From assembly GCA_944332695.1 (NCBI GenBank), contig CALVKL010000002.1, positions 1 through 49,294 of the forward strand: 49,294 bases of DNA, written 5' to 3'. The stretch comes from an uncultured Bacilli bacterium (lineage in GTDB: Bacteria; Bacillota_I; Bacilli_A; RF39; UBA660). Shown one piece after another: positions 1 to 49,294 of the stretch; position 1 is the first letter of the stretch; each line of letters opens with the position of its first letter. Made by a program: the position numbers and the translations under genes. The notes beneath the pieces are model-generated. The model was not told where the DNA came from and did no database searches. It saw nothing but the letters and a program-made list of their open reading frames with translations.

Positions 1-1436
1 TGAGTCAAAATTAAATAGTCTATTTTTTTAATTCCTAAACTTTTAAAATAAGGAATTAATTTATGAGTAGTTATATTATAATTACTAAAACTATTTCCTC
101 CAGTATCAATCAAAATATTTTTACTTTTTAACTCCAATAAAATACTATCACCTTGTCCTACGTCAATAATAGTTAAATAAAATTTTTGATTAAAATATTT
201 GATATTATTATGAACCAAAATAATTATTATTAATAAATAAAAATATTTTGGTTTTATTAAAATAAAAGTAATGATTATATAATATAAAATAAATAGATAA
301 ACGTTAACTTTAGCTAAGGTTATATTAATATTAAACTGATTACAAAAATTAGCCAAAAATTCCATTATATTTAATAAGAAAACTAATAAATTATCTAAAT
401 AAGGTATTATTAAAACAATTAAACATAAAGGAAAAATAATAAAGGAAACTAAAGGAACAAAAAGAAGATTAATTATAGGGCTCATAATATTGATATAATA
501 AAAATTGTTAATCATAATAGGAATACTAGCTATAAAGCAAATAGTTGAAGTCATTAATAATTTAAGGAAATAATTATTGAAACGATTACTTAATTTACCA
601 AAATAAATTAAATAAAAGCAAATTACAAAACTAAACAAAAAACCTACGTTATAAATATAATATGGATTATATAAAAGCATAAAACAAGTAATTAAAATTA
701 TTGTTTTTTTCTTATCATATTTATTAAAAATAAAAAGAAAAACTGCTCTTAAAACTGAAGGCGTAAAATTGGTTAAAAAAGTATAAAAAATTAAAAATAA
801 ACTAATTAATAAGTGACTAATTTTAAGTTTTTTAAAAAATAATAATAAAATACTAGCTAATAAAGTAATATGCATTCCAGATATAGCAAGTAGATGGCTA
901 ATGCCATTTTCTTGATAAATTGTTTTCATATTATTATCTAAATCTTGTTTATCGCCTAGTATAAATGTTTTAAGGTAATCGTTACTTTCTAATTGGTTAA
1001 TTTTATTATAAATATTATTTTTAATTTTATAAAAAATATTTTGATTATCTTTTACTTTAGTTATTTTGTCTGCTGTTAAAACATAATAAATTTTATTACT
1101 TAATAAATATTTTTGATAATTAAATAAATTAAAAATTGTATTATTAGGTGGTTTTTTTAACTCACCACTAACTAAAATATAATCACCGAGGTTTAGATTT
1201 AAATTAGTTTTTGTATAATAACTAACAATTATTTTTTCTTTTGCTTTGATAATTAGATCTATTTTATTTTCTTTATATGTGATACTAATGATATAACCAA
1301 TTAAAGTTATATTACCCTCTTGATAATTGGTTTTATATATTAAATTATTAGTTATATAAAAAGTATAAAGAATGGTAAGGCATATTAATACTTTATAAGG
1401 TAAGTTGATTTTTAATTTTGTTATAAGTACTTTCCC
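1..1436 (-). CDS. comEC: ComEC/Rec2 DNA-uptake channel protein, partial (C-terminus lies beyond position 1)
   Basis: Absent from the ORF track because it runs off the window. My own minus-strand translation (codons whose lowest coordinate is divisible by 3) gives ...ENGISHLLAISGMHITLLAS... around 850-915 (competence domain). It also gives ...LTIIDVGQGDSILLELKSKNILIDTGG...LGIKKIDYLILTH at 1-180 (metallo-beta-lactamase domain). The gene lies directly downstream of comEA. The frame is open up to 1436, but no in-frame ATG/GTG/TTG precedes the first hydrophobic segment, so the true start is unresolved. Confidence 0.85.
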
Positions 1437-2058
1437 CTATTCCATCAACTTCCATTAATTCTTCAATTGCTTTAAAACCACCATTTTTTTCACGATAACT
1501 AATTATCGCTTCAGCTTTTATTTGCCCAATTCCTGATAAAGTCATTAATTGTTCAATAGTCGCCTTATTTAAAGATATTTTCCCATCATTTGAACTATCA
1601 TCTTTAGTATTATCAATAATATTATCAATACAAGCATCATTTTCTAATTTGGGACAAATACATTCTTTTTCGATGTATTTAATACTAGTACTACCTTTAA
1701 GCATTTCTTTTATTTCTTCTTTAGTATAAATGACAATTACCATTTCATCAGTTAAATTTTTACTTAAATTAATGGTGCTTGTATCAGCGTTGTCTTTTAG
1801 TCCGCCACTAATAGCAATGGCATCATTAACTCGGCTATTCTTTTTTAATTCATAAACACCAGGATTATTAACAGCACCTTTAATATCAATTTTAATAGTA
1901 CTTTCTATATCTTTTTCAGCTTGTTGAGTAATATTTTCTAAAGGTTGTTCAACTTCGATTATTTCTTCTTTAGTATTATTAATATTTAAAACAAAAAAAA
2001 CAAGTATGAAGATCAATAAGATTAAACATATATACCAATATTTTTTAATATAAAACAT
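1393..2058 (-). CDS. comEA: Competence protein ComEA (membrane-anchored dsDNA-binding protein)
   Basis: N-terminal TM anchor, an SLBB-like segment (KGAVNNPGVYEL), and a C-terminal tandem helix-hairpin-helix (LNKATIEQLMTLSGIGQIKAEAI...LMEVDGIGESTYNKI). Followed by comEC. Confidence 0.9.
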   Translation of the reverse strand: MFYIKKYWYICLILLIFILVFFVLNINNTKEEIIEVEQPLENITQQAEKDIESTIKIDIKGAVNNPGVYELKKNSRVNDAIAISGGLKDNADTSTINLSKNLTDEMVIVIYTKEEIKEMLKGSTSIKYIEKECICPKLENDACIDNIIDNTKDDSSNDGKISLNKATIEQLMTLSGIGQIKAEAIISYREKNGGFKAIEELMEVDGIGESTYNKIKNQLTL

Positions 2059-2112
2059 ATTTTACCTCCTACTAGTTATATTAGATAAACTTGTCATCTT
2101 TCCTTTTTTATA

Positions 2113-2142
2113 AACAAAAAAATGAAAAAATAATTTTTCATT
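2113..2142 (-). terminator. Intrinsic terminator after the RNase J gene
   Basis: AATGAAAAA (2121-2129) pairs with TTTTTCATT (2134-2142). On the minus strand a T-run follows (plus-strand A-run 2115-2120). The stem is AT-only and therefore weak. Confidence 0.45.
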
Positions 2143-2166
2143 TTTATTTGAGAAATAATATATTTT

Positions 2167-3807
2167 TTAAACTTCTTGAATCATAACTAAAATAATTGGT
2201 TTAGATTCTGTTTCTTGATAAAAATATTTACCAATTTTATCACGCATTTCATTTTTGCTTTTGCTATAATCAATATATGAAGTTTTCGTATTATTTTTAA
2301 TTATTTCTAAAGCCATATTTTTGGCTTCTTTTATTAAGTCAATATTATCTTTAATATAGACAAATCCTTTTGTAACTATTTCAGGACCTGATAAAACAGC
2401 TTTTGTAGTTTTATCAATAATAGTAATAATTAAAACTACTCCATTTTCACCAAGCATTTCTCTATCTTTAATAACTAATTCTCCAATATCACCGGCAGTT
2501 TTTCCATCAATTAAAATATCGTCAACTTTTACTGTAGAATTATCGTTAATTAATACACCATCAATAAATGTTGCTACTTGACCATTTAAATTTAAAATAA
2601 TATTTTCCTCTTTCATTCCCATTTGGCGCGCTACTTCACTATTAGCTACTTGATGACGGTATTCACCAATAACCGGAAAATAATATTTTGGTTGCATTAA
2701 ATTCAACATCAACATTAAATCTTCACTAGAAGCATGTAAGGAATAAAAATTTTTACTGGATAAAGTTATTAAATTACAACCTTTTTTGGCTATTTCATCA
2801 AATAAAGTTGTTGCGCTTTTTTCCATACCATCATAAACTGGCGAAGCAAAAATAATAGTATCATCTTCAGTTAAAGTGACAAACTTATCATATCCACGAA
2901 CAATTCTTTTTAAATTGGAAAATGGCTTTCCTCTTTCGTCTGAAACTATTATTATTGAATCTTTTTCTAAATGATGAATGTTACCAATATGAGATTTATC
3001 AAAATTAACATAGCCATTATTAATAGCTTTAATTAAATTGGTTTCTAAACTTTTACCTAAAATAACTAATTTACGATTAGTTTCTATAATAACGTTTAAC
3101 AATTCTTGTAAACGATAAAATTGACCTTGGAATATATTTACTAATATTCGATTAGGATTTTTATTAATAATTTCTCTTAAATAATTATAACTACGATGTT
3201 TAGGTGAAGTATAACCCATTTTATCAGCATATAATGATTCACTTAATAAACATAATACGCCTTGTTTTCCTACATATGCTAATTTACCGATATCTGTTTT
3301 GTAGTTTTTTTGCATTGAAGAATCAAAAACAAAATTTCCTGTATAAAAAATAGCGCCATCATTAGTATATAAAACATAACCAAAGCTATCTGGTACTGAA
3401 TGTGACAGGCTAATCGGAAAAATATAATTTTTGCCAATTTTTATTTTTTTATGTGGTTTTAGTTCGACTAATTTTCCTTTAATATTTTCTTTAGCTAGTT
3501 CTTCTTGTAATAAGTCTAAAGTGAATTTAGAGCCATAAATTTTTAAATTAGGAATATCATATAAAATGTCAGGAAGAGCACCAATTTGTTCGTCATGACA
3601 GTGAGATAAAAATATACCTTGAATTTTATCTATATTATTAATTAAAAAATCATAATTAGGAATAATATAATCAATGCCTAACATCTTATCATCAGCATAT
3701 TTTAATCCTGCTTCAAAAATATAAATTTCATCATCGACATCGATAACATACATATTTTTGCCAATTTCATTTAATCCGCCTAAGGCAAACATTTTAATTT
3801 TACTCAT
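2167..3807 (-). CDS. rnj: RNase J family beta-CASP metallo-beta-lactamase protein with a degenerate active site
   Basis: 546 aa with typical RNase J length and N-terminus (FALGGLNEIGKNMYVI...GIDYIIPNYDFL). The catalytic motifs deviate: HCHDEQ instead of HxHxDH, TGNF instead of TGDF, PVIGE instead of P(I/V)HGE. I checked these against the DNA. Confidence 0.85.
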   Translation of the reverse strand: MSKIKMFALGGLNEIGKNMYVIDVDDEIYIFEAGLKYADDKMLGIDYIIPNYDFLINNIDKIQGIFLSHCHDEQIGALPDILYDIPNLKIYGSKFTLDLLQEELAKENIKGKLVELKPHKKIKIGKNYIFPISLSHSVPDSFGYVLYTNDGAIFYTGNFVFDSSMQKNYKTDIGKLAYVGKQGVLCLLSESLYADKMGYTSPKHRSYNYLREIINKNPNRILVNIFQGQFYRLQELLNVIIETNRKLVILGKSLETNLIKAINNGYVNFDKSHIGNIHHLEKDSIIIVSDERGKPFSNLKRIVRGYDKFVTLTEDDTIIFASPVYDGMEKSATTLFDEIAKKGCNLITLSSKNFYSLHASSEDLMLMLNLMQPKYYFPVIGEYRHQVANSEVARQMGMKEENIILNLNGQVATFIDGVLINDNSTVKVDDILIDGKTAGDIGELVIKDREMLGENGVVLIITIIDKTTKAVLSGPEIVTKGFVYIKDNIDLIKEAKNMALEIIKNNTKTSYIDYSKSKNEMRDKIGKYFYQETESKPIILVMIQEV

Positions 3808-3887
3808 AATTACCTCCTTTCATACAATTTAAAAGACTAATTAATTATATCAAAAAATAATTGATTAGTCTACAAAATATAAATTAT

Positions 3888-4790
3888 TTAAATCACTAAT
3901 TTTTTTGTTAGTAATTTTGCTTGTTCTGTAAATTCACCTTGATTTATTTTTTGAATTTGTTCGCTTAAAACGGCTCGTGTGTAATAAACAGCTTCAACTA
4001 AATCTAAATCTTTATCCATAAATTCATATTTCTTTTTCATATTCTCCCATATTTGAAGATGTCGTTTGATGTATTCTTTATCTAAAAAACTTGTACTTAG
4101 TTGCTTTAAATCATCGCCATACATTAAAACCATCGCTTGAAAATAAAGCGAAAATTTATCTGCATCATAATTACTACCATGAAGTTCATATATGTCATAA
4201 AAATCTTTTACTCTTGTATTGGGAACGTCAAGTCTACGATTATGGGCAATTATATACAATTTTTCAGCAATATGTTCTTCAAAGGAAGGCGTAGTTATAA
4301 AAAACTTTTCGTCTCCTTTAAATAAAGGCATTACACATTTGAATTGTTTTTCGAATATTACTGAATTATTTTCTTTAAAATCAATGCTAATAGGAACTGT
4401 TACAAATCTTTCATCATCAGGATATTTTATTTTTGCGACTACTGGAATCTTATATACATTATTAGGTGTTTTGGAAGGTAATCTTGATAAATCGTATGTA
4501 ACAATTTCATCGCTTGCATCATATATAGAACGAAATAAAAGGATTAAAGGTTGATTGTGGTGTTCAGAAGAAGATAAATCAATATCTAAAACTGGTCTAC
4601 TAAGTCTTCCTAAATGAACATATTGACTAAAACTTCCCTTTACCACTAAAATACCCCGATTAATACCAGAAAGTTGTTTTAATAATCTTCGCGAATAATA
4701 AGTAATATATGCAGCATTAGTAGAAATTCCTAATCTTCTAGCTTCACCTTTTATAAAATTTTTGTTTTGATCTAAGTTTTTAAATTCCAT
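3888..4790 (-). CDS. AbiEii/AbiGii-family (DUF1814) nucleotidyltransferase toxin-like protein
   Basis: Pol-beta NTase signature VVKGS-x15-VLDIDL, IAEKLYIIAHNRR (K-L-x-A-x-x-x-R motif) and VKDFYDIYEL (D-x-x-D motif). The ~300 aa size is typical of the family. Confidence 0.7.
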   Translation of the reverse strand: MEFKNLDQNKNFIKGEARRLGISTNAAYITYYSRRLLKQLSGINRGILVVKGSFSQYVHLGRLSRPVLDIDLSSSEHHNQPLILLFRSIYDASDEIVTYDLSRLPSKTPNNVYKIPVVAKIKYPDDERFVTVPISIDFKENNSVIFEKQFKCVMPLFKGDEKFFITTPSFEEHIAEKLYIIAHNRRLDVPNTRVKDFYDIYELHGSNYDADKFSLYFQAMVLMYGDDLKQLSTSFLDKEYIKRHLQIWENMKKKYEFMDKDLDLVEAVYYTRAVLSEQIQKINQGEFTEQAKLLTKKLVI

Positions 4791-4852
4791 AATATCCCTC
4801 TTGGCCAGTTATGTTAGCATAAATAAAAATAAATGTCAAATTAAAAGAAACT

Positions 4853-5956
4853 TTATAAATACCAAAGTTTCTCATTATTTTTTCTTACTTCTTTAATTAT
4901 TCCGCCACCTAAACATTGTTCATCTAAATAAAATACGCAAGCTTGTCCAGGTGTAACTGATTTTATTTTTTGGGGATATTTAACTAAAATATTATTGCCA
5001 ATAAATTCTAATATAACATCATTATCCGGTTGACGATATCTAAATTTGGCACTACATTTTTCAACTCTTTGATCATCTAACCAATTAACATCTGTTACTA
5101 AACAAGAATCGCTATATAAATATTCATTATCATCGCCAATTGCAACGTACAAAATATTATTAGTTAAATCTTTTCCTACTACAAACATTCTATCATCATA
5201 TCCGCCAATATTTAAACCTCTTCTTTGACCAATTGTATAATACATTAAACCAATGTGTTTACCAACTATTTCATTTGTTTCAATATTTACAATATTTCCT
5301 TCTTGGTTCGGTAAATAATTTTCCAAAAATTTTGTCATATTTCTTTCGCCAATAAAGCAAATTCCTGTTGAATCCTTTTTTTTAGCTGTTATTAAGTTGT
5401 GTTTACAAGCAATATCTCTTACTTCTTTTTTATCTAAATGGCCAATCGGAAATAAAACATTTTCTAATTGCTTTTTATTTACTTGCGATAAAAAATAAGT
5501 TTGATCTTTGTTGCTATCGATACCCTTTAACAACTTGCCATTTTCTATTCTAGCATAATGGCCGGTAGCAATATAATCAGCGCCTAATTTTTTAGCTTCT
5601 TTAGCAAACATATCAAATTTGATATATTTATTACACATAATATCAGGATTAGGCGTTCTTCCCTTTTTTAATTCATCTAAAAAATAAGTAAAAACATAAT
5701 TCCAATATTCTTTAACAAAATCAACTCTTTTTAAAGGAATACCAATTTCTTTACATACTTTAATGGCATCGTTATAATCTTGTTCTTGAGGGCAAATTTC
5801 ATTATTAATAGTGGGATTACCTAAAAAGTCATTATTGATAGCAGCATCCCAATTACGCATAAATAAACCAATAACCTCATAACCTTGTTGTTTTAATAAA
5901 ATAGCGGCAACGCTACTATCTACTCCACCAGACATACCAATTACTACTTTTTTCAT
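4853..5956 (-). CDS. mnmA: tRNA 2-thiouridine(34) synthase MnmA
   Basis: PP-loop [15 protein letters not shown] and family-typical DQTYFL and GICFIGE segments. I prefer the ATG at 5956 (MKKVVIG), preceded by GGTGGTGAG, over the track start at 5974. Confidence 0.92.
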
Positions 5957-5983
5957 AATTCTCACCACCAACATTATATCATA

Positions 5984-6610
5984 TTATTTAATAAATAAAA
6001 TAATTGATTTAAGTAACTTAGGAACTAGATATGTATCATAAAAACTCATAGCAATTATCACTATTAAAACAATTATAAGTATTTTAAAATATTTATTCAT
6101 AACGACCTTAAAATCTAAAGTTTTCTTTCTAAAAATTACGTAAGTTATTTTAAAAGAAAAGCTCATTGCATACATAGTTAATAAAAGTAAAAATAATATA
6201 CTTATAATTTGACTTGGAAAAACATAAATTAAGCTAAATAATATTCCTTTTGTTTTAAAAACTGATAAAATAGCGCCGACGCTAAAACCCATAATAAAAC
6301 ATTTACTGAAAAACATAACTAAAACAACTGGTAGTCCAATTACAGATATACCCAATATCCAAGTAATAAAAATAAAACCAATATTTTCTAGTAAATTACT
6401 TTTTAAAGTTTTTAAATAATCTAATTTGTCTTCTTCTATATTATCAACAAAATTGTTTAAATGCTGTTTTATTAATTCTTGATCGCTAACACTTAAAGAT
6501 TTTACGAAAATTGAACCTACTATAATTCCTATTAATAATAATACAAGTAAAAACACGAGTAGATTTTTGTCAATCTTTATTTTAATTTTTAGTTTGTCCA
6601 TTATTTTCAT
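5984..6610 (-). CDS. spoIIM: Stage II sporulation protein M (SpoIIM family membrane protein)
   Basis: 208-aa polytopic membrane protein. The segment WILGISVIGLPVVLVMFFSKCFIMGFSVG closely resembles the conserved SpoIIM core (W-LGIS-IGLP). Confidence 0.75.
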   Translation of the reverse strand: MKIMDKLKIKIKIDKNLLVFLLVLLLIGIIVGSIFVKSLSVSDQELIKQHLNNFVDNIEEDKLDYLKTLKSNLLENIGFIFITWILGISVIGLPVVLVMFFSKCFIMGFSVGAILSVFKTKGILFSLIYVFPSQIISILFLLLLTMYAMSFSFKITYVIFRKKTLDFKVVMNKYFKILIIVLIVIIAMSFYDTYLVPKLLKSIILFIK

Positions 6611-6696
6611 TATCTCACCTAGTTAAGAATATTAAATTGTTTAAAAAATATTCCTTTTTTTTATAAAATATAGTATAATTTATAAAGGTGATCATT

Positions 6697-6786
6697 ATGA
6701 AAAAAGAAAAAGCAGGAAAAATAATGGCAATTATTATGCTTCTAATTATGGTTTTTTCAACTGTAGCTTCATTTTTTTTGATTTAA
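6697..6786 (+). CDS. Small hydrophobic protein, 29 aa (MKKEKAGKIMAIIMLLIMVFSTVASFFLI)
   Basis: Not in the ORF track. ATG 6697 is preceded by AAAGGTGA (6685-6692) and a TATAAT at 6674-6679. A strong hairpin terminator follows at 6841-6874. The product has a basic N-terminus and one TM helix. Confidence 0.4.
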   Translation: MKKEKAGKIMAIIMLLIMVFSTVASFFLI

Positions 6787-6840
6787 AAATCAAATTTTTA
6801 TTCTGGGGAGTTTAACCTTTTTTTATAATTTTTTAAAATA

Positions 6841-6874
6841 AAAAGACTGTTAGCTAATTTACCAACAGTCTTTT
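6841..6874. terminator. Bidirectional intrinsic terminator (small ORF on plus, spoIVB on minus)
   Basis: AAAAGACTGTT (6841-6851) pairs with AACAGTCTTTT (6864-6874) around a 12-nt loop. It is flanked by an A-run upstream and a T-run downstream. Confidence 0.65.
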
Positions 6875-6912
6875 TATTAACGAAAATATTGTTAATAATT
6901 AAAATTAAATTT

Positions 6913-7884
6913 TTAATTTTCTCCTTCTTCTAACATTTTAGTAATTAAAATACCATAACCTTTATGCGGATTATCAACAACAACATGAGTAACTGCACCA
7001 ATTATGTATTCTCCTTGAATAATAGGCGATCCACTCATTCCCTGGACTATGCCATTGGTTTTTTCTAGCAATTTTTTATCTGTTATTTTAAATGAGATGT
7101 TTTTTGTTTCTTGCATAGGGCTAATATTGGTAACCTCTATCTCATATTTTTCTATTATATCATCATTTAAAACAGTTAGAATATAAGCTTTGCCTGTTTT
7201 TACTTGATTTGGTTTTGCTACTTTATATAATCTAGAATTGTCTATTTCATCAGTAAATGTTCCAAAAATACCTTTAATTGTATTCTCATATATTGTTCCT
7301 TGAGATCCTTCTAGATTAATTTTAGCATTTTTTTCTCCTGGTATACCATTAGCACTAGGTTCAATGTCAGTAACAGTTGATTCATATATACTACCACCAG
7401 AAATAACTAACATTTTACCAGTTTTACTGTCAGTAATTTCGTGACCTAAAGCACCAAATAATTTTGTGTTAGGATCAATATATGTTAAAGTACCAATTCC
7501 GGTAATACTATCTTTAACATAAATACCAGTTTTATAGTTATTATTAGTATCTTTTGAAAGTTTTAAATCAATTGATTTTATTACATTATCTCTTTTAAAT
7601 TCAATATTAATATAACCATTACTAGTTTTAATTTTATTAGTCAAATCATATATTGAATTAACTTTTTGATTATTAATTGCTGTTATCATGTCACCTATTT
7701 TTAAGCCGGCTTGACTAGCAATATATTGATTATCAACTTTATAAAAACCAACTACCATAACACCATCAGCTTTTAATTCAATACCAATATTTTCACCACC
7801 AACGATAACATAATCTGAATAGGCAAAAACAAAACCGGGAATAAATATAATAGTTAGAAGAATTGAAAGAAATGTTTTTTTCAT
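6913..7884 (-). CDS. spoIVB: SpoIVB peptidase (S55 sporulation signalling serine protease with PDZ domain)
   Basis: Signal/TM N-terminus, a PDZ-like segment (GLKIGDMITAINN), a catalytic His context GALGHEITD and a Ser context GMSGSPII. Confidence 0.88.
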   Translation of the reverse strand: MKKTFLSILLTIIFIPGFVFAYSDYVIVGGENIGIELKADGVMVVGFYKVDNQYIASQAGLKIGDMITAINNQKVNSIYDLTNKIKTSNGYINIEFKRDNVIKSIDLKLSKDTNNNYKTGIYVKDSITGIGTLTYIDPNTKLFGALGHEITDSKTGKMLVISGGSIYESTVTDIEPSANGIPGEKNAKINLEGSQGTIYENTIKGIFGTFTDEIDNSRLYKVAKPNQVKTGKAYILTVLNDDIIEKYEIEVTNISPMQETKNISFKITDKKLLEKTNGIVQGMSGSPIIQGEYIIGAVTHVVVDNPHKGYGILITKMLEEGEN

Positions 7885-7959
7885 TTAAAACATCTCCAAT
7901 CTATCACAGACTACATTATTATTATATCTTTTTTTAAAATTTTTAAATTTCTAATTTTT

Positions 7960-7987
7960 AACAAAAAAATCTAAATATTTTAGATTT
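7960..7987 (-). terminator. Intrinsic terminator after the oapA-like gene
   Basis: AAATCTAAA (7967-7975) pairs with TTTAGATTT (7979-7987), immediately after the stop at 7988-7990. A T-run follows on the minus strand. Confidence 0.55.
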
Positions 7988-8527
7988 TTATTTATAAAAG
8001 CAAGCTATTATTTTAGAAAAATTATAGACTATTTGAGTATTATTTTTAATTGCTATACTTTTACCAAGGGCTTTTCCACCAATTGTTAAAGATGCGATGA
8101 TACTTGTTATAAAAAGAGTAACAATAAAAGGGTTCCAATTAAATGTATTAATAATACTATTAGCAATTGTAATTCCAGCTGAACCAGATAAAATACCGCA
8201 AATATCACCGATTACATCATTACAAAAACTAGAAACGCGGTCAGCATTTTTAAGTAATTTTACCGCTGTTTTAGCACCTTTTACTTTTTTGGCACTTTTT
8301 GCATGAAATGGTTTTTCACTAGCAGAAGTAATTGCTACGCCAATCATATCAAATAATACACCAAGTAAGATGAATATAATAACAATTGTAATTCCAAAAA
8401 TAATATGAAGATTAGGAATTAACAATTCAGATATTCCTGATAAAAAAAATGATATTAAAAATGTAATTAATGTAACTTTTATAATCCAATTAACATTGTT
8501 TTTATTTTTCTTATTTTTTTTCGCCAT
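7988..8527 (-). CDS. oapA: OapA-like small polytopic membrane protein (OLE-associated protein A candidate)
   Basis: 179 aa with a Lys/Asn-rich N-terminus (MAKKNKKNKNN), about four TM helices and a basic loop (HAKSAKKVKGAKTAVKLLK). It sits immediately downstream and co-oriented with the large structured RNA. The call rests on context and architecture, not on remembered sequence identity. Confidence 0.6.
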   Translation of the reverse strand: MAKKNKKNKNNVNWIIKVTLITFLISFFLSGISELLIPNLHIIFGITIVIIFILLGVLFDMIGVAITSASEKPFHAKSAKKVKGAKTAVKLLKNADRVSSFCNDVIGDICGILSGSAGITIANSIINTFNWNPFIVTLFITSIIASLTIGGKALGKSIAIKNNTQIVYNFSKIIACFYK

Positions 8528-8576
8528 TTTATCACCACATAAATTTTATTATCAACAAAAAACTATAAATATTAAC

Positions 8577-9198
8577 TAAAAAATATATGTTTTTAGCATA
8601 TATCTTGGTTATGAAACGGACTTTAACATGGTTAACCTTGTGTCTTAGGTCAAGTAGGATTTCCCTTATTTCTACTATCCGTTACCAGTATAGCAGTTCC
8701 CTTTTAAAGAAATAAGTATATCGTCACCGAATATACGACTTGATTGCCACTTAGTACACACTATAATCCCATATTATAATGACATTCTAGGAGATTTCCT
8801 CAAACAAGTTATTCAATATTAATTCTTTTTTGCAAATGTAGTTTCAAATCACAATACTTAAATAATTTGGCCGAATTTTTTAAGTAGAACTAATTATCCC
8901 CTACACTCACTCAAGACAAGCTACACTACCCATAACTTTCGCCACCTGGTAGGTTTAATCCAAATTCGTAACAAGTCCAATCAACAATGCGTATATAGGC
9001 TTATTACAATATAAGGTCTCCACTAAATATTGGGTCATTTTCGTATGCCGTTACGGATGCCCAATATCTAATTCTTCCAGCATCCACCCCAAACTGGGCG
9101 TATGAAGCAGACACCAAAAGCTTCATCGATGTGCTCTTTAATGGTATTTTAACCCCATCCTCATAAAGAATTTCTTGACTAGAATAATGTGCCATTCA
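8577..9198 (-). ncRNA. ole: Large structured non-coding RNA, OLE (ornate, large, extremophilic) RNA candidate, about 620 nt
   Basis: ORF-free and G+C-enriched: 22/60 G+C in 9001-9060 and 28/60 in 9061-9120, versus 9/60 in 9541-9600 (hand counts). It has its own promoter (9206-9234) and a terminal hairpin plus T6 (8577-8603). Several GC-rich complementary segments are visible. The synteny xseA-xseB-[RNA]-[4-TM protein]...spoIVB matches the published OLE/oapA locus. Confidence 0.72.
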
Positions 9199-9205
9199 TA
9201 AGTAA

Positions 9206-9234
9206 ATGATAACATATTTAACAAAATTTGTCAA
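9206..9234 (-). promoter_or_regulatory. SigmaA-type promoter of the large ncRNA
   Basis: Minus strand: TTGACA (9229-9234), 17-bp spacer, TGT-TATCAT extended -10 (9206-9214). A second TTGACA lies at 9240-9245. Confidence 0.65.
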
Positions 9235-9290
9235 ATTTATGTCAAATACTATATGTTATATATATTTTTTACTAAAAAACCGATTATATA

Positions 9291-9322
9291 CAAAAAAGAC
9301 TTATTCTTCTACTTCTAAGTCT
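9291..9322 (-). terminator. Intrinsic terminator overlapping the end of xseB
   Basis: AGACTTA (9297-9303) pairs with TAAGTCT (9316-9322). A T6 run follows on the minus strand (plus-strand A-run 9292-9296). Confidence 0.55.
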
Positions 9323-9510
9323 TCTAATTGTCCATTTTCAGTAACAATTTTATTGATATTTTCTTCAATATTTTTAAGTTGTTCATCACATTCTTTAATA
9401 ATTTTCATAGCTTCGCTATATTTATTAATTGAATCTTCTAAATCGCTATTATCATTTTCTAAATTAGCTACAATACTTTCTAATTTTTTTATTTTTTCCT
9501 CAAATTTCAT
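9301..9510 (-). CDS. xseB: Exodeoxyribonuclease VII small subunit
   Basis: 69-aa coiled-coil protein ([14 protein letters not shown]....LE.S...Y..) overlapping the end of xseA. Confidence 0.88.
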   Translation of the reverse strand: MKFEEKIKKLESIVANLENDNSDLEDSINKYSEAMKIIKECDEQLKNIEENINKIVTENGQLEDLEVEE

Positions 9511-10837
9511 TGTTTATCTCCTTTACTTTAACTATTAAATATCCATCATTTAAACGAATATTTAAAATGTCATCTTTTTTTATTTTTTTAATACTTTTAA
9601 TAATCTTATTGTTTTGATAAGTTAAACTATATCCTCGTTTTAAAACCTTTAAAGGATTAATTAAATTTAATTGATCGATTAAATTGTTTAGTTTATTATG
9701 ACTATTTTCTAATTTTAATACAATAATTTTATTTAAGTTATCTTTAATTAAATTTATTTTTTCTTTATTTTTTTCATATAAAACTTTAGGATTAGACAAA
9801 ATATAAGAGTTTTTTAAATTATCTAAATATAGTTTATTTAGTTCAATTTTTTTAAGTACTAGTTCATTAATACGATTATTTAATAAATCTAATTTTTGTT
9901 TTTTATTTTCATAAATAATTAAAGGATTTTTTAAAACATATGAACTTTTTAAACTATCTAAGTATAATTTTTTAATATTTATTTGTTTTAATATACTTGA
10001 ACTTAATCTGATTTTCAATTGATTAAGATATTTATTTAAATCAACTAAATTAGGAACTGCCATTTCGGCTGCACCAGTTGGTGTGGGAGCACGTAAATCG
10101 GCAACAAAATCTGCAATGGTGAAATCAACCTCGTGCCCAACAGCGCTTATAATAGGTACTTTGGAATCGAAAATCGCTCGAGCTACTATTTCTTCATTAA
10201 AAGGCCATAAATCTTCGATTGAGCCTCCACCTCGACCAACAATTAAAACATCTAAATCAAAAGTATTGGCAAGTTTGATGTTTTTAACGATATCTTTACT
10301 TGCATTTTCACCTTGAACCAAGCTAGGAAATAAAATAACTTGTCCGATGGGATATCTTCTTTTTATTGTTGAAATAATATCTTTAATGGCAGCTCCTGTA
10401 TTCGCTGTAATAACACCGATTTTGTTAGGATATTTAGGTATTGGTTTTTTATATTTATTATCAAACAAACCTTCACTAGCCAATTGTTTTTTTAATTTTT
10501 CAAAAGCAATATATAAATTACCAACACCATCTTCTTGCATTTCTTCAACGTAGATTTGATAATTACCAGTTGCTTCATAAACACTTATTCGACCACTAAT
10601 CAATACCTTAGTTCCATCAGTAGGATTAAAGTTTATTTTTTTAGCGTTATTATTAAACATAATAGCATTAATTTTACTAGTTTCATCTTTGATTGAAAAG
10701 TATAAATGTCCTGTTGAATGAGCTTTAAAATTTGATATTTCACCTTTAATAAATACTTTTTGTAAATTAGTATCCAGATCGATTACATGTTTAATGTATC
10801 TATTTATAACACTAACAGTTAAATATTTATCATTCAT
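9500..10837 (-). CDS. xseA: Exodeoxyribonuclease VII large subunit
   Basis: N-terminal OB fold ([13 protein letters not shown]...[24 protein letters not shown]) and catalytic core ([15 protein letters not shown]...[15 protein letters not shown]). Confidence 0.93.
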
Positions 10838-11243
10838 GATCTATCATCTCATGATATATCTTATCTAAAACAGCATTTATCATTTTAGTAACACTTTCAT
10901 CACTATAAGTTTTAGCTAATTCAATTGCTTCATTTATAGCAACAATATTAGGAGTCTTAGTATATAATAATTCATAAATACTCATTCTTAAAATAGCAAT
11001 ATCTGTGTTGCCTAATCGATCAATTGTCCAGTTATTTAAATATTTATTAGCAATGCTATCTAAATCATTTTGATATGTTAAAACGCCATATACTATATCT
11101 TTTACAAATTCATTATCAACTTTTAAATTTTCTTTAATAACTTCTTCAACATCATAAATCATTTTATTTTTTTCATAAACAATAATTTGATAAAGAATTG
11201 TCATTATAATTTTTCTTGCTTCACTTCTATTTAATTGTTCCAT
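10830..11243 (-). CDS. nusB: Transcription antitermination factor NusB
   Basis: [14 protein letters not shown]... and [12 protein letters not shown]...[13 protein letters not shown] prefer the ATG at 11243 ([11 protein letters not shown]), preceded by AAGAGGT. The track start at 11339 adds an implausible hydrophobic extension. Confidence 0.88.
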
Positions 11244-11359
11244 ATTAATTACCTCTTTTTTCATCATATTCATTATATCACGAAATATACCGATTACAAA
11301 GATTAAAATATAAATTAATTTAATATATATATCAAACAAAAAATATTAACTAAATATAA

Positions 11360-13900
11360 TTAATATTTTTTGATTTTCTCTTTTAGTTGATATAAAAAAT
11401 TAATTGCTTCAAGAGGAGTCATTTCTAAAGGATTAATAGCTTTAAGTTCTTTTTCAATTATTGACTCTTCTTTTACTAAATCATCAAGTGGTAAAGATTC
11501 TTGAATAATAATATCTCTTTTTTGTTCTTTTTTTTCATATACACTTAAAATTTGACTAGCTCTATTAATTAAATCAGTTGGTAAATTAGCTAGTTTAGCA
11601 ACATGAATACCATAACTTTTATCAATACTGCCAATTTTAATTTTATGAAGAAAAGTAATGTTTTCATTTTCTTCTTTTGCCGAAACATGAATGTTTTTAA
11701 GATTTTTTAAATTATTTTCTAAATCAGTTAGTTCATGATAATGCGTTGAAAATAATGTTTTACATTTTATGTTATCATGAATATATTCAATAATTGCTTG
11801 CGCTAAAGCCATACCATCAAAAGTTGCAGTTCCACGCCCTAATTCATCAAATAAAATTAAAGAATTACTAGTAGCATTACTAATGGCATTATTAGCTTCT
11901 TTCATTTCAACCATGAAAGTTGATTCGCCACTTACTAAATCATCACTAGCGCCAATTCTAGTAAATATAGCATCAAAAATTGGTAAAGTTGCCTCTTTAG
12001 CTGGGACAAAGCATCCAATTTGAGCCATAATAACAGTAATTGCTAATTGTCGCATATAAGTAGATTTACCAGCCATATTAGGACCAGTTATTAATAAAAT
12101 ATTGGTTTTTTCATCCATAATAATGTCATTAGGGACATATTCTGTTTCAATTACTTGTTCAACTACAGGATGACGATTATCAATAATTTTAATAACTCGA
12201 TCATTAGTTAAATTAGGTCTAACATAATTGTTATTTGAAGAAACATTAGCAAAAGATTGTAGACAATCAATTTCACTAATAACTTTAGAAATATATTGTA
12301 ATTTAGGAATATAATTTTTAACTTTATCTCTAATATCACAGAATAATTGGTATTCTAAGTCAATTATTTTTTCTTCAGCATTTAAAATTAAATTTTCTTT
12401 TTCTTTTAGGATAGGACTAATATATCGTTCACAATTAGATAAAGTTTGTTTTCTTTCATACCCATATTCGTCTTTAATTAAACTAATATTGCCTTTAGAT
12501 ATTTCAATGTAATAACCAAATACTTTATTATAGCCAACTTTTAAATTTTTAATGCCTGTTCTTTCTTTTTCTTCATTTTCAAACTTAGCGATAAAATCTT
12601 TACCGCCTTTACGCAATTCTTTTAGTTCATCTAATTCTTTATTATATCCTTCTTTTATAATATATCCTTCTTTAATAGTAACGGGAGGATTTTCATAGAT
12701 ACTTTCTTCTAATAAATTATACAAATCTTCTAAAATTTCAATATTTTTATAAAAATTAATTTTAGTTAAAATATCTTTAATGTAAGGTAATACTTTTAAA
12801 GAATTTTTAAGTTGTAGCATATCTCTAGCGGTAGCTGATCCAAAGGCAATTCTACCTGATAATCTTTCTAAATCATAAACTTCTAATAAATATTTTTCTA
12901 AATCACTAGTCAAAATAAATTCTTCTAATAATTTTTCAATACAATTATATCTTCTTTCAATTTCTTTTTTATCGATTAAAGGATTTTCAATAAAATTTTT
13001 AAGTAATCTTGAGCCCATCGCGGTTTTGGTTTTATCTAATAGCCAAATCAAAGAATGATTTCTTTGTTTTAACCTTAATGTTTCTGTTAATTCAAGATTG
13101 CGTTTAGTATGAATATCCATTTTTAAATAATTTTTAGTTTCCCTTAAAACAGCTTTTTGTAAATGAGATAAATCTCTAAATTGGGTACGATCAATATAAC
13201 TTAATAAATATTTTATTACTTCTACTAATCTAACATCAGATATATCTTCACAAACATAATCATATTTAATTAAATCTTCTTTTTTATCAAATAAAGAAAC
13301 AGTTATTTTAAAATTATTTTTTAATAATGAATAAATATCTTTATTAAATGATTCACTAACAACAACTTCTTTTATACCAATGCTTACTATTTCGCTTACT
13401 AATTTAGTATTATTATGTTCTAATAAAAAGGTATAAATTGAACCAGTTGTTATATCACTATAACAAACAGCATATCCATAATTAAAATCAATTATTGCTC
13501 CTATATAGTTATTTTCTTTTTCATTTAATGATTCATTAAACAAAGTGCCACTACTTACAATTTGAACCATACCTCTTTTAACAATTCCTTTAACAGTTTT
13601 AGGATCTTCTAATTGTTCGCAAATGCCAACTTTATATCCTTTATTAACTAGTTTATCAATATAAATATTAGCGGAATGATAAGGAACTCCACACATAGGT
13701 ATGCGTTCATCTAAACCGGCTGATTTACCAGTTAAAGTAAGTTCTAATTCATGAGAAACGGTAATTGCATCCTCAAAAAACATTTCGTAAAAATCTCCCA
13801 ACCGATAAAATACAATTATATCTTTATTTTGTTTTTTTGTTTCAATATATTGACGCATCATCGGTGTCACTTTATTGATATCAACACTATCTAAAGTCAT
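11360..13900 (-). CDS. mutS: DNA mismatch repair protein MutS
   Basis: TPMMRQYIETK, mismatch-binding GDFYEMF, Walker A TGPNMAGKSTYMRQ, and STHYHEL. Confidence 0.95.
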   Translation of the reverse strand: MTLDSVDINKVTPMMRQYIETKKQNKDIIVFYRLGDFYEMFFEDAITVSHELELTLTGKSAGLDERIPMCGVPYHSANIYIDKLVNKGYKVGICEQLEDPKTVKGIVKRGMVQIVSSGTLFNESLNEKENNYIGAIIDFNYGYAVCYSDITTGSIYTFLLEHNNTKLVSEIVSIGIKEVVVSESFNKDIYSLLKNNFKITVSLFDKKEDLIKYDYVCEDISDVRLVEVIKYLLSYIDRTQFRDLSHLQKAVLRETKNYLKMDIHTKRNLELTETLRLKQRNHSLIWLLDKTKTAMGSRLLKNFIENPLIDKKEIERRYNCIEKLLEEFILTSDLEKYLLEVYDLERLSGRIAFGSATARDMLQLKNSLKVLPYIKDILTKINFYKNIEILEDLYNLLEESIYENPPVTIKEGYIIKEGYNKELDELKELRKGGKDFIAKFENEEKERTGIKNLKVGYNKVFGYYIEISKGNISLIKDEYGYERKQTLSNCERYISPILKEKENLILNAEEKIIDLEYQLFCDIRDKVKNYIPKLQYISKVISEIDCLQSFANVSSNNNYVRPNLTNDRVIKIIDNRHPVVEQVIETEYVPNDIIMDEKTNILLITGPNMAGKSTYMRQLAITVIMAQIGCFVPAKEATLPIFDAIFTRIGASDDLVSGESTFMVEMKEANNAISNATSNSLILFDELGRGTATFDGMALAQAIIEYIHDNIKCKTLFSTHYHELTDLENNLKNLKNIHVSAKEENENITFLHKIKIGSIDKSYGIHVAKLANLPTDLINRASQILSVYEKKEQKRDIIIQESLPLDDLVKEESIIEKELKAINPLEMTPLEAINFLYQLKEKIKKY

Positions 13901-13935
13901 TTACATCACCACTTATATATTTTACCAAAATTTTC

Positions 13936-13966
13936 AAATAAAAAAAAGCTTTACTCTAGCTTTTTT
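13936..13966 (-). terminator. Intrinsic terminator after the 225-aa coiled-coil gene
   Basis: AAAAGCT (13944-13950) pairs with AGCTTTT (13958-13964). A long T-run follows on the minus strand. Confidence 0.55.
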
Positions 13967-13985
13967 AAACAGTTTGTTATCTATA

Positions 13986-14663
13986 CTAAATTATATCATT
14001 AAAAGATAATTTTTTTTGAAAACCGTTATTTTTTTTATCAATATCATATTGCCTATTTAATTCGATTTCGTATTGAATAAGAAATTTTTCGCGCATAAAT
14101 TCAATTATTTTAATATCTTCATTTAAACTGTTTTTTCTACTTATACATTCTAAAATTGATAAATTTAGATTAGAAATTAAAGCGTTAATTTTAGAAATTT
14201 CAATCGTTGTTTTTCGTTCTTTCTCTATAATATTTTTATTTTCATCGTCTAGTTTTTCTAGGGTAATATTATTAAAAGATTTTTGAATTTCTTCTATACG
14301 TTTGTTAAAGTTATTTGCCAATTTAATATCTGTAACGATATTGGCAACCAAAGCTAAACAGGCTAAAACAAATAAATTATTTAAAGCACAAATAACGCCA
14401 CAAGTTAAAGATAAAAATAACATACTTGTTCCAATAATTATATTAACTCGTTTTAACTCACGTCTAAATTTTGGGAAATTATTTATTTTTGTTTTTAAAT
14501 TCTCATTTTCCTTTTGTTTAGCTGATAATTCAGTAAGTATGGTTTCTTTTTTTTCTTTTTCTTCTTTTAAATTCTGAATCGAATTTCTATTCAAAATAAT
14601 AGTTTGTTCTATTTCATCAATCTCACCTTTTAAAGATTTAATTTTTTCTAAATATTTATCCAT
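13986..14663 (-). CDS. Hypothetical coiled-coil membrane protein
   Basis: 225 aa. Heptad-rich, charged N- and C-terminal halves flank a central hydrophobic hairpin (IIIGTSMLFLSLTCGVICALNNLFVLACLALVANIV). I recognise no family. Confidence 0.5.
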   Translation of the reverse strand: MDKYLEKIKSLKGEIDEIEQTIILNRNSIQNLKEEKEKKETILTELSAKQKENENLKTKINNFPKFRRELKRVNIIIGTSMLFLSLTCGVICALNNLFVLACLALVANIVTDIKLANNFNKRIEEIQKSFNNITLEKLDDENKNIIEKERKTTIEISKINALISNLNLSILECISRKNSLNEDIKIIEFMREKFLIQYEIELNRQYDIDKKNNGFQKKLSFNDII

Positions 14664-14687
14664 TATTTCAGACCTTTCATTGCTAAA

Positions 14688-15686
14688 TTATAAATTATTT
14701 AAATATTCAATAGCTTCATCAAAATGTTCTATTTTAACTAATTCTATATTAAAATTATTTTCTGTTACAGTTTTTAAAGCTTCTTCATAATTTTCTGTTG
14801 GTACAAAAAATATATCAGCGTTTTCTTTAACTGCTGCTTTTATTTTATATTTAATTCCCCCAATAACGCCAACATTGCCTAATTCATCAATTGTTCCTGT
14901 TCCTACTATTTTTAATCCTTTAGTAAAATCCTTCTCAGTTAAATAATCGTATATCGATAAACTCATCATGAAGCCACCGGAAGGTCCTGATTCAGATTCT
15001 TCAAAATTAATCGAAATATCTTTAGAAGTTATAACTTCTTTTGTTTCACTAACCATTATTCCAATTAAATAATCATCACCGATTTTTACTTTATTGGCTG
15101 TTCTTGTATATTCTACCCCGTTATTAATAACTTTAATTTTTAATGAATCGTGATTTTTGATTGCGTTTAAAGCTTCTTCTTTGCTAGATATCTTTATACC
15201 GTTAATTTCAATTATTTTATCACCTATTTTTAAATCAGTATTAGCTTCTTCATATACATAAATAACATTAACTTCCCGATTTTTAATTTCATAATCAATT
15301 CCCGCTTTATCAAAAGCTACCATAATTGCATTTTGATTTGCTTCTTTCAATAGTAATTTGTTTCGATAATTATTTTCTTCGATCGTCTCATTAGAAGCAA
15401 CTACTTCTTCTTTCTTGATAATATCCCAATCATCATTAAAATAAGCAAAAATTAAAGTAGGAATAGTTGCTTTAAATTCTGAAATATAAGCTAAATTTAA
15501 AGAGCCATTTATACTATAACCATCTTCTACTTCTAGCCTTTCAGATACATCAATTAATCCTCCTGGTGTATCTATATAATAAGGTAGTTCAAAAGTGGCA
15601 ATAAAAAAACAAAATATTAATATTAATATAAATTTATAATTTTCTTTTAAAAATTCTTTGGTTTTAACATATATTTTATTAAACAT
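14688..15686 (-). CDS. ylbL: YlbL/SepM-type PDZ plus Lon-like (S16) serine protease
   Basis: N-terminal TM helix, PDZ segment (LKIGDKIIEINGIKI), Lon-type catalytic Ser context SGPSGGFMMSL and Lys context IGGIKYKIKAA. Adjacent to ylbJ, as in Bacillus. Confidence 0.8.
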   Translation of the reverse strand: MFNKIYVKTKEFLKENYKFILILIFCFFIATFELPYYIDTPGGLIDVSERLEVEDGYSINGSLNLAYISEFKATIPTLIFAYFNDDWDIIKKEEVVASNETIEENNYRNKLLLKEANQNAIMVAFDKAGIDYEIKNREVNVIYVYEEANTDLKIGDKIIEINGIKISSKEEALNAIKNHDSLKIKVINNGVEYTRTANKVKIGDDYLIGIMVSETKEVITSKDISINFEESESGPSGGFMMSLSIYDYLTEKDFTKGLKIVGTGTIDELGNVGVIGGIKYKIKAAVKENADIFFVPTENYEEALKTVTENNFNIELVKIEHFDEAIEYLNNL

Positions 15687-15706
15687 TTTCTCCCTCCTTA
15701 AGGATC

Positions 15707-16681
15707 GTGATTAATTTGAAAAAAATATTATGTAGTATTTTTATTATGATATGTTTAATTGTTTGTGGTTATGAAATATTGAGTGAATCAAAAACAATTA
15801 TGGATGCGGTTAATTTTTCACTTAATATTTGGATTAACAATATTTTTCCTTCATTATTTCCTTTTTTTGTTTTATCCGAAATACTAATAAACTATGGTTT
15901 TATTGAACTAATTGGTGAATTATTTAAGCCATTATTTGAAAAACTATTTAAAATAAATGGAAATGCTGCATTTATCTTTATTATGAGTTTAATTTCAGGA
16001 ACGCCAGGTAATGCAAAATACACTAGAGAACTATACTTACAAAACAAACTAAATAAAGATGAGGCTTCCAAAATATTGATGTTTAGTCATTTTACTAATC
16101 CTTTATTCATTTTGGGAACTATATCAATAACTTTTTTAAATGATAAAAAATTAGGAATAATCATTATGATTTCTGAGTATTTAAGTAATATAATAATTGG
16201 ACTATTATTTAGAAATTATAAACCAAGTAAAATAACTAATGATAATTTTTCAATAAAAAAAGCCATTTTACAAATGCATTATAAAAGAATAAATAATAAT
16301 AATAAATTTGGTACGATTATTACTAATTCTTTAGTTAATAGTATTAATACGTTATTATTAATATTAGGTGTTATAACAACATTTTTAATTATATCTACTA
16401 TTATTGATAATAATTTTCAATTATCTTTATTAAATAAATCATTAATTAGCGGTTTTTTAGAAATGACACAAGGATTAAAACACATTAGTTTATTAAATGT
16501 ATCTAATAATTACAAAGCATTATTAATTTGCTTAGTAATATCTTTTGGTGGATTGTCGGTTCATACCCAAGTTTTAAGTATTATAAGTGATACTGAGATT
16601 AAATATAACCCTTTTTTAATTGCTCGTATTATTCACGCTTGTTTATCATTTTTAATATGTTATATTATACTTATGCTGTAA
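15707..16681 (+). CDS. ylbJ: Sporulation integral membrane protein YlbJ-like (nucleoside-recognition domain family)
   Basis: Polytopic membrane protein with the PSLFPFFVLSEIL and GTPGNA motifs typical of YlbJ. It is divergent from ylbL with a 20-bp gap. The track start at 15707 is a GTG, and the start is uncertain. Confidence 0.65.
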   Translation: MINLKKILCSIFIMICLIVCGYEILSESKTIMDAVNFSLNIWINNIFPSLFPFFVLSEILINYGFIELIGELFKPLFEKLFKINGNAAFIFIMSLISGTPGNAKYTRELYLQNKLNKDEASKILMFSHFTNPLFILGTISITFLNDKKLGIIIMISEYLSNIIIGLLFRNYKPSKITNDNFSIKKAILQMHYKRINNNNKFGTIITNSLVNSINTLLLILGVITTFLIISTIIDNNFQLSLLNKSLISGFLEMTQGLKHISLLNVSNNYKALLICLVISFGGLSVHTQVLSIISDTEIKYNPFLIARIIHACLSFLICYIILML

Positions 16682-17204
16682 AACTAACAGCGGAAAGATT
16701 ATATATTTTATCATTAAATTGATATATAGTCTTAATAATATAGTCTTGATTTTTTATTTTGTCATTATATATTGGTATTTCAATAATTAATAAGCTATTA
16801 TTATTATTGTCTTTAAAAATAGCCGCCTTAACAATACTTACTTTGGCATTTTTGATGTAACTTCCATCAGGTAAATTTGTTTTATAATTTTCAAACTCAA
16901 TTGTATTATTATCATAATCAATAGTTAAGGTACTATTAGAGCCATCTTCATATAAAAAATCAACACAATAAGATCCACATTTACTTAATGAAACAATAGT
17001 TTTATTACTAAACTTCTTATTTATTTGATTGCTGATTATTGATTGCTTATTTAACAATTCCGTTTTTAAATTACTTATGGTATATAAATTTTTTAAATGT
17101 ATTACTATTTGAAATAAAAACATGACAATTACCAATACTAAAGAAAATGAAACAATTAATTCAATAACGGTGAAACCTTTTTTCATTTTGCTGTCTCCTT
17201 TCAT
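16671..17204 (-). CDS. Prepilin-type N-terminal cleavage/methylation domain protein (minor pseudopilin)
   Basis: N-terminus MKKG/FTVIELIVSFSLVLVIV: G-F cleavage site, Glu at +5, then a hydrophobic helix. Confidence 0.75.
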   Translation of the reverse strand: MKGDSKMKKGFTVIELIVSFSLVLVIVMFLFQIVIHLKNLYTISNLKTELLNKQSIISNQINKKFSNKTIVSLSKCGSYCVDFLYEDGSNSTLTIDYDNNTIEFENYKTNLPDGSYIKNAKVSIVKAAIFKDNNNNSLLIIEIPIYNDKIKNQDYIIKTIYQFNDKIYNLSAVSFTA

Positions 17205-17689
17205 ATTTTAATTTTTAAAGTAGCATAAGTTTCATTATTAAATTCGACAATTAGCCGATAATTTGTTTTATTAGTATTATTGATATTTTTAATATATTTT
17301 TTCATTTTCTCACTAAAACTAGTATTACTAATATTATTTTTTAAACTGGATATATTTTCATTAGTAAATATAATTGTTTTAATATTAGAATATTTAAATA
17401 ATGTTTCACAATAAATGTATTCAGTAAAATATGAATTAGGACAAGCGGTTATATCAATATAGTCTTTACCATTTAAATCTTTAATTAGTTCATTTAATCC
17501 ATCAGAAAATATATAATCTCTAACATTTTCTAATAAATATAATTCATTAACATTATTATAATCAAATGTTTTCTTATAGTTATTACTAATTATAATAAAT
17601 TGATTATAAATAATTACTAGACTAATTAAGACAACAGTTGAAATAGCTATTGTTTCAGCTAAAATAAAACCATTTTTATTTTTTTTCAT
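17201..17689 (-). CDS. Pseudopilin-like protein with a prepilin-type leader
   Basis: N-terminus MKKNKNG/FILAETIAISTVVLISLVI: G-F, Glu at +5, then a hydrophobic helix. Overlaps the next pseudopilin gene by 4 nt. Confidence 0.65.
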   Translation of the reverse strand: MKKNKNGFILAETIAISTVVLISLVIIYNQFIIISNNYKKTFDYNNVNELYLLENVRDYIFSDGLNELIKDLNGKDYIDITACPNSYFTEYIYCETLFKYSNIKTIIFTNENISSLKNNISNTSFSEKMKKYIKNINNTNKTNYRLIVEFNNETYATLKIKI

Positions 17690-17707
17690 AAATTATCTCC
17701 TTTTAGC

Positions 17708-17736
17708 TTGAATTTATCTTAAATATATTATATAAT
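17708..17736 (+). promoter_or_regulatory. SigmaA-type promoter of the secretion ATPase gene
   Basis: TTGAAT (17708-17713), 17-bp spacer, TATAAT (17731-17736). The RBS AAAGGGG lies before ATG 17785. Confidence 0.6.
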
Positions 17737-17784
17737 ACTTTTAGAATAAAATCTAGTCTTAAAGATACAAAAGGGGTTGAAATT

Positions 17785-19392
17785 ATGATTAGACAATTCG
17801 ATTATGAAAAGATGCCTGTAGTAGAAATAGTAAATGAAATCATGGTTGATGCCGCTAAAAGAGGAGCATCTGATATTCATTTTGATCCATTAACTGAAGA
17901 AATGAATGTTAGAATTAGAGTCGATGGTGTATTACATAATTATACAACCGTTCCTAATTCAATTAAAAAAAATTTAATAACACGTATTAAAATTATATCT
18001 GGTATGAATATTACAGAATCACGACTTCCACAAGACGGAGCAATAAAAGCAACTTTACAAGATACTAATTTAGATTTACGTGTTTCTTGCATCCCAACTA
18101 GTAATGGTGAGAAGATTGTTATTCGTATTTTAGACTATTCAATGAGTTTAGCTGGGGTTGAAAATCTAGGATTTAGTGATAACAACTACAAAAAAGTATT
18201 AAATATGATCAGTAAACCAAACGGAATTATTTTGGTTACTGGTGCTACTGGTACCGGTAAATCAACTACAGTCTACTCTATTTTACAAAGATTAAATAAT
18301 GAAGCAACTAATGTTATTTCAGTTGAAGATCCTGTCGAAATGAATATCGAAGGAGTTAATCAAATTCAAACTAATAGTGAAATTGGCCTTGATTTTGCAA
18401 CAGCTTTACGTTCAATTTTACGTCAAGACCCTAATGTCATTATGATTGGAGAAATTAGAGATACTGAAACCGCTAAAATCGCGGTGCGTGCTTCTATTAC
18501 TGGACATTTAGTTTTATCAACTATCCATACTAACAACTCGCTAAATACAATTGAACGTTTATTGGACATGGATGTTGAAAGATATTTGTTGGCTAGCTCA
18601 TTAGAAGGAATTATCTCACAAGTATTAGCTCGTAAATTATGTCCACACTGTCGTACTCTAAGAAATACAAATGAATATGAAAAAGAATTATTTAAAAGTG
18701 TTTTAAATAAAAACGTCGAGCAAATATATATTCCTGAAGGATGTGAACAATGTGGTAATGGTTATTCAGGACGTATTGCTATTCATGAAGTGTTATTATT
18801 TACTCAAGAAATTAGAGATGCTATAAGTGCTGGTGTGAGAAGAGACAAATTAAGAGAGTTGGTATATCAGTCAGATGTTAATACATTATTAGAAGACGGT
18901 TTAGAAAAAGTATTAATGGGTTTAACTACTGTTGAAGAAGTTATCAAATTAATTGAACTAGAAGATGATGAAAAAGGTTCTAAAGCGTATGGGTTAAAGA
19001 GTGCTTTAAATAATACAGCTATCACTAAAGAAACTCATAAAACACTTGAAGATATTACCCTTGAAAAAAATAATATTGATAATTTGATTAATAGTGAACC
19101 TAAAATTGCTAATTCTGTTTCTAATATAGAAAATAATAATTTAATGCAACAAACACCACAAAGTAGTATCCCATTAAAAACTCATATTCCAAATAACTCT
19201 TCCCAAGTTAATAAACAACCAATATCTCAAAGCAACTCTTCAGTTTCACCTCATGTTTCTACGGCTACATCGCAATCTACTTTGCAAAATAACAATTTAA
19301 ATCCTAACCCTACATATTATCAACAAAATACTCAAAAAGCACCAATGCCACAAACTTTAAATGATTTAATTAATAAAGCAAATCAAAACTAG
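17785..19392 (+). CDS. GspE/PilB/ComGA-family type II/IV secretion ATPase with a low-complexity C-terminal extension
   Basis: Walker A VTGATGTGKSTT, Asp box, Walker B VIMIGEIRD, His box LSTIHTN and a tetracysteine CPHC...CEQC. About 140 C-terminal residues rich in N/Q/S/P/T follow the core. Confidence 0.88.
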   Translation: MIRQFDYEKMPVVEIVNEIMVDAAKRGASDIHFDPLTEEMNVRIRVDGVLHNYTTVPNSIKKNLITRIKIISGMNITESRLPQDGAIKATLQDTNLDLRVSCIPTSNGEKIVIRILDYSMSLAGVENLGFSDNNYKKVLNMISKPNGIILVTGATGTGKSTTVYSILQRLNNEATNVISVEDPVEMNIEGVNQIQTNSEIGLDFATALRSILRQDPNVIMIGEIRDTETAKIAVRASITGHLVLSTIHTNNSLNTIERLLDMDVERYLLASSLEGIISQVLARKLCPHCRTLRNTNEYEKELFKSVLNKNVEQIYIPEGCEQCGNGYSGRIAIHEVLLFTQEIRDAISAGVRRDKLRELVYQSDVNTLLEDGLEKVLMGLTTVEEVIKLIELEDDEKGSKAYGLKSALNNTAITKETHKTLEDITLEKNNIDNLINSEPKIANSVSNIENNNLMQQTPQSSIPLKTHIPNNSSQVNKQPISQSNSSVSPHVSTATSQSTLQNNNLNPNPTYYQQNTQKAPMPQTLNDLINKANQN

Positions 19393-19415
19393 AGAATTTA
19401 ATCTCTAGTTTTATT
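19389..19415. terminator. Hairpin terminator shared by the convergent ATPase and uppP genes
   Basis: CTAGAGA (19389-19395) pairs with TCTCTAG (19402-19408), followed by TTTTATTT. It overlaps the ATPase stop codon. Confidence 0.5.
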
Positions 19416-20214
19416 TGTATAACATTATTAGAACAATTAACCCCATAATAATTCGATAAATCATAAATATTTTAAAATCATTCTTTTTAATATATTTAAG
19501 TAAAAAAGATATACATAGTAGACCAACGATAAATGAAATTAAAATTCCTAGTCCAAAAACAGCTAAATTTTCGCCAATAATTGTTAATGTGTTATCTTTA
19601 ATTAAACTAAACAAAGTAGCACCAGCAACTACAGGAATTGATAAATAAAAGGAAAATTTTGCGCTATCCTCCCTATTTAATCCAAGTGCACGACTAGCAG
19701 TTATTGTTGTTCCACTACGCGAAAAACCAGGAATTAAAGCAAAAACTTGCGCACAACCGATAATTAAAGCTTGATACCATCTTAAATCGTTCATATTTTT
19801 ATTAGTTTTACTTTTTTTATCAACTAAATAAATAATAATACCCATAACAATTAAAGAAATAGCAATTAGCCATAACTGTTTTCTAAAAAATAAATCAAAA
19901 ATTTCTTCAAACATTACACCAACAACACCAGCAGGGATAGTAGCTAAAATAATATTCCAAAAAAGTTTTCCTTCTTTTGTTTTACAATTGGTTAGTCCTT
20001 TAATCAATATTTTCCATAATTCATTAAAGAAATAAATAACAATTGCCATTAAAGTACCAAAATGTAATGCTAAATCAAATGACAGCTCCATATTACTATT
20101 AATACTGCTACCAATATTAAATAATTCTCGAAAAATTATTAAGTGGGCAGAAGACGAAATTGGTAAGAACTCTGCTATTCCTTGAATAATTCCTAATATT
20201 ATAACATCAACCAT
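19411..20214 (-). CDS. uppP: Undecaprenyl-diphosphate phosphatase
   Basis: GIIQGIAEFLPISSSAHL and PGFSRSGTTI, the signature motifs of BacA/UppP. 267 aa, polytopic. Confidence 0.93.
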   Translation of the reverse strand: MVDVIILGIIQGIAEFLPISSSAHLIIFRELFNIGSSINSNMELSFDLALHFGTLMAIVIYFFNELWKILIKGLTNCKTKEGKLFWNIILATIPAGVVGVMFEEIFDLFFRKQLWLIAISLIVMGIIIYLVDKKSKTNKNMNDLRWYQALIIGCAQVFALIPGFSRSGTTITASRALGLNREDSAKFSFYLSIPVVAGATLFSLIKDNTLTIIGENLAVFGLGILISFIVGLLCISFLLKYIKKNDFKIFMIYRIIMGLIVLIMLYK

Positions 20215-20291
20215 ATAATCACCTAATCTATTGTATCATATCTTTATTATAATTTTTTATTTTAATAAAGATTTGACATTCTCTTTTCATT

Positions 20292-20879
20292 TTATTCATA
20301 AATTTTATCTTTCATACTATAAATACAACCACAAAAATCTTGACGGTATAAATCATATTCTTTAGATAATAAAATACTTTTTTTATATCCATCTTTTTTC
20401 TTAAAATCACTAACTAAATATCTAGTGTTATATTCTTTTTCTAAATATAAACCAATTTCATTTAATTTATTACTATTTTTAAAAGGACTGACAGTCAATG
20501 TTGTTCCAAAATAATCATAATCTTTAGCTAAAGAGGCGGTTTTTCTTAATCTTAATTCATAGCATTTAAAACATCTTGCGCCTCCCTCTTGAACATTTTC
20601 TAAACCGATTACTGTTTGATGAAATAAATCATTGTCATAATCACAATCTAATACTTTGATATTAAATAAATTACATAATTTAATTTGTTCATTTTTTCTT
20701 TTTAAATATTCTTCAAAAGGTTCAATATTAGGATTATAATAAAGAACTGTAATATCAAAATGATCTTTTAAATAAGTTATAACATAACTACTGCAAGGAG
20801 CACAACAACTATGTAATAATAATTTTTTTTTGCTAGTTAAACTATTAATAATTTTTTCTAATTCTAATTGATAATTCAT
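20292..20879 (-). CDS. queH: Epoxyqueuosine reductase QueH (DUF208)
   Basis: LLLHSCCAPCSSYV, plus C-terminal Cys residues (ARCFKCYELR, FCGCIYS). I prefer the ATG at 20879, preceded by AGGTG. The track start at 20888 is a GTG. Confidence 0.85.
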   Translation of the reverse strand: MNYQLELEKIINSLTSKKKLLLHSCCAPCSSYVITYLKDHFDITVLYYNPNIEPFEEYLKRKNEQIKLCNLFNIKVLDCDYDNDLFHQTVIGLENVQEGGARCFKCYELRLRKTASLAKDYDYFGTTLTVSPFKNSNKLNEIGLYLEKEYNTRYLVSDFKKKDGYKKSILLSKEYDLYRQDFCGCIYSMKDKIYE

Positions 20880-20902
20880 AAAAAACACCTAATAACATAT
20901 AT

Positions 20903-22072
20903 TTAAAAATTAAACATCAATATTTCTGGAGCAAATATCATAAGTATTCCAATTAATAACAACAATATTCCTCCAATTAAATGTGATAGTTTATTATATT
21001 TAGTAGATATACCAGTTAATTTTAATGTTTTCATAGCAATTATAAATATAACAATATCATCAACTAAGAAAAATAAGATGTATATTAAAATATAAATAAA
21101 ATATTGAAAGCCATTTAAGTCGTTTAAAGCTAAAATTTGGGTGAAAATTAAAGGTAATCCTGATGAACAAGCTAATTCAATCAAATTAACAGTAACAGCT
21201 AAGCCCATCACTCCAATAATACCTAAAAGATATGTTTTTTTGTTATCCATTTGTTTAACAACTTTGTTAATTCTTTTTAAAATAGATTTTCTTTGTTCTT
21301 TATCAACAACTTGACACCCATTATCTTTTTTTCGTTCTTGAAAATAACTAGTTAAATTTACTATACCACCTAATATAGCAATAATAGCAATTATAAAACG
21401 GACCCAAAATATTTGCGATAATGTAATTGCTACGGTTAACCAAGCTAACATAAAGCATAAATATACTACAGCTGAAGTAATTAAAAATGTTAACCCAATA
21501 ACCCACATTTTTTTGCGATTTTTCATAGTAATAATAATTGATAATAAAAACAATAATACCCACATTGCACAAGGATTAAAGCCATCAATAAAACCTAAAA
21601 CAATTGCCACTAAAGGTATTGAAACTTCTTTGGCATCAACATCTCCTAATAAAGGAATGTTATATACACCTTCTGGTGGATTAATTGTATAATCGACATC
21701 TAAATCATTTAAGATAACATCAACAATATCAATATATTCTTCATTTTGATATTTAGTAATCGCACTTTTAATTTGGTTTTCAACTGTGCTATTAAATCCT
21801 GTTATTCCTGTTGTCCCAATAACAGTATAAGGGACTGTTTTATCATTATTATTTAAAGCTGATCGCACTTTTGATAATAATTCATCATTATCTTTATTAG
21901 AAGTTGTTTCATAGGTAATAATATTAATATCTTTATCTAAGGCATATTCTTCTAAAAAATTTATTTCTTCTTCACAAGTACTACAAACACTAGAATAAAA
22001 TAAATGAATATCTAAAGCATTAACTTGTGGAATAAATAGTAAAAGTAAAAGTAAAAAAATAATTTTTTTCAT
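20903..22072 (-). CDS. Fusion of an exported thioredoxin/glutaredoxin-like domain (CSTC) to a DsbD/CcdA-like thiol-disulfide transporter
   Basis: Signal peptide, then LFYSSVCSTCEEE. The TM region carries the paired DsbD-family Cys motifs DGFNPCAMW and ELACSSGLP. The ATG at 22072 overlaps the upstream thioredoxin stop (ATGA). Confidence 0.7.
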   Translation of the reverse strand: MKKIIFLLLLLLFIPQVNALDIHLFYSSVCSTCEEEINFLEEYALDKDINIITYETTSNKDNDELLSKVRSALNNNDKTVPYTVIGTTGITGFNSTVENQIKSAITKYQNEEYIDIVDVILNDLDVDYTINPPEGVYNIPLLGDVDAKEVSIPLVAIVLGFIDGFNPCAMWVLLFLLSIIITMKNRKKMWVIGLTFLITSAVVYLCFMLAWLTVAITLSQIFWVRFIIAIIAILGGIVNLTSYFQERKKDNGCQVVDKEQRKSILKRINKVVKQMDNKKTYLLGIIGVMGLAVTVNLIELACSSGLPLIFTQILALNDLNGFQYFIYILIYILFFLVDDIVIFIIAMKTLKLTGISTKYNKLSHLIGGILLLLIGILMIFAPEILMFNF

Positions 22073-22335
22073 ATAAAACACCTCAATTTACTTTCAATTT
22101 CCCTAACTGATTTTTCTCCAACTAATCTAGTTATTTCTTGATCGTTATCTAATAAAATTAAAACTGGTAAAATATCCCCTACTTTATATTTTTCTATTTC
22201 GGCTTCATCTAAGTCAAAATCATATTCAATATGTTCAAAATCAGGAAATATTTTTTCAATTTCTTGAAATCTAGGGCGCATAATTAAACAGGCAGGACAC
22301 CACATCGCACTTATTCTAACTAGTTTAATAACCAA
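22069..22335 (-). CDS. Small thioredoxin-family protein
   Basis: 88 aa with a WCPAC active site (ISAMWCPACLIM). Confidence 0.8.
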   Translation of the reverse strand: MVIKLVRISAMWCPACLIMRPRFQEIEKIFPDFEHIEYDFDLDEAEIEKYKVGDILPVLILLDNDQEITRLVGEKSVREIESKLRCFI

Positions 22336-22810
22336 ACACCCCTTCTAGACTATCGTCATTGGTTATAAATTGTTCAACTAAAACCTCAGTATAGTCATCT
22401 TTATCGTTTCTTACTACTATCTTACTAATACCAGCATTAATAATAAATCTTTTACAAAACATACATGGCATAGCATTTTTAACATATTCATTCGTTTGTA
22501 CTTCTTTGCCAACTAAATATAATGTAGCTCCAATAATATCTTTTCTGGCAGCACTTATAATAGCGTTTTGTTCAGCATGAACACTACGACACATTTCATA
22601 TCGTTCTCCTCGAGGAATGCCTAATTTTTCGCGCATGCAATAACCTAAATCACCACAGTTTTTTCTTCCTCGAGGTGCACCGTTATAGCCAGTTGAAATA
22701 ATTTCGTCGTTCTTAACTATAACAGCGCCAAAAGCCCTTCGTATACATGTTGATCTTTCTAATACTGATTCAGCTATATCTAAATAATAATTTGTTTTAT
22801 CTATTCTCAT
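22325..22810 (-). CDS. comEB: Deoxycytidylate (dCMP) deaminase, ComEB-type
   Basis: Zinc motifs HAEQNAI and PCMFCKRFI. 161 aa. Confidence 0.9.
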   Translation of the reverse strand: MRIDKTNYYLDIAESVLERSTCIRRAFGAVIVKNDEIISTGYNGAPRGRKNCGDLGYCMREKLGIPRGERYEMCRSVHAEQNAIISAARKDIIGATLYLVGKEVQTNEYVKNAMPCMFCKRFIINAGISKIVVRNDKDDYTEVLVEQFITNDDSLEGVFGY

Positions 22811-23925
22811 AATTTTAACTCCTTATAACACATATCAAACTTTTCTAAAAAATATAAAATATCCTCTTCTTTCGTTAAATGCGATAAACTAATTCGAATA
22901 CTTGATGTAGCTTTTACTTCATCTTTAGTTAAAGCATAAACTGATTTGGAAATGTTTCCTGTAGAACAAGCCGTTTGGGTTGAAATATATATATCATATT
23001 TTTCTAAAGCGTGAAGGATTGTTTCTGGTTTAATACCAATAATGCTAATATTTAAAATATTAGGAATACAATATTCATTACTATTAATATAAACATCAGC
23101 ATATTTTTTTAATCCTTCTTTTAACTTGTTGTTTAAATTTGTAATATATTCATAATTAATATCTAAATCTTTTAAAATTAATCTCATTGCTTTAGCGAAA
23201 GAAGCAATTAAAGCTGTCATTGGGGTTCCCGAGCGAAAAATAGTGGTACTTTTTCCGCCGTGAATTAATGGTTCTAAAGAAATATTTTCTTTTTTGTAAA
23301 GCATACCGATTCCTTTAATCCCATATATTTTATGAGCAGAAAAACTAGCTAAATCAACATTTTTTAAATCTATTTTGATTTTACCTAAAGCTTGAGTCAT
23401 ATCTACATGAAAGAAACATTTTGGATATTCTTTTATAATATTACTTATTTCATCTAATGGTTGAACAATTCCTATTTCACTATTTACTGCTCCAACACTA
23501 ACTAAAATAGTTTCATTAGTTAATAATTTTTTTAAATCCGATATATCAATAATACCACGATTATCACATTTAACAAAATCTACTTTAAAACCTAATTTTT
23601 GTAAATAATTTAATGGTCCATAAATAGAAGAATGCTCAAACTCTGTCGTAATAATATGTTTACCTCTATTTTGATATTTTAAAGCAATTCCTTTAATAGC
23701 AGTATTATTTGATTCCGAAGAACCACTTGTATAAATTATTTCTTTTTCTTTAATGTTTAATAATTCTGCAATTTGTTTAGTAGCAGCTTTTATTAAATTA
23801 TTAGCTTCTATTCCTAATTTATGTAAAGAATTAGGATTACCAACATATTTTTTAGTTACTTCTACAAAAGTATCTATTACTTCCGAATTAACTGGCGTCG
23901 TTGCAGAATAATCTAAATAAGTCAT
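22807..23925 (-). CDS. Cysteine desulfurase (NifS/IscS-like class V aminotransferase)
   Basis: PLP-Lys context FSAHKIYGIKGIG and catalytic Cys loop STQTACSTG. 372 aa. Confidence 0.88.
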   Translation of the reverse strand: MTYLDYSATTPVNSEVIDTFVEVTKKYVGNPNSLHKLGIEANNLIKAATKQIAELLNIKEKEIIYTSGSSESNNTAIKGIALKYQNRGKHIITTEFEHSSIYGPLNYLQKLGFKVDFVKCDNRGIIDISDLKKLLTNETILVSVGAVNSEIGIVQPLDEISNIIKEYPKCFFHVDMTQALGKIKIDLKNVDLASFSAHKIYGIKGIGMLYKKENISLEPLIHGGKSTTIFRSGTPMTALIASFAKAMRLILKDLDINYEYITNLNNKLKEGLKKYADVYINSNEYCIPNILNISIIGIKPETILHALEKYDIYISTQTACSTGNISKSVYALTKDEVKATSSIRISLSHLTKEEDILYFLEKFDMCYKELKL

Positions 23926-23970
23926 AGTATCACCATTAATAATTTTATCAAAATTTATCTATTTTGTAAA

Positions 23971-24627
23971 TTAAATATGCATTCTTCTTACTAATTCTTC
24001 TTTAACATCTTTAAATTTAAAAATTAATAATCCTAGAAAACATAAAATATTTAAAAAAGAACAAATAATAGAAGGTAGTTTATTAGAAACAATATCTGTA
24101 AATACAAACAGTAATGGGATTATTCCAATAATAGCAATGCATATAAAATAAAATAATTCCTCGTCTAAATAATTATGCAATATAATAGCTAGTATAGCAA
24201 TCCCAAAACTGCCAGCAATACATAAAATAGGAACAACATAAGTTAATGACCAATTGTGCCATCCTGTTAAATAATCCCATAAAATAGCCAAAATTGTAAA
24301 CATAATTAATTGTTTTAAAATGGTTTTATAAATGCTATCTTTATTGTTTAAATTAGTTTTTAAGATAACAAACAAGCATATAAAACCATAAATAACTAAA
24401 ATACTAAAATGATATTTATTTAAAAAATAGTCAATTATCGCACAAATTAAGCAAATTGTAATACTTATTAACAATAATATTTTAAAAAACAAAGAAAACC
24501 TTTTTTTTAATGTTGGAATATAAGGGAACGCACTAAAATTTTGCTTACCTATTAATTTGTTTTGACACAAAGGGCAAATATTTTCATCAGTTTGTACCTT
24601 TATATGACATTTTTTACATTCTTTCAT
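23971..24627 (-). CDS. Zinc-ribbon plus polytopic membrane protein (DUF6320-like)
   Basis: N-terminal CKKC-x12-CPLC zinc ribbon followed by about five TM helices. It is the last gene of a tightly packed three-gene unit. Confidence 0.55.
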   Translation of the reverse strand: MKECKKCHIKVQTDENICPLCQNKLIGKQNFSAFPYIPTLKKRFSLFFKILLLISITICLICAIIDYFLNKYHFSILVIYGFICLFVILKTNLNNKDSIYKTILKQLIMFTILAILWDYLTGWHNWSLTYVVPILCIAGSFGIAILAIILHNYLDEELFYFICIAIIGIIPLLFVFTDIVSNKLPSIICSFLNILCFLGLLIFKFKDVKEELVRRMHI

Positions 24628-24634
24628 ACCTCAC

Positions 24635-25852
24635 CTACAATCGATTAGCAATAATCGTAATATCAATACCAAAACTAGTTAATTTTTGATAAAAATCTTT
24701 AATAATGTTTGTATTAACAAATACTGAACTGAAAGTAATATTTAATTTAGATAAATATGAACAAATGGACATTTGTATATTATCAGTACTAACATATACT
24801 TCAAAATTATCAACATAATCTTCTAATTCTTTCGGTAATTTAATTACACCTAGATTAGTTACTGATGAAGTTTTATTAACAAAACGACTAGCTATTTTTA
24901 AAACAAAATTCTTAATAAATAAAGGTATTAAACGAACTAAAAAATTATGTTCAATAGTTGCATATTTATTCATATTTCTAAATAAATTTTCTTGTTTCAA
25001 TTCTTCTTTTAAATAATTATTAACAAAACTAATTATTTCTTCTAAATCATCACTACCTTGATAAATTAACTGGATTACACTAAAAAAGTTACGAGCAGTT
25101 TGTGATTTAAAATGTTTTCGTAAATTTACTGGAATATCTATACAAATTTTTTTATTTTTATCTTTTAAATCCATATTTTCTTTAATCGCCCAAATATAAA
25201 TACTAACTATTAGACCGGTTAAAGTAGTATGATATTGATGAGCTAAAGACAAGACATCATTAACATTTATCGAGCCGGTAATTACTTTAAACCGATAATC
25301 ATCAAATTTTTCGCCTTTTATCTTATAAACTTTTTTAATAAGATTTTCTTTTATATTTATTGATTGATAATATTTGCTAAAACTATCTGCATTTTTTTCA
25401 TATAAAGAAGCATCATAATCTAATGTATTTTCTAAATTATACTTTTTATTTAGATAAATATCAATAATAGCCTTTAAAAATTCTAAAGCTCCAGTACCAT
25501 CAGATATCGCATGATATACTTCTAAATTAATTCTCGTTTGATAATAATTAACCCTAAAAAGTAATTTTTTCTTACCTTTATTGTATAACGAGCTACATAT
25601 TTCTTTATTTTCTTCTTTTACTATCGGCTTTTTATTGGTTAATTCTAAATAATGCCAAAAAAAACCTTTTCTTAAAATTGATTTAAAATTGGGAAAAGAA
25701 TCCAAGGCTTCATTAACTGCTTCTTGTAATATATCCTTTTCAATCTTTTCTTTTAAAACACAGGTAAAACGAAATACTTTAGAATCTTTTTTATTGCTTG
25801 TTGGAGGAAAAATTTTAGCGGCATTATCTAATTTAAGCCAATCTCTTTTCAT
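24635..25852 (-). CDS. Condensation/alcohol-acyltransferase-like protein (HxxxD acyltransferase superfamily)
   Basis: Catalytic motif EVYHAISDGTGA (HxxxDG). The 405 aa size is typical of stand-alone C-domain / AATase-like enzymes. Confidence 0.65.
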   Translation of the reverse strand: MKRDWLKLDNAAKIFPPTSNKKDSKVFRFTCVLKEKIEKDILQEAVNEALDSFPNFKSILRKGFFWHYLELTNKKPIVKEENKEICSSLYNKGKKKLLFRVNYYQTRINLEVYHAISDGTGALEFLKAIIDIYLNKKYNLENTLDYDASLYEKNADSFSKYYQSINIKENLIKKVYKIKGEKFDDYRFKVITGSINVNDVLSLAHQYHTTLTGLIVSIYIWAIKENMDLKDKNKKICIDIPVNLRKHFKSQTARNFFSVIQLIYQGSDDLEEIISFVNNYLKEELKQENLFRNMNKYATIEHNFLVRLIPLFIKNFVLKIASRFVNKTSSVTNLGVIKLPKELEDYVDNFEVYVSTDNIQMSICSYLSKLNITFSSVFVNTNIIKDFYQKLTSFGIDITIIANRL

Positions 25853-26748
25853 TTTTTATCACCAATAAAATTATTAATTATTTTATAACATTTCTTATTT
25901 TCTTTTGAATTAGGAAAATAAGAGAAAAAACCATGAATTACATCTTTAATACAATACATTTTAACCTCATTATTAAATTTTTTTAATTTATTACCAAATT
26001 CCATTCCCTCATCTTTTAAAGGATCTAATTCTGCGGTAATAATTAACGTTTTAGGTTGATTGTATAAATTGTCAGCATTTAAAGGAGTTACATATTTATT
26101 ATCATTTTTTATTTTATCTTGAACATATAAATTTAAATAATTATTAATTTTTTTGTTAGTTAAAAGCCAATTATTTCCATTTTCTCTGATTGATTTAAAA
26201 ATACTATTTTCATCGTGTAAATGATAAGTTAAAGGATATAATAAAATTTGTTTATCTATTTTAAACTCTTTTTTTTCACTAGATAATAATGATACAACGC
26301 TAGCTAAATTACCACCAGCACTATCACCCATTAAAATAATGTTTTTTTTGCCTAAAAAACTATCTTTACTACAAAAATACTTTGTTACATTATAACAATC
26401 AATTAATCCATTAGGAAAAGGATATTCTGGCGCTAGGCGATAATCAACGGAAATAACTATTGAATTTGTATTTATAGCTATAGTAGAACATATTTTAGTA
26501 TAATTATCAACATTGCCACAAACAAATCCTCCACCGTGGAAATATATAATTAAATTGTTAGTTTCCTTATTGGCAAAAAACATTCTTACTCTTACTGTAT
26601 GATCAAATACTAAAATTCTTGTATCAATAAAATTATATTTTCCTAAAAAATTATTTTTAACAATATCATTAAACAATCTTTCTTTTTTATAATCCTCAAT
26701 ATTAATTTTAGATATTGTTTTAATTATTTTTTTAGTTATTTTTTTCAT
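25849..26748 (-). CDS. Alpha/beta hydrolase, hormone-sensitive-lipase-type esterase
   Basis: Oxyanion HGGGF, nucleophile elbow GDSAGG, Asp context ELDPLKDEG and His context VIHGFF. Confidence 0.85.
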   Translation of the reverse strand: MKKITKKIIKTISKINIEDYKKERLFNDIVKNNFLGKYNFIDTRILVFDHTVRVRMFFANKETNNLIIYFHGGGFVCGNVDNYTKICSTIAINTNSIVISVDYRLAPEYPFPNGLIDCYNVTKYFCSKDSFLGKKNIILMGDSAGGNLASVVSLLSSEKKEFKIDKQILLYPLTYHLHDENSIFKSIRENGNNWLLTNKKINNYLNLYVQDKIKNDNKYVTPLNADNLYNQPKTLIITAELDPLKDEGMEFGNKLKKFNNEVKMYCIKDVIHGFFSYFPNSKENKKCYKIINNFIGDKK

Positions 26749-26763
26749 ATGCTCACCATTTTA

Positions 26764-26772
26764 ATTATATCA
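26764..26772 (-). promoter_or_regulatory. Extended -10 promoter element of the esterase operon
   Basis: Minus strand TGATATAAT, about 16 nt upstream of ATG 26748. It lies just downstream of the rluA-family gene's terminator hairpin (AACAAGTT/AACTTGTT at about 26784-26803). There is no good -35. Confidence 0.4.
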
Positions 26773-26793
26773 TAAATAAAGGAAAACAAGTTG

Positions 26794-27579
26794 TTAAACT
26801 TGTTTAAAAATATCTAATTTCGATTTAAAAATCTTTTTTTTATTAGTCAACGGATCGGTTACAATTAACTCATAAGCATGTAGGCATAATCTTTCGTACT
26901 TATAATTACCGTATTTCATATCACCTAAAATAGGGGTTTTATTATGACTTAACTGAACTCTAATTTGATGTTTCTTACCCGTTTTAATATTAATATCTAA
27001 ATAAGTATATTTGTCATTTTCTTTGATTTTTTTATATTCTGTGATTGCTAAAGCTCCTTTATTAGAAACATAAACAAAATGATTTTTATTTTCTTTTAAA
27101 TGATTTTTTAATACATCATTTTCTTTCGTTTTACCAACTACAATTGCTTTATATTTTCTTATAACCTTATTCCAATTTTTTTGATATAAATTTTTAATTT
27201 TCTCGTTTTTAGCAAATATTATTAATCCCGAAGTTTCCCTATCGAGGCGATGAATAATAAATATTTTATTGTTTTTATTACTTTTTTTGACATAATTGCT
27301 TACTAAATTATATAAAGTTAGATTATTAGTTCCGTCAGTGATAGTTAACATATTATAAGGTTTATCAATAACAATAATATTTTTATCTTCATAAATTATT
27401 TCAATTTCTTTAGATTTATTATATTTATTTATTTTAACTGTTTGATTTGACTTTAATGGATAATTATATTGAGTTATTACTTTATCATCGACTAATACTT
27501 GATTATTTTTTAATAATATTTTTGCTTTTTTTCTGCCATATTTATTTATTAAAAAATCTAATAAGTTTTCTTGCTTCAT
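26794..27579 (-). CDS. RluA-family RNA pseudouridine synthase with an S4-like N-terminal domain
   Basis: Catalytic motif HRLDRETSGL, and a downstream KKHQIRVQL. Confidence 0.88.
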   Translation of the reverse strand: MKQENLLDFLINKYGRKKAKILLKNNQVLVDDKVITQYNYPLKSNQTVKINKYNKSKEIEIIYEDKNIIVIDKPYNMLTITDGTNNLTLYNLVSNYVKKSNKNNKIFIIHRLDRETSGLIIFAKNEKIKNLYQKNWNKVIRKYKAIVVGKTKENDVLKNHLKENKNHFVYVSNKGALAITEYKKIKENDKYTYLDINIKTGKKHQIRVQLSHNKTPILGDMKYGNYKYERLCLHAYELIVTDPLTNKKKIFKSKLDIFKQV

Positions 27580-27582
27580 TTA

Positions 27583-29172
27583 TTAATCAATTCCATATTT
27601 TAAAATATATTCTTGATAAGGTATTTGTTTGTCTTTATAACTACCATCTGGTTTTATTTCAATTAATCTATTACTTACAGTCTCGATTAGTTCTTGATCA
27701 AATGTGGAAAATATAACAACACCCATAAATCTTTTTAAACTTTCATTTAATGATGTTATTGTTTCAATATCTAAATGATTAGTCGGTTCATTGAATAATA
27801 AAACATTACCTTTTTCTAACATCATTTTACTAAACATACATCTAACTTTTTCTCCGCCAGATAAAACATTTACTTTTTTAAATACTTCATCTAAAGAAAA
27901 TAACATTCTTCCTAAAAATCCTCTAATATAACTATCATCTTTATTATCGCTATATTGTTTTAGCCATTCAATCATTGTTGAATCATCAAAATATTCATCA
28001 TGATTCTTTTTAAAATAACTGATTTTTATATTACTACCAATTTTTATAGTACCGCTATAAGGTTCAATATTACCAGAAATTATATCTAATAAAACGGTTT
28101 TAGCTAATTCATTAGTACCTATTAAAGCTATTTTATCATTTGGGCGAATAGTTAAATTAAAGTCTTTTAAGATGTTTTTACCATCTATACTATAATTAAT
28201 TTTTTCTAAAGTAATTACCTCTTTACCAACATTTTTATCAAATTCAAAATTAATATAAGGATATTTCCGTGTTGAAGGTTTAATCTCATCTAAAACTATT
28301 TTTTCTAATGATTTTTTCCTTGATGTTGCTTGTTTTGATTTTGAGGCATTAGCTTGAAATCTTCTTATAAATTCTTCTAATTCTTTAATTTTTTCTTCTT
28401 TCTTTTTATTAGCTTCTTTCATTTGCTTTTGAATTAATTGGCTAGATTGATACCAGAAATCGTAATTACCAACAAATAAAGTGATTTTATTATAATCAAT
28501 ATCTAACATATGAGTACATACTTTATTCAAAAAATGACGATCATGCGATACTACTAATACTGTATTTTTAAAATTAATTAAAAATTCTTCTAACCATAAA
28601 ATACTTTTACTATCTAAACCATTGGTTGGTTCATCTAATAACAATATATCAGGTTGACCAAACAAAGCACTAGCTAATAAAACTTTTACTTTCTCACTAT
28701 CTTTTAATTCTTTCATTAATAGATTATGCTTATTATTATTAATTCCTAGATTACTAAGTAAAATGGCAGCTTCACTTTCGGCTTCCCAACCATTTAAAGA
28801 AGCAAACTCTTCTTCTAAGATAGCCGCTTGGATACCATCTTCATTAGTAAAATTTTCTTTCATATACAAATTATTTTTTTGGATCATAATTTCATATAAT
28901 TTGTTATTACCCATAATAACAGTATCAAGGACAGTATAATTATTATATTCATTATGGTTTTGTTTTAAGACAGAAATTCGTTCGTTTTTCCCAATTACTA
29001 CTTCACCTGTTGTTGATTCGATATTTCCTGATAATATTTTTAAAAAAGTAGATTTGCCAGCACCATTAGCACCGATTATTCCATAACAATTATTCCCATT
29101 AAACTCTAAATTAACATTTTCAAATAATGTTTTAGTATTAAATCTTAAACTCAAATTGTTTACTTTTAACAT
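27583..29172 (-). CDS. ABC-F family ATPase (two ABC domains, no TM domain)
   Basis: Two Walker A sites (GANGAGKST and a degenerate GTNELAKT), signatures (LSGGEKVR), and a basic inter-domain linker (KKEEKIKELEEFIRRFQANASKSKQATSRKK). Confidence 0.88.
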   Translation of the reverse strand: MLKVNNLSLRFNTKTLFENVNLEFNGNNCYGIIGANGAGKSTFLKILSGNIESTTGEVVIGKNERISVLKQNHNEYNNYTVLDTVIMGNNKLYEIMIQKNNLYMKENFTNEDGIQAAILEEEFASLNGWEAESEAAILLSNLGINNNKHNLLMKELKDSEKVKVLLASALFGQPDILLLDEPTNGLDSKSILWLEEFLINFKNTVLVVSHDRHFLNKVCTHMLDIDYNKITLFVGNYDFWYQSSQLIQKQMKEANKKKEEKIKELEEFIRRFQANASKSKQATSRKKSLEKIVLDEIKPSTRKYPYINFEFDKNVGKEVITLEKINYSIDGKNILKDFNLTIRPNDKIALIGTNELAKTVLLDIISGNIEPYSGTIKIGSNIKISYFKKNHDEYFDDSTMIEWLKQYSDNKDDSYIRGFLGRMLFSLDEVFKKVNVLSGGEKVRCMFSKMMLEKGNVLLFNEPTNHLDIETITSLNESLKRFMGVVIFSTFDQELIETVSNRLIEIKPDGSYKDKQIPYQEYILKYGID

Positions 29173-29181
29173 ATAATCCCC

Positions 29182-30912
29182 TTATTTAATACTTATACCT
29201 AATTCTTTTAATTGACTTTCATCAACTAAATTAGGGCATTCACTCATTAAATCATTAGCGCTAGCTGTTTTAGGGAATGCTATAACATCTCGAATATTAT
29301 CAGTATCGGTTAATAACATAGTTAAACGATCTAATCCTAAAGCTAAACCACCATGTGGTGGAGTACCATATTTTAAAGCGTCAACAAAGAAACCAAATTT
29401 TTCGTTTATTTGTTCATCAGTTAATTCTAATGCTTCAAACATTTTCTTTTGAATTTCTTGATCATGAATTCTAATAGAACCACCACCAGCTTCATAACCA
29501 TTAATTATAATATCATAAGCTTTTGAATAACAATTAGCCTTATCTACTAATAATTTATCAATATCACTATCTTTAGGTGCAGTAAAGGGATGATGAGCGG
29601 CTACATATCGTTTTTCTTCTTCACTATATTCAAAAGATGGAAAATCAACTACCCATAATAATTCGTAATTACTACTAATTAAATTTAATTGTTTTCCTAA
29701 TTTTAATCTTAAAGCTCCTAAAGCTTGTTTAGTAATACTTTTCTTATCTGAAATAATTAAAACTAAATCATTATTTTCTAAATTTAATTTTGTTTTTAAA
29801 TTATCTAATTCTGATTGACTAATCACTTTAGCTATACTGCCAGTTATTTCAGTATCTATTTTCAAATAAGCTAAACCTTTAGCTTTATAATTTTTAACAA
29901 AATCTGTTAATTTATCTAAATCTTTTCTCGAAAAAATATTAGCACTATTTTTAACTACCAAACAATTAATAATACCATTATTATCAATAGTGTCTTTAAA
30001 AATGGTAAATTCAGTATTTTTAAAAATATCTGTTATGTCATTTATTTTCATATCAAATCTTAAATCGGGTTTATCAGAACCATATAAATTAATCGCATCA
30101 TCATATTTCATTCTTTTTAATGGTAATTTGATGTCAATATTCTTAATTTCTTTAAAAACATAGGCAATTAATCCTTCTGTTACATTTATCACATCATCTT
30201 CATCTACGAAACTCATTTCGATATCAACTTGTGTGAATTCTGGTTGTCGATCAGCTCTTAAATCCTCATCGCGGAAACATTTGGCAATTTGAAAGTATTT
30301 TTCCATTCCACCAATCATTAATAGTTGTTTAAATATTTGTGGTGATTGAGGTAAAGCATAAAATTTACCATTAAATATTCGTGAGGGCACCAAGTAATCG
30401 CGAGCACCTTCTGGCGTACTTTTACATAAGATAGGCGTTTCTATTTCCAAAAAACCCAAACAATTTAAATATTCTCTTATTGCAAAAGCAATTTTATGCC
30501 TTGTAATTAGTTTACTTTGTATTTCTTTTCTTCTTAAATCTAAATAACGATATTTAAGTCTTGTATCTTCTAAAGCATTTGTATCGGTTAGAGAAAAAGG
30601 AATTTCAATACTAGTATTTAATATTTTTAAATAGTCAATCATAACTTCAATTTCACCGGTTTCAATATTGAAATTTTTATTTTCTCTTTCTTTTATTTTC
30701 CCAATTACTTTAATAACATATTCGCTTTTTAAACTTTCAGCTAAATTATAATATTTATTGTCGGGATTAACAACTAATTGAATAATCCCACTACGATCTC
30801 TTAAATCAATAAAAATTAATCCACCTAAATTTCTTTTTTTGGCAACCCAACCATATAATGTTACAACTTCATTAATATTTTTAATATTAAAATCTGTATT
30901 GTTTTTTTTCAT
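29182..30912 (-). CDS. aspS: Aspartate--tRNA ligase
   Basis: Class IIb motifs: FIDLRDRSGIIQ (OB fold), QSPQIFKQLLM, FRDEDLRADRQPEFTQ, and GGLALGLDRL. 576 aa. Confidence 0.95.
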   Translation of the reverse strand: MKKNNTDFNIKNINEVVTLYGWVAKKRNLGGLIFIDLRDRSGIIQLVVNPDNKYYNLAESLKSEYVIKVIGKIKERENKNFNIETGEIEVMIDYLKILNTSIEIPFSLTDTNALEDTRLKYRYLDLRRKEIQSKLITRHKIAFAIREYLNCLGFLEIETPILCKSTPEGARDYLVPSRIFNGKFYALPQSPQIFKQLLMIGGMEKYFQIAKCFRDEDLRADRQPEFTQVDIEMSFVDEDDVINVTEGLIAYVFKEIKNIDIKLPLKRMKYDDAINLYGSDKPDLRFDMKINDITDIFKNTEFTIFKDTIDNNGIINCLVVKNSANIFSRKDLDKLTDFVKNYKAKGLAYLKIDTEITGSIAKVISQSELDNLKTKLNLENNDLVLIISDKKSITKQALGALRLKLGKQLNLISSNYELLWVVDFPSFEYSEEEKRYVAAHHPFTAPKDSDIDKLLVDKANCYSKAYDIIINGYEAGGGSIRIHDQEIQKKMFEALELTDEQINEKFGFFVDALKYGTPPHGGLALGLDRLTMLLTDTDNIRDVIAFPKTASANDLMSECPNLVDESQLKELGISIK

Positions 30913-30930
30913 AAATAACCTCCTTAAATT

Positions 30931-31124
30931 AAAAAAATTCTATAAACATAAGGACGAATATATCGCGGTACCACCTTATTTCATAGAATCTATGCACTTT
31001 AATCGTTAACGTGATCACCCGTTTATTTAACGTTTACTGTCTTCTATATAACTATTAACTGATTTTCACCAACCATCAGCTCTCTAATTAAATCATTATA
31101 TGTACTCTTGCAAACAAATAATAT
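30931..31124 (-). promoter_or_regulatory. T-box leader (Asp specifier) controlling aspS
   Basis: The minus-strand RNA carries AGAGA (31081-31085) and a specifier loop GAAGACAG with a GAC codon (31039-31041). The T-box core AAGGTGGTACCGCG lies at 30964-30977. A long imperfect helix follows (30974-30989 pairing with 30937-30953), ending in T7 (30931-30937). Confidence 0.88.
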
Positions 31125-31130
31125 AAATAT

Positions 31131-31158
31131 ATTTTAACATATTTTAAAATCTTGTCAA
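31131..31158 (-). promoter_or_regulatory. SigmaA-type promoter of the aspS T-box leader
   Basis: Minus strand TTGACA (31153-31158), 16-bp spacer including TGT, then TAAAAT (31131-31136). Its -35 overlaps the -35 of the divergent small-ORF promoter. Confidence 0.55.
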
Positions 31159-31180
31159 TATTTTAGTAATATGGTATACT
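31152..31180 (+). promoter_or_regulatory. SigmaA-type promoter of the 43-aa ORF
   Basis: TTGTCA (31152-31157), 17-bp spacer ending in TGG, then TATACT (31175-31180). Confidence 0.6.
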
Positions 31181-31203
31181 TATAAAAGAAATGAGGGATA
31201 AAT

Positions 31204-31335
31204 ATGCGAGGTTTTGCTATGGCAGTATGTGGAATAACTATTTCTACTTTGCTATTTATTGTTTTAGGTAGTTTAATATTGTTAATGATGTTTTTGCGTT
31301 TTTTAACTAGAAAATTGATAATACCCCAAAGCTAA
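31204..31335 (+). CDS. Small hydrophobic protein, 43 aa (MRGFAMAVCGITISTLLFIVLGSLILLMMFLRFLTRKLIIPQS)
   Basis: Not in the ORF track. The RBS GAGGGA lies 7 nt before the ATG. A consensus-like promoter lies upstream and a hairpin plus T8 terminator downstream. The product has one long TM segment followed by a basic tail. Confidence 0.5.
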   Translation: MRGFAMAVCGITISTLLFIVLGSLILLMMFLRFLTRKLIIPQS

Positions 31336-31356
31336 AGTTGATCTTTAGTTTTTTTT
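31332..31356 (+). terminator. Intrinsic terminator of the 43-aa ORF
   Basis: CTAAAG (31332-31337) pairs with CTTTAG (31343-31348), followed by T8 (31349-31356). It overlaps the stop codon. Confidence 0.5.
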
Positions 31357-31375
31357 ATAAAAAAAATTAATGGAG

Positions 31376-34300
31376 TTAATCCATTAATTCTTGTTCTAAA
31401 GCTTCTAGTGGTTCATCATTTGAATATGGTATTTCTAAATCATACTCGGCTTTACGATACTTTTTAGCACCAGTTCCTGCTGGAATTAATTTACCGATAA
31501 TAACATTTTCTTTTAAACCGTTTAATTCATCTACTCGGCCATGTATAGCTGCATCAGTTAATATTCTAGTAGTTTCTTGGAAAGAAGCAGCCGATAAGAA
31601 CGAATCAGTTTCTAAACTTGCTTTAGTTATACCTAATAATACAGGACGACCTAAAGCCGGAGTTTTACCTTCCAAAATAAGTTGTTTATTAACGTCAGCA
31701 AAATGATTGATATTAACCATTGTACCTGGTAAATATAATGAATCACCAGAATTAATTATTTTAATTTTAGAAATCATTCTTTTTGCAATAATTTCAACGT
31801 GTTTATCAGAAATGCTAACACCTTGTGATTGGTATACTTTTTGAATTTCTAATAAAATATATTGTTGTACTGTAATAGGATCAGTTACTACTAATAATTC
31901 TTTTGGATTAATAGCACCCAAAGTTAACTTATCACCAGCCTCAACTTCTTGATTTAAACTAACATTTAATTTAGCTCCATAATTAGTTGTATGAACTTTA
32001 GTTTCAGCATCATTAGCAATCGTAATTTCAAATTTACCATTTTCTTCTTCAATTTTAGTAACTTTACCATTGATTTCAGAAATTGTTGCTTTTCCTTTTG
32101 GATTACGAGCTTCAAACAATTCTTGAACACGTGGTAAACCTTGAGTGATATCATCACCAGCAACGCCACCAGAGTTAATTGTACGCATTGTTAATTGGGT
32201 ACCAGGTTCACCGATAGATTGGGCTGCCATAATACCTACAGCTTCTCCTACTTCAACAATTGAACCAGTAGCTAAATTACGGCCATAACATTTACAACAT
32301 ACTCCATGTTCTGTTTTACAAGTTAAAACTGTTCTAATAGGTACTTTAGTTATACCTGCTTTAATAATTTTATCGGCTAATTGTTCAGTAATATAAGTAT
32401 TTTTTTCAGCAATAATATCTTTTGTTTCTGGATGAATAACTCTTTTACTAGTATAACGCCCAACAATACGATCTCTTAAACTTTCGACAACAGTATTATT
32501 CTTATCATCAATAAACGCTTCAACAATAACACCTTCACTAGTTTTACAATCTTCTTCTTTAACGATCATATCTTGTGATACATCAACTAACCTTCTTGTT
32601 AAATAACCAGCATCAGCCGTTTTTAAAGCGGTATCAACAGCACCTTTACGAGCACCGTGAGTAGCTAAGAAGAATTCTGTTACGTTAGCGCCTTCTGTAA
32701 ACGATGATGTAATTGGTATTTCAACAGCTTCACCAGTTGGTTTCATCATTAATCCACGCATACCAGCCATTTGGTTATAGTTACTCATATTACCACGAGC
32801 ACCTGAATCAATCATCATTGAAATAGAATTTTCTCTATGAGTTTTAATAAATCCTTCTAATTCGGCAGCAATTTTATTTTTGGCTTGATTCCATGCATCG
32901 ACAACATTATCATAACGTTCTTTATCAGTTATTAAACCTCGTTTAAATTGTTTGTTGATCATATCTACTTTAGCATTAGCTTCAGCTAAAACTTCTGGTT
33001 TAGTTTTAGATTCGATAATATCTCCGATACCTATTGAAATACCTGATAAAGTTGAATATTTAAATCCTAAATCTTTCATTTTATCAAGCATAACTGAAGT
33101 TTCAGTCGTTTGATATCTTTTATAAATCTGCGCAATTAATTTAGTTAATACTTTTTTACCAAAAGGTTTAACTAATTCCATTTTAGCGATTTCTTCTTTG
33201 ATATTTTTTCCATAGTCAATGAAGTATTTACTTGGTGTTATTTTTTCAATATTTTCTTCACTACCATCATTAATATATTGAAAACTGTCAGGGAAGATTT
33301 CGTTAAATAATAATTTCCCTGGAGTAGTAACTAAGTATTTATTTAAATATTTATCAGGGAAAATTTTGTGTTTGAATGATTTAGCTGGAATAGCGATACG
33401 AGTATGTAAAGTTATTTCTCTTCTTTCGTATGCCATTAATGCTTCATTATCATTTTTAAATACCCTACCTTCACCTTTTAAATTAGCTTTTTCGATAGTA
33501 ATGTAATAATTACCTAAAATCATATCTTGACCTGGCGTTACAATAGGTTGTCCATCCTTAGGTGACAAAATATTATTTGCACCTAACATTAATATTCTTG
33601 CTTCAGCTTGGGCTTCAGAAGAAATAGGAACGTGAACTGCCATTTGATCACCATCAAAGTCTGCATTAAACGCTGTACAAACTAATGGATGAAGTCTAAT
33701 ACTTCTACCTTCAATTAATTTAGGTTGGAAGGCTTGAATACCTAATCTATGCAAAGTTGGAGCACGGTTTAATAAAACAGGATGTTCTTGTATTTTTTCT
33801 TCAACAATGTCCCAAACTCTTTCATCTTGATTTTCAATCATCTTTTTAGCGGCTTTAATATTAGAAGCGATTTCTTTAGAAACTAAACCATTAATAACAT
33901 GAGGTTTAAATAATTCTAAAGCCATTTCCTTAGGAATACCACACTCATACATTTTAAGTGATGGTCCTACAACAATAACAGAACGACCCGAATAATCTAC
34001 ACGTTTACCTAATAAATTTTGTCTAAATCTTCCTTGTTTACCTTTTAACATACTAGATAAAGATTTCAAAGGACGATTACCAGCTCCAGTTATGTTTCTA
34101 CCACGTCTTCCATTATCAAATAAAGCATCAACCGCTTCTTGAAGCATTCTTTTTTCGTTTTGAATAATAATTGAAGGAGCACCTAGTTCTAATAATTTTT
34201 TCAAACGATTATTACGATTAATTACTCTTCGATATAAATCATTTAAGTCAGAAGTAGCAAATCTACCACCATCTAATTGAATCATTGGTCTTAGTTCAGG

Positions 34301-35011
34301 TGGAATAACAGGTAAAGCTTCTAAAATCATCCATTCAGGACGATTACCTGATTCTAGGAAGGCATTTAAAACATCTAATCTTTTAATTAATCTAATTCTT
34401 TTTTGATTAGTTGCATCTTTAATACTTTCAATTTCTTCTTTAATTGAATTAACTTCTTCTTCTAAATTAACTTGTTCAAGTAATTCTTTAATTGCTTCAG
34501 CACCCATACCTACTCTAAAGGAATTACCATATTTTTCATAATAACTACGATATTCTTTATCAGAAATAGTTTGTTTTTTCTCTAATGGTGCACTTCCTGG
34601 ATCTAAAACAACGTAGCTAACAAAATATAATACTTCTTCCAAATCACGTGGAGACATATCAAGAACTAAGCCAATTCTAGATGGAACGCCTTTAAAAAAC
34701 CAAATGTGAGAGCAAGGAGTTGCTAACTCAATATGACCCATTCTTTCACGTCTTACTTTACTACGAGTTACTTCAACTCCACAACGATCACAAACAATAT
34801 TTTTGTATCTTAAGCGTTTATATTTACCACATGAACATTCAAAATCCTTAGTTGGGCCAAATATTTTTTCACAAAATAGTCCATCTCGTTCTGGTTTTAA
34901 AGTTCGGTAATTAATAGTCTCTGCTTTTTTTACTTCGCCATAAGACCAAGAACGAATTTTTTCTGGAGATGCTATTGAAATTTTTAATCCTTCAAATTCA
35001 TTAATATTCAT
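31376..35011 (-). CDS. rpoC: DNA-directed RNA polymerase subunit beta-prime
   Basis: Zinc finger [23 protein letters not shown] and catalytic [12 protein letters not shown]. 1211 aa. The start overlaps the rpoB stop (TAATG). Confidence 0.98.
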
Positions 35012-38000
35012 TACATAGCCTCCTTATCTATATCTTTTAAAACTTCATCAAAATTTTCTGGTTCTTCAAGGTCATCAAGCTCGTCTTCTAAATCTTCTTC
35101 AAAAGATTCTTCATTAACTTCTTCATTAATTTCTTCATTAGCTAGATCAATTGGTTCGATACTATTTTCAAATTCTTCAACGTTAACAAAGCCTTCTTGA
35201 TCCATTGCTTCGATTTCTTTCATATCGATTAATTTACCATTTTCAGATAAAACGCTAATATCTAAACCTAAGGCTTGGAATTCTTTAATTAATACCCTAA
35301 AGCTTTCTGGAACACTACTTGGTGGTAGTGGTTTTCCTTTGACTAAAGCTTCGTATACTTTAACACGACCAACAACGTCATCAGATTTGATAGTCATCAT
35401 TTCTTGTAACACATGCGCAGCACCATAAGCATATAATGCCCAAACTTCCATTTCACCAAATCTTTGGCCACCAAATTGAGCTTTACCACCTAATGGTTGT
35501 TGCGTTACTAATGAATAAGGTCCTGTTGATCTAGCATGTAATTTATCATCAACCATGTGGTGAAGTTTAATCATATACATAACGCCAACTGAAATTCTAT
35601 TATCAAATGGTTCACCAGTTCTACCATCATATAAAACCATTTTACCATCTTCATCTAAGCCCGCTTCTTTTAATGCATCAATAATTTCACTTCTAGTAGC
35701 ACCATCAAAAGCTGGTGTCATAACACGAATATTTAATTTTTTAGCAGCCGCTCCTAAGTGCATCTCTAAAATTTGTCCTATATTCATACGAGATGGAACA
35801 CCTAATGGATTAAGTAAAATATCAATTGGTGTACCATCAGCCATATATGGCATATCTTCTTTTGGTAAAATTAATGAAATAACACCTTTATTACCATGAC
35901 GACCAGCCATTTTATCACCAATAGAAATTTTACGTTTTTGAGCGATATAAACACGAACTATTTTAGATACACCAGCAGGTAATTCATCAGAATCCTCTTT
36001 AGTAAATATTTTAACATCATGAACAATACCTTCTCCACCGTGTGGGACTCTTAAAGATGTATCTCTTACTTCTCTTGTCTTTTCACCAAAAATAGCATGT
36101 AGTAGTTTTTCTTCACTAGTTAATTCTGCCATTCCTTTTGGCGTTACTTTACCAACTAGAATATCATCATCTTTTACTTCTGTACCTATTCTAACAATCC
36201 CATTTTCATCCAAATTTTTTCTTGCATCTTCGCCAACATTTGGAATATCTCTCGTAAATTCTTCTGGACCTAATTTAGTGTCGCGACATTCTATTTGATA
36301 ATCTTCAATATGAATAGACGTATAGACATCATCAGCGACTAATCTTTCGTTTAAAATAACAGCATCTTCATAGTTATATCCATTAAAGTTCATGAAAGCA
36401 ACAGTAACATTTTTACCTAAAGCCATTTCTCCCATGTCAGAAGAAGGACCATCAGCTATAACTTGGTCTTTTTTAACTATATCGCCAACTCTAACAATCG
36501 GTACTTGATGATAACAAGTTCCATTATTACTTCTTTCATAACCATTTAAATAATAAGTATCTTTATTTCCTTTTGTTTTGATAACTATTTTTCTTCCGTC
36601 AACATATTCAACAACACCATCAGCTAATGCGATAACAACTGAACCACCATCACGAGCTGCAATTGCTTCAATACCTGTTCCAACTAATGGTGCTTCTGTT
36701 TTTAATAATGGTATTGCTTGACGTTGCATATTTGAACCCATTAGAGCTCTTTTACCATCATCATGTTCCAAAAATGGAATTCCTTGAGTAGTAATAGAAA
36801 TAACTTGTTGTGGAGATACGTCCATATAATCAACTTTATTAGATTCAATGATAATATTATCGCCATGATATCTAACTGGAACTTTTGAATCAACAAAGCA
36901 ATTATTTTCATCTAAGTTTACAGTTGCTTGAGAAATATAATAGTCTAATTCCTCATCAGCTGTCATGTAAATAACTTTATCAGTTAATTTGCCATTTTCA
37001 ATTTTACGATACGGAGTCATAATGAAACCATATTCGTTGACTTTAGCATAACTAGCTAAAGCTGTAATAAGACCGATATTAGGTCCTTCTGGTGATTCAA
37101 TTGGACATAATCTACCATAATGTGATGGATTAACGTCACGAACATCCATACCAGCGCGATCTCTTGATAAGCCTCCTGGCCCCAAACTAGATAAACGTCT
37201 TTTATTAGCTAATTCAGCAATTGGATTAGTTTGATCCATAAATTGTGATAATTGACTTGATCCAAAGAATTCTTTAATAGCTGCTGTAAGTGGTCTAATA
37301 TTAATTAAACTCTTAGGAGTTACCTCAGCTATTTCTTGTGTACTCATACGATCTCTTATTACTCTTTCAATTCTCGATACTCCAATTCTAAATTGATTTT
37401 GTAATAATTCGCCAACTTGTCTTACTCGACGATTAGATAAATGATCAATCTCATCAAATGAACCGATTCCATCAAATAAATTTAAATAGTACGAAACTGA
37501 TGCATAAATATCTGAAATTGTTAATCTTTTTTCATTTATTTTTTGGTCATTACCGATAATATTAACCACTTTATCTTTAATAACATTACTATATACTTTA
37601 ACAACTTGAACCTTGTTATAACTATCTAATTCTTCATTAATTAAAACTTCTTTAACTCCATAACCACTATCAAAGATAGGCGTTAATTTTTCTAATAAAT
37701 CTTTAGTTACAACTTCGCCATTATGAGCAATTATTTCATCATTAAACGTAATATCTTCTGCTAATTTGCATCCTAATAGTCGATCTAAAACATTTAATTT
37801 TTTATTATATTTATAACGTCCAACTTTGGCTAAATCATATCTAAATGCATCAAAAAATCTAGTGATTAATTGATTTTTTGCACTATCTAAAGTTGATGGT
37901 TCACCTGGTCTTAATTTAGAATGAATATCAATTAAAGCTTCGTCGGTATTTTTATTTGTATCTTTTTCGATTGTTTTCATCAATAATTCATTTTCACCAA

Positions 38001-38634
38001 ATAAATCAATGATATCTTCATCACTATTTAAGCCGATTGCTCGTAGTAATGTTGTAATAGGAACTTTTCTAGTTCGATCAATTCGAACATAAATAACATC
38101 TCTTGAATCAATTTCATATTCCAACCAAGTTCCACGCGTTGGAATAATTTGACTAGTAATAGTAACACGCCCATTTTTCTTATCTACTTCTTTGCCATAA
38201 TAACAACTAGGAGAACGAACTAATTGTGATACGATAACTCTTTCTGCACCGTTAATAATAAATGTTCCTGTTTCCGTCATTATTGGCATATCACCTAAGA
38301 ATATTTCTTGTTCTTTTACTTCACCAGTTTCACCATTGAAAAGTCTTGCTTCAACTTTTAAAGGTGCGGCATAGGTTGCATATCTTTCTTTACAACCTTT
38401 AATTGAATATTTTGGTTGGTCAAAACTGAATTGTCCAAACTCTAACGACAAATTACCTGTAAAACTTTCTACAGGAAAAATATCATCAAATACTTCTTTG
38501 ATGCCTTCAGTCATAAACCAATTATAAGATTTTTTTTGAATTTCTAACAAATTAGAAAGTTCTATTGCATTTTTTGTTTTTGCATAATTTCTTCTTTCAC
38601 GATAATCGCCACATTTTTTGTTTGTATATGCCAC
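35011..38634 (-). CDS. rpoB: DNA-directed RNA polymerase subunit beta
   Basis: Rif-region [16 protein letters not shown], and [15 protein letters not shown] prefer the GTG at 38634 (VAYTNKK), preceded by AGGGGTGA. The track start at 38670 adds 12 unlikely residues. The C-terminus has an acidic tail. Confidence 0.97.
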
Positions 38635-38701
38635 TCTTTCACCCCTATATACTATAATTGCAACGTACATGTCACCAATTTATAATTTTAACAAATTACA
38701 G

Positions 38702-39292
38702 TCAATCTGTCAATTGTTTTATTGCGCGAATTATAAAAAAACCTTTGTTTTTTGTAATAATACTAGTTTCGTACTCTAAGGATAAGTCTTTCAAAATACT
38801 TTTAGCCCCCTGATCCTTATTTACTACTAACCATAATTCGCCATTTTTATTTAAATTTTTCTTTGCTTCAAATAATAATTGATACAGTATTTTTTTCCCG
38901 ACTCTAATTGGCGGATTGGTAATTATGTAATCATACTTTTTATTTATATTGCTATATAAATTACTTTCAAATATATTAACTATCACATTATTTAAGTCGG
39001 CATTTTTACTAGCTAGTTCTAAACTTCTTTTGTTAATGTCAATCATATCAACTGATACTTTATATTTTTTAGCTATATAAATACCAATTGGTCCATAACC
39101 ACAGCCAATATCTAAAACATTTCCCTTTATTTCTAGTAAGTTTTCTAACAAGGTTCTTGTACCAAAATCTAATCCTTTTTTAGAAAAGACACCATTATCG
39201 GTATAAAAAGAAAAAGGAAGATTGTTTATGATTACATTTATTTTTTTTACTTTACTTGTTAAAGTATTATCATTAGTAAAATAATAACTCAT
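38702..39292 (-). CDS. Class I SAM-dependent methyltransferase (RsmC/YbxB-like, between rplL and rpoB as in Bacillus)
   Basis: SAM motif VLDIGCGYGPIG and substrate motif IITNPPIR. I prefer the ATG at 39292 (MSYYF), preceded by GAAAGGAAGAG. Confidence 0.82.
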   Translation of the reverse strand: MSYYFTNDNTLTSKVKKINVIINNLPFSFYTDNGVFSKKGLDFGTRTLLENLLEIKGNVLDIGCGYGPIGIYIAKKYKVSVDMIDINKRSLELASKNADLNNVIVNIFESNLYSNINKKYDYIITNPPIRVGKKILYQLLFEAKKNLNKNGELWLVVNKDQGAKSILKDLSLEYETSIITKNKGFFIIRAIKQLTD

Positions 39293-39360
39293 ATAACTCT
39301 TCCTTTCTAAATGCTTTAAGCCCATACTAAATTTAGTACAGGCTTAAGGCTAAATATTAA

Positions 39361-39729
39361 TTATTTTAATTCAACAGTTGCGCCAGCTTCTTCAAACTTA
39401 GCTTTTAATTCATTAGCTTCTTCTACAGCAATGTTTTCTTTAACAGCTCCACCGTTATCAGCTAAATCCTTAGCTTCTTTTAATCCTAAACCAGTGATAT
39501 CACGTACTAATTTGATAACAGCAATTTTATTAGGTCCAGCAGCAGTTAATGTTAAAGTAACAGTTGAAGGTCCTTCTTCGCTAGCTTGTGCTACAGGTGC
39601 AGCAGCAACAGCTACAGCAGATGGATCTACACCAAATTCCTCCTTCATTGCATCTACTAATTCTTTAACTTCAAGAATTGTCATTTCTTTTAATCCGCTA
39701 ATAAATTCTTCTTTTGTAAATTTTGCCAT
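39361..39729 (-). CDS. rplL: 50S ribosomal protein L7/L12
   Basis: An Ala/Pro hinge, and C-terminal [22 protein letters not shown]...[10 protein letters not shown]. Confidence 0.97.
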
Positions 39730-39745
39730 TTATAATCATTCCTTT

Positions 39746-40237
39746 CTATTTTTCTAAATCTTTGCTATATAAATCTAAGCAAATTGATAAATCTTTTACA
39801 ACACCCATTAAACCAGATGCTAACATAGTAAGTAATCCTTCTCTTGATGGAATACTTGCTAATTGTTTCAACATAGCACTATCAGCGATAGTTCCATCAA
39901 CATATCCTATTTTCATAACTAATGCTGGATGGTTTTTAGCAAATTCGCTCAATGCTTTGATTGGTTCAACCGCATCAGTACCAAACGCAATTGCTTTAGG
40001 ACCGTTTAATTCACTATCCATATCGATATTTAAACTATCCATTGCTCTTTTTACCAAAGTATTTTTATATACTTTGTAACTAGAACCTGATTCTTTTAAT
40101 TTTCTTCTTAATTCAACTGTTTCATTAACTGTTAAACCATGATATTCAAATAAAACAACAGAAGCAGATTCTTTAATTTTATCAACTATTTCTTTTACTG
40201 TTTCTTGTTTTTTTGCAATAATCTTTTGATTTGCCAT
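39746..40237 (-). CDS. rplJ: 50S ribosomal protein L10
   Basis: VVLFEYHGLTVNETVELRRKLKESG..YKVYKNTL. It precedes rplL. Confidence 0.95.
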   Translation of the reverse strand: MANQKIIAKKQETVKEIVDKIKESASVVLFEYHGLTVNETVELRRKLKESGSSYKVYKNTLVKRAMDSLNIDMDSELNGPKAIAFGTDAVEPIKALSEFAKNHPALVMKIGYVDGTIADSAMLKQLASIPSREGLLTMLASGLMGVVKDLSICLDLYSKDLEK

Positions 40238-40370
40238 CTTGCACCTCCTTTTATCAATACCGTATAAAAAATGCTCTATACCAATAGAGCACTTAAAAAA
40301 ACTTTTTTCTAAGTCCTCGGTAGGAATTTAAGTCTACTAGACACCTACTGTCTACGGTACTTCACACAAC
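40238..40370 (-). promoter_or_regulatory. rplJ (L10) leader with an attenuator hairpin
   Basis: Structured 5' UTR between the promoter and the rplJ ATG. GC-rich paired segments (AGTAGG...CCTAC) are followed by TGCTCTAT (40272-40279) pairing with ATAGAGCA (40284-40291), then T6 on the minus strand. This layout is typical of Firmicute L10 leaders. Confidence 0.6.
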
Positions 40371-40376
40371 AAACTA

Positions 40377-40405
40377 ATTATATCATATTATTTATTACTT
40401 GTCAA
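40377..40405 (-). promoter_or_regulatory. SigmaA promoter for rplJ-rplL, with its -35 inside the rplA 3' end
   Basis: Minus strand TTGACA (40400-40405), 17-bp spacer, TGA-TATAAT extended -10 (40377-40385). Confidence 0.7.
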
Positions 40406-41090
40406 AACTATTTGTATCAATTTTAATACCAGGACCCATTGTTGTAGCAATACTTATGTTTTTAACATATGTACCTTTTACAGCAGTTGGTTTAGTTTTT
40501 AAAATCAATGAGACAAAGGCATTTAAATTTTCAAGTAATTGTTTAGAATCAAAACTTACTTTACCAATTATAACGTGAACATTACCGAATGAGTCAGTAC
40601 GATATTCGATTCTTCCTTGTTTTACTTCGTTAACAGCTTTAGCCACATCCATAGTTACTGTTCCGGTCTTAGGATTAGGCATTAAACCTTTTGGCCCTAA
40701 AACCTTACCTAATTTACCTAGAGCTGGCATCATATCCGGAGTTGCGATTAAAACATCAAAATCAAACCAATTTTCTTTTTCGATTTTTTCTAAATAATCA
40801 GTATCTCCTACATAATCAGCTCCTGCTTCTTTTGCTTCAGTAGCTTTTGGACCTTTAGTGATAACTAAAATCTTTTTAGTTTTACCTGTACCATTTGGTA
40901 AACAAATAGTACCTCTTAATTGTTGATCAGCTTTTTTAGTATCTAAATTTAAATTCATAGCTAATTCAACTGAAGCATCAAATTTAGTTGTTGATGTCTT
41001 TTTTACTAAATCAATTGCTTCTTCTTTAGTATATAATCTATTTTTTTCTACTAACTTGGCAGCCTCAACATATTTTTTACCTTTCTTCAT
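40395..41090 (-). CDS. rplA: 50S ribosomal protein L1
   Basis: [14 protein letters not shown]... and typical L1 segments ([39 protein letters not shown]). I prefer the ATG at 41090, preceded by AAGGAGGT. The track start at 41132 lies inside a leader hairpin. Confidence 0.96.
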
Positions 41091-41102
41091 TTTTACCTCC
41101 TT

Positions 41103-41132
41103 ATGTGGTCTAGCGGATTTTTCCTCCCACAT
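41103..41132 (-). promoter_or_regulatory. Putative L1-binding mRNA mimic immediately upstream of rplA
   Basis: The RNA AUGUGGGAGGAAAAAUCCGCUAGACCACAU has a closing helix AUGUGG/CCACAU around GGGAGG. It resembles the 23S rRNA L1-stalk sequence GGUGGGAGGC...ACCACC and abuts the RBS. Confidence 0.5.
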
Positions 41133-41389
41133 AGAATTAATCTATGAGAGTATAAACTATCCATGATGACAAATAAATTACTGTTATTACTAACAGAACA
41201 ACACCAATTACAATCAAAATTACTTTTAACAAACCAAGTCTTTGATTAGTTATGATTTGGTAATAAAAAGCTAGTAAAAGATTGTAATATACTACCAATG
41301 TTTTTTTGTTGGAATTAATTGAAAAACAATGGTAGTTAAATGTCAGCGTGAATTTTCAAAGCAATTTTTCTAAGAAAAATTATGCTTTA

Positions 41390-41812
41390 TTATTTTACTT
41401 CAATTCCCATATTTAAAGCTGTACCTTCAACAATTTTCATTGCGTCTTCCAAAGTATTAGCATTTAAATCTGGTAATTTTGTTTCAGCAATTTCTTTAAC
41501 TTGATCTTTAGTTAATGATCCAACTATTTCATTTTTGCCTTTAGCTGAACCTGCTTTTACTTTAGCAGCTTTTTTAATCAAGAAAGCAGCTGGTGGGGTT
41601 TTAACTACGAAATCGAAACTTCTATCATCATATATAGTAATTTCAACTGGTAATACATCTCCCATTTTATCTTTGGTTGCATCGTTATATTTTGTACAAA
41701 ATTCTTGTAGGTTAATTCCTTTTGGACCTAAAACAGTACCAACTGGTGGCGCTGGTGTCGCTTTACCTGCTTGAATTTGTAATTTTACTTTACTTGCTAT
41801 TTGTTTTGCCAC
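41390..41812 (-). CDS. rplK: 50S ribosomal protein L11
   Basis: [35 protein letters not shown] prefer the GTG at 41812, preceded by GAAAGGAGAG. The track start at 41884 lies in the leader. Confidence 0.96.
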
Positions 41813-41841
41813 GAAAAACACTCTCCTTTCTTTTTTCGCGT

Positions 41842-41884
41842 TGTGGTTATAATGATTATCCGCTAACAAATCAATCTCCCACAT
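41842..41884 (-). promoter_or_regulatory. Putative L1-binding mRNA mimic upstream of rplK
   Basis: The RNA AUGUGGGAGAUUGAUUUGUUAGCGGAUAAUCAUUAUAACCACA has the same AUGUGGGAG...CCACA frame as the rplA site, with an inserted inner hairpin (UGAUU/AAUCA). Confidence 0.5.
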
Positions 41885-41910
41885 CTATATAAAAAATATA
41901 TAGCTTTTTA

Positions 41911-41939
41911 ATAATACCATAATTTTTTATATTTGTAAA
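41911..41939 (-). promoter_or_regulatory. SigmaA promoter for rplK
   Basis: Minus strand TTTACA (41934-41939), 17-bp spacer ending in TGG, then TATTAT (41911-41916). Confidence 0.55.
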
Positions 41940-41943
41940 TATT

Positions 41944-42477
41944 TTATGCTTTAGAAATTTGAGTTAATTCCAACTCAACATTTGTTTCTTGACCAAACAA
42001 GTCTAATGTTACTTCTAATTGTTGTTTTTCAAAATTAATACTTGCAACTTTACCATACATATTAGTAAATGGTCCATCAATTACTTTAACTTTATCGCCA
42101 ATTTGTAATTCATTAGCAATATCTAATCTGCTCATACCCATTGATCCTAATATTTTATCTACTTCTGCGGGAGTTAGTGGAAACGGTTTAGCCCCTTTAC
42201 CACTACTTCCAATAAAGCCAGTTACCCCTGGCGTGTTTCTTACAACAAACCATGCTTCATCTGTCATAATCATTTCAACTAATATATATCCTGGAAACAT
42301 TTTTTTTACTTTTTCTTTTTTGACTCCATCTTTATATTCAACTTCTGTTTGTTCAGGCACTACCACTCTAAAGATGTAATCTTCTAGTCCCATACTAGAA
42401 GCACGCATCTCTAATTTTTCTTTAACTTTACTTTCATGTCCTGAATAAGTGTTTACTACGTACCATTCTTTTTCCAT
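41944..42477 (-). CDS. nusG: Transcription termination/antitermination factor NusG
   Basis: WYVVNTYSGHESKVKEKL, and a KOW segment GDKVKVIDGPFTNMYGKV. Confidence 0.96.
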   Translation of the reverse strand: MEKEWYVVNTYSGHESKVKEKLEMRASSMGLEDYIFRVVVPEQTEVEYKDGVKKEKVKKMFPGYILVEMIMTDEAWFVVRNTPGVTGFIGSSGKGAKPFPLTPAEVDKILGSMGMSRLDIANELQIGDKVKVIDGPFTNMYGKVASINFEKQQLEVTLDLFGQETNVELELTQISKA

Positions 42478-42737
42478 TATCTCACCAACATTTTAATTCC
42501 AGCAATAATTAAATCACCTAAAGTAAAGAATAAAGCAAAGAAAATAATAAAAGATAATGTTGCAATAGAATATTTAATCATTTCTTTTTTTAAAGGCCAA
42601 CGAACTTTACTCATTTCGTTTTTAACTTCTTTAAAAAATGATTCCTTTTTTACTTTTTTTGTGTTTTTAACTTTTTTTAATTTTTCCTTTTTGGTTGTTT
42701 TTGATTTTTTAGTATTTTTTTCATCTTTTTTATTCAT
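42477..42737 (-). CDS. secE: Preprotein translocase subunit SecE with a Lys-rich N-terminal extension
   Basis: C-terminal FFKEVKNEMSKVRWPLKKEMIKYSIATLSFIIFFALFF is the canonical SecE core. It precedes nusG with a 1-nt overlap. Confidence 0.88.
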   Translation of the reverse strand: MNKKDEKNTKKSKTTKKEKLKKVKNTKKVKKESFFKEVKNEMSKVRWPLKKEMIKYSIATLSFIIFFALFFTLGDLIIAGIKMLVR

Positions 42738-42799
42738 AATTCACCTCTTAATTGTATGAAATTTTTTCAAAATAAAAACACCTTTTTGTGTTTAAATAA

Positions 42800-42828
42800 A
42801 TATTATCACATATTTATTTATTTGTCAA
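42800..42828 (-). promoter_or_regulatory. SigmaA promoter for secE-nusG
   Basis: Minus strand TTGACA (42823-42828), 17-bp spacer, TAATAT (42800-42805). The predicted 5' end falls at a hairpin AAACAC/GTGTTT (42776-42793). Confidence 0.55.
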
Positions 42829-42902
42829 TTGTTTTATTAGTATTTATATAATCAATTCATGATAATGTTGTTAAAGTTCAAAAGACATCAAGAAAAAAGG
42901 AA

Positions 42903-44261
42903 CTATATTTCAAAATAAAATGTCGTTCCTTTATTTATTTTACTTTCAACTCCATATTTAAAATTATGACTTTCTAAAACTGTCTTAACAATCGATAATC
43001 CAATACCCGTTCCAATAACATTACGTTTATGTTTTTTCTTAGAATGATAATATTTATCCCAAATATGCGTCAATTCTTCTTTTTTTATGCCTCTGCCTGT
43101 ATCTTTAATTTCAACTCTAACTTTTTTATTAACTAAAACATTAATTATTACCCTGTTATCTTTTCCTGTATAATTAATAGCATTATTAATTAAATTATAG
43201 ATAACTTGTTCTATTTTCTTTTTATCAGCATTAATTACAACTTTATTAGGAGTATTTACCTCAAATATATAACCTTCTGTATCTTTATAAATACTATATC
43301 TTTTAATGATATTGTTAATCAATTCTACTAAGTCAAAGTCTTCTTTATTTAAAATATCTTTATTAGCTTGAATTTTTGATAACGTTAATAAATCGTTTAC
43401 CAAAATATTCAATCGTTCTGATTCTTCAATAATAACATTTAAATTGGCATTTCTCTTTTCAATGTTATCATAATTTAAGTCTCTTATCATTTCAGCATAA
43501 CCTTTAATCATGGTAAGTGGTGTTTTTAAATCATGAGAAATGTTAGCTAATAAATCTCTTCTTAATTCATCAGTTGCTTCTAATTCTTTTTTTGCGTAAT
43601 TTAATGTGTTAGCTAACTCATCTATTTCATAAATGTTTGAATTATTATCAAATGAAAAATCGTAGTTACCATTAGCAAGTTTCTTGGCTTTTTCATTCAT
43701 TTTTTCAATTGGTTTGCTAATTCTTTTTGATATAAAATAACCAATAATAAGTGATAAAAGAATAACAATAATTGAGACAATAATTAATTGATTAGATAAT
43801 ATACTAATAGTATTATTAAGTGGTTCTAAAGAAGCGTTGACGAAAATAACAATATCATCACTATATCTTTTGGCATAAATTAAAGCTTTAGTGTCAATCA
43901 AAGGATGAATTAATTTATATGTTTGCTCGCTTAAATTACTATTATAAAAATCACTTTTGTATTTATTATTGTTAAGACATCCACGAATAGAATCATTAGA
44001 GCTATAAATAGTCATTCTATTTTTCACAACTTCGATACATATATTTTCTTCAATTGATAATTTATCTAAGTATTCAATATCAGTGTTATAATTTTTTAAT
44101 ATTTCATTCGTAATATTTTTTATCTGATTGGTTTTGCTATATTCATAATAAGTGTTTATAAATACTACTTGAAAAAACCACAGAAACAAAATAATTGATA
44201 TTGTAAATAAGATTAAATAAGCCCAAATATGTCTTTTCAATTTGTTTTTACTTGATTTCAA
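42903..44261 (-). CDS. Sensor histidine kinase (two TM helices, HAMP, HisKA, HATPase_c)
   Basis: H-box ISHDLKTPLT, N-box IYNLINNAINYT, and G-boxes DTGRGI and GTGIGLSIV. Confidence 0.9.
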   Translation of the reverse strand: MKSSKNKLKRHIWAYLILFTISIILFLWFFQVVFINTYYEYSKTNQIKNITNEILKNYNTDIEYLDKLSIEENICIEVVKNRMTIYSSNDSIRGCLNNNKYKSDFYNSNLSEQTYKLIHPLIDTKALIYAKRYSDDIVIFVNASLEPLNNTISILSNQLIIVSIIVILLSLIIGYFISKRISKPIEKMNEKAKKLANGNYDFSFDNNSNIYEIDELANTLNYAKKELEATDELRRDLLANISHDLKTPLTMIKGYAEMIRDLNYDNIEKRNANLNVIIEESERLNILVNDLLTLSKIQANKDILNKEDFDLVELINNIIKRYSIYKDTEGYIFEVNTPNKVVINADKKKIEQVIYNLINNAINYTGKDNRVIINVLVNKKVRVEIKDTGRGIKKEELTHIWDKYYHSKKKHKRNVIGTGIGLSIVKTVLESHNFKYGVESKINKGTTFYFEI

Positions 44262-44904
44262 ATTTATATCCCATTCCTCGAACCGTTTGAATTAAATTAC
44301 GATAATTACCTAAGTTGTTTCTTAACATTTTAATATGAGTATCAACAGTTCGATCATCTCCAAAAAAGTCATATCCCCAAATTTTTGATAGTAATTCTTC
44401 TCTTGATAAAGCAATATTTTTATTATTTATAAAATAAACTAATAAGTCATATTCTTTTGGTGTTAATTTTAGTTCTTTATCATCAATATATACCACATGA
44501 CCTTTAAAATCAACTTTTAAATCTTGATAAATATATACATCATCTAAATTGTTGAATCTTTTGGTTACTGCTTTAATACGAGCGATTAATTCTTTTGGAC
44601 TAAAAGGCTTAGTAACATAATCATCAACACCTAAATCAAAACCAACTAATTTATCATATTCTTCATTTCGTGCAGATAAAACAATAGTAGGAATATTGTA
44701 TTTTTTTATTTCTTTATAAGCCGTTAGACCGTCCATTTCTGGCATCATTATATCTAATACTACTACATCAATTTTATTATTTTTAATTATTTCTAGTGCT
44801 TTTTTTCCATTACTTGCTTCTAAAACTTCATAGTTTTCATTTAAACAATATTCTTTAATTAACAATCTAATTCTTTCTTCATCATCTACTACTAAAACAG
44901 TCAT
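44248..44904 (-). CDS. OmpR-family response regulator
   Basis: Receiver domain (VLVVDDE, VVLDIMMPEMDG, KPF) and a winged-helix output (LTPKEYDLL...RTVDTHIKMLR...VRGMGYKF). Confidence 0.92.
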   Translation of the reverse strand: MTVLVVDDEERIRLLIKEYCLNENYEVLEASNGKKALEIIKNNKIDVVVLDIMMPEMDGLTAYKEIKKYNIPTIVLSARNEEYDKLVGFDLGVDDYVTKPFSPKELIARIKAVTKRFNNLDDVYIYQDLKVDFKGHVVYIDDKELKLTPKEYDLLVYFINNKNIALSREELLSKIWGYDFFGDDRTVDTHIKMLRNNLGNYRNLIQTVRGMGYKFEIK

Positions 44905-44950
44905 AGCTTCACCTCAATAATTATTATACAATATATTTGTGAAATGTAAA

Positions 44951-44977
44951 TGAAAAAAAGGTTTTTTTAAAACCTTT
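44951..44977 (-). terminator. Intrinsic terminator after the FMN-binding lipoprotein gene
   Basis: AAAGGTTTT (44957-44965) pairs with AAAACCTTT (44969-44977). A T-run follows on the minus strand. It overlaps the stop codon. Confidence 0.6.
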
Positions 44978-45428
44978 ATTTAGCTTTATTTAAAGCGTCT
45001 TCTAATGCTTTATATAATGCATCAATCTTAATAGTACATCTACTTACAGCATCAGTATAACCATCTTCATCTAAATTTAAGAAATCAATGCCTTGATTTT
45101 CAACAACAGCCTTTTCTAATGCTTCAACTTGTTCATACCATTCAGCTCCACCTTCAATAGCTCCTTTGTTAGCAGAAACACCTTTCATTCCATATGCATC
45201 ACCTAATGTTTTCTTAGTAGTTTCTACTCCGTCTTTGGTATAAGTTGTGTCTAAATAAACTGAAGTAATTTTTCCTTCTGAATCGATTGTTATTTTAGCA
45301 GTAGCTGTATTTTCAGCGCCACCATAATTATCAACCGCGCTGCCTTCAAAAGTACCTTCTTTTAATTTATCACTACCACATCCAGTTAATAAAACTGCCA
45401 TTAAAACAAAAACTAATATCTTCTTCAT
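44976..45428 (-). CDS. FMN-binding-domain lipoprotein (atypical flavinylation motif)
   Basis: Lipobox LLTGC. GTFEGSA...AKITIDSEGKITSVYLD and the C-terminal TDAVSRCTIKIDALYKALEDAL match the FMN_bind layout. SRCT occupies the position of the usual SGAT. Confidence 0.65.
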   Translation of the reverse strand: MKKILVFVLMAVLLTGCGSDKLKEGTFEGSAVDNYGGAENTATAKITIDSEGKITSVYLDTTYTKDGVETTKKTLGDAYGMKGVSANKGAIEGGAEWYEQVEALEKAVVENQGIDFLNLDEDGYTDAVSRCTIKIDALYKALEDALNKAK

Positions 45429-45460
45429 TATATCTCCTCCTATCGTAATTAAATTATATA

Positions 45461-45970
45461 TTAAAAATTTTCGACAAGCAAGTTTCGTTCGTAAAATTTG
45501 ACTAATTGTTTACAAATTAATCCAACCAAAATACCAGTGGGAATTGAAAATAATAATAACCATGGCAAGTAATAAATCATTGAGCTCATTTGTAAAATCA
45601 AAATTGACGCCAATACTTGACCAGTACTATGAGCTATCGAGCCGATAACGCTGACGCCAATAATTGATAATTTTAAATATTTTTTAGCAAAATACATAGA
45701 AATAATACTTAATAATACACCTGTTAAGCTAAAAAAGAAAGTAGTACTAAAGATACCTGTTCTTAAGATACCTACTAAAAAAACCCGTAAAATACCAATG
45801 TATAAAGCATCTTTAAAACTAAATTGATATATAATAAACAATGTAACAATATTAGCCAGCCCTAATCTTAACCCAGGAATATAACCATTTAATAAAGGTA
45901 AACTTGTTTCAATGACATTTAAAGCGACTGATAGTGCTAATAACATTGAAAGTCTTGTAAATTTTTTCAT
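45461..45970 (-). CDS. Gx transporter family / heptaprenyl-diphosphate-synthase-component-I-like membrane protein
   Basis: 169-aa polytopic protein (LPGLRLGLANIVTLF...). It sits between the NusG-domain-II protein and the FMN-binding protein, a recurrent Firmicute arrangement. Confidence 0.55.
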   Translation of the reverse strand: MKKFTRLSMLLALSVALNVIETSLPLLNGYIPGLRLGLANIVTLFIIYQFSFKDALYIGILRVFLVGILRTGIFSTTFFFSLTGVLLSIISMYFAKKYLKLSIIGVSVIGSIAHSTGQVLASILILQMSSMIYYLPWLLLFSIPTGILVGLICKQLVKFYERNLLVENF

Positions 45971-46338
45971 TAACTCACCTCAGTATCTATTTCAGTATTT
46001 GGTAATTCAATAATTATTTTATTTGGTAAACAAATAATGGATTGCCCAGAATTAGAAATGAATCCTTGTTTTGAACACAAATGACGAGGACTATTTTCTT
46101 CAATTACTCTTATTTGATTATTTAAAACCTCTATTTTAACTATTCCATTTTCCCCATTTACTTCATATATTTCATCATTACTTAAATCGATTGTTAAAAT
46201 TAAATCATTTTCATAATATACATAAGCCATATTAGCTTTATTTGTATTTAGAAAGTAAATTAAAAATAAGATAATAATTATTATTAAAATAATTATTATT
46301 AATTTTATATCATTTTTATTCATATCTAAAACCGTCAC
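45970..46338 (-). CDS. NusG domain II-containing (DUF1312-like) membrane-anchored protein
   Basis: 122 aa with an N-terminal TM helix and a beta-rich body ending in SPRHLCSKQGFISNSGQSIICLPNKI (Cys-containing motif). The call is by context and size. Confidence 0.5.
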   Translation of the reverse strand: MTVLDMNKNDIKLIIIILIIIIILFLIYFLNTNKANMAYVYYENDLILTIDLSNDEIYEVNGENGIVKIEVLNNQIRVIEENSPRHLCSKQGFISNSGQSIICLPNKIIIELPNTEIDTEVS

Positions 46339-47245
46339 TTTTTATTATTTCATTATCATTTGTAAACCAAATAACATCAACATCATAATCTTTAATAAAT
46401 TCTTTACCATCTTCAGCACTCATCAAGAAAAGAATCGTTGATAAAGCATCACACATTCCACTATCTTTTCCAATTACTGTCACACTTTTCATATAATTAG
46501 CTGGATATTTAGTATGAGGATCGATTATATGGTGGTATAAAACTCCTTCATATTCATAAAATCTTTCATATCCCCCACTAGTCACAACACTAATATTTTC
46601 TCCTTTTATAATTTCAAATGTTTCATTTTCATTAATTGGACTAGCAATTCCAATGTTATAAAAGCCTTTAAAACTTTTCCCTGTTTTAACATTCCCACCG
46701 GCATTAATAATATAGTATTCTAAATCATTTTCTTCTAAATAATTACCAGCCAATTCAGTAACATAGCCTTTAGCAATTGAACCCAAATCAATTGATACCT
46801 TATCATTATTAATTTGATCATTTTCAATATTTATTTTGTTTATTTCGATATCTTCAACATTTGGTAATTCTTTAGGATTTTCTCTAAAATCATGCCATAA
46901 TTTGGTTAAATTACCAATATTTATATTTAGTAAGCCATTGCTTTTATCATACCAATCAGCACCTATTTTGATTAAATTAAATAATTCAGGAGAAATTTCA
47001 GTACTGACATCCTTATTTAATTTAGATAATTCGCTGTTTTCGTCATAAAAATTAGTTAATTTTTCATATTTTTGATATATTTTTTCGATCTCGTCAAAAG
47101 CTTGATTAACTCTTTCTTGATTGTTATTGTAAATTTTTATATTAATAACAGTATCCATATAAAATAAATTTTTACTATAATATTTTTGATTATTACATCC
47201 TGTTAAACATAATAATAAAGTTAAAACTATAACTACTTTCTTCAT
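46316..47245 (-). CDS. apbE: FAD:protein FMN transferase (ApbE family) lipoprotein
   Basis: Lipobox CLTGC at the preferred ATG 47245 (MKKVVIVLTLLLCLTGC, RBS GGTGAA). Family segments include FYMDTVINIK, DLGSIAKGY, INAGGN, VVTSGGYERF, HHIIDP and CDALST. Confidence 0.85.
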   Translation of the reverse strand: MKKVVIVLTLLLCLTGCNNQKYYSKNLFYMDTVINIKIYNNNQERVNQAFDEIEKIYQKYEKLTNFYDENSELSKLNKDVSTEISPELFNLIKIGADWYDKSNGLLNINIGNLTKLWHDFRENPKELPNVEDIEINKINIENDQINNDKVSIDLGSIAKGYVTELAGNYLEENDLEYYIINAGGNVKTGKSFKGFYNIGIASPINENETFEIIKGENISVVTSGGYERFYEYEGVLYHHIIDPHTKYPANYMKSVTVIGKDSGMCDALSTILFLMSAEDGKEFIKDYDVDVIWFTNDNEIIKSDGFRYE

Positions 47246-47306
47246 TGTATTCACCAGATTAATTATAGCATTATAAATTAAGAAAAACAAGTTATAAAAA
47301 AAGAAG

Positions 47307-48497
47307 TTATATTATTTCTTCTTTTAAATTAGGATTATTTAATACTTTAACTAAATAATCAATTTCTTCTTTAGTATTATAAAAATATAAGCTAATCCGA
47401 CAGGTGTTTTTAATCCCTAAGTCTTCATTTAATATTTTCGCGCAATGATTACCAGCTCTTATACAAATATTATATTTATTTAAATAGATAGCCAAATCTT
47501 GAGCAAAAATATCTTTAATATTAAAAGTAATAATCCCACTTTGACTTTTTTCATTATAAATAATAATATTATTAACTGTCTTTAACTTAGAAATTGCATA
47601 TTTTTTTAATTTTTGTTCATATTTATTAATTTTATCCATGCCAATATCATTTAAATATTTAATGGCTTCTCCAAAACCAATTACACCAGCAATATTAGGG
47701 GTACCTGCTTCAAATATTGTTGGAATATCGTTATAAATTCTTTTACCATCGAATTGGAAACTAGCATTCATACCCCCACCAAAAATAATCGGTTTCATAT
47801 TATTTAATAATTCTTCTTTACCATAAATAACTCCTACTCCCGTCGGACCTAACATTTTATGAGCTGAAAAAGCTAAAAAATCTATATTCAAGTATTGAAC
47901 ATCTACTTTCATGTGTGCAACACTTTGAGCTCCATCAATTACTACTAAAATACCTTTATTATGAGCATATTCGATAATTTCTTTGATTGGCCTTATATCT
48001 CCTACTACATTAGTAATATGAGCAATACTAATAACTTTAGTTTTATTCGTAATACTTTTTTTAACATTATCTAAAGTTACTTCTAAATTATTTAATGGAA
48101 TATAATTGATTTTTAAATTTAATTCAGCGGCCAGTTCAAACCATGGCAAAACATTAGATGCATGTTCACTTTTAGTAATTAAAATTTCATCATTTTCTTT
48201 TAAATAGTATTTAAAAAAACCAAAAATAATTTTGTTTAATGAATCAGTTGTTCCACTAGTAAAAATAATTTCTTTAGTTTTTTTAGCGTTAATGAAATTT
48301 TTAACTAATTGTCTAGTTTGTTCATATTTTGAATCAACTTTTAAACTTAAATCATAATCCCCGCGATGAGTATTTGCACTATAGTTATTATAATAATCAC
48401 TAATTGCATCACTAATACTTTTAGGTTTTAAAGTAGTAGCTCCATTATCTAAATAAATAATATCTTTATTAAGTAATACAAAATCTTCGCGATTCAT
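47307..48497 (-). CDS. Cysteine desulfurase, SufS/Csd-like
   Basis: YLDNGATT, PLP-Lys context FSAHKMLGPTGVGV and catalytic loop RAGNHCA. 396 aa. Confidence 0.88.
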   Translation of the reverse strand: MNREDFVLLNKDIIYLDNGATTLKPKSISDAISDYYNNYSANTHRGDYDLSLKVDSKYEQTRQLVKNFINAKKTKEIIFTSGTTDSLNKIIFGFFKYYLKENDEILITKSEHASNVLPWFELAAELNLKINYIPLNNLEVTLDNVKKSITNKTKVISIAHITNVVGDIRPIKEIIEYAHNKGILVVIDGAQSVAHMKVDVQYLNIDFLAFSAHKMLGPTGVGVIYGKEELLNNMKPIIFGGGMNASFQFDGKRIYNDIPTIFEAGTPNIAGVIGFGEAIKYLNDIGMDKINKYEQKLKKYAISKLKTVNNIIIYNEKSQSGIITFNIKDIFAQDLAIYLNKYNICIRAGNHCAKILNEDLGIKNTCRISLYFYNTKEEIDYLVKVLNNPNLKEEII

Positions 48498-48581
48498 TTA
48501 TTTACACCTCCCATATTATTTTATTCTTTAATATATTTTTGCCTTATAACGCATGCACTAAAAAATAAATTTATTAACGAT

Positions 48582-48610
48582 ATTATACACTTATTTATTA
48601 TTTTTCACAA
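48582..48610 (-). promoter_or_regulatory. SigmaA promoter for the SufS-like/ApbE operon
   Basis: Minus strand TTGTGA (48605-48610), 17-bp spacer, TATAAT (48582-48587). Confidence 0.5.
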
Positions 48611-48732
48611 ATTTGTATAAAAATTAAAAAAAGAAATCAATATAAAATAGAATATTCGCAGATATTCACAAAAAATCTAGTTAATCTAGATTTTTATTTT
48701 AAAATATTGTATAATATTACAGGTGGTAAAAT

Positions 48733-49092
48733 ATGGATTGTATTTTTTGTAAAATTATTAATGGTGAAATTCCTTCATCAAAAATATATGAAGATGATAT
48801 TATAATTGCCTTTTTAGATATTAACCCTGATAGCTTTGGTCATACTTTAATTATTCCTAAAAAACATTACAAAGATTTAAGTGACATCGATGATAATACA
48901 TTAGCACATATAATGAGTACGGCAAAATTATTAATGCAAAAAATTAAAGATAAGTTAAATTGTGATGGAATAACTTTAATTCAAAACAACGGTGATATTC
49001 AAGAAGTCAAACATTTTCATCTTCATTTAAAACCATTTTATAAGAAAAGTATCAATAAAACAATAAAAGAAGCATATCAATTATTAAAATAA
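48733..49092 (+). CDS. HIT-family (HinT-like) nucleotide hydrolase
   Basis: CIFCKII.GEIPS and the histidine triad HFHLHLKP. 119 aa. Confidence 0.92.
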   Translation: MDCIFCKIINGEIPSSKIYEDDIIIAFLDINPDSFGHTLIIPKKHYKDLSDIDDNTLAHIMSTAKLLMQKIKDKLNCDGITLIQNNGDIQEVKHFHLHLKPFYKKSINKTIKEAYQLLK

Positions 49093-49294
49093 TTATGCTT
49101 CTTTTAATTTTATTTTTACAGCATCTGATACCAAATCATTGTATATTGATTCTATTCCTTCTTTTTTTATTTCTTTATTTGTAGCAATTTTTAAAAAATC
49201 TTCAACTAAAATCTTTATCATATCGTTATTACCAGCTAGCGTATAAATAATATCATTTATAGATTTATTTTCAATTATTTCAATTATTATATCA
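49093..49294 (-). CDS. C-terminal fragment of an unidentified protein (extends beyond the window)
   Basis: My translation is open over the last 67 codons (...DIIIEIIENKSINDIIYTLAGNNDMIKILVEDFLKIATNKEIKKEGIESIYNDLVSDAVKIKLKEA, stop at 49093-49095). I recognise no family. Confidence 0.35.
   Translation of the reverse strand, partial: DIIIEIIENKSINDIIYTLAGNNDMIKILVEDFLKIATNKEIKKEGIESIYNDLVSDAVKIKLKEA

Follow-up and report, generated by a model that had tools for sequence, protein, structure and literature searches.

What is encoded in the gap that separates xseB from the gene of a small membrane protein in the genome of an uncultured, very AT-rich gut Bacilli member? To gene callers that look for proteins alone this place is a 770-bp hole, and the original prediction, made from the letters of the DNA, held that the hole contains an OLE-class RNA in an unusual, stripped-down locus. 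The name OLE stands for ornate, large, extremophilic. Since OLE is among the largest bacterial non-coding RNAs lacking an established biochemical function, well-defined loci add comparative data. Within the window, by which we mean the whole 49,294-nucleotide stretch of DNA that was analysed, the region is almost certainly the ole gene, specifying a full-length OLE RNA of this host. The OLE family is already known, and the locus is a typical full-length member of it that offers little that is new.

When the Rfam covariance models were run over the whole window, three matches exceeded the curated thresholds and the top one was RF01071, the OLE RNA family, at 8600-9211 on the minus strand (387.5 bits, E 2e-110, against a gathering threshold of 50 bits). 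The alignment is untruncated, spanning positions 1-616 of the 616 in the model, and 205 of the 249 strongly conserved (upper-case) consensus positions (82%) are kept. The Rfam search proposed for the OLE assignment was thus positive over the full length of the model, and the family had been named correctly; the match gives the following feature.

8600 to 9211, minus strand: OLE RNA, full-length type (RF01071 covariance model and covariation).

Since the default threshold of Rfam is enough to detect the RNA, the expectation that standard annotation would leave empty DNA here is correct for protein-only gene calling but for nothing beyond it, and a typical, full-length and Rfam-detectable locus adds little on its own. 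The host fits the Bacillota range of OLE, a range made up mostly of anaerobes or extremophiles: its closest relatives are gut-metagenome genomes mostly labelled Bacilli or Bacillota, and the sporulation genes spoIVB and spoIIM are present in the window.

The enrichment in G+C noticed earlier was confirmed, with 35.1% in the OLE region against 25.9% in the whole window (sd 4.0% among 612-nt windows). The region ranks 7/974 among such windows, the six that are richer lying at ~32.1-32.8 kb and 35.2-35.9 kb, which are the rpoC and rpoB sites. A decayed protein gene, or a chance GC-rich spacer without an RNA product, could be read from the 63-aa ORF at 9004-9195. This is the sole frame in 8528-9300, it has no Pfam match, and no credible ORF was found in that interval, as had been predicted. 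The frame also lies inside the 612-nt full-length covariance-model match, and the compensatory changes described below follow base pairing rather than codon positions. The RF01071 match and the covariation refute such an origin, to which we assign a negligible probability.

To place the OLE RNA among its relatives, 80 loci from GTDB species representatives were retrieved with the protein downstream of OLE (OapA) as query. OLE homologues were located by nhmmer in 76 of them, and 43 OLE sequences were aligned (38 from gut Bacilli and five from Clostridia). More than 140 columns of this alignment, window included, are invariant; it is a trait of the OLE family that ~25% of positions are invariant, in joining regions and loops, and the window's OLE has this feature. 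When the consensus structure was projected on the window, 139 of the 152 RF01071 model pairs (91%) were canonical with both residues present. Across the 43 sequences, 88.2% of the pair cells were paired, compared with 39-44% in controls whose 3' partners had been slid by 1-3 columns, and compensatory change, with both partners altered, was seen at 116 of the 152 model pairs. In 500 column shuffles, every covariation measure stayed below its observed value. The covariation among relatives that had been put forward as a check is therefore present, and the structure comprises the following elements.

8616 to 9195, minus strand: terminal closing helix, AUGG 9195-9192 with CCGU 8619-8616 (pair counts, 43 sequences).
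Within 8805 to 9177, minus strand: long-range helix P3, CAAG 9177-9174 with CUUG 8808-8805 (covaries, 43 sequences).
Within 8805 to 9177, minus strand: long-range helix P3.1, 9170-9163 with 8819-8812 (covaries, 43 sequences).
9140 to 9159, minus strand: P4 hairpin with A-rich conserved loop UUAAAAUA (model helix; UAAA invariant, 43 sequences).
9133-9121, minus strand: J4a/5 strand CACAUCGAUGAAG, 5' of P5/P5.1 (conserved; k-turn role from PMC9723947 and PMC12265935).
9074 to 9120, minus strand: P5/P5.1 hairpin with loop ACGCCCAG at 9101-9094 (model helix; GCCCA invariant).
9024 to 9070, minus strand: P6/P6.1 with loop AACGGCAU (model helix; GGCAU invariant).
8960 to 9016, minus strand: P7 hairpin, full length (helix 5, double changes in 12/17 pairs).
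8926 to 8952, minus strand: P8 hairpin, capped by the C-GAAA-G tetraloop GGCGAAAGUU at 8934-8943 (helix 6 covariation).
8823 to 8917, minus strand: P9 long arm with apical-loop palindrome GGCC at 8869-8872 (helices 7-11 covariation).
8621 to 8779, minus strand: 3' domain of P12 with P12.1 and P12.2, P13 and P14/P14.1, the GGGAAAUCC element coming last (helices 13-18, 90-100% paired).
8736-8716, minus strand: P13 with bulged U and GUGA tetraloop, the OapB site (site features from PMC7936274).
8715-8666, minus strand: P14/P14.1 with GUAA loop (model helix).

The terminal helix, P3 and P3.1 are not in the Rfam structure line, yet they covary. In the terminal helix, two of the pairs are G-C in 43/43 and 36/43 sequences, a third is U-A or U-G in 39/43 and the fourth is A-U, U-A, G-U or G-C in 39/43; the folded OLE RNA begins and ends with this helix. 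P3 and P3.1 show 3-5 pair types per position over the same 43 sequences. Among the local pairings picked out by eye in the original prediction, the GNRA hairpin GGCGAAAGUU proved to be the tip of a consensus helix, with 3/3 pairs in agreement. The other two did not hold: the sequences GGATGC and GCATCC (9055-60 and 9080-85) and ATGAAGC and GCTTCAT (9102-08 and 9120-26) are present, but they account for 0/6 and 0/7 pairs of the conserved structure, respectively.

Fernando and Breaker (PMC11332333) divide OLE into a full-length type and two variants. In variant 1, P7-P9 are shortened and the OapB site is often missing, while variant 2 is without P7 and P8 (PMC11332333). Having P7, P8, P9 and the OapB site, the window's OLE is neither variant 1 nor variant 2, and as judged from its sequence it is the published full-length type. 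It resembles the variants in coming from an uncultured gut host known from metagenomes and in having an OLE-oapA pair without the classical isoprenoid and folate neighbours, and it differs from them in keeping P7, P8 and P9 at full length together with the OapB site.

The comparison with the OLE RNAs of Halalkalibacterium halodurans and Clostridium acetobutylicum/botulinum gives a similar picture. Shared with these are a length of ~600 nt, helices P2-P15 minus one small hairpin, the conserved single-stranded motifs, the GUGA loop and bulged U of P13, the k-turn strand, the P4, P5.1 and P6.1 loops and the palindromic P9 loop, as well as a dedicated promoter before the first helix and oapA directly downstream. 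The window's RNA differs in its G+C, which at 35% (host, 26%) is much lower, in lacking the hairpin at RF01071 positions 424-435 and in carrying a 13-nt insertion in the P7 loop relative to the Rfam model.

Could this still be a new, divergent or minimal OLE variant, working with fewer parts than the classical RNA, as had been suggested? The score of 387.5 bits is below that of three Clostridia (471-524 bits), the 424-435 hairpin is deleted, folD, ispA and dxs are missing nearby, unlike in the Caloramator cluster, and there is no oapB or oapC gene within the 49-kb window. Against this, the model is matched from 1 to 616, P7, P8 and P9 have their full length and the P13 OapB site is intact. Furthermore, the score falls within the 363-409 bits of four close relatives, and the 424-435 hairpin, present in 5/5 Clostridia, is absent from the window and from 38/38 aligned gut-Bacilli OLEs, so its absence is a clade trait and not particular to this locus. 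We therefore regard a distinct variant as improbable: with all major stems and contact motifs in place, the window's OLE is typical for its clade, neither minimal nor unusually divergent. As to the partner proteins, OapB- or OapC-like genes were sought within the 49-kb window and none was found, the published frequencies among OLE hosts being ~60% for OapB (KOW-like) and ~45% for OapC (YbxF/L7Ae).

The full-length assignment extends to the sites at which OLE is contacted by proteins and by a second OLE molecule. The OapB site consists of the P13 GNRA loop and a single-nucleotide bulge (PMC7936274), and the J4a/5 strand, whose equivalent in the window is CACAUCGAUGAAG, belongs to the OapC k-turn (PMC9723947, PMC12265935). 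In the cryo-EM models the A-rich loop of P4 is dimer contact 1 and P5.1-P6.1 form an intermolecular kissing loop (PMC12265935); in the window's OLE, the GGC of the P6.1 loop is complementary to the GCC of the P5.1 loop. The palindromic P9 loop is the symmetric kissing loop of the OLE dimer (Kretsch et al. 2025, PMC12286853), and it is palindromic in 43/43 of the aligned sequences, in the forms GGCC, AGCU, GUAC, GGAUCC and GGGCCC. Thus the dimer motifs of the cryo-EM structures (P4, P5.1, P6.1 and P9 loops) are all kept in the sequence of the window's OLE. The P3/P3.1 stem has been proposed to cross the membrane (PMC12265935). Kretsch et al. (PMC12286853) had already reported the covariation that is seen here in the P9-loop palindrome.

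How the RNA would be transcribed can be read from two elements, one at either end.

9206 to 9234, minus strand: sigma-70-type ole promoter, -35 TTGACA 9234-9229, 17-nt spacer, TGT 9214-9212, -10 TATCAT 9211-9206 (11/12 match, extended -10).
8578 to 8606, minus strand: weak terminator-like hairpin AAGAUAUAUG ... CAUAUAUUUU followed by U6, between ole and oapA (folding and shuffles).

The promoter, which had been predicted as near-consensus, is the best-scoring site of the region, and it places the start of ole at ~9199-9197, a few nucleotides 5' of the terminal helix. A second TTGACA, at 9245-9240, is not matched by a good -10. Of 57 related OLE loci, 53 have a promoter with 10/12 or more matching positions, 49 of them with TG, in the 70 nt that precede the conserved GGCRCA box; most of these promoters end 11-19 nt short of the box. 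Just 40 of 1620 control windows scored as high. In B. halodurans, OLE is transcribed from an active promoter of its own that raises expression >100-fold (PMC3413148). A dedicated promoter is therefore the rule among relatives and already published, and not an unusual feature of this locus as had been supposed. The hairpin that had been placed just ahead of the promoter as an xseB terminator was rejected, since shuffled sequence folds just as well (z = +0.77).

At the 3' end, the predicted hairpin and T6 fared better. The stem pairs 8606-8597 with 8589-8580, the U-run occupies 8583-8578, and the folding energy of -7.6 kcal/mol (z = -4.0) was equalled in none of 200 shuffles. A terminator scan of 7800-9600 by consensus criteria made no call, because the stem has a single G-C pair. 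Two related loci (L007 and L008) have a homologous 3' hairpin of slightly different sequence, and a hairpin with T-run follows OLE in 34 of 77 relatives compared with 34 of 324 control windows, which removes the reason for regarding an own terminator as out of the ordinary. With the promoter and the hairpin/U6 as its bounds, the predicted transcript would run from ~9199 to ~8580, and we infer that this product of ~620 nt is the functional OLE transcript.

Two candidate promoters for oapA were unconvincing, one at 8555-8526 since its -10 overlaps the start codon and the other at 8575-8548 since it matches just 9/12 positions. The lack of a convincing oapA promoter, together with the single G-C pair in the stem, suggests that the 3' hairpin and U6 are probably leaky as a terminator and that much more OLE RNA than oapA message is made. 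By our own inference, oapA would then be expressed by read-through of the weak terminator, giving much more RNA than protein. This agrees with the finding that in B. halodurans under ethanol the increase in oap mRNA was much smaller than the increase in OLE RNA (PMC3413148).

The gene reached by such read-through was predicted to be oapA on account of the small membrane protein that it encodes.

7988 to 8527, minus strand: oapA, encoding a 179-aa polytopic membrane protein, CNNM-like (PF01595, DxxxD, predicted fold, position after OLE).

It begins ~70 nt beyond the end of the OLE model and ~50 nt past the hairpin/U-run on the same strand, with the ribosome-binding site GGUGAU upstream of its ATG. 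The protein matches the Pfam CNNM domain PF01595 with 35.7 bits, weakly yet above the cut-off of 28.4, and carries D104-V-I-G-D108, a DxxxD motif within a block that is invariant among 31 and 81 homologues; in the literature, DxxxD is the mark separating OapA from true CNNM domains. The AlphaFold2 model (pLDDT 80) has long helices at residues 11-39, 42-68, 95-129 and 133-161, and its top fold matches in the PDB are MtCorB (7m1t/7m1u) and the CorC membrane domain (7cff), with probability 0.99-1.00 and TM ~0.5. Of the 80 related loci, 76 have OLE upstream of oapA, in 67 of them directly adjacent to it. The CNNM match, the DxxxD motif, the CorB-like predicted fold and the position directly after OLE together establish that the predicted product of 7988-8527 is OapA. 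It is like the CNNM/CorB/MpfA Mg2+ transporters in its CNNM match and predicted helical membrane fold, and unlike them in consisting of the membrane domain alone (179 aa), without CBS or CorC domains, and in having DxxxD. A PDB sequence search with OapA gave nothing meaningful (best E 0.38), and no model in an NCBIfam scan matched it. The fold likeness of OapA to CorB repeats a published comparison, and the RefSeq label of one homologue is 'CNNM domain-containing protein'.

Is the pair under selection, or is the RNA a decaying relic, an OLE pseudogene freed of selection in a reduced genome? A relic would suit so AT-rich a host (25.9% GC) and the many gene losses from the ancestral cluster, and also the two mismatches, both U-U, that P3.1 of the window's OLE carries. 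The canonical state of 91% of the model pairs and the retention of 82% of the strongly conserved positions speak against it, as do a 35% GC region in a 26% GC genome, the near-consensus promoter and an oapA that is intact with all invariant residues. The source population provides further evidence. The identical OapA sequence was found in the same gene order on six other metagenome contigs, and these six independent assemblies differ from the window by 0-1 substitutions over the 780 nt of promoter, OLE and terminator. The sole substitution in a stem, 8717 A>G in P13, converts an A-U pair to G-U and so keeps the pairing. We consider decay highly improbable, more so than a distinct variant, and an intact ole gene is the reading carried forward here.

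In the window the gene order is nusB, xseA, xseB, OLE, oapA, spoIVB, spoIIM, mnmA. The classical order, as in Caloramator (L084), is nusB, tsaD-like, folD, xseA, xseB, ispA, DUF212, OLE, oapA, dxs, tlyA, nadK, argR, recN. Compared with this classical cluster the window lacks folD, ispA, DUF212, dxs, tlyA, nadK, argR and recN, and what it keeps is a reduced form of that ancestral cluster. The absence of folD, ispA and dxs, which had been taken as a sign of an unusual locus, is thus real, but it is normal in the gut-Bacilli clade: neither ispA nor dxs lies beside OLE in any of the gut-Bacilli loci retrieved. Among the retrieved loci, xseB is beside OLE only in the window and, with ispA between, in Clostridia. 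In the two closest loci, OLE and oapA are found amid glycosyltransferase and sulfatase genes. The genes directly upstream of OLE belong to 60 Pfam families among 65 loci, and those after oapA to 61 Pfam families among 69 loci.

We tentatively propose that in AT-rich gut Bacilli OLE and oapA have come to form a self-contained, relocatable two-gene unit, with a strong promoter of its own, a leaky terminator that sets a high ratio of RNA to OapA and one hairpin fewer, and that the window represents the ancestral site nusB-xseA-xseB ... spoIVB after the loss of folD, ispA, dxs, tlyA, nadK, argR and recN. Taken as a whole this proposal is quite possible, although we would place it a little short of probable. 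If it is true, the gut-Bacilli clade is a natural experiment in which the function of OLE is independent of the classical gene cluster, for many years regarded as a clue to that function. The unrelated neighbourhoods weaken a functional tie of OLE to its isoprenoid, folate and DNA-repair neighbours and support the published view that OapA is the sole indispensable OLE partner. As a by-product, the gut-Bacilli OLE-oapA pair is seen to have a conserved promoter next to it and, in many cases, a terminator too.

By analogy with the OLE RNAs of H. halodurans and Clostridium, the ~620-nt RNA would be an abundant product of its own promoter and would fold into two domains, with the P3/P3.1 stem as the link between them. 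The RNA may then dimerise via the A-rich P4 loops, the P5.1-P6.1 kissing loops and the palindromic P9 loop, while the CNNM/CorB-like OapA would keep the RNA at or in the membrane. The resulting particle may help the cell to withstand stresses such as cold, alcohols, an excess of Mg2+ and poor carbon sources. As hypothesised in the literature, it would most likely do so by controlling divalent-cation handling linked to OapA.

The papers found when the literature was searched for ispA, dxs and folD all dealt with metabolic engineering. A pattern scan for OLE on viral contigs gave one locus (L087), which is not OLE by Rfam. The plasmid search yielded only a 504-kb Pusillibacter replicon, on which OLE lies in the classical context of OLE, oapA, dxs, tlyA, nadK and argR.

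The pairing of ole with oapA, the gene of its partner membrane protein, is not fixed in the relatives. In three loci that carry oapA (L012, L027 and L073), OLE was not found by nhmmer or with the Rfam model in the fetched sequence, which extends at least 4.9 kb upstream of oapA. In nine other relatives (L008, L011, L029, L040, L041, L052, L053, L063 and L081) OLE is present and separated from oapA by 0.4-3.2 kb; in L008 this interval holds four ORFs, comprising one glycosyltransferase, two of the EamA type and one without a Pfam match. Since OLE is missing from the first group of loci and stands apart from oapA in the second, the ole-oapA pair is sometimes uncoupled.

A further arrangement is seen in Pusillibacter faecalis, where a stretch of pMM59_01 (200851-200968, 118 nt, locus L088) resembles the 5' part of OLE with 74.8% identity. 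On its 3' side lie a gene for a “CNNM domain-containing protein” (the RefSeq name; an OapA homologue), dxs, tlyA, nadK and argR. These genes of the core cluster are carried by a secondary replicon. pMM59_01 is 504 kb in size and is described in its deposit as a conjugative plasmid.

Within the RNA itself, the small hairpin at positions 424-435 of the Rfam OLE model is missing in the window (around 8780-8790). In an alignment of 43 OLE sequences (columns 509-520), it is missing from all 38 gut-Bacilli sequences and is present in all five from Clostridia. Upstream of the RNA, a perfect second TTGACA (9240-9245, minus strand) lies 11 nt 5' of the -35 box of the ole promoter, and has no good -10 partner at a spacing of 16-18 nt.

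Other features of the window are as follows.

30947-31121, minus strand: T-box leader (Rfam match, 103 bits), directly 5' of the aspartyl-tRNA synthetase gene
29182-30912: aspartyl-tRNA synthetase gene, downstream of the T-box leader
40256-40375, minus strand: L10 leader (Rfam match, 81 bits), 5' of rplJ-rplL
3888-4790, minus strand: toxin gene of the AbiEii family, coding for a nucleotidyltransferase (type IV toxin-antitoxin or abortive infection), with mnmA on one side and the RNase J gene on the other

The AbiEii gene has no apparent AbiEi-like partner ORF next to it, and the same AbiEii-family gene is also carried by a related contig (L001). The L11 ORF (41390-41884, minus strand) is listed at 164 aa; its Pfam L11 domains start at residue 33, and the real start codon is probably downstream of the listed one.
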